This document shows positions 1 to 64,000 of a DNA stretch of 64,000 nt, piece after piece. How positions within the stretch are numbered: position 1 is the first letter of the stretch; each line of letters begins with the position of its first letter. The DNA lies in sequence record OR699282.2; one strand, given 5' to 3'. The stretch comes from Escherichia phage BAU.Micro_ELP-22. Made by a program: the position numbers and the translations under genes. The notes under the pieces are model-generated. The model worked only from the letters and a program-made list of their open reading frames with translations. It was not told the DNA's origin and searched no databases.

Positions 1-365
1 AGTAGGCAGAGGAAGTCTGCCGTACTTTGTAGTTTCCAAGCTCCTTTTCCATTTTTCAAATTACATCAAATGTAATCAAAAGTAATCACGCAATGATTAG
101 TACTGAATTATTACTTTCACCTTAATTTCAATTACCCCTTTACCCTTCGGGGTAAAATTCCATTACCCCTTGAGGCTCCAGCAAAAAGTTGGTTAGTACT
201 CCATCCTAAATCTCGATCCTAAAAATTTTGGAGTACCTATGAAATAAAAGTTGGATCTTCGAAAGTTGAAATTTACGTTGGGACGTTTATGATTTGTGGG
301 ATATAATGATGTTTGTAGTCGGGTAGTTCTCAAGAATATCAGTACTGAATGGTGAAAGAAAGTTA

Positions 366-393
366 TTGACATTATGATTCAGTACTGTATAAT
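366..393 (+). promoter_or_regulatory. sigma70-like promoter without downstream ORF
   Basis: TTGACA 366-371, 16-bp spacer with CAGTACTG, TATAAT 388-393. Confidence 0.45.
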
Positions 394-782
394 GTTCTAC
401 ATAGAGAGATGAGTTGCTGCGAACAATTCATTTACTCTACCTCCTGTCGTGAGACAGTACAGAAAAGATAGTTCCTCCTGTGGTGGTACATCTTTTTGAA
501 CCTCATATGAAAATCGTAATAACAGTACTGATATTAACAGAATGGTGTCAGTACTGATTTTAATCTAAATCATTATGCCACCAGCACAAGCTGGTGGATT
601 CCCTCTAACAGTATTCAGTACTACATGATAGTCTTCATCCTCCTAGGGTAACATAGTGAGGGCTATGATGGCAGTACTGAATACTCCCTTTCAAAAGATA
701 GATCTATGGTATAGTACTGACGGATTTTGGGTGTAGTTACCCTGGATGGATTTTGGGCGTAGATATGTCTAGCCCTCCAGAA

Positions 783-897
783 GTCTGGAAGTAAAGATGG
801 CTATCCATCTAGACGGCTAAACGGCTAGATTTCTGGATGGCTGGATGGCTAGACGTTTGGACGGCTAAACGGCTAGATGGTTACACGTCTGGAAGTA
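783..897. repeat. Short imperfect direct repeats
   Basis: ACGGCTAAACGGCTAGAT at 813-830 and 861-878; GTCTGGAAGTA at 783-793 and 887-897. Confidence 0.6.
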
Positions 898-1527
898 TAG
901 ACGGCTAAATCAAAATTTTATTTTGTTTTTTCCAATAGTTCCCCTACCGCGTGGGGATAGTTTCCCCGCAGTATCTGGTGTTAGATTTTTCTGAATCTGG
1001 AATCATTATCTTATAAACTGGGGGCAATGTCAACGACCTGGACGGATATTTTTAAAAATTTTTTCAGTACTGAATTTTGGGCGTAACTATGCACCCGGTG
1101 GGCTGGAGTCTTTCTCGACTTGATGGAACTATTATACAGTACTGGAAAAATAAAGCAATACCCTGGAAGCAAAAAAGTTTTAATTAATTTGCTTGCTATC
1201 CTGGGCCGGACTATGGTACTATAATTCAGTACTGAGAAAGTGCGTTTGCCTGCTAGGGTGCGGGAGTGTATCCTTTTTTTATATCTTGAATTTTGGGCGT
1301 AATTCCGCACCCTCTGGGGTTTCCGCTTTCTCGTGTCTATGTAGTAATTATACGCTTTTTCAGGATCAAGTCAATACCTAAAAACAAAATAATTGAAAAT
1401 AATTTAACGCGTTTAAACGGCCTGTAAAGCCCTGGAATGATTGGAATGGTGCAAATGTATAGCTTATGTGTATTAATGCGTTAGAATGCGTCTGAGGCCG
1501 TTTTTTGGGGTGTAGTAGTGATTTGGT

Positions 1528-1619
1528 TGATTCAGTACTGAATAATAGTACTCCTATATAGAAAGATAGTTCCCCTGGATTGATTCAGTACTGAATAATA
1601 GTACTCCTATATAGAAAGA
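1528..1619. repeat. Direct repeat, two copies of 39 bp
   Basis: TGATTCAGTACTGAATAATAGTACTCCTATATAGAAAGA at 1528-1566 and 1581-1619. Confidence 0.8.
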
Positions 1620-1645
1620 AAACTATTTTAAAAGTATTTGTAGAA

Positions 1646-1709
1646 AGTACTTGCACCGTACTGATAAAAGCGTATAATGTTTTACATCGAGAGCGGGAAC
1701 ACTTCCCGC
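1646..1709 (+). promoter_or_regulatory. Early promoter + stem-loop cassette (PeSL-like)
   Basis: AGTACT 1646-1651, -35 TTGCAC 1651-1656, -10 TATAAT 1673-1678, hairpin GCGGGAA-CAC-TTCCCGC 1693-1709. Confidence 0.7.
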
Positions 1710-1724
1710 TACACTTTAAAAGAG

Positions 1725-2096
1725 ATGAAAACGATGGCGACTCAAATCAATAAAATCATGCTTAACCTGGTAAACTTCCGCGATGAGATGAAAGGTCTTC
1801 CGGCTGAAACTGTAAAAATTCACATTGCAGCTTATCGGGAACTTATTGCAATGTTGCCGCTTAAGCGTGAACAATACGCCGCTACTTTGATGCTGGATTC
1901 AATGATCCATATAATGATCTCAAATGATTTGACGATGGTTTATCAGTATATGGGCGAAAATTTCGCGGTGTGTAGTAAGCCAGTACCAGGGATGGCAACA
2001 ACTGAGGAATTGCACGGCTTAAACTTAAAACAAGATGCATGGGATAATATGCCTCGTTTCCTGGTATGGGCTGACAGTGGCAAAATTTACAAATAA
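1725..2096 (+). CDS. hypothetical protein (123 aa)
   Basis: Track ORF 1677..2096 trimmed to first ATG after promoter/hairpin; SD-like AAGAG just upstream. Confidence 0.65.
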   Translation: MKTMATQINKIMLNLVNFRDEMKGLPAETVKIHIAAYRELIAMLPLKREQYAATLMLDSMIHIMISNDLTMVYQYMGENFAVCSKPVPGMATTEELHGLNLKQDAWDNMPRFLVWADSGKIYK

Positions 2097-2105
2097 GTTT
2101 AATAA

Positions 2106-2169
2106 AGTACTTGCATACTAAGTTAAAACAAGTATAATACTTTCTATCAGGTGGGGAATAGTTCCCCAC
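2106..2169 (+). promoter_or_regulatory. PeSL-like promoter cassette
   Basis: AGTACT 2106-2111, TTGCAT 2111-2116, TATAAT 2133-2138, hairpin GTGGGGAATAGTTCCCCAC 2151-2169. Confidence 0.7.
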
Positions 2170-2190
2170 TATAATTAAGAGATTAATTTT

Positions 2191-2424
2191 ATGAGTACTA
2201 TTTTAACTGTTTCTCAATCCGTTGCACTGACTGACCTATTAAACGCTTTAAGCCGTTGCACTGAGGTTGGCTTGTTTGATGTGGTTGACGTTGCACCGGA
2301 CGTTATTAATCATTTTTGTGATGCGATGGAAGAATGTAAGGAAGATGATAGCCGTATGATGGCGGTCGCCTTTGAGGAAGTACAGCCAGGTGAGATCAAA
2401 GGTTTACCAGTACTGAAAAAATAG
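2191..2424 (+). CDS. hypothetical protein (77 aa)
   Basis: ATG 2191 after SD-like AAGAG; downstream of PeSL 2106-2169. Confidence 0.7.
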   Translation: MSTILTVSQSVALTDLLNALSRCTEVGLFDVVDVAPDVINHFCDAMEECKEDDSRMMAVAFEEVQPGEIKGLPVLKK

Positions 2425-2486
2425 TACTTGCAAACTAAGTTTAAAAGCGTATAATGTTTTACATCAGGTGGGGAATAGTTCCCCAC
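2423..2486 (+). promoter_or_regulatory. PeSL-like promoter cassette
   Basis: AGTACT 2423-2428, TTGCAA 2428-2433, TATAAT 2450-2455, hairpin 2468-2486. Confidence 0.7.
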
Positions 2487-2506
2487 TATATAAGAGGATT
2501 AAAAAA

Positions 2507-2746
2507 ATGGCAAAATCAAAAATGTTCTTAGGTCACAAAAACAAAACTCATTGGAATGTAAGCCTGTGGATTAATAACGATGAGGGATTGTATCGGTTGG
2601 CCCTGGATTTTATTAACGACAACACTAATCGCAATGATGCGGCCCGTCATATGATGTTATTTTTAGAACAGACTGGACAAGATAAAACACCGGACGGATT
2701 CAAATATAGCACTACTGCGATCCGTGCGGCGATGGTTGGAATGTAA
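2507..2746 (+). CDS. hypothetical protein, early paralog family A (79 aa)
   Basis: Track ORF 2468 trimmed to ATG 2507 (SD AAGAGGA); paralog of 4620..4859 (GHKNKTHWNVSLWINN ... TPDGFKYSTTAIRAAMVGM). Confidence 0.7.
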   Translation: MAKSKMFLGHKNKTHWNVSLWINNDEGLYRLALDFINDNTNRNDAARHMMLFLEQTGQDKTPDGFKYSTTAIRAAMVGM

Positions 2747-2765
2747 TAGAATAGAATTTATTTAA

Positions 2766-2799
2766 AGTACTATCGCAAAAAATGATAGTACTTTATAAT
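2766..2799 (+). promoter_or_regulatory. Promoter-like site with AGTACT inverted repeat
   Basis: AGTACTATC...GATAGTACT inverted repeat 2766-2792, TATAAT 2794-2799; no clear -35. Confidence 0.45.
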
Positions 2800-2836
2800 A
2801 GTGTTTTATTCATACACCAACGATAAGGGCAACAGC

Positions 2837-3103
2837 ATGAATATTAAGTATTTTGCGACGCGTGAACAAGCTCGGATCGCCGCACGCCAGGACGGGGCAA
2901 CGTTTAAAGATATGGGCGTACAATCGGAACGTGGTAAACGTTGGGCCATTGTAAAGCGTAGTACCGCCAGATCATTACAGTACTGGTTAGCGGCCTTAAA
3001 AAGTCCCGATAGTGTATCGCGTCGAGTGGTAGAAATAAAGCTCGACCGAAAGGGCAACCGCGTGACCGTGTACCGTACTAAAAAGATTGCAGTACTTGAA
3101 TAA
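2837..3103 (+). CDS. hypothetical protein, early paralog family B (88 aa)
   Basis: Track ORF 2801 trimmed to ATG 2837; N-terminal YFATREQARIAAR..TFKDMG and C-terminal DRKGNRVTVY shared with 16025..16420. Confidence 0.65.
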   Translation: MNIKYFATREQARIAARQDGATFKDMGVQSERGKRWAIVKRSTARSLQYWLAALKSPDSVSRRVVEIKLDRKGNRVTVYRTKKIAVLE

Positions 3104-3105
3104 AA

Positions 3106-3169
3106 AGTACTTGCAAACTAAGTTTAAAAGCGTATAATGTTTTACATCGAGAGCGGGAACACTTCCCGC
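3106..3169 (+). promoter_or_regulatory. PeSL-like promoter cassette
   Basis: AGTACT 3106-3111, TTGCAA 3111-3116, TATAAT 3133-3138, hairpin GCGGGAACACTTCCCGC 3153-3169. Confidence 0.7.
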
Positions 3170-3190
3170 CTATAACCTGGAGTAATAAAA

Positions 3191-3421
3191 ATGACTAATA
3201 TGTATATGACTGAAGTTAAAACCGTAAAAGATACTACCACAAATAAAGTTACTTACTTACAGCGGATCTGTGGTGTATGGCAACGTATCAGCAAATCAAA
3301 GTACTTTAAATTAACATCATATGCAAACCGTTCGGATTCATTCAGTACTGAAATAAAAGGTAATAAAGTACACCAATATGGCACTTATTATTATTATAGC
3401 CTGGACGCGATTGCAGTATAA
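3191..3421 (+). CDS. hypothetical protein (76 aa)
   Basis: ATG 3191 with SD GGAG; follows PeSL. Confidence 0.7.
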   Translation: MTNMYMTEVKTVKDTTTNKVTYLQRICGVWQRISKSKYFKLTSYANRSDSFSTEIKGNKVHQYGTYYYYSLDAIAV

Positions 3422-3451
3422 GCAGTTTACAAATCTTTACAATTGCCGGTA

Positions 3452-3530
3452 TTGACTTATTTTGTCAGTACTGGCATAATGTATTCATTGGCAGATAAGC
3501 CGTAGCCCATAGGGTGCGGGAGTGTATCTA
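3452..3530 (+). repeat. Repeated intergenic element, type A (promoter-like + conserved GCCCAyAGGGTGC segment)
   Basis: TTGACT 3452-3457, CATAAT 3475-3480, then CATTG..AGATA..TAGCCCATAGGGTGCGGGAGTGTATCT; related copies at 10639, 14687, 17668, 19931. Confidence 0.6.
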
Positions 3531-3561
3531 TAGAAAAATTAGTTTAGTATAGTTACAATTG

Positions 3562-3625
3562 TGCACCCGGTGGGTTAGCTGTTGTCATGTGGTATATTAT
3601 GCCAGTACTTGATAATGCTGTCAAT
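3562..3625 (-). repeat. Repeated intergenic element, type B (minus-strand promoter-like + CTAACCCACCGGGTGC)
   Basis: Reverse complement reads TTGACA-17-CATAAT then ..CTAACCCACCGGGTGCAC; convergent with element at 3452-3530; similar to 5798-5869 and 12313-12388. Confidence 0.55.
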
Positions 3626-3665
3626 ACTTTTTTTTACTATTCAGTACTGAAAACTATTTTTAAAA

Positions 3666-3698
3666 AGTACTTGCAAACTATGTTTAAAGGCGTATAAT
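3666..3698 (+). promoter_or_regulatory. PeSL-type promoter driving a non-coding element
   Basis: AGTACT 3666-3671, TTGCAA 3671-3676, TATAAT 3693-3698. Confidence 0.65.
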
Positions 3699-3705
3699 GT
3701 TTTAC

Positions 3706-3780
3706 ATCAGGACGGGGAACGAAATAAGTAACTTCCCGTTAAGTAGCCCAGGAGTAAGGCACACGAAAAACTCCCCTGAT
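3706..3780 (+). ncRNA. Candidate small structured RNA (repeated about 75-nt element)
   Basis: Starts at predicted TSS; closing helix ATCAGG/CCTGAT plus internal helix ACGGGGAA/TTCCCGT; no ATG; second copy at 14831-14903 with substitutions and a 2-nt indel. Confidence 0.4.
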
Positions 3781-3788
3781 AAAATAGT

Positions 3789-3816
3789 TTGACAAATGTT
3801 TTTAAAAGCGTATAAT
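3789..3816 (+). promoter_or_regulatory. sigma70-like promoter
   Basis: TTGACA 3789-3794, 16-bp spacer, TATAAT 3811-3816. Confidence 0.6.
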
Positions 3817-3848
3817 ACTTACATCAACTACTGAATGAGGGTTACAAA

Positions 3849-4537
3849 ATGAAAACTATCACTACTACTACTTTCGTTATGGATTTTTCTGAATTGAACG
3901 CAGAACAAAAAACGTCAGCTATCGAACTGGTTCGGGAACGTGAAAAAAACTCAAACGACATTTTTCTGAATTGAACGCAGAACAAAAAACGTCAGCTATC
4001 GAACTGGTTCGGGAACGTGAAAAAAACTCAAACGACAATTATTTTTCTGAAAGTGAAATTGAATACTATAAAGAAACAGTACTACCGGAATATGGCATTA
4101 ATGACGCTGAAATACAATTCAGTGGTTTTTGGTCCCAGGGTGACGGTGCATCAATCAGTACTGACCACGTTGACGCAGTGAAGTTTTTACGCAAGGTAAG
4201 AGCATTAACTAAGTATCGCTCAATCCGTCACTTGCTGAATGAAGATGATTTGGCGATGAGTGTAAAGCGTTCGCACTCCCACTACTCGCATGAGAATACT
4301 GTAAGCGGGTACATTGAATCGGCTTACACTGATTTAACCGCAAAACAAGAAACGTTAGTTAATGAGCTTGAGGAACTACTCACTGAAACTATTCGTGAAT
4401 TGTCCCGCAAGTTGTACCGTGATTTAGAGAATGCATATGAGGATCAATTCACTACTGAAAACATTACGGCACTGATTGAGGGTAACGAGTATCAATTCAA
4501 TGTTATTGATGGCGTAGTGGAATCAATCGAATATTAA
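3849..4537 (+). pseudogene. Acidic hypothetical protein gene disrupted by a 77-bp perfect tandem duplication
   Basis: ATG 3849; units 3884-3960 and 3961-4037 identical; 77 is not a multiple of 3, so frame from 3849 stops at 3972-3974 and the remainder (3971..4537) lacks an ATG; removing one unit restores one ORF. Confidence 0.7.
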
Positions 4538-4544
4538 TTTAAAA

Positions 4545-4600
4545 AGTACTTGTTTAAAGGCGTATAATACTTTATATCGAGGCGGGGAGTGGTTCCCCGC
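4545..4600 (+). promoter_or_regulatory. Degenerate PeSL cassette (shortened spacer)
   Basis: AGTACT 4545-4550, TATAAT 4563-4568 but -35/-10 spacing collapsed relative to other copies; hairpin GCGGGGAGTGGTTCCCCGC 4582-4600. Confidence 0.4.
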
Positions 4601-4619
4601 TCAAACGAGGATTAAAAAA

Positions 4620-4859
4620 ATGGCTAGTACTAAAACTTACAACGGGCACAAAAACAAAACTCATTGGAATGTAAGCCTTTGGATTAATAACGGTGAGTCA
4701 TTGTATCGGCTTGCTCAAAGTTGCATCGCACAAAGTAGAACTAAAGATATTGCAGCGGAATGTATGTACCGCAGATTAAAAGCCAACGGTACTACTACAA
4801 CGCCGGACGGATTCAAATATAGCACTACTGCGATCCGTGCGGCGATGGTTGGAATGTAA
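4620..4859 (+). CDS. hypothetical protein, early paralog family A (79 aa)
   Basis: ATG 4620, SD GAGGA; paralog of 2507..2746. Confidence 0.7.
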   Translation: MASTKTYNGHKNKTHWNVSLWINNGESLYRLAQSCIAQSRTKDIAAECMYRRLKANGTTTTPDGFKYSTTAIRAAMVGM

Positions 4860-4916
4860 TATTCAGTACTGAGATAATGGCGGGTAATAGTTCCCGCCTT
4901 TACTGAGGGTTATCTA

Positions 4917-5204
4917 ATGAGTAAAGTAATAAAGTACAATGTGTTAAGCAAATCATTGTCTATCAGTGAATGCACCGATGGTTTTTGGATGTACGATGAA
5001 ACGCGTGGCATGAATTTAGCTATGCGTGCAAAAACTGCTGAGGCGGCGTATATTCAAGCACTGGAATACTACCAGGAACGTTTAAAGGAAGTAGAAGAAG
5101 ATTATAAAAGCCTCAAAGCGAAAGTAGATCATTTCGTCGGTCAATTCGTGGAAGACAACGACGAGGACGGGCACTACTGCGACCGTTGCGGATCTTACAG
5201 TTAA
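4917..5204 (+). CDS. hypothetical protein (95 aa), C-terminal Cys pair
   Basis: ATG 4917, SD GAGGG; start context CTGAGGGTTATCTAATGAGT repeated at next gene. Confidence 0.65.
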   Translation: MSKVIKYNVLSKSLSISECTDGFWMYDETRGMNLAMRAKTAEAAYIQALEYYQERLKEVEEDYKSLKAKVDHFVGQFVEDNDEDGHYCDRCGSYS

Positions 5205-5221
5205 GTACTGAGGATTATCTA

Positions 5222-5425
5222 ATGAGTGATTTAATCGACCGCATCAAAGAGCTTGAAGAAAAAGAATTGCAGTTGATCGGGTTACGGAATAAAGTATTCC
5301 ATGATTTAGGTGGCTTTATTAATGCCTGGGATAGTGGCGATCCTGATGCGTTACCTGCTAACCGCCAGGCGATGATCAATGATGTGCGTGGTGTCTTTGA
5401 GTATGTTTTAAAGCAATTAAATTAA
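5222..5425 (+). CDS. hypothetical protein (67 aa)
   Basis: Track ORF 5186 (TTG) trimmed to ATG 5222; SD GAGGA. Confidence 0.65.
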   Translation: MSDLIDRIKELEEKELQLIGLRNKVFHDLGGFINAWDSGDPDALPANRQAMINDVRGVFEYVLKQLN

Positions 5426-5428
5426 AAA

Positions 5429-5492
5429 AGTACTTGCAATTAGTTTTCAGTACTGTATAATGGTTTACATCAAAGGGAGAAATGGTTCTCCC
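5429..5492 (+). promoter_or_regulatory. PeSL-like promoter cassette
   Basis: AGTACT 5429-5434, TTGCAA 5434-5439, TATAAT 5456-5461, hairpin GGGAGAAATGGTTCTCCC 5475-5492. Confidence 0.7.
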
Positions 5493-5511
5493 TGGTAATG
5501 AGGAAAATAAA

Positions 5512-5733
5512 ATGGCAAATATCACTACTCTTTCCCAACTGGAAGCACTGGTTAAATCTATGCGGGAACATGCCGACAAAATCGGCGTACAAGATCCAGC
5601 CGTTTGCTTCTGCGACGAATTGAATGATGATACCCTGGTAATAGCAGAAGTCCAGGACGTTTCTAACTATTCCTCGCGTTACACTGGCGGCGTAGCAAAT
5701 AAAGGTGACTTCTGTTTATACCTTACAAAATAA
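5512..5733 (+). CDS. hypothetical protein (73 aa)
   Basis: Track ORF 5482 trimmed to ATG 5512; SD GAGGAA. Confidence 0.7.
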   Translation: MANITTLSQLEALVKSMREHADKIGVQDPAVCFCDELNDDTLVIAEVQDVSNYSSRYTGGVANKGDFCLYLTK

Positions 5734-5738
5734 CAACG

Positions 5739-5768
5739 CGGGGAGATAATAACTCCCCGTTACTTTTT
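5739..5768 (+). terminator. Rho-independent terminator
   Basis: Stem CGGGGAG/CTCCCCG 5739-5759 with loop ATAATAA, then TTACTTTTTC. Confidence 0.65.
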
Positions 5769-5797
5769 CAGTACTGAATCATTTAATAGACGGATCT

Positions 5798-5869
5798 CGG
5801 CACCCGGTGGGTTAGTGACTGTTTCGTCTTGATGTAGTAATTATGCCAGTACTGGATGCACTTGTCAAC
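5798..5869 (-). repeat. Repeated intergenic element, type B
   Basis: Reverse complement: TTGACA-17-CATAAT then ACATCAAGACGAAACAGTCACTAACCCACCGGGTGC. Confidence 0.55.
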
Positions 5870-5901
5870 AACTATTTTTCAAATACTTTTTATTAAAATA
5901 C

Positions 5902-5954
5902 TTGCTAATAGTTTTTAAACGCGTATAATGTTTTGCATAGGGGAGCGGTTCCCC
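5902..5954 (+). promoter_or_regulatory. PeSL-like promoter cassette
   Basis: TTGCTA 5902-5907, TATAAT 5924-5929, hairpin GGGGAGCGGTTCCCC 5940-5954. Confidence 0.65.
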
Positions 5955-5975
5955 TGGTAACTAAGGAATAAGAAA

Positions 5976-6212
5976 ATGCTTGAACAAATCAAATCAACGT
6001 CTGCTAATGTAACGGGAACGGTATCACACTTTATTGGTGATGAATCGCGGGGCGTTCCCTATTGTGCTGTACATGTAAACACTGAGGGTAACTACTGGTT
6101 TACGGTTTACGGATCATATTCATTTGGACGGCCAGGGCATCAAAAAATTCTGGATAAAGTACAGCCAACGGGTAAAAATATCACGGCTGAAATGTTTTAT
6201 AAAAAATCATAA
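5976..6212 (+). CDS. hypothetical protein (78 aa)
   Basis: ATG 5976, SD AAGGAA. Confidence 0.7.
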   Translation: MLEQIKSTSANVTGTVSHFIGDESRGVPYCAVHVNTEGNYWFTVYGSYSFGRPGHQKILDKVQPTGKNITAEMFYKKS

Positions 6213-6276
6213 AGTACTTGATAATAGTTTTTAGTACTGTATAATATTTTACATAGCACGGGGGAGCGGTTCCCCC
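6213..6276 (+). promoter_or_regulatory. PeSL-like promoter cassette
   Basis: AGTACT 6213-6218, TTGATA 6218-6223, TATAAT 6240-6245, hairpin GGGGGAGCGGTTCCCCC 6260-6276. Confidence 0.7.
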
Positions 6277-6296
6277 TGGTAACTAAGGATAATCAA

Positions 6297-6596
6297 ATGA
6301 AAATTGCAATCATCGCCCTGGCTTTATCTGTTTCCTCTTTCGCTGTTAATGCGTCGTTAGATGTGAGTAGTGAAAAATTCATTCAGTGCACTGTTGCGAT
6401 GACCAATGAAAGTACGGGCGAGATTGTTTTAAAGGATTTAGAGATCCAGCCACAAGCATTTAAAAACGGGCCGTTCCATGAAGAAGACGAAAACGGTAGC
6501 ACAACCATTTACTATGATGCCAGTACTAAACGCGGTTCGGTCACGGTTATGGATACTGAGAAAGTAACTCATACAGGCGTTATTAATTGCCGTTGA
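6297..6596 (+). CDS. small secreted/periplasmic protein (99 aa) with N-terminal signal peptide
   Basis: MKIAIIALALSVSSFAVNA-SLD: basic N-terminus, hydrophobic core, AxA-like cleavage motif; SD AAGGA. Confidence 0.65.
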   Translation: MKIAIIALALSVSSFAVNASLDVSSEKFIQCTVAMTNESTGEIVLKDLEIQPQAFKNGPFHEEDENGSTTIYYDASTKRGSVTVMDTEKVTHTGVINCR

Positions 6597-6617
6597 TTGA
6601 TACTACGGGGTAACATC

Positions 6618-6848
6618 ATGACAGCACGAATAGTTTTACTTAACGAAAGCAGTACTACACAACTACTTAACGCCGTGCATTATGATATTGAAACGAGCGT
6701 TAATCTTATCAGTACTGTCGTACTGTTGGACACTGGAAAGGTCGCCAATGATAAAGCGATTGCAGGTATACTAACGGATCTTGAGCCTGGTAGCAGTGCA
6801 CCAATAACGTTAAATGGTAAAGTGTTTAACATTTTACTTACTGATTAA
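6618..6848 (+). CDS. hypothetical protein (76 aa)
   Basis: Track ORF 6597 trimmed to ATG 6618 (GGGG upstream); immediately follows 6297..6596. Confidence 0.55.
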   Translation: MTARIVLLNESSTTQLLNAVHYDIETSVNLISTVVLLDTGKVANDKAIAGILTDLEPGSSAPITLNGKVFNILLTD

Positions 6849-6854
6849 GTACAT

Positions 6855-6883
6855 AGCCCACCTGGTGGGCTTTTTTGTTTTTG
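6855..6883 (+). terminator. Rho-independent terminator
   Basis: AGCCCACC..GGTGGGCT stem followed by TTTTTTGTTTTTG. Confidence 0.7.
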
Positions 6884-6930
6884 TAGTATCGTAGTACTGA
6901 GATACTTTGAAAATAGTTTTAAAAAAGTAG

Positions 6931-6958
6931 TTGACATTACCGCAGAAAAGCGTAGAAT
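6931..6958 (+). promoter_or_regulatory. sigma70-like promoter
   Basis: TTGACA 6931-6936, 16-bp spacer, TAGAAT 6953-6958. Confidence 0.6.
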
Positions 6959-6965
6959 GTATTAC

Positions 6966-7027
6966 ATCAAGACGGGGAGCACTAAGTAGACCGCCAGTAA
7001 GTCGAACGAAAAACTGGACACGTCGAG
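6966..7027 (+). ncRNA. Diverged third copy of the candidate structured RNA element
   Basis: ATCAAGACGGGGAGC..AAGTAG..CAGTAAG..ACGAAAAACT resembles 3706-3780 and 14831-14903; no ORF. Confidence 0.3.
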
Positions 7028-7081
7028 AAAACTTTGATACACTAATAAACGTAAACTAAACTTTAATTGAGGATTTATAAA

Positions 7082-7564
7082 ATGGCTAATGTAAAATCAT
7101 TCATCAAAGCACTGGTAGCAAATGAAACTAACGTCGCGGCTGAGATCCTGGCTGAACTGGATAACGATACCATGAAAGCGGTACGCAATAATTTTAACAT
7201 CGCGTACAGTACTGCGAAAGAACTACAAGCAAATAAAGCGGCAGAAATTGAAGCGGCAAAGGCGGCCCGTGAAGCAGAACTACAAGCAACAATCGAAAGT
7301 ATTCAGGCGGCAGTAGTTGGATTGGATCTGGAAGTAGTTACAGAGATGGCACAAAAAGCCCTGGCGGTTAAGTATGGGGAAGACAAGCCAGAAGTAAAAG
7401 CCAAAAAATGGATTCAGGAACGCGTAGCGGTAGTACTGGACAACGGGGAAGAATATCTGATTCCGGTGCGTGGTAACTGTATTGCGGTAGTACTGGACGC
7501 GATTAACTCCAGTGGTATGACTCGCGAGGAATGGATCGAAGCTCATCGCAAAGTTGAAGCATAA
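7082..7564 (+). CDS. hypothetical protein (160 aa), Ala/Glu-rich helical N-terminus
   Basis: Track ORF 7067 trimmed to ATG 7082, SD GAGGA; followed by strong terminator. Confidence 0.7.
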   Translation: MANVKSFIKALVANETNVAAEILAELDNDTMKAVRNNFNIAYSTAKELQANKAAEIEAAKAAREAELQATIESIQAAVVGLDLEVVTEMAQKALAVKYGEDKPEVKAKKWIQERVAVVLDNGEEYLIPVRGNCIAVVLDAINSSGMTREEWIEAHRKVEA

Positions 7565-7585
7565 CAATTAAAGTACTGAATCACT

Positions 7586-7613
7586 AGCCCACCTTAAACG
7601 GTGGGCTTTTTTG
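7586..7613 (+). terminator. Rho-independent terminator
   Basis: AGCCCACC-TTAAAC-GGTGGGCT then TTTTTTG. Confidence 0.8.
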
Positions 7614-7761
7614 TGTTTATCGTTTACCAGGCCACCAGCACCGCCTAGAAACGATTCTAACGCATTAAACTGATTATCTGATGCATTGCCCTAGCTGGTG
7701 GCGTTAAGGTCGTTGTAATGCGATTGAGAGCGTTTAAAGTATTTTGCAAAAAGTAATAAAA

Positions 7762-7822
7762 AGTACTTGCACGATTAAGAGATTAGCGTATAATGTTTTA
7801 CATCGAGAGGGGGAAACGGTTC
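7762..7822 (+). promoter_or_regulatory. PeSL-like promoter cassette
   Basis: AGTACT 7762-7767, TTGCAC 7767-7772, TATAAT 7789-7794, hairpin in GAGAGGGGGAAACGGTTCTCC. Confidence 0.65.
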
Positions 7823-7849
7823 TCCTTCCAAATCAAAGGAATCAAAACA

Positions 7850-8077
7850 ATGGCTATTATCATTACTCGCGTATCTGGTACTACTGGCAACGAACAAGTA
7901 GTTGCAGTCATTACCAACAAGGAAGGTGCGGAATTGCAAAATGCAATGAATACCTGGGCCGTTAATGAGTTCGGTCAGTGGGCAAGTGTAGCATACATTG
8001 AAACCTATCAAGTGCCGTCGATTAGTTTAACTGATTTGGGCGTTGAGCGTATCCTTTGCCTGGATGAATTAAATTAA
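7850..8077 (+). CDS. hypothetical protein (75 aa)
   Basis: Track ORF 7793 (starts inside promoter) trimmed to ATG 7850; SD AAGGAA. Confidence 0.7.
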   Translation: MAIIITRVSGTTGNEQVVAVITNKEGAELQNAMNTWAVNEFGQWASVAYIETYQVPSISLTDLGVERILCLDELN

Positions 8078-8080
8078 AAA

Positions 8081-8145
8081 AGTACTTGCAAAGTAAATCG
8101 AATAAAGTATAATACATTACATCAAGGGGAGAAATGATTCTCCCC
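8081..8145 (+). promoter_or_regulatory. PeSL-like promoter cassette
   Basis: AGTACT 8081-8086, TTGCAA 8086-8091, TATAAT 8108-8113, hairpin GGGGAGAAATGATTCTCCCC 8126-8145. Confidence 0.7.
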
Positions 8146-8162
8146 ACTACAAGGAAACTAAT

Positions 8163-8306
8163 ATGAAAACTTGTCAATGTGGTCAGAAATCTATTACTGG
8201 TTTAAAGCGGGGCGTTGCTCTTTGCCAGTACCATTATAATTTACAAGTATGGGGTAAAGAATGGGCCGACCAGGTGGAAGCAGCAAAGAAAGCAAAAAGT
8301 AAGTAA
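8163..8306 (+). CDS. small Cys-containing protein (47 aa), not in ORF track
   Basis: ATG 8163 after SD AAGGAA and PeSL; MKTCQCGQ...CQYHY possible metal-binding Cys cluster; stop 8304-8306. Confidence 0.5.
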   Translation: MKTCQCGQKSITGLKRGVALCQYHYNLQVWGKEWADQVEAAKKAKSK

Positions 8307-8318
8307 AAATATTATCAC

Positions 8319-8354
8319 AGTACTATTGACATAGTTTGATAGTACTGGCATAAT
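8319..8354 (+). promoter_or_regulatory. Class-II promoter (AGTACT-TTGACA ... AGTACT-CATAAT), no stem-loop
   Basis: AGTACT 8319-8324, TTGACA 8326-8331, AGTACT 8341-8346, CATAAT 8349-8354; near-identical at 11513-11548. Confidence 0.65.
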
Positions 8355-8397
8355 AGATTTTATCAAAACGACACATATTAATTTAAGGAATACCAAA

Positions 8398-8721
8398 ATG
8401 GCTAAAACTATCATCAACACCGTTTCCCTGGCTGCAATCCGTGCAATCAATGTTGACGGTAAACGTTGGACTGATTCATATGGCAATACTTATCATTCTT
8501 GTCATGTAAGCGTTGAACTGGATAACGGTTTGAATGATCTGGCGGTTGAATCATTTACTTATGGCTATGAAGATGCATATCAACAAACGGCGTTTGATCT
8601 CTTAAAGGAATCAGTAGACGGGCTTGATACTGTTGAAACCTCCCTTACTCGTTTATGTAATGATTTGTCTATCCCGTTGCATTGTACTGTACAGAATGTT
8701 AAACGTAAAAAAGATCTTTAA
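8398..8721 (+). CDS. hypothetical protein, early paralog family C (107 aa)
   Basis: ATG 8398, SD AAGGAA; shares RWTDSxGNTYHSC and DVKRKKD with 15606..15929. Confidence 0.7.
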   Translation: MAKTIINTVSLAAIRAINVDGKRWTDSYGNTYHSCHVSVELDNGLNDLAVESFTYGYEDAYQQTAFDLLKESVDGLDTVETSLTRLCNDLSIPLHCTVQNVKRKKDL

Positions 8722-8801
8722 TTAGCTTTACTTTATGCAGATACTTTGATATAGTGTCTGCATAGGGGAAAGAAATTAAATTAACTTAAGAGGATAGTAT
8801 A

Positions 8802-9071
8802 ATGAAAAATATCAGTACTTTAATCGATGCAGGTACACATGTTCGTCGGTCTATGGTTACAACCAGTACTACAAAACAAGTAGCAAGCGGTTATCTTGTA
8901 TTTGTGCACGATGGAAAACTCCTGGAACGTTCAATCAATTTTGATGTTAAAAACAATTGCCGTTTTATTATCTTTAAGCGTGAACAATATAAAATCGATT
9001 TACCAGCGAAGCCCATAAGCGGGGCGTACAACGTGCAATCATTGTTTGAGCGTCAACCATACACCTATTAA
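8802..9071 (+). CDS. hypothetical protein (89 aa)
   Basis: ATG 8802, SD AAGAGGA; imperfect palindrome ATGCAGATA...TGTCTGCAT upstream (8736-8765). Confidence 0.65.
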   Translation: MKNISTLIDAGTHVRRSMVTTSTTKQVASGYLVFVHDGKLLERSINFDVKNNCRFIIFKREQYKIDLPAKPISGAYNVQSLFERQPYTY

Positions 9072-9122
9072 TCAAAACATCGTTAGCGGTCGATTCAGGC
9101 CGCTTATATTGGGGATTATACC

Positions 9123-9395
9123 ATGAACGTTAATCAAGTACTGAATGAGATCGAAAGCATCATTAAACCGATGAAGCGTACTGATGCTATGTTAACACCG
9201 GAAGAATGCCGCCTTTATGAGCGTTACAGCGTCGAACAAGTCCAGGCAATGGCTATGGCTACCCCAGCCGTTAAACCGCCTGAGAATGCGTTACAGGACG
9301 TTACAGGGGATTATATCATTAATCCAGTACTAGGGAAGATGGCTGCAATCACCGAAGATCAACAAGACTACTTAAGCCAGTACTTAAAAGGTTAA
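9123..9395 (+). CDS. hypothetical protein (90 aa)
   Basis: ATG 9123, SD GGGG. Confidence 0.6.
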   Translation: MNVNQVLNEIESIIKPMKRTDAMLTPEECRLYERYSVEQVQAMAMATPAVKPPENALQDVTGDYIINPVLGKMAAITEDQQDYLSQYLKG

Positions 9396-9400
9396 TTAAT

Positions 9401-9610
9401 ATGCTTACTGTACAGGATAAGATCGACATCTTAAAGGTTAATATGTATGTGATTGATGCAGTACCTGGTAAAGTATTTGCATACGATGACACTACTGTAA
9501 GCAATTTCTACTATAGCCAGGACGTGGGGGATCTTTCTGTACAGTCGGTTATTGAAAACGTAGTTAATGCAGCGTATGAGCATTTACTTTCAAATAGTAC
9601 TTGCAATTAG
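9401..9610 (+). CDS. hypothetical protein (69 aa)
   Basis: ATG 9401 tightly following previous gene; last codons overlap the -35 of the next PeSL. Confidence 0.6.
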   Translation: MLTVQDKIDILKVNMYVIDAVPGKVFAYDDTTVSNFYYSQDVGDLSVQSVIENVVNAAYEHLLSNSTCN

Positions 9611-9660
9611 TTTTTAAACGCGTATAATGTTTTACATGAAGGGGAGAAATGATTCTCCCC
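9596..9660 (+). promoter_or_regulatory. PeSL-like promoter cassette
   Basis: AGTACT 9596-9601, TTGCAA 9601-9606, TATAAT 9623-9628, hairpin GGGGAGAAATGATTCTCCCC 9641-9660. Confidence 0.7.
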
Positions 9661-9679
9661 ACTAATTAAGGAATATGAA

Positions 9680-9826
9680 ATGAAAGCATCAAAAAAGAGT
9701 AATACTAAGAAAGCACGTTCAACCTTAGATGGGGTATTCCCTTTACGTTTCGTTGATGAAGTAGTTTCCTACCCGCCGGGCCTTACTCCTGAGATGGTAG
9801 AAAGTTTGCGTAAATCTAAAAAATAG
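9680..9826 (+). CDS. small basic protein (48 aa), not in ORF track
   Basis: ATG 9680 with SD AAGGAA at 7-nt spacing, directly after PeSL; Lys/Arg-rich. Confidence 0.5.
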   Translation: MKASKKSNTKKARSTLDGVFPLRFVDEVVSYPPGLTPEMVESLRKSKK

Positions 9827-9885
9827 TACTTGCAATTAGTTTTTAGTACTGTATAATAGTTTACATGAAGGGGAAAACGTTCCCC
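9825..9885 (+). promoter_or_regulatory. PeSL-like promoter cassette
   Basis: AGTACT 9825-9830, TTGCAA 9830-9835, TATAAT 9852-9857, hairpin GGGGAAAACGTTCCCC 9870-9885. Confidence 0.7.
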
Positions 9886-9908
9886 TTACACCTAACGAGG
9901 AAAGTATA

Positions 9909-10160
9909 ATGGAAACAATTTTAATCAAAGACACTGCTACTACTGTAACTTATGATAATGATTGCATTATCCCAGGGACTGAGTACGGCGAACGTGTACC
10001 CGTTCAAGTAGAGATTGATACCACATACATCGACAAGGCTGACCAGTGTATCACTATTGTAATTGGTGAATATCGTTTTCTACCAGAAGAGATCCAAAAA
10101 TGGCAGAATATGATTGACCGTGCGAAATTAGTCGCACAAAGTTTAAAATACAAAGTTTAA
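9909..10160 (+). CDS. hypothetical protein (83 aa)
   Basis: ATG 9909, SD GAGGAAAG. Confidence 0.7.
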   Translation: METILIKDTATTVTYDNDCIIPGTEYGERVPVQVEIDTTYIDKADQCITIVIGEYRFLPEEIQKWQNMIDRAKLVAQSLKYKV

Positions 10161-10163
10161 AAT

Positions 10164-10228
10164 AATACTTGCAATTAGTTTTTAGTACTGTATAATGTTT
10201 TACATGAAGGGGAGAAATGATTCTCCCC
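10164..10228 (+). promoter_or_regulatory. PeSL-like promoter cassette
   Basis: TTGCAA 10169-10174, TATAAT 10191-10196, hairpin GGGGAGAAATGATTCTCCCC 10209-10228. Confidence 0.7.
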
Positions 10229-10246
10229 AATAACAGGAGAAACAAA

Positions 10247-10399
10247 ATGAAACAATACAACGCTCGGTTTGATGTTACTATCGGTAACGGCAAAGGTCAA
10301 TTCTCTTTCAGTACTCGCCGCAGTTATACAGAAAACTTCCTGCGTAATTGTGCACTGACCGCCGCTCAAATTAAACATTATTTTCAGGCTAAAAAATGA
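10247..10399 (+). CDS. hypothetical protein (50 aa)
   Basis: Track ORF 10217 trimmed to ATG 10247; SD AGGAGA. Confidence 0.6.
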   Translation: MKQYNARFDVTIGNGKGQFSFSTRRSYTENFLRNCALTAAQIKHYFQAKK

Positions 10400-10485
10400 G
10401 ATCATTAGCTTATTACAGTTCGGCCCTGGTCGGTGCATTGATCGCGGCGTTGTTAGTAACCTATCTATTCTTTATGGTGATTTAA
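10396..10485 (+). CDS. tiny hydrophobic peptide (29 aa), candidate membrane peptide
   Basis: ATG 10396 overlaps upstream stop (ATGA); single hydrophobic stretch SALVGALIAALLVTYLFFMVI. Confidence 0.4.
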   Translation: MRSLAYYSSALVGALIAALLVTYLFFMVI

Positions 10486-10629
10486 ATGAATCCAACAGGT
10501 TTAAACTATAAAAGTTGTTCGGCATTTACGAAAGCAAATAAAGCGAATGCACGTAAAGCGAAAGTACAGGAATACATCAAGCAAGGCATGACGCGAAAGG
10601 CGGCGATTCTAAAAGCTAAAAATAAATGA
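10486..10629 (+). CDS. small basic protein (47 aa)
   Basis: ATG 10486 directly after TAA of preceding peptide; Lys-rich; not in ORF track. Confidence 0.35.
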   Translation: MNPTGLNYKSCSAFTKANKANARKAKVQEYIKQGMTRKAAILKAKNK

Positions 10630-10638
10630 AAAAAGTGG

Positions 10639-10717
10639 TTGACTCCGGTCAGCCATTTTGCTATTATATATTCATTGAGAGATAGCTCACTAGCCCACAG
10701 GGTGCAGGAGTGTATCT
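10639..10717 (+). repeat. Repeated intergenic element, type A
   Basis: TTGACTCCGGTCAG..TATTATAT then CATTGAGAGATAGCTCACTAGCCCACAGGGTGCAGGAGTGTATCT. Confidence 0.6.
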
Positions 10718-10766
10718 ATTGTATAATGTTTGAGTACTGAAAACTATTTTAAAGTATTTGATAAAA

Positions 10767-10830
10767 AGTACTTGCAAACTATCTCAATAAGCGTATAATG
10801 TTTTACATCGCAAGGGGAAACGGTTTCCCC
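10767..10830 (+). promoter_or_regulatory. PeSL-like promoter cassette
   Basis: AGTACT 10767-10772, TTGCAA 10772-10777, TATAAT 10794-10799, hairpin GGGGAAACGGTTTCCCC 10814-10830. Confidence 0.7.
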
Positions 10831-10850
10831 TAGTAATAAGGAAACGAATC

Positions 10851-11192
10851 ATGACTATCTCAATTGCTCAATCTAACTTTGAAAATGAAATCATCGCCCA
10901 GGCACTGCGTTTAAATGATGGTCGGGCCGAAATCAATTACGGTTTCAATTCAGGCGGTTGTGAAAAATATCAGTACTTTGTAACGGCTGATGGCGGTGTC
11001 CTGGGTATCAATACAGTTATTGTAAACATCCAAAAAATTAATTTCAATGATCCAGACGATAGCCAGTTTTACATCACTGGCGTAGACGTGAACTATGAGG
11101 ATGACTCACTAACTGATGATCACACTGGTGAGCGGTTAGAAAGTGCATACGGTGAAGATGATTATCAGTCCGGTCCAGAAGATTTCGAATAA
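10851..11192 (+). CDS. acidic hypothetical protein (113 aa) with D/E-rich C-terminal tail
   Basis: ATG 10851; C-terminal third strongly acidic (DDSLTDDHTGERLESAYGEDDYQSGPEDFE). Confidence 0.7.
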   Translation: MTISIAQSNFENEIIAQALRLNDGRAEINYGFNSGGCEKYQYFVTADGGVLGINTVIVNIQKINFNDPDDSQFYITGVDVNYEDDSLTDDHTGERLESAYGEDDYQSGPEDFE

Positions 11193-11206
11193 TATAAAAA
11201 AATAGT

Positions 11207-11265
11207 TTGACAATAGATTATAGTACTGTATAATAGTTTACATCAAGGGGAGAATAGTTCTCCCC
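11207..11265 (+). promoter_or_regulatory. PeSL-like promoter cassette
   Basis: TTGACA 11207-11212, TATAAT 11229-11234, hairpin GGGGAGAATAGTTCTCCCC 11247-11265. Confidence 0.7.
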
Positions 11266-11287
11266 ACTAACAGAGAGAGAAAACAAA

Positions 11288-11500
11288 ATGGCTAATATCC
11301 GGTCGAAATTAAAAAATGCAAAACAAGTTTTATTTTCAGATCATGAATACTTTAATAAAGATATTACAGGAGTTACAAGTATCAAGGAAGTAAAAGAAAA
11401 AACCGGCGTTTTGTGTGATGTGCGATTAGTTGGAACATTTGGGAATAACGTGCTATATCGCTGCGGTGATTACAATTTTACACTGACTATCATTAACTAA
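11288..11500 (+). CDS. hypothetical protein (70 aa)
   Basis: ATG 11288, SD-like GAGAGAGA. Confidence 0.65.
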   Translation: MANIRSKLKNAKQVLFSDHEYFNKDITGVTSIKEVKEKTGVLCDVRLVGTFGNNVLYRCGDYNFTLTIIN

Positions 11501-11512
11501 AAATATTATCAC

Positions 11513-11548
11513 AGTACTATTGACATAGTTTGATAGTACTGACATAAT
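11513..11548 (+). promoter_or_regulatory. Class-II promoter
   Basis: AGTACT 11513-11518, TTGACA 11520-11525, AGTACT 11535-11540, CATAAT 11543-11548. Confidence 0.65.
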
Positions 11549-11582
11549 AACTTTTATCAACTACACTACTAAGGAATTAAAA

Positions 11583-11762
11583 ATGGCTATCATCGCAAAA
11601 ACTGAAATCATCGGCCTGGATTCTATCATCATGACGTTTGAAGATCAAAAAGGTATGTATGTGGTTTCCTATGGTGATTATGTTCGGGAGTATGAAACGG
11701 TAGACGAAGCCTTTGAAAGTTACATTCGCCAGGTGAATAAAGCATACGACGACTACCGCTAA
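11583..11762 (+). CDS. hypothetical protein (59 aa), not in ORF track
   Basis: ATG 11583 with SD AAGGAA; downstream of class-II promoter. Confidence 0.55.
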   Translation: MAIIAKTEIIGLDSIIMTFEDQKGMYVVSYGDYVREYETVDEAFESYIRQVNKAYDDYR

Positions 11763-11773
11763 AATATATTACC

Positions 11774-11817
11774 AGTACTATTAAATCTATTGACAATGTT
11801 TGATAGTACTGTATAAT
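11774..11817 (+). promoter_or_regulatory. Class-II promoter
   Basis: AGTACT upstream, TTGACA 11790-11795, TATAAT 11812-11817. Confidence 0.6.
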
Positions 11818-11861
11818 AAGTTTTATCAACAGTAGTTAACTTAACCTAAGAGAGAAACAAA

Positions 11862-12005
11862 ATGATCGCACTGGATTCATTCATCGACGCAGTACTGGCA
11901 AAAACTGGCGAGGATCTGACCGCAGAACAATACGCAATGATCGAGCAATGCCAGCAAGACGGTAAATCGGTGAAAGATACTGTTAAGATTATCCGCAAGA
12001 TGTAA
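11862..12005 (+). CDS. hypothetical protein (47 aa), not in ORF track
   Basis: ATG 11862 with SD AAGAGAGA; followed by stem-loop 12012-12037. Confidence 0.5.
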   Translation: MIALDSFIDAVLAKTGEDLTAEQYAMIEQCQQDGKSVKDTVKIIRKM

Positions 12006-12011
12006 GATTAT

Positions 12012-12040
12012 AGCCCACTGGTTAACGCTGGTGGGCTTTA
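12012..12040 (+). terminator. Stem-loop, possible terminator (weak U-run)
   Basis: AGCCCAC..GTGGGCT then TTTAATTC. Confidence 0.45.
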
Positions 12041-12110
12041 ATTCATTACCCTATACAATGCCAGTACTAAACCGTTTATCTCGTTAGAATGCGTTACAGG
12101 ACGTTTAACA

Positions 12111-12308
12111 ATGATTAGCATGAAATCAGTACAAAAACAAATAGAAACATTATCAAAAATTAAACGTAAACAGTACTCCTTAGAATATACAATCAATGGT
12201 AACTATCATCTAATGAAAGAAAATAATTTTATAGTCATTGATGAATCATTGCAAATCATTAGTATAGTACTGAAAGCATTAATCAATGACAGAAAAAAAT
12301 TAAAATAA
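12111..12308 (+). CDS. hypothetical protein (65 aa)
   Basis: ATG 12111; weak SD; AT-rich. Confidence 0.4.
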   Translation: MISMKSVQKQIETLSKIKRKQYSLEYTINGNYHLMKENNFIVIDESLQIISIVLKALINDRKKLK

Positions 12309-12312
12309 ACTA

Positions 12313-12388
12313 TTGACAATATCATCCAGTACTGGCATAATACTTACATCAAGACGAGAACGTCACTAACCCATAGGGTGCACAAATG
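12313..12388 (+). repeat. Repeated intergenic element (B-type sequence, plus orientation)
   Basis: TTGACA 12313-12318, CATAAT 12336-12341, then ACATCAAGACGAGAACGTCACTAACCCATAGGGTGCACA. Confidence 0.55.
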
Positions 12389-12403
12389 TAACTGTATAAT
12401 ATT

Positions 12404-12434
12404 GATCAAAAAATGATCTGATCAATACTTGATC
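12404..12434. promoter_or_regulatory. Cluster of four GATC sites (TGATCA repeats)
   Basis: GATC at 12404, 12415, 12420, 12431 within 31 bp, directly downstream of TATAAT 12395-12400. Confidence 0.4.
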
Positions 12435-12639
12435 AATTTGCGTAAAGTAGTATAATTCTATGCAGTTGGTTAGACGAAAGGTTATGATTAGTAGTGCAAG
12501 TGTATAAAAATTTTCATGGTGTATCGTTCCGCACATATGGGGATGAATATGTGGTATCATGTGGATTGGAAAAAGTAAGAACAAGTAATATTATTGTCGC
12601 ATTACAGTACTATAGTATTTTTATAATGAGGTTAAAATA

Positions 12640-12897
12640 ATGGCTGTAGGATTCGCGAAAGATGGGGCCGAACAAGACGAGATTAACGCAGTGATTCAGG
12701 CTGCCGTTAACCACGCTAGAAAGCAAATTAACGCACAAATAGAATCACTGATACATTGCCTCGACTGCGGCGATATAATCCCTGAGAAACGACGCCAGGC
12801 CGTTAAGGGATGTAAGTACTGCATAACTTGCCAGGAGGATCATGATAGTACTTTTAAACGTCCCCCGCGTAATTGTTGGCATAGATCTATGAGATAA
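12640..12897 (+). CDS. TraR/DksA-family C4 zinc-finger protein (85 aa)
   Basis: C-x2-C...C-x2-C (CLDCGDIIPEKRRQAVKGCKYCITC) C-terminal zinc-finger arrangement typical of TraR/DksA; SD GAGG. Confidence 0.7.
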   Translation: MAVGFAKDGAEQDEINAVIQAAVNHARKQINAQIESLIHCLDCGDIIPEKRRQAVKGCKYCITCQEDHDSTFKRPPRNCWHRSMR

Positions 12898-12904
12898 AAA
12901 GTAA

Positions 12905-12932
12905 TTGACAGTACTGAAAGATAGTGTATAAT
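12905..12932 (+). promoter_or_regulatory. sigma70-like promoter
   Basis: TTGACA 12905-12910, 16-bp spacer with CAGTACTG, TATAAT 12927-12932. Confidence 0.65.
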
Positions 12933-12961
12933 GTTTTATATCTTAACTGAGGATAGTAATC

Positions 12962-13318
12962 ATGGGAATACAACATATCACGCGTACTACTGACAATGGC
13001 GAGATCACTGGCTATCAAGTACAGGGCAAAGTAGCACAATTGCAGTACTGGTTTGTTAAACGTGGAATCATTGCACCGGATCTTGATTATGACCGTGTAG
13101 CGTTTATTGATTCTCTTTATGTTGATCCTGATAGTCGGGGCAATGGTGAAGGTAACGAATTAATGAATGCCTTTATCGATGCCGCCGATGATTCAGATTG
13201 TATCATCTTAGAATGCGATACGGGAGAAGATAACGCCTTTAATCTTAAAGAATGGTACGAAGGTTTCGGATTCGAGGTATTGATAGATAGTGAATATCCT
13301 ATCATGATTTTATCATAG
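12962..13318 (+). CDS. GNAT-family N-acetyltransferase (118 aa)
   Basis: IDSLYVDPDSRGNGEGNELMNAFIDAA matches the GNAT acetyl-CoA binding motif (V-x-P-x-x-R-G-x-G); SD GAGGA. Confidence 0.65.
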   Translation: MGIQHITRTTDNGEITGYQVQGKVAQLQYWFVKRGIIAPDLDYDRVAFIDSLYVDPDSRGNGEGNELMNAFIDAADDSDCIILECDTGEDNAFNLKEWYEGFGFEVLIDSEYPIMILS

Positions 13319-13378
13319 TACTTGCATTTAGTTTTCAGTACTGTTATAGTACTTGCATCAAGGGGAAACATCTTCCCC
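13317..13378 (+). promoter_or_regulatory. PeSL-like promoter cassette
   Basis: AGTACT 13317-13322, TTGCAT 13322-13327, TATAGT 13345-13350, hairpin GGGGAA-ACAT-CTTCCCC 13363-13378. Confidence 0.6.
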
Positions 13379-13396
13379 TACTAAGAGGAAATAAAA

Positions 13397-13585
13397 ATGG
13401 AAAACTTATCAAGTATTTTAGTACAAGATGATTTCGGTAATCCTGGAAGTGCTATCATTGTTCGGGGTAATAAAGCAACATTTGTTATTGCTGGTGGACC
13501 TGTACAGCGTAGCATTAAAAACAATGCCGTTACTATTAATAATGTACGCTATCGCTTAGATAAAGAATTGATTCATAAACTGTAA
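13397..13585 (+). CDS. hypothetical protein (62 aa)
   Basis: ATG 13397, SD AAGAGGAA. Confidence 0.65.
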   Translation: MENLSSILVQDDFGNPGSAIIVRGNKATFVIAGGPVQRSIKNNAVTINNVRYRLDKELIHKL

Positions 13586-13612
13586 TATTAATTTAATAGA
13601 GGATAACAATAA

Positions 13613-13936
13613 ATGTACATTCATACTACTATCACAAAGGAAGTCCGTTGCCAGTTCGAAAGTATTCCGGGCGTATGTTTCATCACTGGTACGTTTTCCC
13701 CTGGTGATCGTGATAATCCAGTACTGTTACAATTACGCCATCCATCATGGGATAAAGCATTTGATCTACCGTTGAATGAATTCGCAACTACTGCTGAAAA
13801 GTACATTAAAAATATTCGCGAGAATGATCGACTATTCATTAATGCTTTTAGTGATTCCGCGTTAAGCGAGATCCACGGCGTATTGGTTGCAATCATGGAA
13901 TCAATGCAGAAAACTAAATTCAAACAAGGTGAATAA
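13613..13936 (+). CDS. hypothetical protein (107 aa)
   Basis: ATG 13613, SD AGAGGA; no own promoter, likely co-transcribed. Confidence 0.65.
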   Translation: MYIHTTITKEVRCQFESIPGVCFITGTFSPGDRDNPVLLQLRHPSWDKAFDLPLNEFATTAEKYIKNIRENDRLFINAFSDSALSEIHGVLVAIMESMQKTKFKQGE

Positions 13937-13942
13937 AAACTA

Positions 13943-14002
13943 TTGACAATGCAATCCAGTACTGTATAATAAGTTACATGAAGGGGAGAAATGATTCTCC
14001 CC
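13943..14002 (+). promoter_or_regulatory. PeSL-like promoter cassette
   Basis: TTGACA 13943-13948, TATAAT 13965-13970, hairpin GGGGAGAAATGATTCTCCCC 13983-14002. Confidence 0.7.
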
Positions 14003-14019
14003 ACTGAGAGGAAAGAAAA

Positions 14020-14232
14020 ATGCAAGGTCAACTAATCGTTCGTAAATGGTCTGATACTAACGAAAAACCGTGGGATGTACAATACATCGGACCGGATGGG
14101 GTATCACGTTATCAGCCTGGCGTAACGCATAGTACTGAGCAATATGCCGCCGCTCACCGCGAACGCCTGTTAGAATCCATGAAACAGGGATACGGTGAAA
14201 AATTCATTCAAGATCATTGGCTGAAAGATTAA
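14020..14232 (+). CDS. hypothetical protein (70 aa)
   Basis: ATG 14020, SD GAGAGGAAAG. Confidence 0.7.
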   Translation: MQGQLIVRKWSDTNEKPWDVQYIGPDGVSRYQPGVTHSTEQYAAAHRERLLESMKQGYGEKFIQDHWLKD

Positions 14233-14249
14233 TAGAAGGAGTACAGCTT

Positions 14250-14342
14250 ATGCAAATGAATCCGATGATTATTGTTTTAGCTGTACTTATGATCATTCAT
14301 GCAATTGTAGAAGTATTAACGCAATCAGGAGTAATAAAATGA
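14250..14342 (+). CDS. tiny hydrophobic peptide (30 aa), candidate membrane peptide
   Basis: ATG 14250 with strong SD AAGGAG at 7 nt; MQMNPMIIVLAVLMIIHAIVEVL hydrophobic; not in ORF track. Confidence 0.5.
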   Translation: MQMNPMIIVLAVLMIIHAIVEVLTQSGVIK

Positions 14343-14512
14343 TTCAAGTAGAATTATCAGTACTGAAAGATCTGTTTTATCGGTTAGGTACTACTGGAGA
14401 GTATCCTAAAAGTGATACCGCAAAACTTTTTGTATCACTCGACTTATGGCAACGCGAACAATTAGTAATGTCCTGGCGTAAAGGTAAAGCAGATAGCGAG
14501 GTGAAAGCATGA
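14339..14512 (+). CDS. hypothetical protein (57 aa)
   Basis: ATG 14339 overlaps upstream stop (ATGA); not in ORF track. Confidence 0.45.
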   Translation: MIQVELSVLKDLFYRLGTTGEYPKSDTAKLFVSLDLWQREQLVMSWRKGKADSEVKA

Positions 14513-14658
14513 AAGAATTCTTATTCGAAGTAGTGTTTCAAGGTGTCGGTAGTAACCAACTGATTCGCTCAAGTGGTTACAATGTTAACCAGGCATGGAA
14601 TAACATTAAACAAATGTACCCGAACGCTATCACCTATCGCAACCCGAAAGAAGTTTAA
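14509..14658 (+). CDS. hypothetical protein (49 aa)
   Basis: ATG 14509 overlaps upstream stop (ATGA); third member of a coupled mini-operon. Confidence 0.45.
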   Translation: MKEFLFEVVFQGVGSNQLIRSSGYNVNQAWNNIKQMYPNAITYRNPKEV

Positions 14659-14686
14659 AAATAATTGAAAAAGGGATTGACTCCGG

Positions 14687-14750
14687 TCAGTCCCTTTGCT
14701 ATTATATACGCATAGAAACAAATCAGCCCACAGGGTGCATAAATGTATCT
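14687..14750 (+). repeat. Repeated intergenic element, type A
   Basis: TTGACTCCGGTCAGTCCCTTTGCTATTATAT then CGCATAGAAACAAATCAGCCCACAGGGTGCATAAATGTATCT. Confidence 0.6.
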
Positions 14751-14790
14751 ATTGTTAGCTGGTGGCTAGTACTGAAAACTATTTTTAAAA

Positions 14791-14823
14791 AGTACTTGCA
14801 TTGTACTTAGAATCAAGTATAAT
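14791..14823 (+). promoter_or_regulatory. PeSL-type promoter driving non-coding element
   Basis: AGTACT 14791-14796, TTGCAT 14796-14801, TATAAT 14818-14823. Confidence 0.65.
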
Positions 14824-14830
14824 GTTTTAC

Positions 14831-14903
14831 ATCAGGACGGGGAACGAAACAAGTAACCCCGTTAAGTAGTCCAGGAGTAAGACATACGAAAACCTCCCCT
14901 GAT
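14831..14903 (+). ncRNA. Candidate small structured RNA (second copy)
   Basis: ATCAGGACGGGGAACGAAACAAGTAACCCCGTTAAGTAGTCCAGGAGTAAGACATACGAAAACCTCCCCTGAT; same layout as 3706-3780. Confidence 0.4.
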
Positions 14904-14911
14904 AAAAAAGA

Positions 14912-14940
14912 TTGACAATAGTTTGAAGTACTGATAAAAT
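14912..14940 (+). promoter_or_regulatory. sigma70-like promoter
   Basis: TTGACA 14912-14917, 17-bp spacer with AGTACT, TAAAAT 14935-14940. Confidence 0.5.
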
Positions 14941-14972
14941 AATCACATCAACTACTGATAAGGAAACATAAA

Positions 14973-15248
14973 ATGCGGATTCTACTGACAGCTAACGAAA
15001 TCGAACAAGTACTGACTACTAACCTGGAAGACTGGAAACGTGAAGCAGATATCCAGGCGGTTCAATGGCTTAACGATAAGTTAACGCCGGATGACTTAAG
15101 CAAGATTGTAGATCCTCAATTCTACGAAGATATTCACGACACCGCGTTAAGCGTCGAGGATGTACTAGATAAGCACTACATTGATACTGATTTGCAGGTT
15201 TACGGTCGTAAAAACTTTATCACTATTCACGATATTTACAATAATTAA
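14973..15248 (+). CDS. hypothetical protein (91 aa)
   Basis: ATG 14973, SD AAGGAA. Confidence 0.7.
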   Translation: MRILLTANEIEQVLTTNLEDWKREADIQAVQWLNDKLTPDDLSKIVDPQFYEDIHDTALSVEDVLDKHYIDTDLQVYGRKNFITIHDIYNN

Positions 15249-15249
15249 G

Positions 15250-15310
15250 TATTGACAAAGTATCTTAGTACTGTATAATAGTTTACATCGAGAGGGGGAA
15301 TGGTTCCCCT
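15250..15310 (+). promoter_or_regulatory. PeSL-like promoter cassette (identical 44-bp promoter, copy 1 of 3)
   Basis: TTGACA 15252-15257, TATAAT 15274-15279, hairpin GGGGGAATGGTTCCCC; same promoter at 15519 and 18096. Confidence 0.7.
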
Positions 15311-15334
15311 CCTAACTAAAAGAGAGAAATAAAA

Positions 15335-15517
15335 ATGGCTAAGTGCACTATCTGTAATAAAGAAATAGTATTAGTTCCAAGTGCCCGTGAACGTGCCGCT
15401 CGGTTCGGTGGCAAAGCGTCAGACTATACAAAAATGTTTACTGCCCATACAGCTTGCCAGGTAGCAAAACGTTCACAAGAAAGCGTAGAATTAATGCGTA
15501 AACTTTCCAAAAAATAA
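15335..15517 (+). CDS. small Cys-containing protein (60 aa)
   Basis: ATG 15335; CTICNKE ... HTACQ possible zinc-ribbon; SD-like AGAGAGA. Confidence 0.65.
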   Translation: MAKCTICNKEIVLVPSARERAARFGGKASDYTKMFTAHTACQVAKRSQESVELMRKLSKK

Positions 15518-15518
15518 G

Positions 15519-15582
15519 TATTGACAAAGTATCTTAGTACTGTATAATAGTTTACATCAAGTGAGGGGAAACGGTTCCCCTC
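15519..15582 (+). promoter_or_regulatory. PeSL-like promoter cassette (copy 2 of 3)
   Basis: TTGACA 15521-15526, TATAAT 15543-15548, hairpin GAGGGGAAACGGTTCCCCTC 15564-15582. Confidence 0.7.
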
Positions 15583-15605
15583 CTAACAAAGAGAGAGAAA
15601 TAAAA

Positions 15606-15929
15606 ATGGCTATGATCCTTACCCAGAAAGTGGAACTGAAAATTGTAACCTCCTTTGACATTAACGTTAATCGGTGGACTGATTCACACGGCAATACTTA
15701 CCACTCTTGCTACGTGTCTGCTTTAATTGGCGACCGCTGGGAAGACCTGGGACACGAAACCTTTACATACGGTTACGGTACACAAGGCGAATACACGGGC
15801 TTGGAGATCATTAAAGAAACCGTTATAGGTTTCAACCCGAAAGAAAAAGTTATTCACCGCATCGAGGAAGAGATCAACAAAGAAATAACAGTTCGCTACC
15901 ACGATGTAAAACGTAAGAAAGACATGTAA
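15606..15929 (+). CDS. hypothetical protein, early paralog family C (107 aa)
   Basis: Track ORF 15561 trimmed to ATG 15606; paralog of 8398..8721. Confidence 0.7.
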   Translation: MAMILTQKVELKIVTSFDINVNRWTDSHGNTYHSCYVSALIGDRWEDLGHETFTYGYGTQGEYTGLEIIKETVIGFNPKEKVIHRIEEEINKEITVRYHDVKRKKDM

Positions 15930-15943
15930 TAGAATCCATTTAA

Positions 15944-15980
15944 AGTACTATTTGACATTGCCCAGATAGTACTTTATAAT
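15944..15980 (+). promoter_or_regulatory. Class-II promoter
   Basis: AGTACT 15944-15949, TTGACA 15952-15957, 17-bp spacer with AGTACT, TATAAT 15975-15980. Confidence 0.65.
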
Positions 15981-16024
15981 AGACTCTAACTTGTAGTACT
16001 AACTTAACTAATAGGATGTATACC

Positions 16025-16420
16025 ATGATTACTAAATTCTACGCTACCCGTGAAGCTGCCCGTATTGTTGCACGCGAGGAAGGCGAAACATTTAAAGACA
16101 TGGGCAAAGATGCACCGAAAGGTCAACGCTGGGCCGTACAGTTCAAAGAGATCTCTGATATTGTGAATTCACCGGAGCCAGTACTAACAGCAGCAGAACT
16201 AAAACGAGCGGATTTACTGGCGTCAATACTTGATGCACAAGATGAGTTTATCGCTGATTCTGATATCAAAGTACAGACAAACCATACCGCATGGACTCAC
16301 GCGGATCACCTGGCAAACCTTAAGCGTCCAAGTGAACTGATTCGCAACCAGAAAGAGATCCGACACGACCGTAAGGGTAATCGTGTAACAGTATACAGTA
16401 AACGCCGCCAGGTTATCTAA
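16025..16420 (+). CDS. hypothetical protein, early paralog family B (131 aa)
   Basis: ATG 16025 (SD AGGA at 8 nt; alternative ATG 16016); paralog of 2837..3103. Confidence 0.65.
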   Translation: MITKFYATREAARIVAREEGETFKDMGKDAPKGQRWAVQFKEISDIVNSPEPVLTAAELKRADLLASILDAQDEFIADSDIKVQTNHTAWTHADHLANLKRPSELIRNQKEIRHDRKGNRVTVYSKRRQVI

Positions 16421-16441
16421 TAACTTGCAGTACTAACAACA

Positions 16442-16468
16442 CGGCGGGATCAGTTCCCGCCTTTTTTA
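16442..16468 (+). terminator. Rho-independent terminator
   Basis: GGCGGGA-TCAG-TTCCCGCC then TTTTTTA. Confidence 0.75.
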
Positions 16469-16481
16469 TAGGACAAACAAA

Positions 16482-16736
16482 ATGATTAAGGTTCAACTAT
16501 ATAAAGATAACATCTTACGGGTACACTATAAAGCACCACAGAGAATCATCACAAAGGCCGTACAGCTTGCTAATGAGTTTATTAATGGTAACCTATTACC
16601 TAGGAAGTTAAGCAACGGGAAACTGCGTGTAATCGACGTGGACACTAACAACAGGATAGTAATCGAGAACACAGGAAAGATAAACCTTTATGAGCATCAA
16701 CAATACAATAAGAAAATAAAACTAATATCACGTTGA
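16482..16736 (+). CDS. hypothetical protein (84 aa)
   Basis: ATG 16482; SD weak. Confidence 0.6.
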   Translation: MIKVQLYKDNILRVHYKAPQRIITKAVQLANEFINGNLLPRKLSNGKLRVIDVDTNNRIVIENTGKINLYEHQQYNKKIKLISR

Positions 16737-16790
16737 CAGTACTCAAATGTTTTAGTACTATATGTACATACCAACACGGGGAGAAACAAA

Positions 16791-17033
16791 ATGATTACTT
16801 TAGAAAAACGTATCAAAGAAACTACATCGCTGGTGGAACTGTTAACAGTACTCAAATGTAAAACTACTCGGTTTAGTACACCGGACTTTATTAATATGGT
16901 TGATGTTAACGGTCGTTATCGTATTGCAGTAGAACAAGGCACGGCAAAAGTATTCAGTACTAAAAACACTAAGGAAGTGATTCACGCGGTTAGTGTGAAA
17001 AAAGTGGTTGCCATTGATAGTAAAGTACTGTAA
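16791..17033 (+). CDS. hypothetical protein (80 aa)
   Basis: ATG 16791, SD GGGGAG. Confidence 0.65.
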   Translation: MITLEKRIKETTSLVELLTVLKCKTTRFSTPDFINMVDVNGRYRIAVEQGTAKVFSTKNTKEVIHAVSVKKVVAIDSKVL

Positions 17034-17064
17034 GATAGTTTCATTAACTCAAGGAGAACATGCA

Positions 17065-17649
17065 ATGCGTAATTATACTAAATTCATCCGTACCCTGTCA
17101 GAAATGGAAACCAACAAAGAGATCCTTTCAGCTTGTCGGTTAGCTGGCCTGGAGATCATCGGTGCTGGTTCTTCCCGTATAGTTTTCGCTTTAAATGATC
17201 GGTTAGTGATTAAGGTCGCGAATTGTGATGCGGGTGTAGAACAAAATGAAACTGAATGTAAGGTATGGAATTTTTTAGACTATGACCGCCCTCAGTTGAA
17301 ACAGTACTTTGCAAAGGTGCATATGCATTTATGCGATCCTGATAATATGTTTATCGTTATGGATCGGTTGAGTACTGCAAGCAAAGGCAGTGTGAAGCAC
17401 GTAAACGCGTGCAATGAATTAAAGTACAATATTAAACGTAATGCAATCGAACGCCAGCACCGCTTTGCTGATGCACTACAACACGTTGATGATACATTAT
17501 CAACACTAACGATAAGAGATATCAGAAAACAGAATATCGGCCAGGATCGTAATGGACTTATTAAAGTACTTGATTACGGTTTAACCAGCAATATCTGGAA
17601 TCAGTACTATAAAAAGCGTGATGTGGCAGCAAGTAAGGTAACACGATAA
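17065..17649 (+). CDS. minimal Ser/Thr protein kinase-like protein (194 aa)
   Basis: Track ORF 17008 trimmed to ATG 17065 (SD AAGGAG, 8 nt); Gly-rich loop GAGSSRIVF, Lys in VIKVAN, catalytic-loop-like RDIRKQNIG, DFG-like LDYG. Confidence 0.65.
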   Translation: MRNYTKFIRTLSEMETNKEILSACRLAGLEIIGAGSSRIVFALNDRLVIKVANCDAGVEQNETECKVWNFLDYDRPQLKQYFAKVHMHLCDPDNMFIVMDRLSTASKGSVKHVNACNELKYNIKRNAIERQHRFADALQHVDDTLSTLTIRDIRKQNIGQDRNGLIKVLDYGLTSNIWNQYYKKRDVAASKVTR

Positions 17650-17667
17650 AAAAGATTAAAAAAGGGA

Positions 17668-17746
17668 TTGACTCCGGTCAGTCCCTTTGCTATTATATAT
17701 CCATTGAGAGATAACTCACTGACCCATAGGGTGCGGAAGTGTATCT
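17668..17746 (+). repeat. Repeated intergenic element, type A
   Basis: TTGACTCCGGTCAGTCCCTTTGCTATTATAT then CATTGAGAGATAACTCACTGACCCATAGGGTGCGGAAGTGTATCT. Confidence 0.6.
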
Positions 17747-17785
17747 ATTATATAAGTATTCAGTACTGAAAACTATTTGATAAAA

Positions 17786-17850
17786 AGTACTTGCATTGTA
17801 CTTAGAATCAAGTATAATGTTTTATATCGAGAGGGGGAAATGGTTCTCCC
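17786..17850 (+). promoter_or_regulatory. PeSL-like promoter cassette
   Basis: AGTACT 17786-17791, TTGCAT 17791-17796, TATAAT 17813-17818, hairpin GGGGGAAATGGTTCTCCC 17833-17850. Confidence 0.7.
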
Positions 17851-17872
17851 TGGTATATTAAGGAATAAAATC

Positions 17873-18094
17873 ATGACTACAATGACTTGCATTTACGCTT
17901 CCAATCTTCTGAATGATGCGGCCTTTAATGTTGATTCAGAATATCAATGTTATCGGGATGAAAATAAAAAAGTTTTTGTAGTTGATAATAATGGTTTCCA
18001 TATTGAATTGCAATCCGGTTTCACTGGTGTTGATGGTAAATCAGTATGGGGCGTACAGGATGATAAAGGCACATATCATTTTAAACGTAATTAA
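17873..18094 (+). CDS. hypothetical protein (73 aa)
   Basis: Track ORF 17777 trimmed to ATG 17873; SD AAGGAA. Confidence 0.7.
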   Translation: MTTMTCIYASNLLNDAAFNVDSEYQCYRDENKKVFVVDNNGFHIELQSGFTGVDGKSVWGVQDDKGTYHFKRN

Positions 18095-18095
18095 G

Positions 18096-18156
18096 TATTG
18101 ACAAAGTATCTTAGTACTGTATAATAGTTTACATCAAGGGGAGAATAGTTCTCCCC
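18096..18156 (+). promoter_or_regulatory. PeSL-like promoter cassette (copy 3 of identical promoter)
   Basis: TTGACA 18098-18103, TATAAT 18120-18125, hairpin GGGGAGAATAGTTCTCCCC 18138-18156. Confidence 0.7.
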
Positions 18157-18180
18157 ACACCAATAAAAGGAAACATAATT

Positions 18181-18453
18181 ATGTCTAGCTACTCCGCTAC
18201 TATGATCATTAAAGATATGAACGGTAATCCTACTTCTGCTGGTGGATCATTTGGAAACATTAATTTAGATGGTCGGTTATCCATGCAATCAGCAATCGAT
18301 GCAGCGAAAGAAGTTTTTAAGAATGAATGTACTGTTAGTAAGCTGGATTATATGGGATTTGCTATCGAAAAAACTAATCGTTTTGTGAACTACAAAAAAC
18401 CATTGATGATTGATACTAACCTGAAAGCTAACGAAGTGGAGTACTTATTATGA
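18181..18453 (+). CDS. hypothetical protein (90 aa)
   Basis: ATG 18181, SD AAAGGAAA. Confidence 0.7.
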   Translation: MSSYSATMIIKDMNGNPTSAGGSFGNINLDGRLSMQSAIDAAKEVFKNECTVSKLDYMGFAIEKTNRFVNYKKPLMIDTNLKANEVEYLL

Positions 18454-18641
18454 CAGTTGAAGAAGTTAAAAAAGTACTGGCAGTACTACGCTATCATAAT
18501 CATTGCAAGGTGAAGAATGATCCTGATTATCTCGATTCATCCCTGGAAGAGGATACACTACAAGCAATAAGCCATATGCAAACATTAGCAAAGCGTATGA
18601 CTGAAAAGAACATGCCGGACTATATCGGAAATAAAATTTAA
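18450..18641 (+). CDS. hypothetical protein (63 aa)
   Basis: ATG 18450 overlaps upstream stop (ATGA). Confidence 0.6.
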   Translation: MTVEEVKKVLAVLRYHNHCKVKNDPDYLDSSLEEDTLQAISHMQTLAKRMTEKNMPDYIGNKI

Positions 18642-18643
18642 AA

Positions 18644-18710
18644 AGTACTTGCATTGTAGTTAGATTAACGTATAATGTTTTATATCGAGAGGGGGAAATG
18701 GTTTCCCCTC
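18644..18710 (+). promoter_or_regulatory. PeSL-like promoter cassette
   Basis: AGTACT 18644-18649, TTGCAT 18649-18654, TATAAT 18671-18676, hairpin GAGGGGGAAATGGTTTCCCCTC 18687-18710. Confidence 0.7.
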
Positions 18711-18728
18711 AAGTCCAGGAGATACACC

Positions 18729-18992
18729 ATGAACACTATCGAAATCACTATCAATGCACACGTATACGACAACGTAGTACTGCAAACTACTATGACCGCT
18801 AATGATACCAGTACTTTGCGGAATACTGTTATTAGTGCCGTATGTGCCGCTATCGGTGATGTCGCCCTGGAAAATGCAAAACACGTAAACGATGGTTTCA
18901 CTATGTGCAAACGTGATAACGCAAAACATATCATCGTAGAAGGTTACGGCGGTGTAGAATATAATGTTTATATGAAAAAAGTACTTGCATAA
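18729..18992 (+). CDS. hypothetical protein (87 aa)
   Basis: Track ORF 18675 trimmed to ATG 18729 (SD AGGAGA); C-terminal codons overlap -35 of next PeSL. Confidence 0.7.
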   Translation: MNTIEITINAHVYDNVVLQTTMTANDTSTLRNTVISAVCAAIGDVALENAKHVNDGFTMCKRDNAKHIIVEGYGGVEYNVYMKKVLA

Positions 18993-19041
18993 TAACTAAA
19001 ACAAAGTATAATGTTTTGCATAGGGGGAGATATCCTCCCCC
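18980..19041 (+). promoter_or_regulatory. PeSL-like promoter cassette
   Basis: AGTACT 18980-18985, TTGCAT 18985-18990, TATAAT 19007-19012, hairpin GGGGGAGATATCCTCCCCC 19023-19041. Confidence 0.7.
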
Positions 19042-19059
19042 ACTAAAAGGAGTAATAAA

Positions 19060-19284
19060 ATGGCTAACTTTGATGAACTGATGCGGGAAGTAGCTACCCT
19101 GGCAGAAGAAAAGAAATCATTCGATTCTATCTATAGCACCGCTCACCGTGATTCAGTACTGGCATGTAACCAGGATCAAAAAGATGAACTAATCGCCACC
19201 TATCATGAAGCATGGAAGTACTACCGACAATGGGAGAAAGAAGAAAGAGAGTCTACCATTGACGGCCTCAATAATCTAATCTAA
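19060..19284 (+). CDS. hypothetical protein (74 aa)
   Basis: ATG 19060, SD AAGGAG. Confidence 0.7.
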   Translation: MANFDELMREVATLAEEKKSFDSIYSTAHRDSVLACNQDQKDELIATYHEAWKYYRQWEKEERESTIDGLNNLI

Positions 19285-19296
19285 AAGTTTTATTTC

Positions 19297-19333
19297 AGTA
19301 CTATTGACATAGCTTGATAGTACTGATGTAATA
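19297..19333 (+). promoter_or_regulatory. Class-II promoter
   Basis: AGTACT 19297-19302, TTGACA 19304-19309, AGTACT in spacer, -10-like GTAATA. Confidence 0.55.
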
Positions 19334-19360
19334 ACTTTACTAACTACAAGGGGAAACATA

Positions 19361-19618
19361 ATGGAACAGTTCACACAATATCGGGTAAATCCTCAAGCTA
19401 TGGCCTACGTAGAAGACCATAAAACATTACCAGTACTAACACCAATTAAAGGCCATATCTATCGTGCAATGTCATGGAATACCGCCCAGGATAGATATAC
19501 TACCGCTGGCGTGGGTATGTATTGCGGGAATGGTGAATGGTTTGATCCAAATAATCCGGTAGCCATTGACAGTACTGAAAAAATGAAATGGGCCGACTAC
19601 ATCGAAGATATTTCATAA
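19361..19618 (+). CDS. hypothetical protein (85 aa)
   Basis: ATG 19361, SD GGGGAAA. Confidence 0.65.
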   Translation: MEQFTQYRVNPQAMAYVEDHKTLPVLTPIKGHIYRAMSWNTAQDRYTTAGVGMYCGNGEWFDPNNPVAIDSTEKMKWADYIEDIS

Positions 19619-19625
19619 AAACTAT

Positions 19626-19686
19626 TTGACAGTACTAACCAGTAATGTATAATGTTTTACATAGAGCGGGGGAATAGTTCTCCCGC
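19626..19686 (+). promoter_or_regulatory. PeSL-like promoter cassette
   Basis: TTGACA 19626-19631, TATAAT 19648-19653, hairpin GCGGGGGAATAGTTCTCCCGC 19666-19686. Confidence 0.7.
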
Positions 19687-19708
19687 CAATAGTTTGGAGT
19701 AAAACATT

Positions 19709-19909
19709 ATGTCTATCGCTATCGCCCTGGTTGAAGTACTGAAAGAAGCTAAAGCCAACCAGATCGACGTAAAGATCCAGGAACTACAAAACGGCGTAAT
19801 CGGCTGTACTTGTACCGCTGGTGGAGCGGCAGACTATCGAGAACACGAATCACTCGAATCACTGGTTCGGTATCTTACCATGATCGTTGATGATTGGAGA
19901 ATCATCTAA
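19709..19909 (+). CDS. hypothetical protein (66 aa)
   Basis: ATG 19709, SD GGAG. Confidence 0.65.
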   Translation: MSIAIALVEVLKEAKANQIDVKIQELQNGVIGCTCTAGGAADYREHESLESLVRYLTMIVDDWRII

Positions 19910-19930
19910 CAAAAAAGAATAAAAAAGGGA

Positions 19931-20004
19931 TTGACTCCGGTCAGTCCCTTTGCTATTATATACGCATAGACAAAAACTAGCCCACAGGGTGCATAGGTGT
20001 ATCC
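19931..20004 (+). repeat. Repeated intergenic element, type A
   Basis: TTGACTCCGGTCAGTCCCTTTGCTATTATAT then CGCATAGACAAAAACTAGCCCACAGGGTGCATAGGTGTATCC. Confidence 0.6.
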
Positions 20005-20070
20005 AAAATATATAGTTAATAACGGTGAGTAACTATCTGCTGGTGGAGTGAAAACTATTAATAAAAAAGT

Positions 20071-20100
20071 ATTGACAAAGTATATCAGTACTGCGATAAT
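20071..20100 (+). promoter_or_regulatory. sigma70-like promoter
   Basis: TTGACA 20071-20076, spacer with CAGTACTG, GATAAT 20095-20100. Confidence 0.55.
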
Positions 20101-20153
20101 GTATCTCGTAGGGCGGCAATGGTGCAACGGCCCACAAAGTTAGGAGATTCAAA

Positions 20154-20486
20154 ATGAGTACTTCAATCGCTATCGTTAAAGCTTTCATCCGTACCAATGT
20201 TTCATCTGTATTCATCGACGGACTGGATCGTGAAGTAGAATACTCAATCATTATCGCACAGACTGCAAACGGTGCTCGGTATATCCTCAATGATAGTGAA
20301 GCAAATCACTACTACTTCACTAAAGCTACTGGCTTTAAACGCATCGATGCCGATGTAGTATACGCTAAGATGAATAAGCTGGTAGACAAGATTAACGCTA
20401 AAGGCACTATTGATTTACAGTACTGGACCGAAACCGATCCAGAATATGGATCTCACCGCTACCTGAATCCAGGTATCAAAATGTAA
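20154..20486 (+). CDS. hypothetical protein (110 aa)
   Basis: ATG 20154, SD AGGAGA. Confidence 0.7.
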   Translation: MSTSIAIVKAFIRTNVSSVFIDGLDREVEYSIIIAQTANGARYILNDSEANHYYFTKATGFKRIDADVVYAKMNKLVDKINAKGTIDLQYWTETDPEYGSHRYLNPGIKM

Positions 20487-20488
20487 AA

Positions 20489-20554
20489 AGTACTTGCATA
20501 GTACTTAGATTCATGTATAATGTTTTACATAGAGAGGGGGAAATGGTTCTCCCT
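20489..20554 (+). promoter_or_regulatory. PeSL-like promoter cassette
   Basis: AGTACT 20489-20494, TTGCAT 20494-20499, TATAAT 20516-20521, hairpin GAGGGGGAAATGGTTCTCCCTC 20533-20554. Confidence 0.7.
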
Positions 20555-20575
20555 CCTAAATTAAGGAGTTTTATC

Positions 20576-20977
20576 ATGACCTTCTCAATCACTTCCTTCG
20601 CTGACGTTTTAGTACTGGCTCGGACTTTTGGTAAAGATGCACTGGAGTACGCTGTAAGTAATGGCACTATCCAACCGGAACAGTGCCGCATCATTGGAAA
20701 CTGCAAACGTTGGGCGGTATCCAATACTATTGCACTGGAAAACTTCCACGATGGCAACAATGAATATTCTGTTGATGTAGTATTCGAAGCCGTTGATCTC
20801 GGCGGTATCTATAATACTAACCTGAATGATGTGCGTATCGTTCGCACTGGGTTCGGTGCTTATGATGTATCTATTCGTGAAGCTATGAACACCGGATACA
20901 TTAGCAAGGACTTACTTGCTCACATCATGCAGCTGTGTACGGAACGTAACGAAGCACGCACTATCTTAGGACTGTAA
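20576..20977 (+). CDS. hypothetical protein (133 aa)
   Basis: Track ORF 20513 trimmed to ATG 20576; SD AAGGAG. Confidence 0.7.
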   Translation: MTFSITSFADVLVLARTFGKDALEYAVSNGTIQPEQCRIIGNCKRWAVSNTIALENFHDGNNEYSVDVVFEAVDLGGIYNTNLNDVRIVRTGFGAYDVSIREAMNTGYISKDLLAHIMQLCTERNEARTILGL

Positions 20978-21045
20978 GCGTTACACATCACCAAACATCA
21001 TAGGCCGCTCTCTAGCGGCCTTAACTATATCAGGAGTACATACAC

Positions 21046-21255
21046 ATGATCTATACAGTATACAGCGTCCTAGGCACTATTGCAGGCGTACATGATAACG
21101 TCGATAGTGCTATGCGTACAGTACTGCAACAGGTTCCACTAAAGCCTAAGACCATTAAGCAGATGACAGCACGACTAACCAGGGCGACCGATGGCGTGGA
21201 AGTATGGCAGGACTACGGGGATACACAGATAATCGTTAGCGTAACGAAGGATTAA
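21046..21255 (+). CDS. hypothetical protein (69 aa)
   Basis: ATG 21046, SD AGGAG; last gene before the compositional shift. Confidence 0.65.
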   Translation: MIYTVYSVLGTIAGVHDNVDSAMRTVLQQVPLKPKTIKQMTARLTRATDGVEVWQDYGDTQIIVSVTKD

Positions 21256-21505
21256 TGCGTAAAGGGATCTAGTACTGATTCAGAAAAAAGTCAAGGCGTT
21301 TTTTAAATTATGCGTTAAAAAAATGCATAGGTAATCCCTTGACTTTTTTGAAATAAAAGGGATTGGACTATGGCAAAATGCGTAGGGGGCTAAAGGGCGG
21401 GTAACCTTTAGCGACTTCGATAAAGGGGTATTACGAATAAAATGTTATTGATTTTTTATACGAATCGTATATTATAGGATTGATATTATTTTTAATGGAG
21501 TCCCT
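21256..21505. promoter_or_regulatory. Boundary intergenic region with nested inverted repeats; probable array promoter
   Basis: AAAAAAGTCAAGG (21283-21296) / CCTTGACTTTTTT (21337-21350); GCTAAAGG..CCTTTAGC hairpin near 21388-21412; TTGATT 21448-21453 plus TATTAT-like -10. Confidence 0.45.
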
Positions 21506-21703
21506 ATGCGTATTTTAACTAAAGAACAGCACCACGAAAGACTTATCAATAACATGGCTATGATAATGTATAAGTCCCATGACCGTGGTATTGCCTATAA
21601 GCGTGAATTAATTATGGCACTATTCATTGGAACTAACTTTCAGGAAAGGTATGTCAACGATTGGATTTGGTATTTAATTGAAGATATAACGAGTAAACTA
21701 TGA
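21506..21703 (+). CDS. small tandem family F1 paralog (65 aa)
   Basis: ATG 21506, SD GGAG; C-terminal FIGTNFQERYV..WI..LI..I core. Confidence 0.65.
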   Translation: MRILTKEQHHERLINNMAMIMYKSHDRGIAYKRELIMALFIGTNFQERYVNDWIWYLIEDITSKL

Positions 21704-21900
21704 AAATGCGTATTTTAAATAAAGAAGAATATCAATCACTGTTACGTAAAAACTTCACAAAGATTTATAATACAGACACACACGTAGAACGAATGGAGTT
21801 ATACCTTTTGATTACTTTGGGAACTAACTATCAGGAAAGATGGGTGATTCAATATATGGATACATTGAAAAATAAAATATTGTCCACGAGGAAACAATGA
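21700..21900 (+). CDS. F1 paralog (66 aa)
   Basis: ATGA stop/start overlap; LGTNYQERWV core. Confidence 0.65.
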   Translation: MKMRILNKEEYQSLLRKNFTKIYNTDTHVERMELYLLITLGTNYQERWVIQYMDTLKNKILSTRKQ

Positions 21901-22106
21901 AAACTATAACACGAACCCAATCATACGGTCTTATCTTGAAATACATGGACTTAATGGTGGATATCAGCAAAGACCTTCCTAAAACTGAAATTGAAGTTGC
22001 AAGAGCAGAGATCCGCATGTTGGCTGTACTGAACACAAACCATCAGGAAGATTATGTTGAAGAATGGATTCGATTTTTAATAGAAGATATTAAGAGTAAA
22101 CTATGA
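21897..22106 (+). CDS. F1 paralog (69 aa)
   Basis: ATGA overlap; LNTNHQEDYV core. Confidence 0.65.
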   Translation: MKTITRTQSYGLILKYMDLMVDISKDLPKTEIEVARAEIRMLAVLNTNHQEDYVEEWIRFLIEDIKSKL

Positions 22107-22318
22107 TTATTATAGAAAACTCATATCAATATACTGAACGCATCGCTGCCAGACAACTTGAAATCCTCATAATATACGAAGAGACTTCTGATTTAAACTT
22201 AGCCGAGGTATTGGAAAATGATATACTATTGGGTGCATTCTTAGGAACAGACTATCAGAAGTATTATGAGGAAAAGTATTTGTCATCTCTTGAGAAATAT
22301 ATCAGGAGCAAATTATGA
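22103..22318 (+). CDS. F1 paralog (71 aa)
   Basis: ATGA overlap; LGTDYQKYY core. Confidence 0.65.
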   Translation: MIIIENSYQYTERIAARQLEILIIYEETSDLNLAEVLENDILLGAFLGTDYQKYYEEKYLSSLEKYIRSKL

Positions 22319-22527
22319 TTTTTTTAACACCAGAAGAATATAAGAAACGTTTCAATTCCGCACAGGGTGAAATCTTACTTATATACCTTTCAAATGCAGA
22401 CCTTAACTTATCAAGGGTATTAGAAAAAGATTTACTTATGGGTGCATTCCTTGATACAGACTTTCAGGTGTATTATGTAGGGGAATACTTAATTGCACTT
22501 CAGAATTATATCAGGAGTAAACTATGA
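22315..22527 (+). CDS. F1 paralog (70 aa)
   Basis: ATGA overlap; LDTDFQVYYV core; close to 22103..22318. Confidence 0.65.
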   Translation: MIFLTPEEYKKRFNSAQGEILLIYLSNADLNLSRVLEKDLLMGAFLDTDFQVYYVGEYLIALQNYIRSKL

Positions 22528-22742
22528 AACATTTAAGTAACTCCGAGAAGAATAAAATTATCGTTGCTGCAATAAACAAATATTTTACACTTCCTCACAC
22601 AGAAGGTTTATGTGTAAGGGAACACAGGATAAACACCACCGATATACGCATGATGGCTGTACTGGGGACGAACTTTCAGGAAGAGTATGTTGTTGCACAC
22701 ATAGTTGCCCTCACTGATCTAATAAGGGACAAATGTAAATGA
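22524..22742 (+). CDS. F1 paralog (72 aa)
   Basis: ATGA overlap; LGTNFQEEYV core. Confidence 0.65.
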   Translation: MKHLSNSEKNKIIVAAINKYFTLPHTEGLCVREHRINTTDIRMMAVLGTNFQEEYVVAHIVALTDLIRDKCK

Positions 22743-22996
22743 AACACTTAACTGATGATGAATTTGAAACTATAATTCGTAAACTAACCCCCATCACAAG
22801 GATAGTCTACGGTGACCCCAGCCTTACATGGAACCAAATGCGAGCTAAAGTTAATGAGCTATGGTTGCTGTACTTTATGGGGACTCAATATCAAGATAAG
22901 TTTTGCACAGAATATATCGAACAATTAACGAATGTTATACAGGATAAACTAGATGATTATTTGCTCACAAAACATGAAGACTTTATCAGGAGTTGA
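22739..22996 (+). CDS. F1 paralog (85 aa) with C-terminal extension
   Basis: ATGA overlap; MGTQYQDKF core; stop displaced so the reading frame runs into the next gene. Confidence 0.6.
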   Translation: MKHLTDDEFETIIRKLTPITRIVYGDPSLTWNQMRAKVNELWLLYFMGTQYQDKFCTEYIEQLTNVIQDKLDDYLLTKHEDFIRS

Positions 22997-23225
22997 GTAT
23001 CAAACTGCCCTATTCTCTTTAATCCATGCCCTTAGAAAAAACAATGCCTTATATGGTGCACCTGAAGTGGATGTTATCAACGGTGAACTTTATCTTATGA
23101 AATTCATTGGAACAAACTATCAAGATCTGTTCATTCAACGATACTTATCAGCATTAAGAAACCAAATCCAATATAAAACCCAGAGAGCCAAAAAAGAATG
23201 GAATAAACAATGCGACACAGACTAA
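22953..23225 (+). CDS. F1 paralog (90 aa; start uncertain, alt ATG 22974)
   Basis: IGTNYQDLFI core. Confidence 0.6.
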   Translation: MIICSQNMKTLSGVEYQTALFSLIHALRKNNALYGAPEVDVINGELYLMKFIGTNYQDLFIQRYLSALRNQIQYKTQRAKKEWNKQCDTD

Positions 23226-23458
23226 ATCACAAAATGTATTGTAAACTATTACAGACACTGGCACAGAAACACTATGACACGGTATCTGGAATATTACCCT
23301 ATGATATCATGCGTTTACTTCACTGTGAGGCCGAGATGCTTGTACTGATGACAGGCACTGATAAAAACGCAATTGCCAAATCAATAGATATGTTCATCGA
23401 AGCACACTGCCAACACATGAGAACCGAAATCTGGAGGAAAGAGAATGATAATCCTTAA
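23210..23458 (+). CDS. F1 paralog, divergent (82 aa; start uncertain)
   Basis: MTGTDKNAIAKSIDMFI core variant. Confidence 0.55.
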   Translation: MRHRLNHKMYCKLLQTLAQKHYDTVSGILPYDIMRLLHCEAEMLVLMTGTDKNAIAKSIDMFIEAHCQHMRTEIWRKENDNP

Positions 23459-23660
23459 TGAGTATCAGTATCATTGGAGGTTACAAACTATCAAATCAAA
23501 AGTGTATAGTATTGTGTTAAACAAATCTATTGCACAAGAGGACAAATGTGTTATAATAGCTGAAATGAAGTTGGGTGCTTTCGTAGGGACAAACTATCAA
23601 AACATCTACACTGACGTATTGTTAAGTGCCTTACGTAACAAGGTGGTATCCAAAATATGA
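23445..23660 (+). CDS. F1 paralog (71 aa)
   Basis: VGTNYQNIY core. Confidence 0.65.
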   Translation: MIILNEYQYHWRLQTIKSKVYSIVLNKSIAQEDKCVIIAEMKLGAFVGTNYQNIYTDVLLSALRNKVVSKI

Positions 23661-23875
23661 GAAATTTACAAGGCTTTGAATACATCAGACTCCTGAAAAC
23701 ATGTGGAAGCAGAAGGAGAATGATATCAAGCGATAAGAGCATCCAAGCTAACCTTAAGCACGCACTAGTAACTGAACTCTATGTAGGTGCACTCTTAGGC
23801 ACAAACTATCAACAAATGTATGTAGATCTATGGATTGACGCTCTACAGAAAGAGGTTAAAAGTAAATGCAAATGA
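23657..23875 (+). CDS. F1 paralog (72 aa)
   Basis: ATGA overlap; LGTNYQQMYV core. Confidence 0.65.
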   Translation: MRNLQGFEYIRLLKTCGSRRRMISSDKSIQANLKHALVTELYVGALLGTNYQQMYVDLWIDALQKEVKSKCK

Positions 23876-24084
23876 TTAATTTAAGTAAAGACGAATTTTA
23901 TGTTATACTGGCGAAAACTTATCCAGCACGTAAGGCCGTTTATGATAGTCACATTATTGAACCCTCAAAGAAGTTGATTTTAGTAAATGAGATAAAGATG
24001 CTTTCAGTCTTAGGAACAAACTATCAAGAGAATGCTGTACTGATGTTAATTGATGCCCTCCAGAGAGAGGTTAAACGTAAATGA
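23866..24084 (+). CDS. F1 paralog (72 aa)
   Basis: LGTNYQENAV core. Confidence 0.65.
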   Translation: MQMINLSKDEFYVILAKTYPARKAVYDSHIIEPSKKLILVNEIKMLSVLGTNYQENAVLMLIDALQREVKRK

Positions 24085-24311
24085 AAATGATTAATTTAAC
24101 TTACCATGAATATCAAAAACGTTTAAATGCATCCAGAGATATAAGGATTCAAATATTCAATAACAAAAAATTGAAACCTGATACCAGAAGAATCAAAATC
24201 ATAGAAGCCGTGTTGTGTAACTTCCTAGGGACTAACTATCAGGAAGGTAAGGTAGAAAACTATCTTATAGAACTCATGAATAGTATTGAAAATAAATGTA
24301 AGGGTAATTAA
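24081..24311 (+). CDS. F1 paralog (76 aa)
   Basis: ATGA overlap; LGTNYQEGKV core. Confidence 0.65.
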   Translation: MKMINLTYHEYQKRLNASRDIRIQIFNNKKLKPDTRRIKIIEAVLCNFLGTNYQEGKVENYLIELMNSIENKCKGN

Positions 24312-24312
24312 C

Positions 24313-24552
24313 ATGAAAATGATTAAATTATCTCAAGCAAAATATAAAGAACGCCTGGTGAAAATTGCACCTGGACTTAATGAAATCCATCACGGAGAAG
24401 TCATTAAACACGGAAATAAGATGATTATGAAACTTGAGTTAAAGGTGGGTGCATTCATAGGAACAAACTATCAGGAGTATTATGTAGATGAATACATAAT
24501 CGCACTTAAGAGATACATTGGAAGAAAACTATATATACAAACTAAAGAATAG
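24313..24552 (+). CDS. F1 paralog (79 aa)
   Basis: Track ORF 24286 trimmed to ATG 24313; IGTNYQEYYV core; shares about 50-bp junction repeat with next gene. Confidence 0.6.
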   Translation: MKMIKLSQAKYKERLVKIAPGLNEIHHGEVIKHGNKMIMKLELKVGAFIGTNYQEYYVDEYIIALKRYIGRKLYIQTKE

Positions 24553-24581
24553 TATTGAAAATAAATGTAAGGGTATTTAAC

Positions 24582-24845
24582 ATGAAAATGATTAATTTAA
24601 GTAAAGATGAATATACCGAGCGTATGACAAAAATTACGCACAAACGTAATACAATCTATCACAACCCAGAAATTCAACACAGTAAGAAAATGATTATGAT
24701 GCGTGAGTTAAAGATGGGTGTATTCTTAGGAACAAACTATCAAGATACAGAAGTAAATCGCTTAATCGCGGAGTTACTACTGGAAATCAGAGGTAAGCTG
24801 TACTTTCATCAAATGACCCAACCACTGAGGTGTACTGATCGATGA
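24582..24845 (+). CDS. F1 paralog (87 aa)
   Basis: Track ORF 24555 trimmed to ATG 24582; LGTNYQDTEV core. Confidence 0.6.
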   Translation: MKMINLSKDEYTERMTKITHKRNTIYHNPEIQHSKKMIMMRELKMGVFLGTNYQDTEVNRLIAELLLEIRGKLYFHQMTQPLRCTDR

Positions 24846-25093
24846 ATGCGATGAATATTGTGAATAACATCAGATTAGCAGAAAGATTTGATAGAATTGG
24901 GGAAGCACTGAGAAGATACGATAAAGAATATGGTCATTTGAGCTTTTCTATAGAAAAGAGATATGAACTTGAAGCAGAGTTTAAAATGCAGAGTCTCTTA
25001 GGCACACAGTATCAAAACCAATATATTCAAACTTGGATTGATTGTTTAATCCAGACAATTTACGTAAGAAACATTAAATGCAAAATGAAATGA
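24842..25093 (+). CDS. F1 paralog (83 aa)
   Basis: ATGA overlap; LGTQYQNQYI core. Confidence 0.65.
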   Translation: MNAMNIVNNIRLAERFDRIGEALRRYDKEYGHLSFSIEKRYELEAEFKMQSLLGTQYQNQYIQTWIDCLIQTIYVRNIKCKMK

Positions 25094-25332
25094 TATACTT
25101 AACACATGATGAGTTAACAGAAAGACTAGATAAATCCAAAAGACTTACAAATAAACTTCCTCACAACACAAATCAAACCCCAGCAGAAAGGAGTGCAGAA
25201 GTTTTATTCCAAAGATTACCATACCTTCTTGGAACTGATAGGCAAGAGTATCACATTGAACGTATAATTAAATATCTCAAAATTACTATTAAGGAAAAAG
25301 TAAATGCAAATGAAATACTTAACAGACGATGA
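25078..25332 (+). CDS. F1 paralog (84 aa; start uncertain)
   Basis: LGTDRQEYHI core; close paralog of 25304..25555. Confidence 0.6.
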   Translation: MQNEMIYLTHDELTERLDKSKRLTNKLPHNTNQTPAERSAEVLFQRLPYLLGTDRQEYHIERIIKYLKITIKEKVNANEILNRR

Positions 25333-25555
25333 GTTAAAAGAACGACTAATTAAATCCAGAAAACTTACAAATCAACTTCCAAACGACACAAACAAGTCAC
25401 ATGCCGAAAGGAGTGCAGAAGTTTTATACATTCAACTCATGTACTTTCTTGGCACTGACAGACAAGAGTATTACATTGAAAGTATGCTTCGATATCTTAA
25501 ATTCTCTATAAAGGAAAAGATACATGCTCAAGAATTTAAAAATCCTAACAGTTAA
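25304..25555 (+). CDS. F1 paralog (83 aa; start uncertain)
   Basis: LGTDRQEYYI core; shares HAERSAEVL with previous gene. Confidence 0.6.
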   Translation: MQMKYLTDDELKERLIKSRKLTNQLPNDTNKSHAERSAEVLYIQLMYFLGTDRQEYYIESMLRYLKFSIKEKIHAQEFKNPNS

Positions 25556-25766
25556 TGAATATCATACGATTGTAATGAAAACTAATAGTGCAATTTCTAA
25601 AAAATCAAACCCCAAGTACATACTGGAACACACATTTGAAGAACGTCAATTAGCTTTAGTTGAAGCAAAACTTCTTGCACTCCTAGGAACAAACTATCAA
25701 GAAGAATACATCAGAAAACTAATATACCTTTTAACTAAACATATAAGAAAAAGAAAAAATGCATGA
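25524..25766 (+). CDS. F1 paralog (80 aa)
   Basis: LGTNYQEEYI core. Confidence 0.6.
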   Translation: MLKNLKILTVNEYHTIVMKTNSAISKKSNPKYILEHTFEERQLALVEAKLLALLGTNYQEEYIRKLIYLLTKHIRKRKNA

Positions 25767-25993
25767 AACACTTGACAGATGATGAACATGGGCTTATAGT
25801 AATGGATGTAATCAACATCGAATACAAAAAGTTGATACGCTACCGTTGTTATGAAGATAAGCAACTCGTTCTAGCAGAACAGAAGTTGTTTCGACTCTTA
25901 AACACAAACTTCCAAGCACAATACGAAGAATCGTATATGTACCTTTTGGCGAGGAAAGCAAAAAGAGATTATGAAAATTTTAAGCAAAGGTGA
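25763..25993 (+). CDS. F1 paralog (76 aa)
   Basis: ATGA overlap; LNTNFQAQY core. Confidence 0.65.
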   Translation: MKHLTDDEHGLIVMDVINIEYKKLIRYRCYEDKQLVLAEQKLFRLLNTNFQAQYEESYMYLLARKAKRDYENFKQR

Positions 25994-26186
25994 TTCAGTA
26001 ATATTACTTATAGAGAGTTCAAGTAAATTCTTAAACATAACACTGTCTGATATAGATGAAGATGACAAAGAAGTACTGAGAGCAGATTTAAGAGTACTGT
26101 TACATATCGGAACAAACCTACAAGAAGAATATGTAGAGTGCTACATCAATGAACTTAAAGAATTAGTACTGAGAACATGCAAATGA
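25971..26186 (+). CDS. F1 paralog (71 aa)
   Basis: IGTNLQEEYV core. Confidence 0.6.
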   Translation: MKILSKGDSVILLIESSSKFLNITLSDIDEDDKEVLRADLRVLLHIGTNLQEEYVECYINELKELVLRTCK

Positions 26187-26419
26187 AAATCCTTTCACCA
26201 AGTGAATACCACGAACTATTAAGTAGTTTAATTCTAAAATTGTATATAGCAAAGACCACAGATTTACCTGATGAAGAAAAAAATATTCTAATGAGTGAAA
26301 TCTATGTTAATTCTACCCTAGGGACTAACTATCAAGAATGTAATATTAATGATTACATCAAAGAACTAAAAAGGTTTATCCAATGCAAATGCGAATCATT
26401 ACCGAAACAGAATACCTAA
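26177..26419 (+). CDS. F1 paralog (80 aa)
   Basis: LGTNYQECNI core; close paralog of next gene. Confidence 0.65.
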   Translation: MQMKILSPSEYHELLSSLILKLYIAKTTDLPDEEKNILMSEIYVNSTLGTNYQECNINDYIKELKRFIQCKCESLPKQNT

Positions 26420-26625
26420 CAATCATAAATGGACTGTTTTTGAAGTTATTTGCCATTAACACATCAAAACTACCAGATACTGATAAAATTATTAAGTTAA
26501 ATGAAATCTATGTTCAAGCTACACTGGGAACTAACTATCAAGAAGCCAATGTGTATAATTACATTAATACACTCAAAAGGGTAATAAAATTAAAATGCAC
26601 AAACAGCCAATACACAAACCACTAG
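26383..26625 (+). CDS. F1 paralog (80 aa)
   Basis: LGTNYQEANV core. Confidence 0.65.
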   Translation: MQMRIITETEYLTIINGLFLKLFAINTSKLPDTDKIIKLNEIYVQATLGTNYQEANVYNYINTLKRVIKLKCTNSQYTNH

Positions 26626-26825
26626 GAACAGCAGAATACATTGAACTCATGGCATTACACTTCTCATCCTTTCAGAAACTTAGGCGAGAATCAAAGAATG
26701 ATTTAGAATATACCATCAGAGGTTCCGATTTAAGAATGCTTCTCACCCTAGACACAGATTCCCAAGAGCGATTTGTCAATGAGCATATTAGAGCACTTTT
26801 AATGGAAATTCAAAGTAAACTATGA
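26595..26825 (+). CDS. F1 paralog (76 aa)
   Basis: LDTDSQERFV core. Confidence 0.6.
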   Translation: MHKQPIHKPLGTAEYIELMALHFSSFQKLRRESKNDLEYTIRGSDLRMLLTLDTDSQERFVNEHIRALLMEIQSKL

Positions 26826-27037
26826 AGATAATATCAAACCAAGAGTACTTGGCACTATTCAGGAAGAATAATCACAAATATATGGCACTTGATTCAAGAA
26901 CTGATATAAGTGAACTTGAAAAAAATCTTTTGCGTTCAGATATGATAGTACTGACACTCTTAGGAACACAGCATCAAGAGAGAACTGTTAATTCACACAT
27001 AGGGATTCTTATGCAGATAGTACAGGAAAAGATATGA
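26822..27037 (+). CDS. F1 paralog (71 aa)
   Basis: ATGA overlap; LGTQHQERTV core. Confidence 0.65.
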   Translation: MKIISNQEYLALFRKNNHKYMALDSRTDISELEKNLLRSDMIVLTLLGTQHQERTVNSHIGILMQIVQEKI

Positions 27038-27255
27038 GAATCATAACACAACAAGATATTCTTAAGTTCACAAGGGTTCATGCATCTGAATTTGATGCTA
27101 TATTATCAAAAAGTTACAACAACCCTTATACACAAGATGTACATTACAGTGAATTATGGATGTATATACTTTTAGGTACAAATAAGCAAGAGCAAGCCGT
27201 ACAGAAGTATTTGACAGCTTTACGTGATGCTACTGCTAATGGAGTACATGTTTAA
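27034..27255 (+). CDS. F1 paralog (73 aa)
   Basis: ATGA overlap; LGTNKQEQAV core. Confidence 0.65.
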   Translation: MRIITQQDILKFTRVHASEFDAILSKSYNNPYTQDVHYSELWMYILLGTNKQEQAVQKYLTALRDATANGVHV

Positions 27256-27256
27256 T

Positions 27257-27499
27257 ATGAAAGTACTGACAGAACTAGAAATGTATCATAGATTTAATAA
27301 GTACTATCATTTACTTAAGCCTATACAGAGGATTAAATGTCCATTTGAAGAGAAACAGGTTTTAATCTATGAGCACAAGTTCTTTGTATCATTAGGTACA
27401 GATCAACAAGAGTACTATTTGACGTTGTACTTGATTACATTAATAGATTTAATTCACTATAAAACCAAACAAGCTAATAAAGAGAAATATGAAAACTAA
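27257..27499 (+). CDS. F1 paralog (80 aa)
   Basis: Track ORF 27224 trimmed to ATG 27257; LGTDQQEYYL core. Confidence 0.6.
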   Translation: MKVLTELEMYHRFNKYYHLLKPIQRIKCPFEEKQVLIYEHKFFVSLGTDQQEYYLTLYLITLIDLIHYKTKQANKEKYEN

Positions 27500-27833
27500 T
27501 ATACAACTCAAGGTATATAAATCATTTGAACATACATATATCAAAAGTAGTCTATGTAGAGATGTAATGGATTACAAGGGTAAGCCATTCACAATTACCT
27601 ATGATTCTTATGTTAGTGATTTATATATATCATTTGTTAATTACGAAAATAAAATATACAAGCACGTTGATATTAAAGATTTAAGTACTTTATCACCAGA
27701 GGAATACTTTCAGGAATCATTAGTATGGGATTTAGAGTTTCCTATGCCATTAGTACATAAGATGATAGTACTAATGAAAGAATCTAAACAGGAGCCTAAT
27801 GGTGATTATGAAGAACACACAGTTGAGTATTAA
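27489..27833 (+). CDS. large tandem family F2 paralog (114 aa)
   Basis: PEEYFQESLVWD core followed by short helical C-terminus. Confidence 0.6.
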   Translation: MKTNIQLKVYKSFEHTYIKSSLCRDVMDYKGKPFTITYDSYVSDLYISFVNYENKIYKHVDIKDLSTLSPEEYFQESLVWDLEFPMPLVHKMIVLMKESKQEPNGDYEEHTVEY

Positions 27834-28203
27834 AAGTACTGATAATATTAAGAGTTATACAAGCTCAAGTACTGTGACAATCGAAGTGAATTCTCTTAAT
27901 GCTGGTAATACAGTAGATAAGTTCTTTATTGCTCAAGGGTACAGGAAAGATATTCATCAATATTGTTCAGTATATGGGGAGTACAATAGTACTGAAGATA
28001 TAATTTATTGGTCAACACATCAAGATTATATAACTAAAATTGGCGTTCCAGATGTTAGTACTTTATCTGAAGAAGAATACTTTCAGTACAGCTTAATATG
28101 TGATGTACCTATACCTTTAGGGTTAATCAAGGGTATACAGGAAGAGGTTCATAAGCTTAAATCCATGAGTAAAGGTACTTTCATTAGAACAGTGCAATAC
28201 TAG
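27799..28203 (+). CDS. F2 paralog (134 aa; start uncertain)
   Basis: EEEYFQYSLICD core. Confidence 0.6.
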   Translation: MVIMKNTQLSIKSTDNIKSYTSSSTVTIEVNSLNAGNTVDKFFIAQGYRKDIHQYCSVYGEYNSTEDIIYWSTHQDYITKIGVPDVSTLSEEEYFQYSLICDVPIPLGLIKGIQEEVHKLKSMSKGTFIRTVQY

Positions 28204-28204
28204 C

Positions 28205-28233
28205 TTGACAGTACTTTTCATTACTGATATAGT
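28205..28233 (+). promoter_or_regulatory. sigma70-like promoter inside array
   Basis: TTGACA 28205-28210, 17-bp spacer with AGTACT, TATAGT 28228-28233. Confidence 0.55.
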
Positions 28234-28262
28234 ACACTAACGTTAATCATAGGGTAAAAATT

Positions 28263-28508
28263 ATGTTAAATTTTTTAAATTTTCTTATCGTCTTGTGTAT
28301 TGTTCTTGGGATTGCACCATTTGTATTGTATTTCATGGATTCAGATGAAATGCAAAAGATGAATTGCACAAGGACAGGACAGAGTAGAGTAGAGACGATT
28401 CTTATGCCTGTTACGGTTATTGTTAATAATATGCCCATTACCAACATGGTCCCTACCCTAACGACAACGTACCAGTACTCTTGTGCTGACGGAGAGAGGT
28501 GGAGATGA
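28263..28508 (+). CDS. small membrane protein (81 aa), not a family member
   Basis: N-terminal hydrophobic helix FLNFLIVLCIVLGIAPFVLYF; own promoter; SD AGGG. Confidence 0.6.
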   Translation: MLNFLNFLIVLCIVLGIAPFVLYFMDSDEMQKMNCTRTGQSRVETILMPVTVIVNNMPITNMVPTLTTTYQYSCADGERWR

Positions 28509-28816
28509 AATTTAATATAGCAAAAACATCGAGTATATGTATTTTTGGTTATGCAGAAGAGTTAGGTGATATTGACATTCTTTTGTACAAAAAGGATGGT
28601 GTTATGCATTTCAAGTACCAGGATGAAGAGGCAGACAATTATCTTTTACCTAATTTAGTACAAATGCAGGAAGAGGAATTATTCCAGTACAGCTTAGTAT
28701 ACGACATTGATATTTGCACGATGCCAGTACTAATTAGTATTCAAAAAGTGATGCTCGATATGTATGATAAGCTAATACAAGGTATGTCAGGGAGGATCAT
28801 TGAAATTGACATATAA
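28505..28816 (+). CDS. F2 paralog (103 aa)
   Basis: Track ORF 28499 (GTG) trimmed to ATG 28505; EEELFQYSLVYD core. Confidence 0.6.
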   Translation: MKFNIAKTSSICIFGYAEELGDIDILLYKKDGVMHFKYQDEEADNYLLPNLVQMQEEELFQYSLVYDIDICTMPVLISIQKVMLDMYDKLIQGMSGRIIEIDI

Positions 28817-28838
28817 GAATATACCTAATGCATATGAA

Positions 28839-29012
28839 ATGAAGTACAGGGAGTTTATTAAAAATGTACACACCGATCCTTTTAATATCAAAATATCAGA
28901 GTTTGATGTATTATTTTATCTAGGGTCAATAGCACAGGATCAATGCGTTGATAAGCTCATATGGTCCTTGAAAATGGAGATACAATGCAGACCCAAATAT
29001 ATAAAAAGGTAG
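28839..29012 (+). CDS. F1-type paralog embedded in F2 array (57 aa)
   Basis: Track ORF 28800 (TTG) trimmed to ATG 28839; FYLGSIAQDQCV core. Confidence 0.55.
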   Translation: MKYREFIKNVHTDPFNIKISEFDVLFYLGSIAQDQCVDKLIWSLKMEIQCRPKYIKR

Positions 29013-29248
29013 ATTCTTTATTGTACGCTTCAAAGTACAGGGATTTTTGTTTACGAGGGGGAGAGGAAGATTTCTCTCTGAGATTATCTGAATTTAATAT
29101 GTTATTTTATCTTGGTACAAAAGATCAAGAAGATACAGTACAGAAATTTATCAAGCACCTTGAACAAAAAATTAATATGCAAATTTTGATGCTTAAGTTA
29201 CAGAATGAGATAAATGAATATGAATCCAGAAATAGTTCAGGATCTTAA
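28961..29248 (+). CDS. F1-type paralog embedded in F2 array (95 aa; alt ATG 28985)
   Basis: FYLGTKDQEDTV core. Confidence 0.55.
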   Translation: MVLENGDTMQTQIYKKVDSLLYASKYRDFCLRGGEEDFSLRLSEFNMLFYLGTKDQEDTVQKFIKHLEQKINMQILMLKLQNEINEYESRNSSGS

Positions 29249-29606
29249 AAAAGTAATATTTCTTTTGAATACCAGAAGTGAATTGTATACAGAGTTAAAA
29301 GAGATTAATGCATTTTATCAGAATTTTGTAATCCAAGAGATCAGTGATTTAATTACAGATGCATTATTTGAATTCTCGGAGAAATACAAAGGTTCAGAGT
29401 TCAGTGTTAAGAATGTTATTCGTCCAAGTGCAAGGAAAATTATATTATCACATTTTACATTTGACAATAAAGATTTATTCAGTCATAATCCAAGTACAGC
29501 TTTATATTTTATTCCTGATTCAGACAAAAATCATCCTATTCATTACGGATGGATTTTGTCATATATAGTACAAGGAAAGGAGTATCCTATTAAATGGAAA
29601 GATTAG
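29214..29606 (+). CDS. hypothetical protein (130 aa)
   Basis: Long ORF in array, no family core recognised. Confidence 0.5.
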   Translation: MNMNPEIVQDLKKVIFLLNTRSELYTELKEINAFYQNFVIQEISDLITDALFEFSEKYKGSEFSVKNVIRPSARKIILSHFTFDNKDLFSHNPSTALYFIPDSDKNHPIHYGWILSYIVQGKEYPIKWKD

Positions 29607-29754
29607 GGCGATTAGATTATTACACAATTAATACAAATTATTTGTTGCGTAATATAAAATCCGATTACAAAATATGGATAAAGAACAGAGATAGCATGTG
29701 TTATGAATTTTATTTAGATTATGCTATCAAACGATTTTTAAGAGAAGAACATTA

Positions 29755-29958
29755 ATGCAAAAGATTAATACGATAACATTAAATGCATTACAGGATTCAT
29801 TATTAGATAGTATTAAGATGTATTACAATATACATTTGAAGGGTGGTATTGATAATTACGATTATTATTTGAGTTTAATTACATTTGAGCACCTTTCAGT
29901 ACAGGACAGGATTTTACATCCTACAAATCCTAGGTATCCATCGATAGGTAAATTATGA
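29755..29958 (+). CDS. hypothetical protein (67 aa)
   Basis: ATG 29755; ATGA overlap with next gene. Confidence 0.5.
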   Translation: MQKINTITLNALQDSLLDSIKMYYNIHLKGGIDNYDYYLSLITFEHLSVQDRILHPTNPRYPSIGKL

Positions 29959-30503
29959 ATGAGATAGAGTTATTAGCACACAAGATAAGTACAATAATGC
30001 TTATCCTCAATAACAACCATCCTATATCGCATATAGATGGAATCCTGAGTCAGAGAACAGGTGGTAGTTTATATTTGTCCATAAACGCAGATATCGCAAG
30101 GAAATACATTGATATTGATGTTGAAATCGAATATGATACAACGGGGATTGTTGATGTAGGTGCATTAATCAGTTCAAATCCAGTATCAGCATCCCCATTG
30201 ACCAAAGGTGTTAGTACAGGATTCGAAGGGTATTTGTGGTACAATACCAATGATGATTATTTTATATATCAGCATTCCAATACAAATTATGATGAAGACA
30301 AATTTCAGTTCATAGACCCTTATGATGAAGCTGGCGTATTCCAACAATCATTAATCACAAAACCGCATGAGATGATGTATCTAATGTTATTCAGTACAAT
30401 GCATTTGAATTCATTAATTAAAGGTTTAAAATTTTATATTCAATTAAATTTAGTCCATGTAGTTTATGATTTATTAATGCAAGGATATAGTTATGAAGTA
30501 TAA
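29955..30503 (+). CDS. F2 paralog (182 aa), member of duplicated unit
   Basis: MNEIELLAHKIST N-terminus and LMQGYSYEV C-terminus shared with 30575..31081; VFQQSLI core. Confidence 0.65.
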   Translation: MNEIELLAHKISTIMLILNNNHPISHIDGILSQRTGGSLYLSINADIARKYIDIDVEIEYDTTGIVDVGALISSNPVSASPLTKGVSTGFEGYLWYNTNDDYFIYQHSNTNYDEDKFQFIDPYDEAGVFQQSLITKPHEMMYLMLFSTMHLNSLIKGLKFYIQLNLVHVVYDLLMQGYSYEV

Positions 30504-30574
30504 AATGTTGTATACCCCAAGATATGATTTATGTTGAATTAGAAGATGATGCATCCATCAATAGGTAATAATAT
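30493..30574 (+). pseudogene. Truncated, frameshifted remnant of a copy of gene 31071..31382
   Basis: ATGAAGTATAAAATGTTGTATACCCCAAGATATGATTTATGTTGAATTAGAAGATGATG matches start of 31071 gene but has 1-nt insertion and early stop. Confidence 0.6.
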
Positions 30575-31081
30575 ATGAATGAGATAGAATTATTAGCACA
30601 CAAGATTAGTACAGTAATGCTTATGCTCAAGAATAATCATTCTATGCATAAGTACATTTATATAGGTGATTTACGCATAGAAGATAGATATGATAAATTA
30701 TCGTTTTTGTTTAAAGATGAAAGTAATGCAAAAGTTTGTTTTGCAGCATTTGCCCAAGGCAATCCAGAACAAGCATCTCCTGTTATATACGAAAATAGTG
30801 AAGGGTATTTGTGGGTCAACACAAACGATTATTTCTTTTATGATTTGAAACAAAATGATGAAGTAGAAGCACGAATTGATTTAATTGATATTAGTTCAGA
30901 TTGTAGTTCTGAATTATTTCAGAAATCGTTATTATACAGTCCTCGTCAAATACATTATCTAAAGTTATTCAGTTCATTGTACGCGAATCCTTTAATTAAG
31001 GGTTTTAAATTTTATATCAAAATTCCGTACCTTTCAAACGTTTATGATATTTTGATGCAAGGATATAGTTATGAAGTATAA
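30575..31081 (+). CDS. F2 paralog (168 aa), duplicated unit
   Basis: Paralog of 29955..30503; ELFQKSLLY core. Confidence 0.65.
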   Translation: MNEIELLAHKISTVMLMLKNNHSMHKYIYIGDLRIEDRYDKLSFLFKDESNAKVCFAAFAQGNPEQASPVIYENSEGYLWVNTNDYFFYDLKQNDEVEARIDLIDISSDCSSELFQKSLLYSPRQIHYLKLFSSLYANPLIKGFKFYIKIPYLSNVYDILMQGYSYEV

Positions 31082-31382
31082 AATGATGTATACCCCAGAT
31101 ATGATTTATGTTGAATTAGAAGATGATGACGATGGGTGGAATTTGATTTATTCAAGAAGTTCAGGTTGGTACATGGCACATTTAAATGATTCGATAGTTA
31201 CAGATTATTTTGTAGATTTCAATACATTATCCGATGAAGAATTGTTCCAACAGCAATTAGTGATTGACACGGGTGGTTATGATGTCTTATTATTAAAAAA
31301 GATACAAAAAGCTGTTATTGATTTTAAGCCCATGATATGGCAAAGGAAATATTATGACCTCGAAGTACCATACCAGCAATGA
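31071..31382 (+). CDS. F2 paralog (103 aa)
   Basis: DEELFQQQLVID core. Confidence 0.6.
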   Translation: MKYKMMYTPDMIYVELEDDDDGWNLIYSRSSGWYMAHLNDSIVTDYFVDFNTLSDEELFQQQLVIDTGGYDVLLLKKIQKAVIDFKPMIWQRKYYDLEVPYQQ

Positions 31383-31920
31383 AATTCAGTACACCTACGC
31401 TAATGCCATCCTTATGGGACAAAAGTTAGCTTGTATTGTTGCAGCCTTATATAATGCCCAGAAATATCACAAGCGTCATTTCCACAAATGTATTGGTATT
31501 ATTCCATCGAAGTACAATACATATATTGCGTGCACGAGTCATTTTGATAAACGATTCAATACACCTGATACCCCAAATTCCCGTAGTGTTATTGGTCTTT
31601 TGGATTTCGCCCCTGGTGCTGTTATTGGAAAGAATGATTTAGAGTACGCATGGTATAATAAAAATGCCCCGTTAGTAATGGTAAAATATGATACAGAAAC
31701 GAACAAAACAATAGAGTACAATACATATAAATCAGAGGAAGAATTTTTCCAAGGTTCATTGCTTGTACCAGTGCGTTTGTTGTTTTATAATGTCCTTATT
31801 AGTACAGTACACAATAGTCCATTACACAAGAATCACAAAATTAATTTCAATTTTTGTGCTTATGCGATTGATGGTGTGTATGAGTGTTTAATGGAGGTAT
31901 TGAGTTATGAAGCTGAATAA
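31354..31920 (+). CDS. F2 paralog (188 aa; start uncertain)
   Basis: EEEFFQGSLL core. Confidence 0.6.
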   Translation: MTSKYHTSNEIQYTYANAILMGQKLACIVAALYNAQKYHKRHFHKCIGIIPSKYNTYIACTSHFDKRFNTPDTPNSRSVIGLLDFAPGAVIGKNDLEYAWYNKNAPLVMVKYDTETNKTIEYNTYKSEEEFFQGSLLVPVRLLFYNVLISTVHNSPLHKNHKINFNFCAYAIDGVYECLMEVLSYEAE

Positions 31921-32248
31921 TACATTTGATATTAATAAGTTAAGAGAATGGTTTTATAGTATTGAAATTGAAGCCATCCCGTATCATAGATATGAACAAT
32001 ATAATTTAACCAGTATTGATATCAGTGAGTTGTACGCGTATTATCAAAGTGCATTAGAGATGCATAAGTTATTTTTGAGTACAGATTTTGTTCTAAATTA
32101 CAATTTTGAGGAATTTAAAAATTATAATTTAGTACAGAAATATGTAGTAGCAAAGTACATGTACAATCAAGGAATCAAAGGTTGCATCGAATTCAATACC
32201 GTTCTTGTTTTAGTTGAGGTAATTTTATGCACCGCATGTCTGATTTAG
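31907..32248 (+). CDS. F2-like paralog, divergent (113 aa)
   Basis: ELYAYYQSAL variant core. Confidence 0.5.
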   Translation: MKLNNTFDINKLREWFYSIEIEAIPYHRYEQYNLTSIDISELYAYYQSALEMHKLFLSTDFVLNYNFEEFKNYNLVQKYVVAKYMYNQGIKGCIEFNTVLVLVEVILCTACLI

Positions 32249-32733
32249 AGTTCAGTTTAGATGCAGCATTTAAATTTGTTCACAAAATAGAAACAATATA
32301 CAGTACATTATGTGCAATAACATCAGTATCAAAAGAGCTTGATGTTGGTGAAAGGTATCAGGTGTGGAATAATTCATTTTTTAATAAAGAACATTCTTCG
32401 ACGGCATTTTATATTTTAGCATTTAATCCCAGCAATTGTTACCCAGAGAAGCATGAACGTTATCCGAATGACGACATGTGGTTTGAGTACAAAGAAGATT
32501 CTGATATGTCGTCAATTGTAGTTCCTGATGATTTTAATGCACAAGATTTAACAGAAGAGTGGTGGTTCCAGCAGAATTTAGTACATGATGATATTGATTT
32601 ATTTTTCTATATTGCATTTAAAATGCTTTATCACAACAATATAGTTAAAGAAAGTGTATCGTTTTCATGTCTATATATTGATGATTTGTACAATGAAATT
32701 CAAATAAACATGCCCAGAACGCCTGTATCGTAA
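32227..32733 (+). CDS. F2 paralog (168 aa)
   Basis: EEWWFQQNLVHD core. Confidence 0.6.
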   Translation: MHRMSDLEFSLDAAFKFVHKIETIYSTLCAITSVSKELDVGERYQVWNNSFFNKEHSSTAFYILAFNPSNCYPEKHERYPNDDMWFEYKEDSDMSSIVVPDDFNAQDLTEEWWFQQNLVHDDIDLFFYIAFKMLYHNNIVKESVSFSCLYIDDLYNEIQINMPRTPVS

Positions 32734-32815
32734 GATATGGGCTTTTTTCGTTTTGGTATTGACATAGAAGACCAAAGCTGTTATCATGTGTATTCATTTT
32801 AAAGGAGAACATATA

Positions 32816-33328
32816 GTGAGTTTCATAATCCCAAGTACATACGAAGATGCATCAAGTGCAGTTCATAAGATTCATTATATTTTTAATTTAATTATTAGAT
32901 CTGCAAAAATTAAAATGTATGCACCTCTTGTGACAAATAATCGAAATGAAGAAATTTTTATTAGCACAGACAAAATTATTTTTCCATATTTCAATGAAGA
33001 TAGATTGTGGTTCATACATTTAGCTGCATTACAAAAATATAAGATGTCAATTCGTAATAATTTGGTTATACCGTTATATCATCCCGATATTGGAGAGGAT
33101 GAGTATTTTCAGTACAGCACAGTACACCGCCATGAAGATATCTTTGCTGCTATGCTTATTGCTAAATTGAACACCGTTGATTTGGAGCAGTACAAATACA
33201 ATAATAAATCATGTAAGATCATAATCCCTGCATTCATAGCTCTTTATGATTATGTGGTGCATAACAAAAAAGATGATACATATGCTTTCAATGAAGAGTA
33301 TTTGAATTTTTTTAAGGAGAAAATATGA
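32816..33328 (+). CDS. F2 paralog (about 170 aa; GTG start favoured)
   Basis: GTG 32816 has strong SD AAGGAG at 8 nt; alternative ATG 32786 lacks SD; EDEYFQYSTVH core. Confidence 0.55.
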   Translation: MSFIIPSTYEDASSAVHKIHYIFNLIIRSAKIKMYAPLVTNNRNEEIFISTDKIIFPYFNEDRLWFIHLAALQKYKMSIRNNLVIPLYHPDIGEDEYFQYSTVHRHEDIFAAMLIAKLNTVDLEQYKYNNKSCKIIIPAFIALYDYVVHNKKDDTYAFNEEYLNFFKEKI

Positions 33329-33864
33329 GCAGTACAACAGTATCAAAAGTACAGAAAGCAATGTCATTCAATGAAATTGGTACATTTAAAGATAAGATCA
33401 TTGATTGCCTTGAATACATGATTTGTAGTAATATCGAAAGTATCGAGATATTTAACAAGACAAATCGCTCTTACCATATGATGTACATTGCAAACAATAA
33501 TGGTATCATTCCATTTATTTCGGATAGTACAATATGGTACGCATGTGATACGAAAAAATACACAGCAGGTTCGTATAGCTTAGGGTCACATACGGAATTG
33601 ATTATTCCTGAGCATTGTATGCAAGAAGAAGAATATTTTCAAATGCAATGTATACATTCACCATTAGTGTTGTTTAGTTTATATATTATACCTTATATCA
33701 CCAAATGTGTTCATGAGAATAAAGCTCCGTGGAATCATGAATTTGTATCGTTGAAGTTATTGTATAATGTATTAGTAGAATATTATGATTACAGGCACAA
33801 TGGTACAATCAGTGATGTATGGGAATTTGAATCGCTAAGGGTGAAAACATACACAGGTGAATGA
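33325..33864 (+). CDS. F2 paralog (179 aa)
   Basis: ATGA overlap; EEEYFQMQCIH core. Confidence 0.6.
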   Translation: MSSTTVSKVQKAMSFNEIGTFKDKIIDCLEYMICSNIESIEIFNKTNRSYHMMYIANNNGIIPFISDSTIWYACDTKKYTAGSYSLGSHTELIIPEHCMQEEEYFQMQCIHSPLVLFSLYIIPYITKCVHENKAPWNHEFVSLKLLYNVLVEYYDYRHNGTISDVWEFESLRVKTYTGE

Positions 33865-34480
33865 TATGACCAGAATTAAAATGTATGATTTGATGCAGTA
33901 CAGTAAAATTGCCATTCCAGTGCTTAATAAAGTGCTGGATGCATTCATTGCCAAATACCCTGAGAATTCAGTGTTATGTATTCCATTTAGTGTTCCAGAT
34001 AAAGATGATATATTCCAAGTGAATGTCAGTACACGTGGTATTACATTACAGCAGAAATACATGGATACGGAATATTATGGAATAAAGTTGGATTCAGTAC
34101 AGGGTTCAAAATCAGCCTATGATTTTTTTGTTCCTAATAATATAGAGTCATGGGAAACAAACATTTCAAAGAAAGATGAAAATGATGTTCCTATTAGTGG
34201 TGTGTTCAACAATAAAGTTTTTTATTATTACGAAACCGACAAATTCCCTGAAGAGTTATATTACAATTCAGAAATGAATGAAGATGTAGATGCATTCATG
34301 TTTCAATTATCTTTAGTACATGATATCATTGATGTTCAAGAGTTAAGAGCAGAAATCAATTTAGCTAAAGAGTTATCGGACATGCTGCCACCGTTTAGTA
34401 TGCTTTTTTGTGAAGGTGGTTATTTTTCAAAAGAAGTGTTTGAACATTTCGTAGATGTTGTAAAAGGGTTGGATATATAG
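33857..34480 (+). CDS. F2 paralog (207 aa)
   Basis: DAFMFQLSLVHD core. Confidence 0.6.
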   Translation: MNDMTRIKMYDLMQYSKIAIPVLNKVLDAFIAKYPENSVLCIPFSVPDKDDIFQVNVSTRGITLQQKYMDTEYYGIKLDSVQGSKSAYDFFVPNNIESWETNISKKDENDVPISGVFNNKVFYYYETDKFPEELYYNSEMNEDVDAFMFQLSLVHDIIDVQELRAEINLAKELSDMLPPFSMLFCEGGYFSKEVFEHFVDVVKGLDI

Positions 34481-34481
34481 T

Positions 34482-34676
34482 ATGCTTACAGTTGATGTTA
34501 AACAAAAATACCGTAAGTTTGATTGGTTCACCGACAGTTTCCAGCTTGAATTATTACATTTGAATATCTGTGAAACATTATGTGCAGAAACACAAGATGA
34601 ATTTGATGATAGAGTGATGAACATAGTAATGCTTTCTTGCTTTAAACATTTTGGTTATTTTTTCGGACAGAATTGA
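34482..34676 (+). CDS. hypothetical protein (64 aa)
   Basis: ORF between family members; no core recognised. Confidence 0.45.
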   Translation: MLTVDVKQKYRKFDWFTDSFQLELLHLNICETLCAETQDEFDDRVMNIVMLSCFKHFGYFFGQN

Positions 34677-34684
34677 GGTAAAAA

Positions 34685-35203
34685 ATGCATCAACACAAGC
34701 ATCATTCATATGATTTTGCAATTAACATTATGAAGTTCATTCGAGCGTTGGAGGATGGGAAGCTTAGTCATAAGTACAGAAAAGAGGGTAACAATTGGTT
34801 CAGAAATGATGATGATGAGTTCAGAAGTCATAAGATTGTTTACAGCAATAATTACAGTGCCAATTACCTACAAGATGTAGTGATGTGTTTTGAATACGTG
34901 TTGCAGTTCAGGGGTTCAATCCAGGATGAGTTGATGGAGCACATGTACATCAGATACCTTCCAATGCTCAAAGATGAAAATGTATTATTAAATTCAATAT
35001 ACCAACGAGTTCGTGAAATTGAGTGCAGGGATATATTAGATACAGAAGAATCGTATTTCCAGCAATCCCTGATTTATGCACCTGATTTATTACAGGTACA
35101 TAATTTGTTTAATACATTACGTCAAAACATCAGTACAGACATATTTTTGTCATTATCGGATTATGATACATTTGTCAAAGATTTAGAGGAAATAGGTTTA
35201 TGA
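34685..35203 (+). CDS. F2 paralog (172 aa)
   Basis: EESYFQQSLIY core. Confidence 0.6.
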   Translation: MHQHKHHSYDFAINIMKFIRALEDGKLSHKYRKEGNNWFRNDDDEFRSHKIVYSNNYSANYLQDVVMCFEYVLQFRGSIQDELMEHMYIRYLPMLKDENVLLNSIYQRVREIECRDILDTEESYFQQSLIYAPDLLQVHNLFNTLRQNISTDIFLSLSDYDTFVKDLEEIGL

Positions 35204-35544
35204 GTCAATTTTCGGTTTATATAGTAAACGTCAGTAAAGATGGTAGTTTAATTGAATTTGATGTAGTTGATAACAATGATAATTCATATGGTATTAAGGT
35301 ACAGGACAATGATGTACAGTTCAGTACAAGGACAAATTTTGAGAATCCAGTCCAAGTTCCGAATTTCATAGAAGATGAAGCTGCACGATTCCAATACGAA
35401 ACGGCATATGACAATGTACATATGCATATTATTATGCAAACGAGTTTAGTTCAATTAGTTCCTTTGTTCAGACAAAATATATATGTACATGAAGTGTCGA
35501 TTAATGGCATTCAAAGTTCCGTTTTGTTCGGTACAAATATGTAA
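35200..35544 (+). CDS. F2 paralog, divergent (114 aa)
   Basis: ATGA overlap; ARFQYETAYD core variant. Confidence 0.55.
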   Translation: MSQFSVYIVNVSKDGSLIEFDVVDNNDNSYGIKVQDNDVQFSTRTNFENPVQVPNFIEDEAARFQYETAYDNVHMHIIMQTSLVQLVPLFRQNIYVHEVSINGIQSSVLFGTNM

Positions 35545-35554
35545 GGAAAGTACA

Positions 35555-36106
35555 ATGAGTTCAATGAGTTTATTAGATACATTAGAAAAAGACAGAAGTG
35601 CAATTAAGCGTTTAAAAGAGCAAGTACAAAAGATTGTATACAACGTTGATAAGTTTGAAGTCCCAGGAAGATTTGGTGATATTTCCCATACGGAGATCAA
35701 ATCCCTTAAGTCAGATTTGTTGATTAAAAATAAAAATGGGTTGATTTTAGTTTTGAGTTCAGATATGATGGGGGCAACACATAGTTATAATGCAGTATCG
35801 GTGCGTTCAGAGTGTGAAGGTATATATCTATCACAGGGTTTCAATAGCGAGACACAGGTTTGTTTTTGTGATGCAGTACATGACCCTATGAAGTTCACGA
35901 GAAGTGAAGCCCAAGCGTTATTAGAGCTATCAGACGAGAGTTTGTTTCAGTACAGTACAATGTATGACAATGATAAGCTTCGTTGTATGTACGCTGTAAA
36001 GCATTATACACAGGAGTTTTCTGGATTTGCATACCTTTTAGTTAGAACCAATACCAGATATATTGATATGTTAGAAGATTACATCGATAAAGTTGTTAAT
36101 GTATGA
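35555..36106 (+). CDS. F2 paralog (183 aa)
   Basis: Track ORF 35483 trimmed to ATG 35555 (SD AAGGAAAG); DESLFQYSTMYD core. Confidence 0.6.
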   Translation: MSSMSLLDTLEKDRSAIKRLKEQVQKIVYNVDKFEVPGRFGDISHTEIKSLKSDLLIKNKNGLILVLSSDMMGATHSYNAVSVRSECEGIYLSQGFNSETQVCFCDAVHDPMKFTRSEAQALLELSDESLFQYSTMYDNDKLRCMYAVKHYTQEFSGFAYLLVRTNTRYIDMLEDYIDKVVNV

Positions 36107-36296
36107 TGTATTATTATGGGATGGGATAATGCTGATGAAAGAGTTATTTGAAGATCAGTTCAATACATATGTGGATAATATTCTTTATTCCAGCCGTGCT
36201 AGTCAACGAGGAAATCGTGCTTACAATATAGATTACCTATTAGTGGTGCTGAGTTCACAGTACACCTACGCTGTACAGAGGACATATTATGAATAA
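36093..36296 (+). CDS. hypothetical protein (67 aa)
   Basis: Small overlapping ORF, no core. Confidence 0.4.
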   Translation: MLMYDVLLWDGIMLMKELFEDQFNTYVDNILYSSRASQRGNRAYNIDYLLVVLSSQYTYAVQRTYYE

Positions 36297-36492
36297 TTTT
36301 AGAGATGTTGCTAAGGAGAAGTTCAAGTGCAGTTTAGATTACGGTTTAAATGATTTTCTTACATGCACAATGTACAGGAATGATGATTATGAGCAATCCG
36401 TAATTTCGTTGCACAGATATTTCGAAATAATTTACGCAAGATATCTTAGAAGGTTAGATGGGATAGGGGATTGGAATTATGATTACGTTTGA
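36289..36492 (+). CDS. hypothetical protein (67 aa)
   Basis: Small overlapping ORF, no core. Confidence 0.4.
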   Translation: MNNFRDVAKEKFKCSLDYGLNDFLTCTMYRNDDYEQSVISLHRYFEIIYARYLRRLDGIGDWNYDYV

Positions 36493-36688
36493 AGAGCCGG
36501 AAGTGTTAAGTTCGCATAGTATTAAGGGTTTTGAATACATGATGGATTTGATTTTGAAGGATACATATTTGGTTCAGAGTGTAGATAATACGGTACACCG
36601 AGTATTGAATTTATACGAGATGACGAGTCGAAGGCTTTGTGCGATGAAAAGGATTGAAGAAATCAAGCTTTCTAGGCTGAATAAATAG
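36479..36688 (+). CDS. hypothetical protein (69 aa)
   Basis: Small overlapping ORF, no core. Confidence 0.4.
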   Translation: MITFEEPEVLSSHSIKGFEYMMDLILKDTYLVQSVDNTVHRVLNLYEMTSRRLCAMKRIEEIKLSRLNK

Positions 36689-36884
36689 AGACGTTTCATT
36701 TTTACAGGCCGCAGGGGGTCAAAAAAATTTCCGCTGAAAAACATGCTAAGGTATATGTTTAATATAAAGTTTTATATTGTGTTTTTCAGAGTACAGTCCA
36801 TGTTTCCTGAAACAAAAAATACCCCGCCCCCGCAACGTGCTCCTTATATTGGAGTTTACCTTATTAATTATAGTAGAGATTAAG

Positions 36885-37262
36885 ATGGAAATAAAATATA
36901 ATGAATTTTGTGCAAGGACATGGATGTACACTGGTGAGTTAGTTACGCACTCTAACTTATACAAGGGTGATTTAAACTACGCTAGGGACAAGATTTTAAA
37001 GTACTGGAATGCTGACTTTTATTTGATGGATTTTAGTACTGGGTTTCATGGGATATCTATCGAGATGCCGGACTATACAGTACTTGATGATGCTGCACTG
37101 TTCCAGGAGGCATTAGTATTTGATAAGAAGTACATCTGTACATTAGAAGAGATGATTGAATTACAGCGTAGAATTAAATGTATTCACAGGGAATGTATAG
37201 ATATCTGGTGCAGTACTGGTGAGGCCGATTTCTGGAAATTTTTTAATCTAGGAGAAGAGTGA
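36885..37262 (+). CDS. F2 paralog, subfamily ELFQESLVFDKKY (125 aa)
   Basis: Track ORF 36777 trimmed to ATG 36885; MPDYTVLDDAALFQEALVFDKKYICTLEE. Confidence 0.6.
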   Translation: MEIKYNEFCARTWMYTGELVTHSNLYKGDLNYARDKILKYWNADFYLMDFSTGFHGISIEMPDYTVLDDAALFQEALVFDKKYICTLEEMIELQRRIKCIHRECIDIWCSTGEADFWKFFNLGEE

Positions 37263-37618
37263 TGGAATTTGATTTTTTAATATCAGTACATACTTTCAAG
37301 CACAGTTATCAGTACTTTTGTAATTTAAACAAAGGTGATTTAATGCACAGTGCGAATGAGTATGTTCATTACACTCAGGGTAAATTTACATTCATTGATT
37401 ACAGTTCATTACAGTATCCACACCAAGATATGCCGGACTATACATTAATGGATACCGCAGAACTATTCCAAGAATCATTAGTATTTGATAAGAAGTACTT
37501 GTGTACATTTGAAGAAGTTATTGCAATACAAAATGAAATGAAAGAGTATGCTGCTTTGCATAAACCCAATGCAAGTATTAATCAAGAATACAAATTCAAT
37601 TTAGGAATTCAAGAATGA
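37259..37618 (+). CDS. F2 paralog, same subfamily (119 aa)
   Basis: ATGA overlap; MPDYTLMDTAELFQESLVFDKKYLCTFEE. Confidence 0.65.
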   Translation: MMEFDFLISVHTFKHSYQYFCNLNKGDLMHSANEYVHYTQGKFTFIDYSSLQYPHQDMPDYTLMDTAELFQESLVFDKKYLCTFEEVIAIQNEMKEYAALHKPNASINQEYKFNLGIQE

Positions 37619-37974
37619 CATATGATTATTCTATGTACTATTATAAGTTACCTAAAGGATGGGACTTGTGCTGTAATCTTATTAAGGGCGACTCGGAACA
37701 TGAGTTGAGTTTATATATGCATTACAAAGATTCTTGTTTTAAATTTATTCATGTATCACATGACGACTATGACTATGAATCTGAGAGTCTTATAGATTAT
37801 ACAGTACTGGACGATGGCGAACTATTTCAGGCTGCATTAGTGTTTGATAAGAATAAGTACTCCTGTACATTTGAAGAAATGGTTTCTTTGCAAAATGAAA
37901 TGAAGAGATTTGAAAAAGAAAACGTATTTAATCCATCCCCATCAAGAACGAATAATTATTATTTCAATATATGA
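37615..37974 (+). CDS. F2 paralog, same subfamily (119 aa)
   Basis: ATGA overlap; IDYTVLDDGELFQAALVFDKNKYSCTFEE. Confidence 0.65.
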   Translation: MTYDYSMYYYKLPKGWDLCCNLIKGDSEHELSLYMHYKDSCFKFIHVSHDDYDYESESLIDYTVLDDGELFQAALVFDKNKYSCTFEEMVSLQNEMKRFEKENVFNPSPSRTNNYYFNI

Positions 37975-37983
37975 GATTATAAA

Positions 37984-38475
37984 ATGACATTACAGAGTTC
38001 ATTGGAAAAAGCAAAGAAGATTCATGAGTACATGAATATGGCAAAAGAAGGTTCAGTTTACGGTGTTTTCAAAGACACAAGTACTCAATATTATGTACCG
38101 GATAACCTCCTTTATAATGACTGCTCAGATACAGAAACGTGCGTACTGGATACAGAAACGTGCATACTAGATACCGACCCTAATGATTATGAATGCTTCA
38201 TTAATATGCATAATGAGTACATGGTCTATATTAATGATACAGATACCATCAACAGTACTGACAGCGATTCCAATGACATTATAATTCCGAGTGAAGTACT
38301 GGAAGGTCCGTGGGATAGTGAAGAGTATTACTTCCAACAAAGTACTGTATATGATAATGAAGTACTTGATGTTATTATAATTATGTGGTACTTTAAAAGT
38401 ATTGGTTCTGGGAACTTCTATTTCGATTACAAATACGTAAAGAAAACTGTAGATAACGGTATTAACAGGGGTTGA
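37984..38475 (+). CDS. F2 paralog, subfamily MSLESALK (163 aa)
   Basis: EEYYFQQSTVYDNEVLDVIIIMWYFKSIG; very close to 39387..39878. Confidence 0.65.
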   Translation: MTLQSSLEKAKKIHEYMNMAKEGSVYGVFKDTSTQYYVPDNLLYNDCSDTETCVLDTETCILDTDPNDYECFINMHNEYMVYINDTDTINSTDSDSNDIIIPSEVLEGPWDSEEYYFQQSTVYDNEVLDVIIIMWYFKSIGSGNFYFDYKYVKKTVDNGINRG

Positions 38476-38476
38476 A

Positions 38477-38947
38477 ATGAGTTTAGAAAGAGCATTAGAG
38501 ATTGCGAAGTTAATTGATTTATGCAGCAAAGAAATTGTAGCAAATTGTCTTAATGGATATCTATTCAAGGAAGGTAAATCTTATTGTCGAATGAGATACG
38601 ATGACAGTAGTGAGTACATTCACATGTATGAAGAAAACTTAGATTCTTCTGAAACAACACTCAATGGGTGTGATGTTAATTTGGAAGATAATTACATGTA
38701 CTTCTGTCGTGATGCTGATATTTTAATACAAGATTCTGACATTATATCTGGTGCAGCAGAGAAACATCTTCCGTATTCAGTACTGGATAATGACTGGGGA
38801 AGTGAAGAGTTCTACTTCCAGCAGAATACTATCTACGAGGAATATGTGCTTGACAAGCTTGTCATTCTGTGGTACTTTAATAATACCGATTGTCCTAGCT
38901 TCTATCTGGACTTGGATCTACTACGAGTTATTAAAGAGGATATATGA
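38477..38947 (+). CDS. F2 paralog, same subfamily (156 aa)
   Basis: EEFYFQQNTIYEEYVLDKLVILWYF. Confidence 0.65.
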   Translation: MSLERALEIAKLIDLCSKEIVANCLNGYLFKEGKSYCRMRYDDSSEYIHMYEENLDSSETTLNGCDVNLEDNYMYFCRDADILIQDSDIISGAAEKHLPYSVLDNDWGSEEFYFQQNTIYEEYVLDKLVILWYFNNTDCPSFYLDLDLLRVIKEDI

Positions 38948-39384
38948 GTTTAGCAAGTGCACTTAAACTGGCACACAAAATACATCACTTCCACGATAAC
39001 ATAAAAAGTGGTTTCTATGGTGATAAAGTAAGTGCATTTGGTAATGAGTATTATCTATCAGGTATAAAGACATACTCTGATGATATTTTACTTATGGGCC
39101 ATGATAAAGACAATACTATACAGTACTCTTCATGTAGTCAATATACTAGTTTCTTTGTATATATTCCAGGTACTAAGATTACTTTTGACACATCAAATAC
39201 ACCTGTTGACTTCGGGGTACTTGATGGGCCGTGGGGTACTGAAGAGTATTACTTCCAACAGAGTCTTATTTTTAACCAAGAAATGCTTGATTCCTTGGTT
39301 GTTTTGTGGTACTTTAAGGAATTGAATTTTGAACCCTTCTTCCTTGACTGGGGAGCATGTGAATATTTAAGTACAGGGGATTAG
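38944..39384 (+). CDS. F2 paralog, same subfamily (146 aa)
   Basis: ATGA overlap; EEYYFQQSLIFNQEMLDSLVVLWYF. Confidence 0.65.
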   Translation: MSLASALKLAHKIHHFHDNIKSGFYGDKVSAFGNEYYLSGIKTYSDDILLMGHDKDNTIQYSSCSQYTSFFVYIPGTKITFDTSNTPVDFGVLDGPWGTEEYYFQQSLIFNQEMLDSLVVLWYFKELNFEPFFLDWGACEYLSTGD

Positions 39385-39386
39385 TA

Positions 39387-39878
39387 ATGTCATTAGAAAG
39401 TGCATTGAAAGAAGCAAAGAAGATTCATGAGTACATGATTATGGTACAAGAAGGTTCAGTGCCTGGTGTGTATAAAACATCTGATACTGAATTTTTTGTA
39501 AAAGACCGCGACGATTATGATGAGTCAGAGATACATGCAGAAACGTTAGTACTACACACTGATACGGGTGATACTGATGACTGTGAATATCATATGTACA
39601 ATCAGTACATTAGTTATTGTAGAGATGAAGATATTATAATTTACAGCCCTGATTACGATGATTATGACACAATCATTCCGTATTCAGTACTAGAAGGTCC
39701 GTGGGATAGTGAAGAATATTACTTCCAGAATAGTACGTTGTACAATGAAGAAGAATTAGATGTTATTGTAATTATGTGGTACTTTAAAAGTATTGGTTCT
39801 GATAGTTTCTATTTCGATTATGAATACGTAGAGAATACTGTAGGGGAAGATAATGTCATTACAAAGTGCTCTGGATAA
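39387..39878 (+). CDS. F2 paralog, same subfamily (163 aa)
   Basis: EEYYFQNSTLYNEEELDVIVIMWYFKSIG. Confidence 0.65.
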   Translation: MSLESALKEAKKIHEYMIMVQEGSVPGVYKTSDTEFFVKDRDDYDESEIHAETLVLHTDTGDTDDCEYHMYNQYISYCRDEDIIIYSPDYDDYDTIIPYSVLEGPWDSEEYYFQNSTLYNEEELDVIVIMWYFKSIGSDSFYFDYEYVENTVGEDNVITKCSG

Positions 39879-40296
39879 AGCAAAAGAACTACAGGTATAT
39901 ATTGAAGATATCAAGGCTGGGAAGTTCGAAGAAGTATACAAAGCCGAGAATGGTAACTACTACAAGGATAGTGATTTTGCTACAACTACAGTTATTCTTG
40001 GGTTGAATTCCAAAAGTCCCGCAGATTTTTCACAATACAATCCAGATGCAGAATTTATCAGTTATGCTTATGGTGGTGAAATCCGTTTTTATAATCGCAG
40101 CAGACCTTTAAAATTGAACTTTGAAGTACTGAAAGGTCCGTGGGATAGTGAAGAGTATTACTTTCAGAATAGTACTTTGTATGATGATGAAGTACTAGAT
40201 ACTTTAGTTATTATGTGGTACTTTAAAAGTATTGATAGTACAAGGTTTTATTTGGATTATGAATATGTACGTGCCGAACATAAGGGTAAACGATGA
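39853..40296 (+). CDS. F2 paralog, same subfamily (147 aa)
   Basis: EEYYFQNSTLYDDEVLDTLVIMWYFKSID. Confidence 0.65.
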   Translation: MSLQSALDKAKELQVYIEDIKAGKFEEVYKAENGNYYKDSDFATTTVILGLNSKSPADFSQYNPDAEFISYAYGGEIRFYNRSRPLKLNFEVLKGPWDSEEYYFQNSTLYDDEVLDTLVIMWYFKSIDSTRFYLDYEYVRAEHKGKR

Positions 40297-40607
40297 AATT
40301 ATTATACAGTATTCAGTACATTCCAGGTACAATTAGTTTAATGTATTTCTTCGATCATGATAATTTCCAGCACCTTGCCGTTAGAAGATGTAATGAATCT
40401 TTAATGATTGAATATCTTCACGATTGTGATTATCTTCCTGACTTCCTTGAATGTGATTACAGAGATGATCATGAATCATTTATTTTTCAGGAATCACTTG
40501 TATGGGATAAGAGAATTAATTTTTATGCTTTACTTGAGATACAAAAACATGTGAAGTACTACTGGGATTACTTAATTACCCAAAAATATATAGAGATTGA
40601 AATATAA
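40293..40607 (+). CDS. F2 paralog (104 aa)
   Basis: ATGA overlap; HESFIFQESLVWD core. Confidence 0.6.
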   Translation: MKLLYSIQYIPGTISLMYFFDHDNFQHLAVRRCNESLMIEYLHDCDYLPDFLECDYRDDHESFIFQESLVWDKRINFYALLEIQKHVKYYWDYLITQKYIEIEI

Positions 40608-41080
40608 TGTACGAAAGTGATCTTAAGCACGCTGAGGAATTAGTTAATATAGTAAAGTTCTTTCAAAATAATGTAAAGTACTTAGACGACAAAGGGGCAT
40701 ATATTAGTACTATAAGTGTTGGTACAGATATTCTAGGATTAGGTAATGAATATAAGTACGAGTCCCATGATTATGATTTGGAATTCAAGTACTTCGAATG
40801 GAATCCTGGAACTTTCTATTCAATCGATGAAAGTGGGAAATATTTTGAATTCACCGAAGAAGACGTACTATTCTTAAATTCAGAAGATGCTTACTTCCAG
40901 TACAGTACTATATACCCAAATAGTGCATTAAGATCTTTAGTAGTTTTTAATGCATTTCTGAAAGAGAACTTTAATAATTCTATATTCATTGATTTAAATT
41001 ATGTATATGAACTAAATCAGGTGATATATATGGAGTCCAGAAAAAATGAGTTACGAAAGTGCAATCAAGAAAGCAAATGA
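40607..41080 (+). CDS. F2 paralog (157 aa)
   Basis: EDAYFQYSTIY core. Confidence 0.6.
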   Translation: MYESDLKHAEELVNIVKFFQNNVKYLDDKGAYISTISVGTDILGLGNEYKYESHDYDLEFKYFEWNPGTFYSIDESGKYFEFTEEDVLFLNSEDAYFQYSTIYPNSALRSLVVFNAFLKENFNNSIFIDLNYVYELNQVIYMESRKNELRKCNQESK

Positions 41081-41492
41081 TATTCTAAAAGTTGTTAAGT
41101 TCTTCAAAGAAAATCCTGAATACGTAGATGATGAACGAAGAGAAGTTTCTAATGGCACGAAGATTACAATTGATTCTTTATTTGATACTAGCAACAACAA
41201 CTGTAGTACTATTGAATTAGCATACGATTATATTTCATTGAACAGAAAATATGATGAAGTTACGATAGAGCGTCATGAGAATGAAGAATCTTTTAAAATT
41301 TCTGATATTTTATCTCTGAGTACAGAAGAAGGGTACTTCCAGGGAAGTACTGTTTATAATGAAGGAACACTAGACAATCTATGTACATTTAGTGTACTAT
41401 ATCAGAAGTCAGTACTGGATATATTTTATCTAGACACTGAAAAACTTGATAGGTTAGTTGATTTCGTTACTATAGAAGAGGCATCCGTTTGA
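41046..41492 (+). CDS. F2 paralog (148 aa)
   Basis: EEGYFQGSTVY core. Confidence 0.6.
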   Translation: MSYESAIKKANDILKVVKFFKENPEYVDDERREVSNGTKITIDSLFDTSNNNCSTIELAYDYISLNRKYDEVTIERHENEESFKISDILSLSTEEGYFQGSTVYNEGTLDNLCTFSVLYQKSVLDIFYLDTEKLDRLVDFVTIEEASV

Positions 41493-42025
41493 GAAAAATT
41501 AACATTAATGATTATGATGCATTACAAGATTTATCAAAAAAGATTCGCACTATCGTACCAGTACTGAAGAAATGCAGTACTGGTTTAATCGATCCTAGTA
41601 CTGTTGTTAATGAGAAGTACAATTTTCATTATGTATTACAGGGTACTGGGGCATTCCAGAAGTGTGAGGTGCGTGAGACACACGTAATTGATACATCATT
41701 GTTTTCTATTGGTGCACCTGTGTCGAATAATACTATTTTCCTAGACAACGCTGGAAATATTCAACAATTAACATTTAAGAAAAGGAAAAAGAACAATAAC
41801 ATTGGTGTGTATGCGATGAAGTGGGGTCAACCTGATTTGAAGCGTGAAATTCACATCCCTAAGTACAATTACAATGCATTTGACGAACAGTGTTTTCAAC
41901 TATCGTGTACTGACCCTGACTATGCTATTATTCAGTTCTATATGGAATTGCAGATAGCATTTAACAGTAATTTGTATATTAACTTATTGGCGATGAACAT
42001 CGATGAAGTATTCAAAAACATTTAA
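41489..42025 (+). CDS. F2 paralog, divergent (178 aa)
   Basis: ATGA overlap; DEQCFQLSCTD core variant. Confidence 0.55.
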   Translation: MRKININDYDALQDLSKKIRTIVPVLKKCSTGLIDPSTVVNEKYNFHYVLQGTGAFQKCEVRETHVIDTSLFSIGAPVSNNTIFLDNAGNIQQLTFKKRKKNNNIGVYAMKWGQPDLKREIHIPKYNYNAFDEQCFQLSCTDPDYAIIQFYMELQIAFNSNLYINLLAMNIDEVFKNI

Positions 42026-42221
42026 TCGAATTGAATACATGAGAACTGTGAGTGCAGTGTGGGACATATGGTTCACTACTAAACCAAAAATGGATTACCA
42101 TGACTTTAAGCTCTTGTTCTTCGTTGGCTCTAACAAACAGGATGTTGCAATGAAGGGTTATATTCAGCACTTACAGGAACTAATCCAGAAGAGAATATAT
42201 GAAAATAATAGACCAAAATGA
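42003..42221 (+). CDS. F1-type paralog embedded in F2 array (72 aa)
   Basis: FFVGSNKQDVAMKGYIQHLQELI core. Confidence 0.55.
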   Translation: MKYSKTFNRIEYMRTVSAVWDIWFTTKPKMDYHDFKLLFFVGSNKQDVAMKGYIQHLQELIQKRIYENNRPK

Positions 42222-42390
42222 CATTGCTAAACTATTCAATATATATTCTACTAGAATGATGCAAACAGACTCATATAGTACTGAATTCAAAGAGTTGAAA
42301 GTCCTGATGTACTTGGGAACCCAATATCAGGAACAAGTTATTTTGGAATATATTAATTCGCTGAAGAAGGATATCCGTTATGTACGATGA
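42199..42390 (+). CDS. F1-type paralog embedded in F2 array (63 aa)
   Basis: MYLGTQYQEQVILEYINSL core. Confidence 0.6.
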   Translation: MKIIDQNDIAKLFNIYSTRMMQTDSYSTEFKELKVLMYLGTQYQEQVILEYINSLKKDIRYVR

Positions 42391-42940
42391 TTTAGATCTT
42401 GCGTTTGAACGTATGGTAATTTTAATGCAATGTGCAGAAATGCATGAAACAATCCGTCGCACCAAAGGGATTGAATATACAAGTAAACTATTCTCATACG
42501 AAAGTCGTCGAGGGATGGATCATTTTTACTGCACTGATTGTTCAAAGTTTTCAGTACTGAAATATTATCATCCTACTGTTTCCAATAATAGTTTAATATC
42601 CACATATGACGGTGATCTGTTTAGTGTAATGTATGACACATTACATCCATCAATTTCAATCTATAAAGATTGCGATAGTAGTTTATCGTATATAATTGAA
42701 GATTACTTATCTCCTAATACTGAAGAGAATATTTTTCAGAACAGTGTGTTGTATGATGAATTAAGTATAAAATGCATCTATATGTTCAATAAGTTAAAAG
42801 AGTACGCCGATAATAATTACTTAATTGATAAGTTAGCAGTATTGTCTGTTTCCGTTTTTAATACAAATGACATTGATATGAAATACTATAATGAGATTTG
42901 TAAAGTACATCATATGTATAAGGAACTATTATGTCAATAA
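42380..42940 (+). CDS. F2 paralog (186 aa)
   Basis: EENIFQNSVLYD core. Confidence 0.6.
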   Translation: MYDDLDLAFERMVILMQCAEMHETIRRTKGIEYTSKLFSYESRRGMDHFYCTDCSKFSVLKYYHPTVSNNSLISTYDGDLFSVMYDTLHPSISIYKDCDSSLSYIIEDYLSPNTEENIFQNSVLYDELSIKCIYMFNKLKEYADNNYLIDKLAVLSVSVFNTNDIDMKYYNEICKVHHMYKELLCQ

Positions 42941-43533
42941 ATGCAAATAAATGTTGTAGTGCAGATGTGCATTTGTTTTTTAAGAAATTAGCAAATGATA
43001 TTATATATATGCAGGAAATGATTTATCACAAACGAGCGGATTTAGAAAAAGCATTAGTACAGTTCTCATTTATGCTTGATGGTGATATATTTCTAGAGAG
43101 TGATGCATTGCGAATAGTATTAGACAAAAATGCTAAAAGATTTTTATTTCATATAGATAATAAATTATGTTCCTCCGTATGTCGTACTTTTTATAATCGT
43201 GATTCGGACTTATATCAATTCCTTTATTCTAAAGGTGCAGTAGAAGCATCATATGGTGATGGTTATGCCCTAGGAAAGAGTATTCCATTTATGAAATCAT
43301 TTAAAATAGAACACATCAGTACTGATGAAGATGTAATGTTCACAAATGATATAACTATGGGACGTGAAGATGCAATGCGATATATTACAAATTCTATGCA
43401 TACATTCTTTCAACGAACAGAATTTGATAATGTATATATATCAAATGTAAATATTTTCAATGACCTGTGTCAGTACTTGAAAAGTGTTTGTGATTTTGAT
43501 GAAAGCTATTGTAAGCTATACACTGAGGTATAA
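42931..43533 (+). CDS. hypothetical protein in array (200 aa), core not evident
   Basis: Long ORF; possible degenerate core DVMFTNDIT. Confidence 0.5.
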   Translation: MSINANKCCSADVHLFFKKLANDIIYMQEMIYHKRADLEKALVQFSFMLDGDIFLESDALRIVLDKNAKRFLFHIDNKLCSSVCRTFYNRDSDLYQFLYSKGAVEASYGDGYALGKSIPFMKSFKIEHISTDEDVMFTNDITMGREDAMRYITNSMHTFFQRTEFDNVYISNVNIFNDLCQYLKSVCDFDESYCKLYTEV

Positions 43534-43538
43534 AACCA

Positions 43539-43901
43539 ATGAACACATTAAGTATTACATACTATACAACTAAAAAATTAGTTACTTGTTTAATATCATT
43601 GAAGACAAATCATGATGATATGTTTGATATGGCGGCATATGAATTAGAATTATCAGAAGATGGCTTCAAGAGCTATGAAGTATATAGCTATGTTCGTGAA
43701 GATGTAATTGACACTACACTAATGCAAGAGGATGAGTTATTCCAAGAAAGTTTAGTATGGGATAATAAGTACGATTGTAACTTTGATTTCTTATGTTTAA
43801 TCCAGAAAGAAATGAAAAGAATCTTTGATAATTATCCAGTGAAGAGATTGAGTACTGGACCGGAGCAGTACAGGAGAATTTTATTCCGTTATGAAGACTG
43901 A
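43539..43901 (+). CDS. F2 paralog, ELFQESLV subfamily (120 aa)
   Basis: EDELFQESLVWDNKYDCNFD. Confidence 0.6.
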   Translation: MNTLSITYYTTKKLVTCLISLKTNHDDMFDMAAYELELSEDGFKSYEVYSYVREDVIDTTLMQEDELFQESLVWDNKYDCNFDFLCLIQKEMKRIFDNYPVKRLSTGPEQYRRILFRYED

Positions 43902-44226
43902 ATTAGTGAAAGTAATGTACGCTACTCATATTAAACTACTACTTGTGAAATTTGATTATAATAAAAAACATAATGATTTCTATACTTTAATTCGTGATGA
44001 AAATACATTCTCCTTGCGATGCAACAATATACCGTTGAAGATAAATGATTTTACTTCACTTGACGAGGGTGAATTATTTCAAGAATCATTAGTTTTTAAT
44101 AGTAATATAAAAATTGATATAGAAGTTATTAAAAAATACCAGATTTTATTGAACAAAATTATGAATTGTTATCCATGTGAAATAGGTGGTCATATGCAGT
44201 TCAAATCAAAAATGTATGAATTATGA
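43891..44226 (+). CDS. F2 paralog, ELFQESLV subfamily (111 aa)
   Basis: EGELFQESLVFNSN. Confidence 0.6.
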   Translation: MKTELVKVMYATHIKLLLVKFDYNKKHNDFYTLIRDENTFSLRCNNIPLKINDFTSLDEGELFQESLVFNSNIKIDIEVIKKYQILLNKIMNCYPCEIGGHMQFKSKMYEL

Positions 44227-44233
44227 GGTTTAT

Positions 44234-44770
44234 ATGTTAGATGAAAAAATGAACAATGGAACACAATATAATCATCTTAAGTTAGATACATTCGAATCAG
44301 CTATCAGTACTGCACAAGATATAATTGATATTATCAAGTTCATTAAAGAAAATAAGTTCAAATGTTTGAAAATACTAAATCGTTCAATGTACCGTGATAA
44401 CAATATTCATGTATCAGTACGTAGACCGAAAGATAAAGAAAGTGGGAGAGATTTCTATAACAACAGTGAGCAGTTCGAATGTGAATATGATCCAGAATTC
44501 AGAGGCGGTTTCATGTGTTACAGTATAAAGGATACCTCACACATTGAGATACGTTCATCGAAAGGTGGCATACGTACATTAGAGTTCATTGATATAGTTT
44601 TAAATCAGGAATACTACTTTCAACTATCATTATTGTTTCCTGCATACGATTTAGGAGTTCTATTCATGTATAAGTACTTTTATGAGCACTGGAATGAAGA
44701 CTTCTATCTGGACTTAGAAGATTACCAATTAGTTTGGAAAGAAATGGTAGAACTTCGCAATCCCTCTTGA
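44234..44770 (+). CDS. F2 paralog (178 aa)
   Basis: Track ORF 44186 trimmed to ATG 44234 (SD GAGG); QEYYFQLSLLF core. Confidence 0.6.
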   Translation: MLDEKMNNGTQYNHLKLDTFESAISTAQDIIDIIKFIKENKFKCLKILNRSMYRDNNIHVSVRRPKDKESGRDFYNNSEQFECEYDPEFRGGFMCYSIKDTSHIEIRSSKGGIRTLEFIDIVLNQEYYFQLSLLFPAYDLGVLFMYKYFYEHWNEDFYLDLEDYQLVWKEMVELRNPS

Positions 44771-44819
44771 CACCCACCGATTCTTTGTGATATAATCCCT
44801 TTATATTAATTGTAAAGGG
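44767..44819 (+). promoter_or_regulatory. Internal array promoter with stem-loop
   Basis: TTGACA 44767-44772, 18-bp spacer, TG-n-TATAAT 44791-44796, hairpin CCCTTTA..TAAAGGG 44797-44819. Confidence 0.6.
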
Positions 44820-44829
44820 TTATAACACA

Positions 44830-45306
44830 ATGTCCAAAGACCTATCATTTAGCAATGCACAAAAAATAGCAAAAGACATTATCAGGGTTTATAAATTCCT
44901 TGCGAATGTTACTGAAGATTTTTCCGTGGGGGAACATAAAGTTATTAAACGAAATGGATACCTTTCATTTATGGATGGGTTACTCTATAGTTCAGATGAA
45001 TCAACTTGTAGCATTAGAGTACTTGATGAAGTACCAAGTGGTGATTTTATTTCATACCATTTTCCAAGTTCAGATAATTTCAAATACTACAATCATCTTC
45101 TTATAAATGAAGCATTTAATACGATTGTAATTAACACTGAAGAAGAGTTCTTCCAGTACAGTACTGTGTATCCAGAGAGGATTGTTTTCAGTTCAGTGAT
45201 TTTAACAGCCCTTAAAAATGAACTAAATTCCGATAGTGATCATTTCTACTTGGACCTGAACAATGTCGATTGTATTATTGAGTACCTGGAGAAAAATGGT
45301 TTATGA
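44830..45306 (+). CDS. F2 paralog (158 aa)
   Basis: EEEFFQYSTVYP core. Confidence 0.6.
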   Translation: MSKDLSFSNAQKIAKDIIRVYKFLANVTEDFSVGEHKVIKRNGYLSFMDGLLYSSDESTCSIRVLDEVPSGDFISYHFPSSDNFKYYNHLLINEAFNTIVINTEEEFFQYSTVYPERIVFSSVILTALKNELNSDSDHFYLDLNNVDCIIEYLEKNGL

Positions 45307-45788
45307 TTACTACAGAATATGATTACTATGGTGTTTTAGAATTTACAGAAAATATCTATCGCATTGCAAAGGAGTTCAGAAGTCCTAAGCCTTTTGGTGG
45401 AATGCCTTTTGGTGGTATGTTTCAATACGATGAGTTCAGTTCATCTAAAGGAAGACTAGCATTTACTAATGGTAGAGGTAATCAAATCTACGCGGAGTAC
45501 TTTGATGATAATGACTTTCATTACAAAGCCGAATACATTTCATATTGCCCTGGGTCTGATTTGAAGATTAATATTGATACATTTAGAGAAGCAGTATTTG
45601 TTCCGTATAATGATTTAGTCTTCATGTCAGAGGAAATGTACTTTCAGGGTTCTTGTATTCATGATGTAAAAGTACTTAATGCTATGTTATTTTATGGTGC
45701 ACTACTTAATCATTACAAATACAATCAACGATTCTTTTTAGATTTAGCAGTCTACTATAAATGCGTGGATTATTTGAATGCAAAATAA
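45303..45788 (+). CDS. F2 paralog (161 aa)
   Basis: ATGA overlap; EEMYFQGSCIHD core. Confidence 0.6.
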   Translation: MITTEYDYYGVLEFTENIYRIAKEFRSPKPFGGMPFGGMFQYDEFSSSKGRLAFTNGRGNQIYAEYFDDNDFHYKAEYISYCPGSDLKINIDTFREAVFVPYNDLVFMSEEMYFQGSCIHDVKVLNAMLFYGALLNHYKYNQRFFLDLAVYYKCVDYLNAK

Positions 45789-46140
45789 GAAAACAATTCA
45801 GTACATGACGGATGGCAATGAATGCTTTGCTTCAAGATATGAATTCAACAAGAACCATTTCGTAACCTATATCCCTGAATATAATCAGTTTTATCTACAG
45901 ATTTACCAAAATGATTCATATATGAATGAGATATATTCTGAAATAAAAATCCTGGATTATAGTACTTTATCAGAAGAGGAATTGTTTCAGCAGAGCACTA
46001 TCAGTACTGAAGATGTGTATGAAATAATGGAATACCAGAAGGTACTTAAATATTTCCATGAAGTTCAGGATATACAAATGGATAGTGTTAAAGCGTGGAA
46101 TTATAACACATACGAGGTAAATTATGTTCGAAATGATTAA
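45778..46140 (+). CDS. F2 paralog (120 aa)
   Basis: EEELFQQSTIS core. Confidence 0.6.
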   Translation: MQNKKTIQYMTDGNECFASRYEFNKNHFVTYIPEYNQFYLQIYQNDSYMNEIYSEIKILDYSTLSEEELFQQSTISTEDVYEIMEYQKVLKYFHEVQDIQMDSVKAWNYNTYEVNYVRND

Positions 46141-46537
46141 AATTATGCAACGATGTATTGTAGACCAACACGGGATATATGGATATAGTTTAAGTGCTCC
46201 TATTGACAAAAATAAAACAACCTATGTAAGCTATAATGCTGTACAAGGATTTGATATATTCATTGATGCCAACAATAAAATCAAACAAGCTAAGGATGTG
46301 TCTATAATGACCCCTGACGAGCTATTTCAGTACAGCTTAGTTCTGCCTACCTGTATTGATTTACAACGTCTAGGAGCTATACAGAAGGTTTTACGCGAAC
46401 ATAAAGTACAACCCAATAAAGTCACACACATTCCAGAAACAATCTTCAAAACCATAGAAGTAGAAACTCCTGATTATATGTTAAGTGATGATGAGTACTA
46501 CGAGAAACACTTCCCTGGTAAAGTTTGGAGAGACTAA
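46124..46537 (+). CDS. F2 paralog (137 aa)
   Basis: PDELFQYSLVLP core. Confidence 0.6.
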   Translation: MFEMIKIMQRCIVDQHGIYGYSLSAPIDKNKTTYVSYNAVQGFDIFIDANNKIKQAKDVSIMTPDELFQYSLVLPTCIDLQRLGAIQKVLREHKVQPNKVTHIPETIFKTIEVETPDYMLSDDEYYEKHFPGKVWRD

Positions 46538-47019
46538 TGAACCGAAAGTACAGAGAAACTATGAAGTTCGCTAAGGAGTGTTTAGAGACAGTTGATTTCA
46601 TTTTCGATAACAAAGACTCACTGGGTCATCACTTCGTAATTACAAAGAAAGAAGATAAGAGATACAAGTGTGAAAGATTAGGATACAGTATTGAGTTCTC
46701 CTTAATGATTGATGGAATGATAAACTCCTTATATGAATGTGGTAAGACTGATTACCTTTCATTTAGATCATGGAGTGAAGGTATCATGTTCTTGAGAACA
46801 AATGGAGTTTTATATCCGTTTCTTGATGATTTATCAGAAGAAAGTTACTTTCAAAATAGTTTAATTTACACAGAAAAAGAACTCAAGATGCTATTCATTA
46901 TGTCGTACTTTAAAAAGTACTGCAATTTTAAATCATTATCTTTTGAGATCTCTGCAATGAAAGTATTCATTAAAAATGTAAAAGAATTAAAGAGGATTTA
47001 CGATGTACATAGAAAATGA
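46525..47019 (+). CDS. F2 paralog (164 aa)
   Basis: EESYFQNSLIY core. Confidence 0.6.
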   Translation: MERLMNRKYRETMKFAKECLETVDFIFDNKDSLGHHFVITKKEDKRYKCERLGYSIEFSLMIDGMINSLYECGKTDYLSFRSWSEGIMFLRTNGVLYPFLDDLSEESYFQNSLIYTEKELKMLFIMSYFKKYCNFKSLSFEISAMKVFIKNVKELKRIYDVHRK

Positions 47020-47545
47020 TAATGTAAAATGCATTGCCGACATTTGTATAAAATTAATGAAAATTTTCATTAACCCAAAATACAAGACTCGTTCTTTACG
47101 TCATAATATTGATGAGCATTGTACCATTAATATACTAGGTAGTATTCTTGATGTAAAATATGATGGTAAAATGTTATTCGGTATAAGAGAAGAGAAGATA
47201 GATGATGCATTCTTTTCTTCTAAAGATAAATTTGAACCTTCTGATTATAAAGTGATTATTCGTGATGATAGCATCTATATTAGTAGTGATTATTCAAATT
47301 ACTTCGATAAAATATACACTGAAAACGTTGACTACCATTATGAAATGATTGATTTACCAGTAACAGACATTGATATGGAGAGAATCAAATTTTCATTATC
47401 AGATAATGAGTACTTAGGTATACAAACATATTATTCACTACAAGGAAAGATTCCACCTGCTATGTATATAAGGATTGAGATTGGTAATGTATTCAATGAT
47501 AAGGTTATATCAATTGCTGATAAAATATTGAGGGTTGAATTATGA
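47003..47545 (+). CDS. hypothetical protein in array (180 aa), core not evident
   Basis: Long ORF, ATGA coupling to next gene. Confidence 0.5.
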   Translation: MYIENDNVKCIADICIKLMKIFINPKYKTRSLRHNIDEHCTINILGSILDVKYDGKMLFGIREEKIDDAFFSSKDKFEPSDYKVIIRDDSIYISSDYSNYFDKIYTENVDYHYEMIDLPVTDIDMERIKFSLSDNEYLGIQTYYSLQGKIPPAMYIRIEIGNVFNDKVISIADKILRVEL

Positions 47546-48105
47546 ATATCAATGATTACCAATTTCATAGGCTTGAATTTCGTCATTGTGTTGCATTTGC
47601 AAAAACATTGATGTGCATCATTGACACTCTTTCATCCAAACAATTTCGTAAGGATAATGATTTATTTCTGAAAAAAGGTCGTGTAACATCATCCGATATC
47701 AGTGTTGAACTATTTGTTGATATCAGTGTTGATACCGGAGACAGTACAAGGGTTGGTTGTATAGGTCATATTGGTACACATTGCTTCACATGGAATCCAA
47801 ATACAAGTCAAGTACGAATTGATTATAGAAATTCACGTTGGGTTGATCTTAGTACTGAATCCGATTTAGAATCAGCTATGTTCCAGCTAAGTTTAATTCA
47901 CAATCCTAATGAACTTCTTTACATTATTACTTTCAGTTATCTGTTACAAAACTACGATAATCCATCAGGGTTTTTCATAGAATCGGATATAGAAGAAATT
48001 ATGGAAGAGTTTCCTAGTTTAAAGGATATTCTGGAAGAAAAAGATTTCTATGAAGACTTCAGAGATTTATACGACATGCACTTGGAGTTATTTAAGAATG
48101 GATAA
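47542..48105 (+). CDS. F2 paralog (187 aa)
   Basis: ATGA overlap; LESAMFQLSLIHN core. Confidence 0.6.
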   Translation: MNINDYQFHRLEFRHCVAFAKTLMCIIDTLSSKQFRKDNDLFLKKGRVTSSDISVELFVDISVDTGDSTRVGCIGHIGTHCFTWNPNTSQVRIDYRNSRWVDLSTESDLESAMFQLSLIHNPNELLYIITFSYLLQNYDNPSGFFIESDIEEIMEEFPSLKDILEEKDFYEDFRDLYDMHLELFKNG

Positions 48106-48616
48106 AGATGATATTCTAATTAGACTAATTAAGAGTTTAATAAAGTTCTCAAATAATGATGTCGATACATACAAAGTAGGGGATATTGAATTCAAATCAT
48201 TTGGTATGTACGGTGAGGACAAAACATATTATGCGTCAATGAAAATTCAAGATTTTCACGAGATGTTAATATCGTTATCATATGAAGATGTTGATCCAAG
48301 ATGGAGTTCCAGTATTTCACTATCGAGAATGGTAATTCGTAGTAAGCATCGTTACATTTCGTCAAAGAATACTCCTAACTTGATTAATATTGTGTTGAAT
48401 GAAAATACCAATCCTATATCTAAACTTGATATCGTACCGTTAACCGATGAAGTACTTTTTCAATTGAGTACCATTTGTGATGAAGATGTGATATCATGTA
48501 TGAAAATTTATGAGACGGTTGGGAGTGATATTCCCATGAACTATTACCTAACGATAGATGGAACATACCTCAGAGATGAAGCTCTAGCGTACATTGACAG
48601 TGTTTTACCAAAATAA
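48098..48616 (+). CDS. F2 paralog (172 aa)
   Basis: Track ORF 48050 trimmed to ATG 48098 (overlaps upstream stop); DEVLFQLSTICD core. Confidence 0.55.
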   Translation: MDKDDILIRLIKSLIKFSNNDVDTYKVGDIEFKSFGMYGEDKTYYASMKIQDFHEMLISLSYEDVDPRWSSSISLSRMVIRSKHRYISSKNTPNLINIVLNENTNPISKLDIVPLTDEVLFQLSTICDEDVISCMKIYETVGSDIPMNYYLTIDGTYLRDEALAYIDSVLPK

Positions 48617-48640
48617 AGACCCTTATTGGGTCTTTTTGTG
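48617..48640 (+). terminator. Rho-independent terminator inside array
   Basis: AGACCC-TTATT-GGGTCT then TTTTTGTGTTT. Confidence 0.75.
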
Positions 48641-48648
48641 TTTACGTC

Positions 48649-48677
48649 TTTACAGTAGCATTCAGATGTGTTATAAT
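48649..48677 (+). promoter_or_regulatory. Promoter with extended -10
   Basis: TG-T-TATAAT 48669-48677; weak -35 TTACAG; precedes gene 48705. Confidence 0.5.
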
Positions 48678-48704
48678 CGCTTTTAATAGAGTACAGGAGA
48701 AGAT

Positions 48705-49271
48705 ATGAGTACTGAATTAATTAAAGAAGTTACCTTACTTCTGAAGCATTGTTTTAAGTTCATTCCTGATACTGGTTCACGCCAGTACATTAAAGTTAAT
48801 GAGAAATATAACATCAATATCCTTGTATCTGAAACTGCGAGCAGTTATGCTAACATTGAGTTGGATTCTGAAGAAAAATATACAGTATTACAAATCATAG
48901 CAGATGTACAACGTAAACAAGATTATCGTTCTTCATTTTACAACGATTATCTGTGTGTTTGCTCAAACTTCAGTGAGAATAAAATTGTGTATAAGAATTT
49001 ATACACACATGAAGTGATTGATACATATAATTATAAAATTTCATCTGATGAATACAATGTGCTAATGTTCAACGCAAACCTTTTGTATGATGCCAGTACT
49101 GTACGCTGTTTAGAGTTAGCATATAAAATTCCAAAGATCATGGAAAGAAAAGATTTGATTCACTTTAAAACTATTTTAAAATACAGTACAAAAGAATTAG
49201 AGGATTTAGTACAGGCTCTTAAGAATTTCATTAATGAACATGTACCTGTTAAATTCGAGGATGCACAATGA
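48705..49271 (+). CDS. F2-like paralog (188 aa)
   Basis: SD AGGAGA; variant core VLMFNANLLYD. Confidence 0.55.
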   Translation: MSTELIKEVTLLLKHCFKFIPDTGSRQYIKVNEKYNINILVSETASSYANIELDSEEKYTVLQIIADVQRKQDYRSSFYNDYLCVCSNFSENKIVYKNLYTHEVIDTYNYKISSDEYNVLMFNANLLYDASTVRCLELAYKIPKIMERKDLIHFKTILKYSTKELEDLVQALKNFINEHVPVKFEDAQ

Positions 49272-49852
49272 ACCATATCAGAACTAAAATTTTGAGACTC
49301 ATGCATGACATTGCAGAACTTTCAGAGATTCATGACATTACAGAAATTGTTGAATTTGATGATTATCGACTGAAAATTGAAAACAAATCCAAACATCGTT
49401 TTGGATCAGTTCAGTTGGATGTATATAAAACTTATGAATTTTCTAAAAAAATTAAAAGTTCATGGGATACGATTACTATGTACATTCGCACATCCAGAAA
49501 TCGTGAACGTATTGGTTCTATTTCTTCTAATATGGTATTTGCGAATGCATTACATGAAAAAATGAATAAAATTGTAGAATCTGATTTCAGTGAAGATGAT
49601 GGTTTTATTGGGTTGGATGTTCCACCAGAATTAGACCAAAGTGAAGATATTCGAGATGCATTCATTTTCCAGAAATCATTGTTGGACAATTACAAAGAAT
49701 TCGAGTACTTAATGCTTTGTTACGATACTGCAAAAGTTCTTGATTGTGGTGAACTAGTTATGTACAATGATTTTATCAATTACAAGACTGATGTTCTGAA
49801 TACACTACTTCAAAATATAGAATCGGTTAAGGAAAAATATGAACGCTTATAG
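49268..49852 (+). CDS. F2 paralog (194 aa)
   Basis: ATGA overlap; DAFIFQKSLLDN core. Confidence 0.6.
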   Translation: MNHIRTKILRLMHDIAELSEIHDITEIVEFDDYRLKIENKSKHRFGSVQLDVYKTYEFSKKIKSSWDTITMYIRTSRNRERIGSISSNMVFANALHEKMNKIVESDFSEDDGFIGLDVPPELDQSEDIRDAFIFQKSLLDNYKEFEYLMLCYDTAKVLDCGELVMYNDFINYKTDVLNTLLQNIESVKEKYERL

Positions 49853-50417
49853 TTATATGACAGAACGCCATCAGTTATTATATGATATCAGTACAAAAAT
49901 GTTATCAATTGTTAGTAGTGCAAAAGAAATTGAAAAACAATACCTCATCCGTGATGTAGCAATTTCATCTAAATGTTGGTCCAATGAATATTACGATCAC
50001 GGTATTCTTACTATTTCTGGGGCTAGAAATATTTGTATTGTAAAAAATAAAAATAAAAGTAATGAAGAGTGTGAGATTATAACCGATATACAAATTAAGG
50101 ATGATGGAAGTTTTTCACACCACCCATTCCATATTAGTACTATTGGTGTTTTATATAATATTAAAGTACTATTCGGTGATGAAGAGTATGTGTTAAAATC
50201 TATCAATCCAGAATCAAGTACAGTTGAAGAAGAACTGTTCCAGATGAGCACTGTTATACCTGAAGAGGTTCTTAGTACTGTTATTTTTTGTAGTTTAATT
50301 TATCATGAATACAAAAAGTACCAGTTCGATTTCCACATGTTAGGAACATACATCTTCAATAATTTGAATGTAGATCGTTTAACAGCATTAAATGCAGCAA
50401 TGGATAAGGTGCTATAA
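49839..50417 (+). CDS. F2 paralog (192 aa)
   Basis: EEELFQMSTVIP core. Confidence 0.6.
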   Translation: MNAYSYMTERHQLLYDISTKMLSIVSSAKEIEKQYLIRDVAISSKCWSNEYYDHGILTISGARNICIVKNKNKSNEECEIITDIQIKDDGSFSHHPFHISTIGVLYNIKVLFGDEEYVLKSINPESSTVEEELFQMSTVIPEEVLSTVIFCSLIYHEYKKYQFDFHMLGTYIFNNLNVDRLTALNAAMDKVL

Positions 50418-50845
50418 TGACAAGAGATGATTGTTTGTACATATGGGATATAATTGAAACTACACTTTCAAATCCAGAAAATTATAAAACAAAAAAAAGA
50501 CAACGACACAAAATATGGATAGATTTGTTCGTTGAGGGCATACACGCAGTGACTATTTGGGATTCACCGAGGGCATCATCATCTACTCTGTTGGACAATG
50601 AATGCATTGATTGCATTAATTCCACTTTTCATCTCCACGGTACTACAATTTTTGGTACATTTCTGGATATTGAAAGTAAAGATGATATTGATTCACTTGC
50701 GTTACAATACCAAGTACTATATAATACTAAATTAATTTACGATTTAGTACTAGCTTCTTATGTGTATAAATTAATGATGAAATATAATCATATTTCTGTT
50801 TCAGTTTATACTAAGGATATTCTTTCATTAAGAGACAAAACATGA
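50417..50845 (+). CDS. F2-like paralog, divergent (142 aa)
   Basis: Variant core SLALQYQVLYN. Confidence 0.5.
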   Translation: MTRDDCLYIWDIIETTLSNPENYKTKKRQRHKIWIDLFVEGIHAVTIWDSPRASSSTLLDNECIDCINSTFHLHGTTIFGTFLDIESKDDIDSLALQYQVLYNTKLIYDLVLASYVYKLMMKYNHISVSVYTKDILSLRDKT

Positions 50846-51351
50846 GTTTATTAAATGCACGCGAATTGGTTGAGATGTATGAGATTTTGTCTTCATATAA
50901 AAATTCTCCAAAAGATGTAATTCTAAACAAAAAGTTCCATGTCAGTGTTGAACATATAACAAATATAGATATGATTTCTTTGGTGGAAAGTAATAAGTCA
51001 GGTCTGGAGCGTGATATCATGCGTTTGATTTATATTCCTAAACCATCATATACTAATGATAGTACTATTAGCAATGAGACATTCATGTATAGTCCTGGTA
51101 CGGATTCTACTATAGTATCGCTGTCCAATAAATCAATGGATACTTTCCAATTCATCTATACCAGTACTGATAACATTGAAGAAATTGAATTTCAAAACAA
51201 TACATTAAGTCCATGTAGTAGTGTTATAACCTTTATGTCATATCTATGGTCAACTAAAACAAGTGCTGTTGTATATAGTTCAAATTATACACAAGATAGT
51301 ATTGTTGAATCATATAAAGTTCTAAAGGAATACTATGAAAATAACAAATGA
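50842..51351 (+). CDS. hypothetical protein in array (169 aa)
   Basis: ATGA overlap; weak variant MDTFQFIYTSTD. Confidence 0.5.
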   Translation: MSLLNARELVEMYEILSSYKNSPKDVILNKKFHVSVEHITNIDMISLVESNKSGLERDIMRLIYIPKPSYTNDSTISNETFMYSPGTDSTIVSLSNKSMDTFQFIYTSTDNIEEIEFQNNTLSPCSSVITFMSYLWSTKTSAVVYSSNYTQDSIVESYKVLKEYYENNK

Positions 51352-51916
51352 TTTTATTAAAAGTGTAGTACACCCTATGCTTAGTATTATGAAAAAAATA
51401 CAGAATCTACCGGAAGATAACGATTACAAGTTTAATCGTTTTGATTCAGATGTGTTTTGTATTGAAATTGAAATTAATAACAATCGTAATTTACATTTAA
51501 AATTCAAAGAATCTTCGAGTCCGTACTACAACTTTGATATGAATTTTAAAATAGATACTGACATTGAAGAAAACGTAATATCAAATCATACTAGCAAAAA
51601 TGGTTTTATGCATAGAACTACTATGTACAATAATAAAAATAGTATTATATCTAAATGGAATCAACAATTCACTAAAATTTGTGAAATTGAATATAATGAT
51701 TTTGGTGAAGAACATTACTTTCAGTTAAGTACAATTCATGAACTTCCACCATATGATTATGTTAAAACATGGTTTGATATTCATAATATAATTGATGATG
51801 CAATCAAACTTCCATTTGGTGTGTCAATATCATATACTGCTCCTAAAACATTTGTTTTTACTGAAGATATGATTATGAAAAAGATATGGGCAATCATCCC
51901 ACTTATGATGGATTAA
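51335..51916 (+). CDS. F2 paralog (193 aa)
   Basis: EEHYFQLSTIHE core. Confidence 0.6.
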   Translation: MKITNDFIKSVVHPMLSIMKKIQNLPEDNDYKFNRFDSDVFCIEIEINNNRNLHLKFKESSSPYYNFDMNFKIDTDIEENVISNHTSKNGFMHRTTMYNNKNSIISKWNQQFTKICEIEYNDFGEEHYFQLSTIHELPPYDYVKTWFDIHNIIDDAIKLPFGVSISYTAPKTFVFTEDMIMKKIWAIIPLMMD

Positions 51917-51921
51917 ATTTG

Positions 51922-51947
51922 TACCAGGGGTTGACTCTGGTTTTTTT
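51922..51947 (+). terminator. Possible terminator (short stem, long T-run)
   Basis: ACCAGG..CTGGT then TTTTTTT; overlaps candidate -35 TTGACT. Confidence 0.4.
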
Positions 51948-51977
51948 GTATGATACATTGTTCTCAAGGAGAATTTT

Positions 51978-52529
51978 ATGAACTACAATCATGATCTTTT
52001 TACATTATGTGCATCCAAATGTGTTGAAGGATGGGCAGATAAAATCAATACCATAATTCATCGATATCTCGTCTTTAGTTCCCGTGCACGAAGTGAGGGG
52101 GCTATGGATTTCAAATATACACTATCTATTGATGGTGTAACTATCCATGCAGACGAAGAACGTCTGAACATTAATTTGTATGATTCCTGTGTATTTGCTA
52201 TTCACCAAAAGATGGGGAAAGGATGGGGTTGTAATAACATTAACTCCAAAGCTATCTTTTGGGTTGGTCACCATCAGACAGTACTTGATCCTTCAATCAA
52301 ATCTAATCTTTTATCCGATAATATGGTTTATGATTTATTGTACTCCGAAGAACAACATTTTCAGTTAAGTACATTACATGATCTGGCACAGTACGAGGAT
52401 TGTTACAAAACATTAGAACTATGCCATTCCCTTGAACTTAAAGATAAATTGATACAAGTTTACCCTTCATTCTTTCATGAAGAAGTACAAAGTACACTAG
52501 ATCATATTTTATATGGATACGATAAATGA
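51978..52529 (+). CDS. F2 paralog (183 aa)
   Basis: SD AAGGAG; EEQHFQLSTLHD core. Confidence 0.6.
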   Translation: MNYNHDLFTLCASKCVEGWADKINTIIHRYLVFSSRARSEGAMDFKYTLSIDGVTIHADEERLNINLYDSCVFAIHQKMGKGWGCNNINSKAIFWVGHHQTVLDPSIKSNLLSDNMVYDLLYSEEQHFQLSTLHDLAQYEDCYKTLELCHSLELKDKLIQVYPSFFHEEVQSTLDHILYGYDK

Positions 52530-53128
52530 GAAAAAGTTATCAAGAAGCTATTGACTTAATTCGTGAAGTTATCAAGGTGGCTCCTGCTGCTATTGAGTTC
52601 AAGAAGTCCATATACAAGAAGTATGGTTCAATGTCGAGTATGTGCTTTCAAAAGAAACGTAGAGCATTCACTACCCAGTACTGGAATGATTCTATCATCC
52701 TGAGCAATGAGACTCAGCGTATTTTAACACTAGAATCTGAACCTAATGAGTACGGGGAAGGGAACATTTGTGTACCTGATTATGATGAAATTAACTTCAA
52801 CTGCGGTGATTTTGAAACAACATTATTACTTCATGAGGGTTATCCAGAAGGTGATGTATTAGCTGAGTACAATCCAAAAACTAAAATTCTCAAAAGAGGA
52901 ATCCAGTTCACTATTAATAACAAAGATGATGTTCAAGCAGCACTGATGCAACTGAGTACAAGTGAACCTATCACTATTAGTGTAGAAGAGTTATGGGGAA
53001 TTATTTCAGTACTCAATGAGTGCTACAAAGTAAAATCATTGCGTAAACACAGCATTATATTACATACCAATATGGCAAATATAAAATGTAAGCACATTCA
53101 AGAAATGGTGGTTCCAGATGGACTTTAA
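52526..53128 (+). CDS. F2-like paralog (200 aa)
   Basis: ATGA overlap; variant AALMQLSTSEP. Confidence 0.5.
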   Translation: MRKSYQEAIDLIREVIKVAPAAIEFKKSIYKKYGSMSSMCFQKKRRAFTTQYWNDSIILSNETQRILTLESEPNEYGEGNICVPDYDEINFNCGDFETTLLLHEGYPEGDVLAEYNPKTKILKRGIQFTINNKDDVQAALMQLSTSEPITISVEELWGIISVLNECYKVKSLRKHSIILHTNMANIKCKHIQEMVVPDGL

Positions 53129-53702
53129 AGAAATTGAAAGTAAATTAAAGTACTTCAAAGATATCAAACTTCTTTGGAAAAAGTATAAAGTTGATTACAA
53201 TTTCAGTGATGATGAGACAATAAAATACATTGAGATTAATATCAAAATCAAGTTCAAGAATAATAATTATGGTGAAGTAACCTTAAATCATACTGGTATA
53301 TCACTCAAGGACTATGATGGTACAACACTCGCATATTTTGACTTCACACCAGAACCAGGTGAAACACTACTTAGTGAGATAAATTCCTATGACATGGAAG
53401 TGTTCGGCGGGAATCCGTTACTGTTCCGACTTTCTGAAGAGTGGAGTGAAGAGTACTACACTTACAAAGATGGTGTAGTACTTGACATTCATGGAGAAGT
53501 TGTGAATGACTTGGAAGAACGTTTGTTCCAAGAATTGTGTGTTTCAAATACTTCATATGCATACAATCATATCCTTGACATGTTTGATTTATATAGTAAA
53601 ATAGATGCTGAAATGAAGGCACATGGTATTCATTACCTTACAATTAACGACTATGCTCAACTCGAAACCGCTGTGAAAGCATTGACTAAAGTACTGAAAT
53701 AG
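53118..53702 (+). CDS. F2 paralog (194 aa)
   Basis: EERLFQELCVSN core. Confidence 0.55.
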   Translation: MDFKEIESKLKYFKDIKLLWKKYKVDYNFSDDETIKYIEINIKIKFKNNNYGEVTLNHTGISLKDYDGTTLAYFDFTPEPGETLLSEINSYDMEVFGGNPLLFRLSEEWSEEYYTYKDGVVLDIHGEVVNDLEERLFQELCVSNTSYAYNHILDMFDLYSKIDAEMKAHGIHYLTINDYAQLETAVKALTKVLK

Positions 53703-53711
53703 GAATGAAAT

Positions 53712-54125
53712 ATGAAACTGTATCATGCGAGTACTGTAAAAATTGATAACTTTTATATCCCGTATGGTGGTCTTCATATGGGAGGTAAACACAGTGCTTT
53801 GGAAGCTGCATTACGCAAGCTGAGAAGCCCACTGAACGTAGTAGACGCATGTACAGTATACTTGCATACCTTAGAAGTTGATGTTGATAACGTGCTTCTG
53901 TGTGAAGATTTAGGCAGTGATGATGAGTGGCGTTCACTTATTGAGAATTGCACTGCTCAAGGTTATGATGCTGTTCAGTACAAAAATGATTACGAGCCAG
54001 ACAATGTTCCTAGCTTTATGATTTGGGATGCATCTAAAGTTCGCATCATTGAAGTTGATGCTATGCATATGGATGAAGCTGAAATGATTATCGAAGATTT
54101 TCTTGATGAATATGAAGGTGTATAA
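53712..54125 (+). CDS. hypothetical protein (137 aa), not a family member
   Basis: ATG 53712 with SD AGGAA; no F1/F2 core; acidic C-terminus. Confidence 0.55.
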   Translation: MKLYHASTVKIDNFYIPYGGLHMGGKHSALEAALRKLRSPLNVVDACTVYLHTLEVDVDNVLLCEDLGSDDEWRSLIENCTAQGYDAVQYKNDYEPDNVPSFMIWDASKVRIIEVDAMHMDEAEMIIEDFLDEYEGV

Positions 54126-54661
54126 TGACTGACCCGATGGTAGCACTGGCACGTACTAAGTTACTATTAAAGATTGGTGAGATTTTTACGGTTCTTCTGT
54201 CCAATAATATTGATATTACTGAGCTAGATATTAAGCAACCGTGGGAAGTGACTATGTTCTCGGCGTTCCACCGATTGTCATATAAAGGTGAAAGTGTTCT
54301 TGATTTTAACCCTAAAGCAAAATTCATAGATTATGCTGCGTTGTACAGAGAGTTGCACCGAAATATTTATTCCGGTTGTATAACCAATAACTTCAAAGAA
54401 ATTAAAGTTCAAACTGCATCACATGAGTTCAATGATTTACTTTATCCAGAATTTAATCTAACGGAAGAATTACTCTTTCAGTACTCGTTAATTCTCACAA
54501 ATCTCGAAACGCTAGAGTACTACAAAGAGTTAGTAGATATTTTTATGAATACACGTCTTTCAAAAGATATTGTGATATTCTGGTATACAGAGCATGTTAC
54601 GGAGGAATTGCTTACTGAATTTCTTCTAAATATGACAGCTATAAAGGAGAAGTTATGTTAG
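54125..54661 (+). CDS. F2 paralog (178 aa)
   Basis: TEELLFQYSLIL core. Confidence 0.6.
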   Translation: MTDPMVALARTKLLLKIGEIFTVLLSNNIDITELDIKQPWEVTMFSAFHRLSYKGESVLDFNPKAKFIDYAALYRELHRNIYSGCITNNFKEIKVQTASHEFNDLLYPEFNLTEELLFQYSLILTNLETLEYYKELVDIFMNTRLSKDIVIFWYTEHVTEELLTEFLLNMTAIKEKLC

Positions 54662-55128
54662 ATATTTTAGGAAACATCGACACTGCAAATTATTTTATTC
54701 AAGATGCATTGTTTAATACAGTACAACAAGGTTTAGAAGTTCACCACAATGTTTATCAGGGTGATGGATATTTTGTTGATATTATCGAGACACGTAAAAA
54801 TACATTTAATGTTAACATTACGACGCTTGGAAGACAGAACATTGCACGAATTTTAGTAAGTAAAGATGAAATAGTACTGAGATACAGTGCTAAGTTTATG
54901 TTGACTTATAAGAAAAAAACTGATATGTTCAGTACTAATTTATTTGATGAGCCATTTGACCTTGAAGATATTGAAGCTACTTTCTTTACTCAAAGTACTA
55001 TGGTAAAATACACTGATGTTCAATTTTCTGCTGATGTAATGTCGGAAACATTACAAATGATCAAGGTATTATTTTATGCATTTGAGCAATTTAGAGAAGA
55101 AAGAAACAAGGTTAACAACCACAGATGA
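54655..55128 (+). CDS. F2-like paralog (157 aa)
   Basis: Variant core EATFFTQSTMV. Confidence 0.5.
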   Translation: MLDILGNIDTANYFIQDALFNTVQQGLEVHHNVYQGDGYFVDIIETRKNTFNVNITTLGRQNIARILVSKDEIVLRYSAKFMLTYKKKTDMFSTNLFDEPFDLEDIEATFFTQSTMVKYTDVQFSADVMSETLQMIKVLFYAFEQFREERNKVNNHR

Positions 55129-55489
55129 ACTAATAGAGGCGATCACTAAGGAGTCAAAATACCACAAAGGGATTCGTCTATATTTTATAGATATTGGTTC
55201 AATGGAAGGCATATACATTTATGGTTCACAATCTTTATCTTATGATGTAATGCCAAAAAAACATGTAAAAATCTTTTTAGGTTCAGATAAAAAAACTTTC
55301 TTGACAATTAATGATAAAAACGTTATTATGAATTCGTTGGGTCATGATAAGGTGGAAATTGATCTAAACACACTGGAGGATATTGATTTTTTTCAATACG
55401 AGTGTTTAGGTGTTGACTTACATGGCATTAGTAGCGATATGATAAAATCATTAATCAAATATTTCGAAGGTGTTCATAAATGTATCTAA
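55076..55489 (+). CDS. F2-like paralog (137 aa; start uncertain)
   Basis: Variant core DIDFFQYECLG. Confidence 0.5.
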   Translation: MHLSNLEKKETRLTTTDELIEAITKESKYHKGIRLYFIDIGSMEGIYIYGSQSLSYDVMPKKHVKIFLGSDKKTFLTINDKNVIMNSLGHDKVEIDLNTLEDIDFFQYECLGVDLHGISSDMIKSLIKYFEGVHKCI

Positions 55490-55977
55490 CTAAATCAATG
55501 AAAAATTCATTTGATAAAATCAAGAGTTGTCTTGATGGGGAAAATATTACAAGTGTTACACAAACTGCTGACCAAATTCAAAGCAGTTCAAGTGATTGTA
55601 CTGTTATTTTAGGTTTACATAGTCTACGTTTATCAATAGTAAATAATATTGACAACACTGCTATTGTAATCACACCATGCCATATTCAAAATGAGAATGG
55701 TGTATATCTTCATCACATGGGAACAGTATTTCATATTTTCAATACAAACGAAAACATTGTTAAGGAATACAAATCTCTTAATATTGATTCAGGTGAATTA
55801 TTTCAAATGAGTACTTTGTACTCATGTAATTTTACAGATACTTCATGTATTTTGCCATTTTTCTTGGAAATTATTAAGAAAATGGAAAATTTAAAACGTG
55901 AATACAATAAAGAAATGGTTCCTGAAGCTATATTAAATATTACTAATGCTATAGAGAAGTATAATGCAGTGACTTAA
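55480..55977 (+). CDS. F2 paralog (165 aa)
   Basis: SGELFQMSTLYS core; last member before array ends. Confidence 0.6.
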   Translation: MYLTKSMKNSFDKIKSCLDGENITSVTQTADQIQSSSSDCTVILGLHSLRLSIVNNIDNTAIVITPCHIQNENGVYLHHMGTVFHIFNTNENIVKEYKSLNIDSGELFQMSTLYSCNFTDTSCILPFFLEIIKKMENLKREYNKEMVPEAILNITNAIEKYNAVT

Positions 55978-56019
55978 TAAAAACGCACATGGAGTGCATT
56001 AGAAGATCAAGGATAGATC

Positions 56020-56493
56020 ATGGAGATTAAAACTGTTGAAAATGGGAAAATTGATGACATTTTAGAGTTGGACGCATTCAAAGTTCATGATATAATGTTT
56101 AATGTGAAGGACATTATTCAATGTCTATTTTTGTGTAGCAAGACAATGCATGATTTTTTTCACAACCCAAATACTAACGTTTTTATACTAACAATCAGTA
56201 CTGAAAACTCGTTTATCATGGGTATGCCTATGAGTACAAATGAACAATATATTGATTGTGTTATTCGTAATAACGATAGTATTACGCCACAATCTGAAGT
56301 ACGTAAAAAGAAAAACACCTACACAATCAAAGATGATAAAATTATGATGTGCTGTAGTAAAGGGTTTATATTAGATAATTTTATCATCAAAGACAGTTAT
56401 CACGACTTTAAAGTGTCTGAAAATCAATCCAATGTAGTTCTTTATGCGAGTGACATAGAAAGTCTAACAGTTAAAGATCCCAGTTTGGAGTAA
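56020..56493 (+). CDS. hypothetical protein (157 aa)
   Basis: ATG 56020, SD-like AAGGA; no family core. Confidence 0.6.
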   Translation: MEIKTVENGKIDDILELDAFKVHDIMFNVKDIIQCLFLCSKTMHDFFHNPNTNVFILTISTENSFIMGMPMSTNEQYIDCVIRNNDSITPQSEVRKKKNTYTIKDDKIMMCCSKGFILDNFIIKDSYHDFKVSENQSNVVLYASDIESLTVKDPSLE

Positions 56494-56495
56494 GT

Positions 56496-56627
56496 ATGGC
56501 TAAGAAAGTAAACAATTTCGTACAGAAACACATGAATGAGTTTAACAAGCCTCAGACACATGTTGATCGTAAGAAAGAAATGAAAAATGGTAAAGTAAAA
56601 CACAAGTCGAGATTTATTCTCGACTAA
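56496..56627 (+). CDS. small basic protein (43 aa), not in ORF track
   Basis: ATG 56496 with SD GGAG at 5 nt; Lys-rich. Confidence 0.45.
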   Translation: MAKKVNNFVQKHMNEFNKPQTHVDRKKEMKNGKVKHKSRFILD

Positions 56628-56656
56628 TTTTTTGTCTAAATTTATGGAGATTTTAT

Positions 56657-57508
56657 ATGTTAGATAGCACTGACTTTCGCAATTTCAAAAAGTATTCAGT
56701 TCTTGAACATATAAACGAATTTCTAAATTCTACTACACCATTTGGCATCAGTGCGTTCGACTCATACGATGGGTATAGAATCTTCTCATGCAATGACTTT
56801 CAAATTTCCGTCAAAAAAGGTTTTACAAAAGAAGTTGCAATTCGTGATGTAGTACTGTATAGCGATTCTTCCATTTCTTACTGTCATGATGCGAACAATT
56901 TTGAATCTCTTTCAACACCTAATTGTTCATACTACAAATCCCATGACACGATGATGTACAAAGAACAACATATCAATGGTGTTTCGTTCTATAAAACGAA
57001 CAGTGATAAGTCATATACATCGAGAGATGATTTTGGAAAGTACACATGTACTATGCACGCGGATAATGAAAAAACAAGCTACACACATTCATTCGAGTCC
57101 AAATTCAAAGAGAGTGACTTTTCAAATATCACTATTCAAGAACAAGTTACAGAAGAAGGTGTTGTATATCGTAGTACTGCATTCTTTCGCATGAAAGATA
57201 TTGTCACTGGTAGACCAATGATGTACAATATTGACATATATATGAAAGGTGATATATCCGAAGTAGTGATTAGTACTGGTTATCGTGAAAAATATACAGT
57301 TACGATGGAATCACCAGATGCATCACTAGTTCACCTCTTTAACAATTTATACACATTCCAATTCGAACTTAGTTTCGAACCCAATGAATATCAAATATTC
57401 GATGTATTAAAAAGTAATATTATTAATAAGTTAGAATATTACTACAAGTTAGGTGGGAAAATGAGCATAGTTAATACTATGTTACATAACATAAAAGAAA
57501 CATTATAA
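56657..57508 (+). CDS. hypothetical protein (283 aa)
   Basis: ATG 56657, SD GGAG; Ser/Thr/Tyr-rich. Confidence 0.65.
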   Translation: MLDSTDFRNFKKYSVLEHINEFLNSTTPFGISAFDSYDGYRIFSCNDFQISVKKGFTKEVAIRDVVLYSDSSISYCHDANNFESLSTPNCSYYKSHDTMMYKEQHINGVSFYKTNSDKSYTSRDDFGKYTCTMHADNEKTSYTHSFESKFKESDFSNITIQEQVTEEGVVYRSTAFFRMKDIVTGRPMMYNIDIYMKGDISEVVISTGYREKYTVTMESPDASLVHLFNNLYTFQFELSFEPNEYQIFDVLKSNIINKLEYYYKLGGKMSIVNTMLHNIKETL

Positions 57509-57523
57509 ATTGGAGGATTTGGG

Positions 57524-57817
57524 ATGGATACTAAATTCAAAGTTATATTTAAAACTAAGCCGTATATTCCGCATACAGCAGAACGTTTTATACCACATGG
57601 TGCAGAGGAAATTATTCACCATGATGGTACAAAGTTATATCTAGTGCCATGTTCATATGAACGTGCAGTAGAAATGTTACTCATGAATTCTAAATTATGT
57701 ACAAACAAGTACATTAGCTACTTATACAATGAACATATTTTAGATTTTAATGATGAAAATATGTTTATTCTAGCAATTGAAGATTTTAATAATTGGTACA
57801 ACATTATTAAAATCTGA
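57524..57817 (+). CDS. hypothetical protein (97 aa)
   Basis: ATG 57524, SD GGAGGA. Confidence 0.65.
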   Translation: MDTKFKVIFKTKPYIPHTAERFIPHGAEEIIHHDGTKLYLVPCSYERAVEMLLMNSKLCTNKYISYLYNEHILDFNDENMFILAIEDFNNWYNIIKI

Positions 57818-57825
57818 TAAAAATA

Positions 57826-57863
57826 TTGTGAACATATTAAATCTTTATGATATAATGTTCACA
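57826..57863 (+). promoter_or_regulatory. Promoter overlapped by 9-bp inverted repeat (candidate operator)
   Basis: TGTGAACAT 57827-57835 and ATGTTCACA 57855-57863 flank/overlap TATAAT 57851-57856. Confidence 0.5.
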
Positions 57864-57887
57864 TCTTTTTTGATAATGGAGATATAG

Positions 57888-58274
57888 ATGAATACAAGTT
57901 CAATCCTAAAAGCAATTGGTGGTGTTTTACTTATTGAAGTGAAAGGTGAACCAAAACTATGCTGTTTGGAAGATATGAAGAATACAAAACACTTCAGTAC
58001 TGGTCAGATTTTTAATGCCATTCGTGTTCTAAATGATAAATCAATCGCTGATTATGGTAAAGTTTGGCCTGTATATCAAAACGCAGAGGGTGATATCAGT
58101 TCTGACTGGAAAACCATCGAAGCAGTTCGACAAAGTTGCGATAGTGACTGGGACTTTATTGTCGAAGTATGTGATCAACTACAAGAAGATGTTCCAGAAA
58201 TTGTCGAACGAAAAGAAGTCCTAGCACGACTTGAAAAATTCCGTCACGGAACACTACAGTATGACACAATCTAA
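57888..58274 (+). CDS. hypothetical protein (128 aa)
   Basis: ATG 57888, SD GGAG. Confidence 0.65.
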   Translation: MNTSSILKAIGGVLLIEVKGEPKLCCLEDMKNTKHFSTGQIFNAIRVLNDKSIADYGKVWPVYQNAEGDISSDWKTIEAVRQSCDSDWDFIVEVCDQLQEDVPEIVERKEVLARLEKFRHGTLQYDTI

Positions 58275-58323
58275 TCTGCTTATTAAAAATATCTAATTAA
58301 CATTATATAAAAGGAATTTAAAA

Positions 58324-58629
58324 ATGGAAGACAATGGAATGAAATTTGATATGTTTGAAGGTGTACCAGAGTTCGATTTCAATAAACTTGAAAATGGTGA
58401 AGAATCAGAACTAGTAAGTGTTACACTAAAATCAGATACCAAAAAGAAATATTCCCCATCAGTTCGTTCACGTTCTCAAGAAGAATATGAAACCTTCATT
58501 GAGAGTATTCATTACGAAACGTTCCATCATGCAGATGGTACTCCGTATGAAGTTCGTGTTACAGTACTGAAGCCTGAAGTAAACCCAATGGAAAATCTAC
58601 GTCCTGTTTACTGCTGGGCAAGCCACTAA
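58324..58629 (+). CDS. hypothetical protein (101 aa)
   Basis: ATG 58324, SD AAGGAA; followed by strong terminator. Confidence 0.65.
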   Translation: MEDNGMKFDMFEGVPEFDFNKLENGEESELVSVTLKSDTKKKYSPSVRSRSQEEYETFIESIHYETFHHADGTPYEVRVTVLKPEVNPMENLRPVYCWASH

Positions 58630-58639
58630 TAAACCAAAG

Positions 58640-58669
58640 GACGGGATATAATATCTCGTCTTTTTTTTT
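58640..58669 (+). terminator. Rho-independent terminator
   Basis: GACGGGATAT..ATATCTCGTC stem then nine T. Confidence 0.8.
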
Positions 58670-58681
58670 GTCTGGAGATAT

Positions 58682-59530
58682 ATGAAACTTTATCTAATCG
58701 TTGACTACAGTAAGGGTTATTATGACTACGCAGAAGAATCTGAAGGGTATTGCTCGTCTACTAATGTCAATGTACGCACCAGTAGTACACATGAGCATGA
58801 ATCTATTACAAACCTAAAAGATTTCATCGCATATCGAGCATTTGAAAAGAATTTCTGTCGTAGTAGATATTCGAAGTTTGAGTACCCGTTAATTGATGTT
58901 CCTGATGAATTGATGTTCCAGTTAATGCTCACTGGAGTACAAGATTATGATTACATCGCGTACAATCACATTACTAAGAAAATTTATATCGGTACGTCAA
59001 CACATGACATTTCTATGTATGCATCATGCCCCGATGATCGAATGAATGATAGAAAATCATACTATAGTGGATCAGTTGGTTCAAATGATTCATTAAATAA
59101 AAATTTATTCTTTGAGTACGAGTTTGATAATCATCGAGGGAAAAAAGACCGAGAAGATTATTGTACTGAAATTGATAGTACCAATGGATATGAAGAAGTG
59201 AAAGAAGCGATAATGCCATATATCCTTGACAAGTACTACAAAGATTTTCAGTACTGTAGTAATTTTCTAATCCGAAATTCTATCATAATCGGTCGTCAAA
59301 GTACTGCATTCTCTAAGTACTACAATGATTCCCCTGTTGCTGAAAATGAAAACTGTAATATTCTCTCAATCCCACGTGAAGATATGGTATTCATGTTCAC
59401 ATCTTTCATTGAAGATGATGAGTTGTATGTAAAAAACAAGCACAGGTTCATGCCAAGTAAGATTGAGGTTATGAGAAGCTTAAGTGCAGATATCTTAACT
59501 AATTTCACTGAAAAAACAGAATACAACTGA
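58682..59530 (+). CDS. hypothetical protein (282 aa)
   Basis: ATG 58682, SD GGAGA. Confidence 0.65.
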   Translation: MKLYLIVDYSKGYYDYAEESEGYCSSTNVNVRTSSTHEHESITNLKDFIAYRAFEKNFCRSRYSKFEYPLIDVPDELMFQLMLTGVQDYDYIAYNHITKKIYIGTSTHDISMYASCPDDRMNDRKSYYSGSVGSNDSLNKNLFFEYEFDNHRGKKDREDYCTEIDSTNGYEEVKEAIMPYILDKYYKDFQYCSNFLIRNSIIIGRQSTAFSKYYNDSPVAENENCNILSIPREDMVFMFTSFIEDDELYVKNKHRFMPSKIEVMRSLSADILTNFTEKTEYN

Positions 59531-59560
59531 GACATACCATAAGTTTATGATATAATGTAA

Positions 59561-59594
59561 GGTGACAGCAGAATATGTTGTCGCCTTTTTTTTT
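59561..59594 (+). terminator. Rho-independent terminator
   Basis: GGTGACAGC-AGAATAT-GTTGTCGCC (G-U tolerant) then nine T. Confidence 0.7.
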
Positions 59595-60132
59595 AATCCT
59601 GAAAGGTTCCATATGGAAATGATTAAAGCCTAATCCACTCGAAAAGTAGAGGGTAGATGAGTAGTCCTTTCAGTACGAACAGCAAATGAAACCCGTTAGA
59701 TGATGGCATAGTTTGAACCACTCACGGCAATGCGGCTGTATAAAGAACTCCAATAGGATAAAGAGAGTTCCTCGATAGACATATAAGGATCGCACCTTAC
59801 CAATTATCTAAGGGAGATTTCATGAGAAATTTGCGGTCGTAATTTATACAAAATAGTTGCGTCCAAAATTCGTGAAATCAAATACAAGTACTGGTCATAT
59901 GGTATTTGTATTATGTGTCGGGATGTTTAAGACCGACGACCGTTGCTACAAGAACCGCGATAGAGAGAAACAGAGCAACCCGCTTTCGTCTCGTAAGAGA
60001 ATTCGTGATATGAACTATGTGAAGGCCACCAGCGTCAAACTTTTTTGTTCTTTCCCCTGCGGGGGGATGAAATATGCTCAAGCAAACCCCGTCAATATTA
60101 ATTAAAAGAAAATAGTACTTGTAGAATTAGAC
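59595..60132. other. Non-coding island, GC-richer than flanks
   Basis: No ORF with RBS; contains hairpin TCCCCTGCGGGGGGA near 60052-60068; no tRNA-like T-loop seen. Confidence 0.45.
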
Positions 60133-60753
60133 ATGCGTAGCATGGTAATTCTACTGATGTTGATGGAATCAACGTCACGTATATTCATTGATGTTTCCAT
60201 AGGAATAATGATGGCATTTATTAGAAAACAAAAAACTTTTACCTATAAGACTTTGGATTTTGTTGATTGTGAAAACCAATTACAAGATGAAGATAACTTT
60301 ACAGGATTTGTTGTTATTAAAGAAAAAGGATGCATTTCGTATATAAAGGAATTACAGAACGGCATTGAAGTTACTTCAGTCAAATTACTTCCTACACAAA
60401 AACCAACAATATTAAAAGCACAGTATGGTAATTATTTCGAGGAAAGATATAGTAATAATTTAATAAGTGTTAAGGCTCATATTATAAAAGGAGAACTAGA
60501 AGGAGAATATAGAAAATACAACCCACAAGGAAAATGTGTTTGGGTTAAATACTTCAATTCAGGAAATGATGTAACATCTGAAATAATTGAGTTTTTAGGT
60601 TTAACATGTACCCCTGAAACTCTTCATGATTACAAATTTAATACTGAAGAAGAGTTTAATCTGATGATGCGTTATGGTTCACATTTTAAATTTTTATATG
60701 AATATAACATTGACAGTAGTACTTTTGATAAGATAGTACAGAACTGTCTCTAA
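60133..60753 (+). CDS. hypothetical protein (206 aa; alternative start ATG 60208 with SD AGGAA)
   Basis: Long ORF; possible MORN-like G..Y..NG repeats (weak). Confidence 0.55.
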   Translation: MRSMVILLMLMESTSRIFIDVSIGIMMAFIRKQKTFTYKTLDFVDCENQLQDEDNFTGFVVIKEKGCISYIKELQNGIEVTSVKLLPTQKPTILKAQYGNYFEERYSNNLISVKAHIIKGELEGEYRKYNPQGKCVWVKYFNSGNDVTSEIIEFLGLTCTPETLHDYKFNTEEEFNLMMRYGSHFKFLYEYNIDSSTFDKIVQNCL

Positions 60754-60769
60754 CAAAAGGAATTATATA

Positions 60770-61291
60770 ATGTCGAAGAAGGATGCTTCGAAAAAACATT
60801 CAGTACATTTTAGTACTGGTAAAGATAACTGGACAACTCCAAAAGATTTCTTTGAAGAGTTAGATGAGTTATGGGGATTTACGCTTGATGCTGCTTGTGT
60901 TGATGAGACTGCATTATGTGAGAATTATTTTACACCAAATGATGATTCTCTTTCACAGGATTGGGGAAAGAATATAGTTTGGTTGAACCCTCCATATAGT
61001 GATTTGAAAACATGGTTATCTAAAGCAGTAGATGCGTATAATAAAGGAGCAACTGTATTAATTCTTGTACCATCAAGAACGGATACTATAGCCTTTCAGG
61101 ATTATGCTGCGAAAGTTTGTGATTGTATTTGTTTTATTAAGGGAAGGTTACGATTTGGTATCCCAGAAGAACCAGAGAAGAAAACAGATTCAGCACCATT
61201 TCCTTCGTGTCTGATAGTACTGGATAAGTACTTAACCACTGCTAAAATCAATTATCTTAAATCTCTTGGATTGGTGATGAAGAATTTATGA
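60770..61291 (+). CDS. dam: DNA N6-adenine methyltransferase, phage Dam type (173 aa)
   Basis: FTLDAAC...VWLNPPYS: target-binding/catalytic NPPY motif and overall layout typical of small phage Dam methylases; SD AAGGAA. Confidence 0.8.
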   Translation: MSKKDASKKHSVHFSTGKDNWTTPKDFFEELDELWGFTLDAACVDETALCENYFTPNDDSLSQDWGKNIVWLNPPYSDLKTWLSKAVDAYNKGATVLILVPSRTDTIAFQDYAAKVCDCICFIKGRLRFGIPEEPEKKTDSAPFPSCLIVLDKYLTTAKINYLKSLGLVMKNL

Positions 61292-61821
61292 AAGAAACAT
61301 GCGTATTAACTTTTGGACGTGTTAATCCCGTACATCGTGGACATGGTTTAGTTTTTGAAAAGGCCAAAACATTACAAGAACAGTACAATGCTGATTTAAA
61401 AATATATCTAAGCACCAGTACTGACAATATAAAAAACCCACTCCCACCTGAACTAAAAATGTATTATACAGAGGGATTTTATCCTTCAGTGCAAGAGAAC
61501 ATCTACACAGAAGACAATCTGTTTGATATAATGAGAGAACTGGATGGAAAGTACTTAGATGTTCTTTTCATATGTGGTTCTGACCGTATTGATTCTTTTC
61601 AAAAAACTCTTGACATGTACAATGGTAAGTTGTATAATTTTTGTAGTATAAAAGTAATTCAAGCAGGTATTGACCGTAATGTAAGTCAATATAGCTCAAC
61701 ACAAATGCGTAACTTCGCAAAAAATGAAGATTTTGATAGTTTTCGTGAGTTTTTACCTGGAAATGACGAGAACTTAAAAATACAATTATTTGAAGACGTT
61801 ATAAAATACATGAGGAAATAA
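61288..61821 (+). CDS. HxGH-motif nucleotidyltransferase (NMNAT/NadD-like adenylyltransferase) (177 aa)
   Basis: ATGA overlap with dam; FGRVNPVHRGH (G-x-F-x-P-x-H-x-G-H) and C-terminal SSTQMR (S-x-T-x-x-R) motifs. Confidence 0.7.
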   Translation: MKETCVLTFGRVNPVHRGHGLVFEKAKTLQEQYNADLKIYLSTSTDNIKNPLPPELKMYYTEGFYPSVQENIYTEDNLFDIMRELDGKYLDVLFICGSDRIDSFQKTLDMYNGKLYNFCSIKVIQAGIDRNVSQYSSTQMRNFAKNEDFDSFREFLPGNDENLKIQLFEDVIKYMRK

Positions 61822-61823
61822 TT

Positions 61824-62117
61824 ATGTCAGTACTGTTCAAAACCAATCCAGTACTTTGGGATCAAAATGAGCAATCAGGATTTCGTTCCATCCATGTTGA
61901 ATACAAAGGTAATACTGTAGTTGCAATTATTGCTAACAAAACTCTAGGAAACTGGACTGCACAGGTTGTTCCTATGGGATATTCTTACACATCTGATGAG
62001 GTTCAATTCCTGGCTGAACTATATCGTCAAGTGCCGTTTATCATTAATGTACTAGAAGGTAATGATACATTATCACATGCAGATGTGATTAATTTTCTTG
62101 GAAACTTGCATGTGTGA
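61824..62117 (+). CDS. hypothetical protein (97 aa)
   Basis: ATG 61824 two nt after upstream stop. Confidence 0.6.
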   Translation: MSVLFKTNPVLWDQNEQSGFRSIHVEYKGNTVVAIIANKTLGNWTAQVVPMGYSYTSDEVQFLAELYRQVPFIINVLEGNDTLSHADVINFLGNLHV

Positions 62118-62397
62118 TGAAATAAATCTTACAGGATATTTTTTACAAGAATCAATGATTAAATTTAGTGATAAATTTTCAGTACTGGATGGTATCGAAA
62201 TGTGGCATGTCAAACCACTGTTCCACACTTTCAGTAAAGAGCACAAAATGTTATTGACTGAAGCGAGTAAATCAAATAACATATGTGAAATCAAAATTGG
62301 TGTAAATGTCTATAAAGGGATGGTTATCTTTTTTGACAATAACAGCAACTACTTTTATATTGTTAAGGAGCATTACGTTGACAAATACAAATACTAA
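62110..62397 (+). CDS. hypothetical protein (95 aa)
   Basis: Track ORF 62098 (TTG) trimmed to ATG 62110; overlaps upstream gene by 8 nt. Confidence 0.55.
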   Translation: MCDEINLTGYFLQESMIKFSDKFSVLDGIEMWHVKPLFHTFSKEHKMLLTEASKSNNICEIKIGVNVYKGMVIFFDNNSNYFYIVKEHYVDKYKY

Positions 62398-62992
62398 TAC
62401 ATACTTCCGTTATCTTCGCTTAGGTCTTTCCCTACGTCCGATCCGTGGAAAGTGCGATTCACTCGCTGACCTTGACTATGCATATGCATTACATCATGAA
62501 GGTGTACAGTATGTATTGGGTGATTATGGTGAATTTGAAGAAACAAATGACAGTACTGGAATTAATGCTGGTGTAGAAAATCTTAACAACATTGCTAACA
62601 GTTCTCGCCATGACATTGTGTTACAGATTCAAAACTTTATTGAGCAGCACACAGGTAAACGTGTTTGGTGCTATGTCGGTACTGATGCACAAATGTCAAT
62701 TTCATTCGGTAACGATGAAGGATATGTTGCACAGCTTATTATGGATTTTGAATCTGAAGAGAAGTTTTTAGAATTCAAAGAAAAGATTATTCAGTCACTT
62801 GTTGATATGGGTATCCCCGAAGATAAAATGCCAGAAGTTCAAAACATTGATGAATTTGTTTTGATTCCATCTGATGAGAAATATGATGCAATGTTTACTG
62901 CCCTTAATATTCCAGGAGTTATTGTGGAGTACTTTGATGATGGTGATGATAGTATCTATATCGATCTAGATGACGATGACGACGATGAATAA
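62378..62992 (+). CDS. acidic hypothetical protein (204 aa), poly-Asp C-terminus, probable TTG start
   Basis: TTG 62378 preceded by SD AAGGAG at 7 nt; C-terminus DDGDDSIYIDLDDDDDDE. Confidence 0.55.
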   Translation: MTNTNTNTYFRYLRLGLSLRPIRGKCDSLADLDYAYALHHEGVQYVLGDYGEFEETNDSTGINAGVENLNNIANSSRHDIVLQIQNFIEQHTGKRVWCYVGTDAQMSISFGNDEGYVAQLIMDFESEEKFLEFKEKIIQSLVDMGIPEDKMPEVQNIDEFVLIPSDEKYDAMFTALNIPGVIVEYFDDGDDSIYIDLDDDDDDE

Positions 62993-62998
62993 TGTACA

Positions 62999-63027
62999 TA
63001 GCCCGACATAAGTTCGGGCTATTTTTG
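62999..63027 (+). terminator. Rho-independent terminator
   Basis: TAGCCCGA-CATAAGT-TCGGGCTA then TTTTTG. Confidence 0.8.
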
Positions 63028-63038
63028 TAAGGGGATAT

Positions 63039-63314
63039 ATGAATTATAAAGTTCTACAATATACATACAGTGTTTTGTTTGATTTACATCACAATGGAAG
63101 ATATCTCAATACAATACGAGAAAACACATTCACTCATACTATCTGGATTAATCACTTAATAATGATACGTGAATATTTTGTTAATAGTGAGATAATCATT
63201 CGTGGTAAAAAACAGAAGATAGAACAAGTTAATAGTTTTGGTGGTAAATTAGTACTATCATTTATAGATAGTAATACTAATGAAAGATATAGTATAGATT
63301 TGGTGGACATATGA
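63039..63314 (+). CDS. tandem family F3 paralog (91 aa)
   Basis: MNYKVLQYTYSVLFDLHHNG; SD GGGGA. Confidence 0.6.
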   Translation: MNYKVLQYTYSVLFDLHHNGRYLNTIRENTFTHTIWINHLIMIREYFVNSEIIIRGKKQKIEQVNSFGGKLVLSFIDSNTNERYSIDLVDI

Positions 63315-63577
63315 ATTATAAAGATTTCCTACTAACATACAAGATTATTCGAGATTTAGCACACGACAATGATAGCCCTAGTCTAGAAGACACATGCACT
63401 GAAATGATTCATACAATTCGTGGTAAGATTAAAAAAAAATTCAGTACTGTTATTATTGGTGATGACCATGCAGAATTTTCTGATATAATCATTAGACGTG
63501 ATGGTAAAGTTGAGGTTCAGTACTACACTGATTTTGGATTTACCAGTATTCCGTTGGAGATATTCCCTTGGGATTAA
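63311..63577 (+). CDS. F3 paralog (88 aa)
   Basis: ATGA overlap; MNYKDFLLTYKIIRDLAHDN. Confidence 0.6.
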   Translation: MNYKDFLLTYKIIRDLAHDNDSPSLEDTCTEMIHTIRGKIKKKFSTVIIGDDHAEFSDIIIRRDGKVEVQYYTDFGFTSIPLEIFPWD

Positions 63578-63879
63578 ATTTAAATGATATACAATTCACT
63601 TATAAGATCCTATATGATTTGTATGATGTATACCTTGTTAGTAACAAAATAGGTTCACATAACCCATACAAAGAACAACCATTTATTGATTTATATATTG
63701 AGTACTTAGATTCAGTAGGTGAATATATAAAAAAGAATTACAGTACTTTTATCGATGGAAATGATAAATTCGATTTCTATGGTGTGCAATCATATAATGG
63801 TATAATCCATGTTCAATTTCAGGAAATAACCGATAGGGGATTTATCGAGATTAAAGTTGTGAAGTTGGTGAATTTATAA
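63568..63879 (+). CDS. F3 paralog (103 aa), no in-frame ATG (TTG start?)
   Basis: LNDIQFTYKILYDLYDV; TTG 63568 with SD GGAGA upstream; may be decaying. Confidence 0.45.
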   Translation: MGLNLNDIQFTYKILYDLYDVYLVSNKIGSHNPYKEQPFIDLYIEYLDSVGEYIKKNYSTFIDGNDKFDFYGVQSYNGIIHVQFQEITDRGFIEIKVVKLVNL

Positions 63880-63889
63880 GAGGTTACAT

Positions 63890-64000
63890 ATGTTATTAAA
63901 TGATATACAATTCACATACAAATTTTTGTATATCCAATACGCTACGGTTGATGCTGGAGAATATCTCTACAGTGAAATCTATCGTTCGGTATGGATAAAG
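63890..64000 (+). CDS. F3 paralog, 5' partial (runs off window)
   Basis: ATG 63890; MLLNDIQFTYKFLY matches previous gene. Confidence 0.55.
   Translation, partial: MLLNDIQFTYKFLYIQYATVDAGEYLYSEIYRSVWIK

Follow-up and report, generated by a model that had tools for sequence, protein, structure and literature searches.

The 64-kb window (the whole stretch of DNA analyzed, 64,000 nucleotides) comes from an Asteriusvirus jumbo coliphage belonging to the 121Q/PBECO4/G17/phAPEC6 group, in which genomes are approximately 350 kb long, and covers the left end of the genome. Bases 3000 to 7000 are 86 to 96% identical to genomes of this group, and alignment revealed that base 1 of the window corresponds to base 1 of fEgEco12, vB_Ec-M-J, BF17, CRJP21, and E9.1. 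The physical ends of fEgEco12 were mapped experimentally, yielding a direct terminal repeat (DTR) of 20,993 bp, and DTRs of approximately 21 kb were reported for these phages (PMC13070987). Based on collinearity with fEgEco12, the repeat ends near 21.4 kb of the window. The genes annotated here in G17, UE-S1, 121Q, and fEgEco12 all encode small hypothetical proteins and are located on the plus strand. Small ORFan genes form a hyperplastic array in this region, and gene cassettes are inserted or deleted between relatives; breakpoints in comparison to the same four phages were found at approximately 2186/2423, 4611/5419, 7804/7837, 9877/10159, 16709/16794, and 18093/18193.

A repeated element is dispersed between these genes. 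When the window was searched for its core GCCCAYMGGGTGC with up to 2 mismatches, 12 matches were detected (0.58 expected), a number reached by none of 100 shuffled sequences. Ten of them are element copies, and the other two (6856/6858) belong to a terminator stem. Exactly 10 full-length copies were also found by nhmmer and, separately, by a covariance model (CM), six of them on the plus and four on the minus strand. All are located inside the DTR and, according to the gene calls of G17, UE-S1, 121Q, and fEgEco12, all are intergenic. This confirmed that the repeat family is real. It was originally predicted to consist of promoter-bearing intergenic units in both orientations, and the alignments and the gene calls of the four relatives agree with this. 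In the comparison to these four close relatives, no indel breakpoint fell at a copy; the breakpoints fall at other promoter classes.

The two leftmost copies are on the minus strand. Copy 1 (1075 to 1164) has the weak -35 hexamer TTGCTT, CCAGTACTG within the spacer, the -10 hexamer TATAAT, and a leader at 1123 to 1075 (nhmmer, 64 bits; CM, 47.9 bits). Copy 2 (1291 to 1382), detected by nhmmer and the CM, contains TTGACT-16-TATAAT and a leader at 1339 to 1291. It is faced by the 3' fragment of a forward copy (1255 to 1274, plus strand), which comprises GGGTGCGGGAGTGTATCC followed by seven T residues. This fragment was detected as a partial nhmmer match and by the terminator scan, in which it behaves as an intrinsic terminator. 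The copies at 1085 to 1365, described in the original prediction as degenerate, are therefore full copies; otherwise, its list of copies was mostly correct. The -35 hexamer listed there as 14687 is located at 14677.

Distribution and promoter architecture

BLAST with one copy yielded 67 records, with matches in several places of each genome, exclusively from Rak2-like jumbo phages of Enterobacterales; their hosts belong to Escherichia, Klebsiella, Salmonella, Erwinia, Yersinia, Cronobacter, Pectobacterium, and Serratia. With the covariance model R1, the E values of which are rough, 66 copies were collected from six phage lineages and seven loci. The family is present in Asteriusvirus, Alcyoneusvirus, Mimasvirus, Eneladusvirus, and the 7t3/PHA46 group, with 7 to 14 copies per early region in K64-1, CBB, Serratia phage BF, 7t3, PHA46, and fHe-Yen9-03. 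Across genera, the flanks of the element are only approximately 75% identical, while 13 nt stay invariant.

Searches for relatives outside these phages were negative. Rfam 15 gave no match at the gathering score in the whole window and just two unrelated weak matches in bases 1 to 21500 at E values of up to 5. No tRNA or tmRNA was found. Among 5,426 complete E. coli genomes, none matched the 58-nt leader at E values of up to 10, in a BLAST search blind to seeds shorter than approximately 20 nt. Neither mimicry nor complementarity was apparent with respect to the rrnH operon (16S, 23S, 5S, and three tRNAs; 17 shared 10-mers versus 23 in shuffles), and a 13-mer in common with 23S rRNA, present in a single CBB copy, was treated as chance. 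A site complementary to the element was not found elsewhere in the 64-kb window. We also considered an RNA anti-CRISPR and rejected it, since there was no match in the E. coli genomes and the likeness to a type I-F repeat, seen by eye, was limited to one arm of the first hairpin (hp1; see below) in one subfamily. In the literature searched on CBB, fEgEco12, PA5oct, and jumbo phages in general, including reviews, we found no earlier description of the element in Rak2-like phages. These papers describe RpoD-like promoters carrying UP elements, 18 of them in the CBB paper, as well as long terminal repeats, but no such transcribed motif.

In the oriented alignment, the element consists of an A-rich upstream (UP) region, the -35 hexamer TTGACT or TTGACA, a 17-bp spacer, the -10 hexamer, 7 nt, and a module of approximately 49 nt. 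The promoter is of the near-consensus host sigma-70 type, and most copies have a TGn extended -10. In the window, the -10 hexamer is TATTAT in four copies, CATAAT in four, and TATAAT in two. The originally predicted consensus was indeed promoter-like, but it lacked TATTAT and stopped at GGGTGC, while conservation extends approximately 18 nt further. The pattern of TTGACT/A, 17-bp spacer, and TAnnnT, with A-tracts upstream, was found in 63 of the 66 copies, and the strict promoter pattern stood at a fixed distance from 63 of the 66 leaders; the other three also have visible promoters. A 17-bp spacer was counted in 50 and TGn in 39 of the 66 copies. None of these copies has the module without a promoter. 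Transcription is predicted to start at the A of the conserved CAT closing the 7 nt after the -10 hexamer, an assignment based on promoter geometry.

In four forward copies, the -35 hexamer is part of a second signal. It lies within AAAGGGA-TTGAC-TCCG-GTCAG-TCCCTTT, which scores as a terminator and forms a hairpin capped by UNCG, with an A-run on one side and a T-run on the other. In copy 6 (10630 to 10721), the hairpin at 10632 to 10659 holds the -35 hexamer TTGACT (10639) and is followed by the -10 region TGcTATTAT and the leader (10673 to 10721). In copy 8 (14668 to 14754), the hairpin is at 14670 to 14697, the -35 hexamer at 14677, and the leader, which is devoid of hp1, at 14711 to 14754. 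The corresponding positions are 17661 to 17688, 17668, and 17702 to 17750 in copy 9 (17659 to 17750; CM, 62.4 bits), and 19924 to 19951, 19931, and 19965 to 20008 in copy 10 (19922 to 20008), again with a leader devoid of hp1. This hairpin is absent from the six other copies of the window, which instead have CCAGTACTGG in the spacer, as in copy 7 (12307 to 12397, plus strand; TTGACA-17-CATAAT at 12313 to 12341, leader at 12349 to 12397). A terminator overlapping the -35 hexamer was also found in many copies of BF, 7t3, and K64-1, and its stem covaries between genera (GGGG/CCCC, GAGG/CCTT, and AAGAC/GTCTT). Thus, in copies 6, 8, 9, and 10, one 90-bp segment is predicted both to stop upstream transcription and to restart transcription.

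The transcribed module

The module, which begins a fixed 7 nt downstream of the -10 hexamer, can be written as 5'-AU-[hp1]-CUA-[hp2 RCCC N3-4 GGGU]-GC-N5-6-(N)YRYCY-AUW. Its first hairpin, hp1, has 4 to 5 bp, starts 2 to 3 nt from the predicted 5' end, and has a purine-rich loop of 6 to 7 nt (GCGAAA, AGAUAA, or AGAACAA). The stem is free in sequence but kept complementary. In an alignment-free test, in which the stem had to end 1 to 4 nt before hp2, a stem of at least 4 bp was present in 31 of 49 copies, compared to 10.7 ± 2.8 (maximum, 21) in 1,000 shuffles, and 28 distinct stem sequences were seen. On the model alignments, hp1 was 96% paired, with all four pairs changing on both sides (89 cells), none of 500 shuffles matching this, and slid controls reaching 33 to 54%; a model-fitted alignment inflates pairing, with a leaning to hp1 and hp2, but the alignment-free test of hp1 agrees. 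An unconstrained "best hairpin" test was uninformative due to AT-rich alternatives, and the position-constrained test was used instead. Approximately 20% of the copies are devoid of hp1.

The second hairpin, hp2, was 99.2% paired on these alignments. Its CC/GG is invariant, its closing pair is A-U or G-U (40:20), and its inner C-G pair is changed to U-A in two phages (CBB 16111 and fHe-Yen9-03 4611). The predicted stability is approximately -4.0 kcal/mol in all copies. Alternatively, the GGGUG of hp2 can pair with the YRYCY tail, forming hp3 (five pairs, 97.7% paired, 53 one-sided changes between G-U and G-C or between U-A and U-G). According to the predicted energies, hp3 is more stable than hp2 in 26 of 51 copies. 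The five tail columns contain 50 transitions and 6 transversions, compared to 174:137 in the other variable unpaired columns; these cells are phylogenetically nonindependent, and the copies within one genome are paralogues, so the counts do not represent independent events. Support for hp2 and hp3 comes mostly from invariance and one-sided changes, together with two double compensations, both in hp2.

Since hp2 and hp3 use the same GGGUG, they are mutually exclusive, and their predicted stabilities are similar. The module therefore looks like a two-state element. Furthermore, because of the heavy use of G-U pairs, only one strand can adopt these structures, namely, that transcribed from the attached promoter. 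Taken together, the covariation shows RNA-level selection on the sense strand of the promoter.

Other features of the module were less consistent. In full copies it is followed by AUU/AAAA, so hp3 is no terminator there; a U-run after the module was found only at the 1255 to 1274 fragment. A mini-ORF after the GGAG-like loop was not conserved in frame or presence, and CsrA-type GGA loops were rejected, as they occur in only approximately 40% of the copies.

Three genomic contexts

Seven unpaired reverse copies in five phages share a common layout, one of them in the window (5877 to 5730, minus strand) and six in K64-1, 7t3, BF, and CBB. The module is followed by 5 to 8 nt, (C)AGTACTG, an A-rich stretch, and a strong hairpin with a U-run at +67 to +97. 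The example in the window is copy 5 (5730 to 5877; element, 5784 to 5877), with TTGACA-17-CATAAT at 5868 to 5840, a leader at 5832 to 5784, CAGTACTG at 5776 to 5769, and a bidirectional terminator at 5759 to 5739 plus U-run. The hairpin that ends this unit doubles as the terminator of the upstream plus-strand gene, and the predicted RNA has a length of approximately 105 nt. In general, the terminated reverse units have approximately 45 nt between the module and a bidirectional intrinsic terminator, measure approximately 100 nt in total, and do not overlap coding sequence. They have what is expected of an sRNA gene, namely, a promoter and a Rho-independent terminator of their own that enclose a noncoding unit of 50 to 300 nt, an arrangement that the forward copies lack. 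Because they stop at the terminator approximately 100 nt downstream, the reverse copies appear to be stand-alone sRNA units.

Forward copies prevail: 47 of the 66 copies point in the direction of the genes, with no terminator between module and gene. At 10 to 25 nt after the module, they contain AGTACTG-AAAA, an AT-rich stretch, and a second promoter, the -35 hexamer of which overlaps another AGTACT (AAAAAGTACTTGCAA-16-TATAAT). This promoter has its own 5' hairpin leader, ribosome binding site (RBS), and gene. We note that the second promoter class likewise begins its RNA with a hairpin. A single copy, in 7t3, is followed directly by the RBS and start codon (ATG) of a gene. In forward copies, the module is predicted to be the 5' end of an early mRNA. 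Since no terminator precedes the gene, a purely cis-acting leader role is possible for two-thirds of the copies.

The third context is the head-on pair, which occurred in all lineages examined. Both halves come with a promoter of their own, and the gap is 13 to 31 nt, mostly 13 to 14 nt. In the window, the pair originally predicted at 3452 to 3625 consists of copies 3 and 4. Copy 3 (3446 to 3533, plus strand) has TTGACT-17-CATAAT at 3452 to 3480, with CAGTACTGG within the spacer, and copy 4 (3547 to 3631, minus strand) has TTGACA-17-CATAAT at 3624 to 3596. Their leaders (3486 to 3533 and 3584 to 3547, the latter without hp1) indeed face each other at a distance of 13 to 14 nt, and the region folds as one long hairpin (plus-strand RNA, -42.8 kcal/mol, z = -5.7; minus-strand RNA, -28.8 kcal/mol, z = -4.7). 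Three further pairs were found in CBB, one in BF, two in 7t3, and one in K64-1. In four genera, an identical AATCTTTACAAA stands ahead of the pair located approximately 3.5 kb from the genome end, which makes this pair a positional orthologue.

Relation to known systems and proposed role

The closest known kinds are phage promoter/terminator cassettes on the one hand and phage sRNAs and leaders on the other. Among the former, the promoter-early stem-loops (PeSLs) of T4-like phages (Arbiol et al. 2010, PMC2839356; Comeau et al. 2014, PMC4122927) are also repeated intergenic cassettes amid small early ORFans, with a strong sigma-70-type promoter and an AT-rich upstream region. PeSLs additionally have a stem-loop terminator, and their subclass in which it overlaps the -35 hexamer (PMC2839356) corresponds to the situation in copies 6, 8, 9, and 10, but not in the other six copies of the window. 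However, the 3' boundary of a PeSL is the Shine-Dalgarno sequence plus start codon of the following gene, without a conserved transcribed RNA module, whereas here the module is succeeded in forward copies by a second promoter and in reverse copies by a terminator. Moreover, PeSLs were not described as reverse stand-alone units or fixed-gap head-on pairs, and they mark indel breakpoints, which the elements did not in comparison to the four relatives. The phages also differ, with Rak2-like jumbo phages here and T4-like phages there.

The lambda nut (boxA/boxB) and HK022 put sites resemble the module in being structured, conserved RNA just downstream of phage early promoters, and hp1 resembles boxB as a short hairpin with a purine-rich loop. 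Unlike nut, the alignments contain no boxA consensus (CGCUCUUA), and unlike put, which has two long stem-loops, the stems of the element have just 4 to 5 bp. In contrast to both, the hp1 loop varies in sequence and hp1 is absent in approximately one-fifth of the copies, the invariant hp2/GGGUGC part has no counterpart, and the design of the reverse copies is such that termination follows immediately on the module. With phage or prophage sRNAs and bacterial sibling sRNAs, the elements share an own promoter, a length of approximately 100 nt, a Rho-independent terminator, and paralogues with an invariant stretch; unlike these, the module is also deployed as a predicted 5' leader of mRNAs and in head-on pairs. 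PA5oct, a Pseudomonas jumbo phage and distant relative from the same phage group, expresses ncRNA001/002 (236 to 451 nt) from its long terminal repeat at high levels, as revealed by RNA-seq (PMC7318152). These ncRNAs have no sequence or structure match to the module, and R1 detected nothing in the first 26 kb of the PA5oct terminal repeat, so they were rejected as homologues. In summary, the promoter half of four copies is PeSL-like, but the family as a whole lacks two of the PeSL features examined, the Shine-Dalgarno/start codon end and the location at breakpoints. It also lacks the sequence features that define nut and put, and it matches no Rfam family.

We propose that the elements represent an undescribed family of immediate-early RNAs, a reading to which, as set out in full below, we assign a probability of roughly 0.55. 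A compact immediate-early transcription unit would begin with each element in the approximately 21-kb terminal repeat, and the functional product would be the RNA itself. The underlying claim that the element is a promoter coupled to a structured RNA is highly probable. The reverse copies, which would release a small RNA of approximately 100 nt, are probably discrete sRNAs, in line with the short noncoding transcripts suggested originally. In forward copies, the module would lead an early mRNA, with transcription reading through the second, AGTACT-flanked promoter into the gene, and head-on pairs would yield a self-complementary or mutually complementary RNA of approximately 110 nt. Approximately 10 abundant sibling early RNAs per repeat would thus present the invariant hp2/GGGUGC to a trans-acting partner.

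Work on the ompA leader by Emory, Bouvet, and Belasco reportedly showed that 5'-terminal stem-loops with no more than 2 to 4 unpaired 5' nucleotides stabilize E. coli RNAs against RNase E/RppH-dependent decay. By this rule, hp1 may shield the 5' end of the RNA from 5'-end-dependent decay. That the module acts in trans and not only in cis is suggested mainly by the stand-alone reverse units. As the partner we tentatively favor a host or phage protein, because neither conformation leaves the invariant bases unpaired, evolution of the tail keeps the intramolecular pairing, and no complementary site was found in the 64-kb window or the rRNA operon. In a bolder and rather doubtful version, the two-state hp2/hp3 RNA would be a new class of trans-acting RNA that captures a host protein, such as a defense sensor, a ribonuclease, or an RNA chaperone, or marks phage RNA or RNA polymerase as "self." This RNA would be made in approximately 10 to 20 copies from the first DNA entering the cell.

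An unlikely alternative is that the module is only a cis-acting leader, which affects its own RNA polymerase or transcript, and that duplication and inversion generated the reverse and paired copies as by-products. Such a leader could function in nut/put-like antitermination or arrest, in promoter-escape enhancement, as an mRNA stabilizer, or as an RNase E/III processing site. This would fit the predicted start of the module at +1 of an early promoter in every copy, the forward copies without intervening terminator, the boxB-like hp1 loops, the 7t3 copy abutting an RBS and ATG, and the 5'-terminal hairpin of class B promoters. However, the dedicated reverse layout, with a terminator approximately 45 nt after the module in five phages, would be senseless for an antiterminator or mRNA leader, and the head-on pairs with their gap of approximately 14 nt keep their position across genera. 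A boxA is missing and the hairpins are far smaller than the put stems, and the embedded terminators argue that termination is used rather than overridden. Also unlikely is a family of base-pairing sRNAs, in which GGGUGC and the tail would act as a seed against host or phage mRNAs in an Hfq-style manner and reprogram the cell early in infection. Multicopy sibling sRNAs with a shared invariant stretch, such as Qrr and OmrA/B, are a known pattern, and the reverse units resemble classical sRNA genes, with a promoter, an A/U-rich stretch, and a Rho-independent terminator with U tail. But both predicted conformations have the invariant stretch base-paired, the tail transitions preserve the pairing to GGGUG, which is not the behavior of a seed, and neither the 64-kb window nor the rRNA operon contains a complementary site. 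Antisense action, also proposed originally, is at most marginal, since the overlap of the terminated reverse units is confined to the shared terminator and spares coding sequence; the unterminated 3547 to 3631 copy (minus strand) is the exception.

The prospects are poorer still for a purely DNA-level function, according to which the elements are PeSL-type regulatory or recombination cassettes, insulators, or supercoiling generators with a hitch-hiking downstream segment. The four terminator-in-promoter composites (PMC2839356 for the PeSL subclass), the ORFan array with its cassette indels, and the back-to-back arrangement of reverse copies with the promoter of the next gene are in agreement with it. 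Indeed, the insulator function in the original prediction suits the four forward copies with the -35 hexamer in a bidirectional terminator hairpin, but it is a property of their promoter and not of the conserved 45-nt segment. A hitch-hiker would keep neither a hairpin through 28 stem sequences nor 13 invariant nucleotides across genera, none of the detected breakpoints is at an element, and the strand-specific G-U use and transition pattern argue against this explanation. Binding sites for a protein on DNA, another original suggestion, would leave the covarying stems and the G-U/transition pattern specific to the transcribed strand unexplained. Finally, we consider the chance that the elements are remnants of a protein-coding gene or a mobile element to be negligible. 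The original prediction was to be discarded if they were gene fragments, but indels of 1 to 7 nt break the frame (the hp2 loop has 3 or 4 nt, and hp1 is present or absent), the stem changes are compensatory and not codon-like, and no ORF runs across the copies. Target duplications or terminal inverted repeats flanking the elements were not seen in the alignments.

Rak2-like jumbo phages (121Q, PBECO4, RaK2, K64-1, CBB, GAP32, and relatives) are used and studied for therapy, but their early program is essentially unannotated, and their terminal repeats are annotated as lists of "hypothetical proteins." Our analysis provides a regulatory grammar for the terminal repeat, consisting of three promoter classes, terminator-in-promoter insulators, and a conserved covarying RNA module, which accounts for most of the unexplained intergenic conservation in the repeat and can be annotated in any related genome with model R1. 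If expressed as predicted, the module would constitute a new phage RNA family with approximately 10 copies per repeat and three modes of deployment, and it would offer a tractable entry to the first minutes of infection. Should the bolder version be true, all enterobacterial Rak2-like jumbo phages would have in common an RNA-based device for host takeover or antidefense.

Promoters and 5′ leaders of the terminal repeat

The ~21-kb direct terminal repeat at the start of the window is rich in predicted promoters. Perfect-consensus TTGACA-16/17-TATAAT promoters were found 11 times within 20 kb, all of them on the plus strand (366-393, 3789-3816, 11207, 11790, 12905, 13943, 15252, 15521, 15952, 18098 and 19626), and an additional class has the form TTGCAA-16-TATAAT. 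Small genes in the repeat are thus almost all preceded by a strong predicted promoter of their own.

The second promoter class, which is flanked by AGTACT and lies downstream of forward copies of the element (a sigma-70 promoter with an ~49-nt RNA module), specifies an RNA whose 5′ end is predicted to form its own conserved hairpin, TATAATGTTTTACAUCGAGAGGGG-AAAUGGUU-CUCCCUC, followed by an RBS. This hairpin (~10800-10850, 14830-14900 and 17830-17880) is also present in other genera and, judged by sequence, is another conserved leader family.

Two intrinsic terminators with AGCCCACC...GGTGGGCT stems were predicted on the plus strand (6855-6871 and 7586-7607). Their stems are similar to the AGCCCAC core of the element, by kinship or coincidence, and contain a 7/8 match to Chi.

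AGTACT-type palindromes

In the whole window, the CAGTACTG palindrome was detected 60 times versus 0.69 expected, and AGTACT 255 times versus about 22 as estimated from base composition (examples at 3642-3700, 10738-10800 and 17761-17820). Such sites are housed in promoters between genes, where one overlaps the -35 box as AAAAAGTACTTGCAA and a second palindrome site is located ~23 bp upstream of it. Some lie in the -35/-10 spacers, and others inside the long ORFs at 37-64 kb; the region from 29 to 36 kb is nearly devoid of them. Such genome-wide overrepresentation of a palindrome suggests a candidate target of a phage protein that binds or modifies DNA.

Gene-cassette shuffling

Comparison with four relatives (fEgEco12, 121Q, G17 and UE-S1) revealed that whole-gene cassettes were inserted, deleted or replaced. 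The breakpoints (2186-2423, 4611-5419, 7804-7837, 9877-10159, 16709-16794 and 18093-18193) fall in repeated class A/B promoter regions. This modular shuffling resembles that of PeSL, the promoter-early stem-loop cassettes of T4-like phages, but here it occurs at promoter classes other than that of the element.

The genome end and Chi sites

No gene is annotated in the relatives in the region corresponding to positions 1-1676, at the physical genome end. This region is dense in CAGTACTG sites. Two Chi sites in inverted orientation (578/590) lie there, as do two of the reverse element copies and, at ~1525-1630, a 53-bp tandem duplication (GATTGATTCAGTACTGAATAATAGTACTCCTATATAGAAAGA, twice). It could be a noncoding region that is terminal or linked to packaging or replication.

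Chi of E. coli, GCTGGTGG, is present at 12 sites in the window versus 0.41 expected (578-597, 7632-7701, 12027, 13490, 14758, 16829, 18238, 19817, 20039 and 60026), with 11 sites in the terminal repeat. Nine of these 11 are on the plus strand, and both minus-strand sites adjoin a plus-strand one. In K64-1, BF and 7t3, phages that also carry the element, Chi is likewise found beside its copies. This distribution looks like a means of shielding the linear genome ends from RecBCD.

Follow-up and report, generated by a model that had tools for sequence, protein, structure and literature searches.

[quoted passage not shown] The GC content of the window is 34.4%, and the complete genome was reported to be 373,488 bp long with a GC content of 34.34%, with termini determined by PhageTerm and assigned to the direct terminal repeat (DTR) class (PMC11465974). 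Alignment places position 1 of the window at position 1 of the vB_Ec-M-J and BF17 records, both of which begin at the terminus, indicating that the deposited record was rotated. In vB_Ec-M-J, positions 1-21525 are annotated as the DTR, and a 20,993-bp terminal repeat of fEgEco12 was confirmed via restriction digests (PMC13070987). Based on this shared terminus position and the DTR in the relatives, the gene described here sits 3.9 kb inside the left terminal repeat. The features at this locus are as follows.

3789-3816, + strand: perfect consensus sigma-70 promoter, TTGACA-16-TATAAT (12/12 match), preceding the gene
3849-3974, + strand: truncated ORF of 41 aa, starting as the N-terminus of a conserved 203-aa gene and continuing in frame +2 past the duplication to the TGA at 3972-3974
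3971-4537, + strand: ORF of 188 aa, covering the remaining part of this gene (PHROG 5162 family), whose TTG start overlaps the upstream stop (TTGA) and has no Shine-Dalgarno sequence before it
3883-3959 (equivalently 3884-3960), + strand: copy 1 of a 77-bp unit, the two copies being 100% identical
3960-4036, + strand: copy 2 of the 77-bp unit, which has no counterpart in any relative
3883-3893, + strand: first copy (R1) of an 11-bp direct repeat, ATTTTTCTGAA, re-copied at 3960-3970
4041-4051, + strand: ancestral second copy (R2) of the same 11-bp repeat

Tandem Repeats Finder reported one array at window positions 3883-4037, with a period of 77, 2.0 copies, 100% matches and 0 indels, and direct string comparison revealed that 3884-3960 and 3961-4037 are the same letter for letter, both in agreement with the identity stated in the original prediction, which was made from the sequence alone. 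On the left side the identity reaches 1 nt further (A3883 = A3960) and on the right side 0 nt, which leaves the phase of the unit ambiguous by one base. A perfect repeat of 77 nt cannot have arisen by chance within 64 kb. At the observed copy-to-copy junction AAACGAC is followed directly by ATTTTTCTGAATTG, with a microhomology of only 1 nt; the 31-mer spanning this junction is CTCAAACGACATTTTTCTGAATTGAACGCAG, and the single-copy flank sequences at the duplication are TTCGTTATGGATTTTTCTGAATTG and CTCAAACGACAATTATTTTTCTGAAAG.

The duplication breaks the reading frame after codon 37. As had been proposed, the ORF starting from the ATG at 3849 runs into a TGA at 3972-3974 after 41 codons, and deletion of one 77-bp unit restores a single ORF encoding 203 aa plus the stop, which matches the roughly 204 codons expected. 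The accompanying statement that the remainder up to 4537 has no ATG is not strictly correct, since the frame contains an ATG at 4256, besides the TTG at 3971 and further GTG or TTG codons (4178, 4232 and 4250). GAGGG at 3837-3841 is, judged from the sequence, the likely ribosome-binding site of the gene, and from the arrangement of promoter and terminal repeat we infer that the gene is expressed early. The restored 203-aa protein gave a full-length profile match to PHROG 5162 (function unknown; E = 5e-81) and has 396 homologues, most of them about 200 aa long, with the conserved motifs SGFWSQGDGAS and YSHENT, and searches of Pfam, NCBIfam, PADLOC and PDB sequences returned no significant match. 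Its AlphaFold model is confident (pLDDT 87.6), with the first predicted beta-strand at residues 8-12, and a search with this model found no convincing structural neighbour.

Several other repeats are present in the window. At 808-907, 0.8 kb from the left physical end, there are about 12 degenerate 8-bp units (CTAGACGG, CTAAACGG and CTGGATGG) with higher periods of 16, 24 and 48, which could form a protein-binding array tied to packaging or replication. Two longer tandem arrays, one at 24254-24742 (269 bp in 1.8 copies, 77% identity) and the other at 25083-25518 (220 bp in 2.0 copies, 79%), look like small genes duplicated in tandem, a short way past the terminal repeat. The DUF7249 paralogues at 2468-2746 and 4620-4859 share an identical C-terminal stretch, and near-identical promoter cassettes lie between small genes, for example at 3106-3169, 3643-3724 and 4647-4678.

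Comparison with related phage genomes, which had been put forward as a check, showed the relatives to be single-copy and the gene to be otherwise pristine. In alignments, the second copy was missing from Ecwhy_1, PBECO4, Turkey5, G17 and vB_Ec-M-J. At least 8 phages have an orthologue with 100% identity to the restored protein, and the restored gene differs from that of fEgEco12 at 2 of 612 nt (0 of 150 nt in the upstream region). At least 80% of the protein was found in one place in 189 of 191 phage records, it formed a single uninterrupted piece in all 60 phage records among the matches listed, and ten further independent assemblies contain an intact 203-aa gene. A 30-mer covering the junction had no match in INPHARED phages, IMG/VR or JGI metagenomes, and among 15 billion public proteins neither the 41-aa nor the 188-aa product was found, while the 203-aa sequence was there. 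Because the junction is seen in no other public data and the gene is otherwise pristine, the extra copy must be private to this record and have arisen later than any point substitution. On the artefact reading favoured below, one uninterrupted ORF of 203 codons is expected in the phage itself.

Read-derived contigs of the same isolate were also compared with the window. Logan contigs _14, _30 and _0 of run SRR24112079 matched it at 100% over 8318-9651, over 4832-8333 and from 40134, respectively. The proteins encoded at 8398-8721 and 8802-9071 of the window have exact matches in contig _14, and for the latter protein this contig was the sole match. The k=31 Logan assembly is fragmented in the region of DUF7249 and the promoter cassettes because of exact repeats of at least 31 nt, and when unitigs were simulated from the window at k=31, the boundaries of the Logan contigs were predicted exactly (four contig boundaries). 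By the same simulation, a duplication present in the reads would give a 669-nt unitig at 4008-4676, and a single copy would give a 905-nt unitig with the intact gene. The 175-aa edge product from 4010, predicted for a duplication in the reads, is not on record in Logan, and the products of the 533-nt and 773-nt unitigs of SRR24112079 are missing from it as well; a control with the edge product of a long Logan contig worked. Since the short contigs of this run are unindexed in Logan, the missing 175-aa product says nothing either way.

The original prediction took the short direct repeat bounding the unit as the signature of slippage, an interpretation that is not supported, given a repeat spacing of 81 bp and a junction with 1 nt in common; the third TTTTTCTGAA, placed at 4043, in fact starts at 4042. 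In the single-copy reconstruction, ATTTTTCTGAA is located at 3883 and 3964, and this spacing of 81 bp means that slippage would yield an in-frame duplication of 81 bp, not 77. The junction predicted for the 81-bp event, CGACAATT joined to ATTTTTCTGAATTG (junction sequence CGACAATTATTTTTCTGAATTGAACG), does not occur in the deposited sequence. Slippage produces a unit as long as the repeat spacing and a junction inside the shared repeat; here the unit is 77 bp against a spacing of 81 bp, and the identity at the junction continues for 1 nt on the left side and 0 nt on the right. A duplication arising directly by slippage on this repeat is therefore rejected.

For reads of at least 150 nt, SPAdes uses k values of 21, 33, 55 and 77 by default, the largest being 77. 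BAU.Micro_ELP-22 was sequenced with NovaSeq 150-nt paired reads (run SRR24112079) and assembled by SPAdes 3.15.4 with default parameters except only-assembler and careful (PMC11465974). For circular or terminally redundant phage genomes, overlaps of length k between SPAdes contig ends have been documented at 77 bp (PMC9409062) and at 127 bp (PMC5923482). According to the PhageTerm paper, a terminal repeat is usually collapsed to one copy in the assembled contig, and PhageTerm reorganises the sequence. The repeat in the window has exactly the length of the largest assembler k, 77, its copies are 100% identical, the extra copy is missing in all related genomes, and the genome, being of the DTR class, would assemble as a circle and its record was re-oriented, the raw contig end presumably lying at the duplicated 77-mer. 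We consider it very likely that the duplication is an untrimmed SPAdes k=77 contig-end overlap joined at re-orientation, that is, a finishing artefact and not phage DNA, and copy 2 (3960-4036) is the probable redundant overlap copy. The original prediction had left the choice between a recent inactivating mutation and an artefact; the evidence favours the artefact. Counting against an artefact, the authors of the genome state that contigs and coverage were manually checked (PMC11465974).

Untrimmed overlaps of this kind are found in other records of the genus. The record of Sharanji (OR545507.1), a SPAdes-assembled genome, ends with an exact copy of its first 77 bp, and that of EC.P1 (PQ657772.1) with an exact copy of its first 127 bp, so that two of the seven sibling records checked carry end overlaps; the record ends of the other five, Turkey5, Turkey3, A4, JNE01 and ECO103 4-12-1, have no overlap. 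The artefact thus survives in deposited genomes of the genus. The untrimmed overlaps of Sharanji and EC.P1 inflate the genome length, and the Sharanji paper gives the SPAdes k values as 21, 33 and 55, yet the overlap is 77 bp.

The preferred explanation, an untrimmed contig-end overlap, can be written as a series of steps. The ~21-kb direct terminal repeat would collapse in assembly, and because of this collapse SPAdes would return a circular-like contig that begins and ends with one and the same 77-base k-mer. The contig would then have been rotated to the physical left terminus, with the old end joined to the old start and neither copy trimmed, which would leave a tandem pair of identical 77-mers at a distance of 3.9 kb from the new start. 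A random break point is improbable, and the break may have been seeded by the pair of ATTTTTCTGAA repeats 81 bp apart: reads joining one 11-mer to the other, derived from PCR chimeras or a minor slippage variant, would create a branch in the k=77 graph. The 81-bp junction adds 65 novel 77-mers, which diverge from the main path at 3898-3974 and return to it at 3883-3959. The re-entry 77-mer, 3883-3959, is the duplicated unit, and a circle cut there and joined untrimmed reproduces the window sequence exactly. Such a branch would account for the length of 77, for the start of the unit at the initial base of R1 and for its end 4 nt (81 minus 77) before R2. This account assumes that the junction reads existed and that SPAdes would open a circular path at a branch vertex.

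The strongest point in favour of a biological origin is the boundary coincidence with the 11-bp repeat: had the contig broken at random, a direct repeat of 10-11 bp or longer hugging both ends of a 77-bp segment would be expected at just 0.02-0.15% of positions (up to 1% when the criteria are loose), yet a real event with a 1-nt junction leaves this coincidence unexplained too. A real and very recent 77-bp duplication, fixed in the isolate as a null or hypomorphic allele of a dispensable terminal-repeat gene, would agree with the presence of the repeat in the deposited sequence, with a left boundary placed on the 11-bp repeat, which is rare under random placement, with a genuine 63-bp duplication 11 nt away in vB_Ec-M-J and with independent frameshifts in Vequintavirus orthologues, by which loss of the gene seems tolerated. 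We nevertheless regard it as unlikely, since the unit length is exactly the assembler k, the junction homology is 1 nt and ignores the 81-bp spacing of the 11-bp repeat, the duplication is unique among all public data searched, the gene is intact in every other full-coverage record seen and in the 10 further assemblies, and the pipeline used is the one that generates the overlap artefact. If the duplication were real, the gene would give a 41-aa peptide and, at best by weak re-initiation at the TTG of TTGA, a 188-aa protein without residues 1-15, which include the first predicted beta-strand (8-12). It also seems doubtful that the 5' end of the gene is a genuine duplication hot spot, with at least part of the BAU.Micro_ELP-22 population carrying either the frameshifting 77-bp form or the in-frame 81-bp product of slippage between the ATTTTTCTGAA repeats; if it were, this duplication would, together with the fixed in-frame 63-bp form of vB_Ec-M-J, give reversible on/off or length variation of a protein expressed from a consensus sigma-70 promoter.

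A mixed population, in which a part has the 77-bp form or the in-frame 81-bp form and a minority or hybrid state was written into the consensus by the assembler or during finishing, is quite improbable in our judgement. The argument from the k=77 vertex needs a few reads with the 81-bp junction, which could be genuine slippage variants, and the region of a relative has duplicated, but PCR chimeras would serve equally well and the 81-bp junction is not in the deposited sequence. A functional split gene read by recoding, through -1 frameshifting or transcriptional slippage at A_AAA_AAC (3944-3950) or through termination-reinitiation at TTGA, is so improbable that we give it hardly any weight. 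The second ORF is in the -1 frame of the first and open from 3944, with the heptamer in the correct register, and a -1 shift there would merge both ORFs into one product with 26 aa inserted internally; however, all relatives have one uninterrupted ORF with the same A-run, the split arrangement is present in no other genome, and no stimulatory element is evident. The overlap of the two ORFs results from the duplication alone and is a by-product, not a conserved design. We therefore reject a designed role for programmed frameshifting or for translational coupling, because the split ORF is not conserved in the relatives.

If the repeat is an untrimmed overlap, as we favour, its consequences concern data quality; the biological weight is small, since an intact gene is probable. 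In OR699282.2, 77 bases of the left terminal repeat are probably spurious and, by extension, the same 77 in the right copy. The spurious bases split a conserved gene into two false ORFs, which could be misread as a natural knockout. We suggest as a rule that a perfect internal tandem repeat with the length of a common k (55, 77, 99 or 127) in a re-oriented phage genome be presumed an untrimmed overlap until the reads disagree. The case also suggests that short direct repeats may seed such break points, so that the artefact can mimic the signature of slippage.

Disruptions of this gene family are known from other phages. In Vequintavirus, the orthologues of magaca (MN850612), vB_Eco_Alma (OV101294) and Logan contig ERR12080297_1166 are split by single-base insertions, two by an additional T in a T-run homologous to TTTTT at 4042-4046 of the window and one by an additional C in the middle of the gene. 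As in the BAU.Micro_ELP-22 record, the gene is disrupted in single isolates and intact in most relatives, although the lesions are single-base insertions and not duplications; the Vequintavirus frameshifts mean either that the gene has been lost repeatedly, a loss that would then be tolerated, or that the records contain homopolymer errors. Another parallel is vB_Ec-M-J (OQ718158.1, piece L001 3854-3983), in which the 5' end of this gene carries a genuine tandem duplication of 63 bp that keeps the frame. Its unit is equivalent to window positions 3832-3894, uses a 4-nt TGAA microhomology and spans the ribosome-binding site, the start codon and the first 15 codons. Five substitutions have accumulated in the second copy, one change being ATG to GCG, and the annotated protein is 224 aa long with a 21-aa N-terminal extension. 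This genuine duplication a few bases away demonstrates that the region can duplicate. Both duplications are head-to-tail, affect the 5' end of the same gene and have a short direct repeat nearby. However, the vB_Ec-M-J unit equals the spacing of its microhomology, keeps the frame and has diverged copies, whereas the unit in the window is 4 nt short of the repeat spacing, with a 1-nt junction, identical copies and a broken frame.

With the SPAdes end-overlap artefact, the window shares an exact repeat with the length of the largest k (77 for 150-nt reads), present once per genome where the contig ends meet. It differs from this artefact in that the copies are internal and in tandem after rotation to the PhageTerm terminus, and thereby break a gene. 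The overlaps of Sharanji and EC.P1 have no flanking direct repeat, whereas the break point in the window coincides with the 11-bp direct repeat.

Follow-up and report, generated by a model that had tools for sequence, protein, structure and literature searches.

Gene 10851..11192 of Escherichia phage BAU.Micro_ELP-22 (sequence record OR699282.2) is a genuine, conserved accessory gene of an Asteriusvirus jumbo phage. It was analysed within a stretch of 64,000 nucleotides (the window). Its 113-amino acid product is probably a small acidic early accessory protein of the phage and a candidate for a function in anti-defence or in host take-over. The protein belongs to a family that is large, uncharacterised and absent from both Pfam and the PDB. 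As judged from the alignments, what the orthologues conserve is a specific motif and not a charge pattern.

Genome setting and expression signals

The window corresponds to the left end of the genome of an Asteriusvirus, a PBECO4/121Q-like jumbo phage of E. coli, as given by the coordinates of matching phages. Its segment 9500-13000 aligns by megablast to PBECO4/121Q-like E. coli jumbo phages of 348-384 kb with 92-100% coverage and 93-98% identity. The GC content of the window is 34.4% and nearly every gene is found on the + strand.

Homology with related phages places 10851..11192 within a direct terminal repeat of ~21 kb. A direct terminal repeat of 21,525 bp is annotated in phage vB_Ec-M-J, and the stretch homologous to the 10851 region falls within it. 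In phage fEgEco12 restriction digests confirmed a terminal repeat of 20,993 bp (PMC13070987), which includes the stretch homologous to the 10851 region, at 7.5-11.8 kb of the record. The terminal repeat of phage Sharanji has 20,668 bp according to PhageTerm (PMC11895373). Position in the direct terminal repeat means that the packaged genome carries two copies of the gene, one of them in whichever end enters first.

The features of the gene and of its leader are the following:

10772..10799, + strand: putative sigma-70-type promoter of the 113-amino acid gene, TTGCAA-16 nt-TATAAT, assigned by consensus match only (10/12 matches)
10813..10831, + strand: predicted stem-loop AGGGGAAA CGG UUUCCCCU in the 5'-UTR (minimum free energy -11.9 kcal/mol, z = -2.1 relative to shuffled sequences)
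10851..11153, + strand: conserved core, residues 1-101 (phrog_18238, E = 3e-56; alignments and column frequencies; pLDDT 81-94 over residues 1-100)
11154..11192, + strand: acidic carboxyl-terminal tail EDDYQSGPEDFE, residues 102-113, and stop codon (predicted disordered; pLDDT <50 for residues 104-113)

The reading frame starts at an ATG and ends with a stop codon at 11190-11192. The stem-loop leaves unpaired both the Shine-Dalgarno sequence AAGGA (10838-10842) and the ATG. The promoter of the next gene, a perfect TTGACA-16-TATAAT, starts ~15 nt 3' of the stop codon. This layout of one gene, one promoter and one hairpin is repeated across the first ~21 kb of the window, where the same promoter architecture is found 5' of most small genes. 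Hairpins GGGGAGAA...TTCTCCCC, similar to that of the 113-amino acid gene, follow the promoters at 11207, 13943, 15252, 15521, 18098 and 19626. Rfam and tRNA scans of the intergenic RNA gave no hits. The terminal repeat of the window codes also for two DUF7249 proteins, a DksA/TraR zinc-finger protein and a GNAT acetyltransferase.

The gene is probably immediate-early, considering its own sigma-70-like promoter and its position in the terminal repeat. Asteriusviruses carry a sigma factor of their own that serves later genes (PMC11895373); from this and from the consensus sigma-70 promoters of the repeat we infer that immediate-early transcription is carried out by the unmodified host polymerase. 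The literature on early transcription in Asteriusvirus, on anti-defence screens including these phages and on the neighbouring DUFs yielded no functional data.

Three unrelated acidic proteins

The initial annotation had brought together 10851..11192, 62378..62992 and the interrupted gene 3849..4537 as early proteins with strongly acidic tails that are candidate DNA mimics. The two other genes are found at:

3849..4537, + strand: broken phrog_5162 gene with a perfect 77-nt tandem duplication (3883-3959 / 3960-4036)
62378..62992, + strand: gene of the second protein, 204 amino acids from a TTG codon, with a basic conserved amino terminus NTYFRYLRLGLSLRPIRGK and a poly-Asp tail at residues 188-204 (nt 62939-62989)

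Calculated pI and net charge agree with the acidic nature attributed to the three proteins, with values of 4.05 and -18 for 10851..11192 (23 D/E vs 5 K/R), 4.06 and -30 for 62378..62992, and 4.59 and -19 for the 203-amino acid protein rebuilt from 3849..4537. The D/E-dense tail reported for 10851..11192 is real: the last 30 residues have 12 D/E and a single K/R (hypergeometric P = 0.003 given the protein's own composition). With a net charge of -11, this carboxyl terminus is the second most acidic among ~155 crude ORF calls in the window, after that of 62306/62378..62992 (-13) and before that of a third ORF (-8). The carboxyl terminus of 62378..62992, ...EYFDDGDDSIYIDLDDDDDDE, is enriched as had been noticed, with 12 D/E in its final 20 positions (P = 7e-5). 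The description as acidic-tailed does not extend to 3849..4537, whose carboxyl terminus has no D/E enrichment (P ~0.5).

The interruption of 3849..4537 is explained by the 77-nt duplication, which shifts the frame after codon 37 so that the full-length protein cannot be produced from the window as given. The 30 phage records with a match to the stretch are free of the duplication and code for an intact protein of ~203 amino acids, like the 203-residue version of phage Turkey3. It is either a recent inactivating mutation or an artefact of sequencing or assembly.

The mechanically called reading frame of the second protein begins at ATG 62306. The TTG at 62378 appears to be the better start because an AAGGAG is found 7 nt upstream and homologues begin with MTNTN.../MNTNSN.... 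The 22 homologues found for this protein all come from Asteriusvirus-like phages; their poly-D/E tail keeps its acidic character and varies in length.

The label "early" has support for 10851..11192 and 3849..4537, which lie inside the terminal repeat and have sigma-70-type promoters, and none for 62378..62992. The latter is located ~41 kb outside the repeat, and promoter-like sites around it occur at chance frequency (22 found vs 19 expected), which includes a site with 11/12 matches ending 17 nt 5' of its start; a good terminator is present at 62998-63022. The three proteins are assigned to three different PHROGs of no assigned function (phrog_18238 for 10851..11192, phrog_15575 for 62378..62992 and phrog_5162 for 3849..4537) and are thus unrelated, having been grouped by composition only. 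None of them gave a match above threshold in Pfam, NCBIfam or PADLOC. Acidic hypothetical early proteins are commonplace in phages.

A protein family with a conserved motif

The 113-amino acid protein matches phrog_18238, whose function is not assigned, over its whole length (E = 3e-56). Its residues 30-104 match also phrog_18452, labelled "DNA ligase" (E = 3e-9), and distant relatives match both PHROGs. The AF2 model obtained from the alignment of homologues (pLDDT 83, residues 1-100 ordered) shows a small domain of mixed alpha/beta structure whose long loops are ordered.

Twenty close homologues share 43-96% identity with the protein over the alignment, in which 21 columns up to ...ESAYG are invariant. 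The domain common to the whole family, ~65-70 amino acids long, corresponds to residues 30-101. Its shared pattern reads GG(Y)P.Y(F/Y).T.DG..L(S/C)..(A/C)V ... W.(V/I).....(V/I)N(Y/W)ED..L.(C/D)DH(T/C)GE.IESAY(A/G)(E/D), a variant derived for the core being GG.(P/E).Y..T.DG..L ... (W/F).(V/I)...(V/I)N(Y/W)ED..L.(C/D)DH(T/C)GE.(I/L)ESAY. A profile search of 1.84 billion representatives (50% clustering) retrieved 302 proteins, most of which match only profile positions ~41-107. A word-indexed search with a broader alignment brings the family to at least 3,188 clusters at 90% identity. These clusters have no Pfam domain and no informative name, all being called "hypothetical" or carrying an uninformative or stray label; there is no Pfam or NCBIfam model for the family and no characterised member. 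The domain is also part of multidomain proteins of 300-830 amino acids. In ten of these that were scanned for informative fused domains Pfam detected none, and PHROGs gave only families without an assigned function.

Conservation is highest at N81, E83 and Y100 (98-99%; N81 98%), followed by G35, D47 and L51 (97% each), A99 (94%) and H91 (90%). D47, N81, E83, D84, D90 and H91 are each conserved in 83-98% of the members, and the 113-amino acid protein carries all motif residues (G35, D47, L51, N81, E83, D84, L87, D90, H91, A99 and Y100). Cysteines occupy columns 52, 55, 89 and 92 in 20%, 19%, 73% and 19% of the members, respectively, in the arrangement C-x2-C ... C-D-H-C. This Cys4 site, present in ~20% of the relatives, is probably an ancestral zinc knuckle. 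In the 113-amino acid protein and its orthologues the motif NYED...DDHTGE..ESAY stands in its place; the window protein has G52, T55, D89 and T92 at the Cys4 columns and is not a four-Cys zinc knuckle. The conservation of His91 and Asn81, together with the Cys4 site of ~20% of the members, resembles a specific site for binding or for a metal more than it does generic charge mimicry.

Several homologues (EcMJ_024, CcrBL9 gp005 and those of CcrSC and CcrPW), like phrog_18452 itself, are annotated as DNA ligase. Apart from the inherited label nothing speaks for this assignment, which was rejected as unsupported and is given practically no credence for the 113-amino acid protein. The protein is just 113 residues long and phrog_18452 is a profile of 98 positions; an adenylation or OB-fold ligase domain is missing from the Pfam results for the window protein, the 218-amino acid CcrBL9 protein and 20 relatives; the KxDG motif is absent from a protein that has only two lysines; and no ligase is found among the PDB sequence or fold matches.

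Acidity and the carboxyl-terminal tail

Acidity is a property of most of the family. The 228 short members have a median pI of 4.47 and a median net charge of -10; pI is below 5 in 82% of them while ~18% are not acidic. The three positions that follow SAY[AG] are acidic in 66-87% of the family (consensus [AG][ED][DEP][ED]), and the short members have a median of 7 residues after AY. Beyond Tyr100 the 21 sequences of the close homologue set can no longer be aligned: they extend for 2-19 residues that are always acid-rich, with a total of 103 D/E vs 7 K/R. A by-product of a genome with 34% GC was considered as origin of such tails and rejected since relatives with high GC retain them, ending also in ...SAY[AG][ED][DEP][ED]. 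In the families of both tailed proteins of the window, 10851..11192 and 62378..62992, the tail varies in length and sequence but remains acidic, and its acidity is therefore beyond chance or AT-rich composition.

The acidic tail is dispensable, as it is missing from some orthologues in the alignments. It is absent from a Tsukamurella orthologue that is 51% identical over 99 residues without gaps and ends in ...AAYA. This orthologue is encoded by a 264-kb "plasmid" that is crowded with small hypothetical genes and looks phage-like. In two further homologues (P0014 and P0019) the conserved Tyr is followed by only two residues. The tails of some close homologues combine an aromatic residue with acidic neighbours (PEDFE, LDFF, IWEDE, IFDEDSE). 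These are confined to the Asteriusvirus subgroup, most family tails being plain AEDDAE or AEPEE.

Distribution and genomic neighbourhood

The family is nearly virus-only. It is represented by 206 tblastn-confirmed loci in IMG/VR, by three loci among the genomes of 185,579 bacterial and archaeal species (one genome each) and by a single plasmid record. With this one plasmid match the members are not leading-region genes of plasmids in the strict sense. Among deposited phages 120 records have the family, with hosts that belong to Escherichia, Vibrio, Caulobacter, Klebsiella, Salmonella, Erwinia, Yersinia and Serratia; overall the family is known from phages of Proteobacteria, Actinobacteria and Planctomycetes.

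Where genome termini are annotated, the gene is found within the terminal repeat of Asteriusvirus, of Klebsiella phage fENko-Kae01 and of Caulobacter Bertelyvirus. The last are unrelated jumbo siphophages in which the gene is located 3.3-4.6 kb from the end, with two copies per record. In Erwinia and Yersinia jumbo phages it is found ~5-6 kb into the record. This recurrent location in terminal repeats of unrelated jumbo phages is a useful lead.

When 341 genes neighbouring family members at 49 viral loci were clustered by blast, no conserved partner gene emerged, the biggest cluster covering five loci. A Pfam scan of 98 neighbours identified three DUF7249 proteins, two each with ArdC-N, DUF7192 and beta-clamp-like domains, and one each with ArdA, DUF932, DUF6876, DUF3846 and SprT-like domains. 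Anti-restriction genes are thus few, 3 of the 98 neighbours scanned. ArdC-N accompanies MPTase-PolyVal in one further context, and in another DUF932 is found together with an Acb2/Tad1-hairpin gene. The Acb2/Tad1-hairpin gene lies ~7 kb from the family member, on the opposite strand. These neighbourhoods assign the family to a set of small accessory genes travelling with anti-restriction genes, a placement made from small counts without control set.

Possible function of the protein

According to the mechanism tentatively preferred here, the host RNA polymerase would transcribe the gene in the first minutes of infection and the 113-amino acid protein would act as a stoichiometric acidic decoy that docks onto a host or defence protein, at a basic surface used for binding nucleic acids, and blocks it. 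The conserved face formed by N81, E83, D84, D90, H91, E94, E97 and Y100 would provide the specific contact. The floppy acidic tail would add competition by a nucleic-acid-like polyanion, and the core could do without it. Such a decoy would be DNA-mimic-like in a broad sense, restriction enzymes being one candidate target only. To this extent the DNA-mimic reading of the initial annotation is plausible on sequence grounds. The decoy fits best because it accommodates the family-wide acidity, the exposed-looking acidic/His motif, the variable polyanionic tail, the immediate-early context and the first-entry position. Its first-entry position parallels plasmid leading regions, T7 gene 0.3 and the pre-early region of T5, and distant relatives have ArdC-N, ArdA, DUF932 and Acb2/Tad1-hairpin genes as neighbours; motif-centred conservation, Cys4 relatives, tail-less orthologues, the ~18% of non-acidic members, the small number of anti-restriction neighbours and the lack of a conserved partner count against the decoy, which is a candidate role.

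In the stricter sense of a classical anti-restriction DNA mimic, the protein would imitate bent B-DNA, probably as an oligomer, and occupy the groove of type I/III restriction-modification or BREX enzymes. The pI of 4.05 and net charge of -18 in an acidic family, the early promoter and terminal-repeat position, and the ArdA and ArdC genes near some distant relatives are as expected for such a protein, and DNA-binding grooves would be a target universal enough to agree with the 51% identity of orthologues from an E. coli phage and an actinobacterial element. This role is nevertheless quite unlikely: neither homology searches nor fold comparisons relate the protein to Ocr, ArdA or other solved mimics, motif-centred conservation and an ancestral Cys4 site are unlike charge mimics, the domain occurs within 300-830-amino acid multidomain proteins, the tail is dispensable and no specific link of the protein to restriction was found. 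The same cross-phylum identity and motif-centred conservation favour a specific modulator of a conserved host machine (RNA polymerase, the replisome or SSB partners, recombination enzymes or a protease), acting in host take-over through the NYED...DHTGE...SAY face, with an acidity that is incidental or tunes solubility or affinity. A few residues are very highly conserved across phages of Proteobacteria, Actinobacteria and Planctomycetes, which argues for a slowly evolving target, and the gene has its immediate-early position next to the DksA/TraR-type zinc-finger gene and the GNAT acetyltransferase gene of the terminal repeat. The aromatic residue of some tails recalls the carboxyl-terminal tips of SSB or gp2.5, but it is limited to the Asteriusvirus subgroup. 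An SSB-type tip recruits partners through a run of Asp and a terminal hydrophobic-Pro-Phe, as in DDDIPF. The tail of the window protein ends in GPEDFE, without a terminal IPF, and most of the wider family has no aromatics there. Since acidity throughout the family is unlikely to be incidental, a host modulator of this kind is a doubtful, if serious, candidate. A module for binding a metal or a small ligand, be it a degenerate zinc knuckle or a sponge for a signalling molecule, in which Asp, Glu and His bind a cation or a nucleotide-like messenger, would give a meaning to the C-x2-C ... C-D-H-C of ~20% of the members (columns 52, 55, 89 and 92), to the 83-98% conservation of the D47, N81, E83, D84, D90 and H91 set and to the Acb2/Tad1-hairpin gene ~7 kb from one relative on the opposite strand. 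The sponges known from phages are proteins of a similarly small size. The window protein, however, has lost all four Cys positions, and in fold searches of solved structures it matched neither Tad1, Tad2 or Acb2 nor a zinc ribbon, making such a module very improbable.

The widest formulation of the decoy model would hold that the proteins are a new widespread family of immediate-early acidic decoys, derived from a zinc knuckle, encoded in terminal repeats of unrelated jumbo phages, made before any other gene and neutralising DNA-binding defences or nucleoid proteins across phyla. In this full extent the proposal is unlikely to be correct.

Significance

If the protein is an anti-defence or take-over factor, a large unnamed domain family is added to the anti-defence catalogue, the terminal repeats of jumbo phages can be read as a pre-early cassette comparable to the first-step-transfer region of T5 and to plasmid leading regions, and the protein is a small portable inhibitor. 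If it is an ordinary accessory gene product, it is one among hundreds of acidic hypothetical proteins of jumbo phages. The analysis also removes a spreading misannotation ("DNA ligase" for phrog_18452), and indicates that the three acidic proteins of the window, being unrelated, are not to be handled as one class.

Comparison with known systems

Among solved structures, neither sequence nor fold searches reveal a relative of the 113-amino acid protein, a negative result that covers all solved DNA mimics, with Ocr, ArdA, Arn, Gam and the anti-CRISPR mimics among them. PDB sequence searches with the single proteins and with two profile alignments gave only chance-level hits (best profile E = 0.21-0.39, to unrelated proteins). 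DNA mimics are not known to share a common fold, and the lack of a match to solved mimics is for this reason weak evidence against mimicry: it lowers the probability that the protein is an Ocr or an ArdA, not that it works like one.

PB1/beta-grasp domains (OPCA motif), whose acidic YxDEDGD-type motif binds a basic patch on the partner, are a second point of comparison. The Pfam match of the protein to a YukD-like ubiquitin fold is sub-threshold (E = 0.11) and all scores are far below significance, so that the likeness to PB1/beta-grasp is a lead and not a classification.

Phage T7 Ocr (gp0.3) and ArdA share with the 113-amino acid protein a small size, a pI of ~4, coding by first-entering DNA and, in its case probably, expression by the host RNA polymerase. 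The ocr gene is the first T7 gene to enter the cell and Ocr ends in a disordered acidic tail (EEVEEYEEDEE). In addition, some distant relatives of the protein have ArdA and ArdC genes in their vicinity. Both mimics differ from it by their structure, as they are helical elongated dimers while the AF2 model is a small mixed alpha/beta domain, and by the lack of sequence or fold kinship, the conservation being here motif-centred with an ancestral Cys4 site.

The first-step-transfer (pre-early) genes of phage T5 are duplicated in its terminal repeat. No homologue of the 113-amino acid protein was found in T5, and the analogy between T5 and Asteriusvirus is one of position, not of mechanism. In plasmids, the leading region is the first to enter and is enriched in anti-defence genes (PMC11541004). 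The T5 first-step-transfer region and plasmid leading regions resemble the Asteriusvirus terminal repeat in having many small genes with their own promoters in DNA that enters first, as would also be the case in Asteriusvirus, and in their richness in proteins without assigned function and in anti-defence functions.

Fusions and an actinobacterial orthologue of the acidic domain

The acidic domain of the 113-aa protein (10851..11192, + strand) also occurs joined to other modules. In the relatives gp005 of Caulobacter phage CcrBL9 (L089:3635-4291), P0114 and P0117 it is followed by a fused C-terminal module whose motif is (W/A).G.N(V/M).G(F/Y)MPD(N/S)(E/P)P, while in the relatives P0085 and P0088 the domain is joined to a phrog_21544 module featuring LLFDS..G(I/V)YIPQ.F. 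Neither the GFMPD-type nor the phrog_21544 module has a Pfam family. An orthologue with 51% identity to the E. coli phage protein is encoded by 'plasmid 13' of Tsukamurella tyrosinosolvens (NZ_LR134455.1; locus L092, 147.9-160.2 kb). This 264-kb actinobacterial replicon is non-mobilizable, dense with small hypothetical genes and possibly a jumbo phage-plasmid.

Gene content of the terminal repeat and beyond

Several other small proteins are encoded in the left part of the window:

2507..2746 and 4620..4859, paralogous pair of DUF7249 genes whose products have a common C-terminus (...TPDGFKYSTTAIRAAMVGM)
12640..12897, DksA/TraR-type C4 zinc-finger protein, terminal repeat
12962..13318, very acidic GNAT acetyltransferase (pI 4.05), terminal repeat
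17065..17649, 194-aa protein with a weak protein-kinase match (E = 0.004), terminal repeat

In a Pfam scan, DUF7249 was found for 3 of 98 genes neighbouring members of the acidic-domain family on unrelated contigs of IMG/VR, which suggests that these are early accessory genes drawn from a common pool. The zinc-finger, GNAT and 194-aa proteins encoded near the 113-aa gene are candidate host take-over factors.

The acidic phrog_5162 gene (3849..4537) is broken by a perfect 77-nt tandem duplication (3883-4036) that is found in none of the 30 phage records matching the phrog_5162 stretch. Either it arose by a recent mutation or it is an artefact of assembly.

Just past the repeat, at ~21500-27500, lie more than 20 tandem paralogous genes of ~70-90 aa each with the common C-terminal motif ...GTNYQE.YV.... 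They are followed at ~28000-56000 by long arrays of acidic 150-200-aa paralogues having ...WYFK....FYLD... in their C-terminal parts. Both sets of paralogues are large lineage-specific expansions.

Repeated intergenic element and promoter-hairpin layout

Five copies of an intergenic element, ~130-150 nt apiece, are present in the window:

3452, 10639, 14677, 17668 and 19931, + strand, intergenic element

The palindromic AAAAAAGGGATTGACTCCGGTCAGTCCCTTTGCTATTATATA at the 5' end of every copy resembles a terminator as well as a promoter, and downstream of it is the conserved AGCCCACAGGGTGCA...GTGTATCTATTGTATAA...GTACTGAAAAC...AAAAAGTACTTGCA. The element matched no Rfam family. The 10639 copy is positioned immediately 5' of the promoter preceding the 113-aa gene. 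The element may be a small RNA or a regulatory cassette.

Within the terminal repeat (1-21000), most of the small genes are preceded by their own near-consensus TTGACA-16/17-TATAAT promoter, with a GGGGAGAA...TTCTCCCC hairpin (about -13 to -14.5 kcal/mol) localized ~12 nt 3' of these promoters:

11207, 13943, 15252, 15521, 18098 and 19626, example promoters of this layout

In phage T4, promoter-early stem-loop cassettes mediate gene shuffling. The modular promoter and hairpin layout of the terminal repeat is reminiscent of these cassettes.
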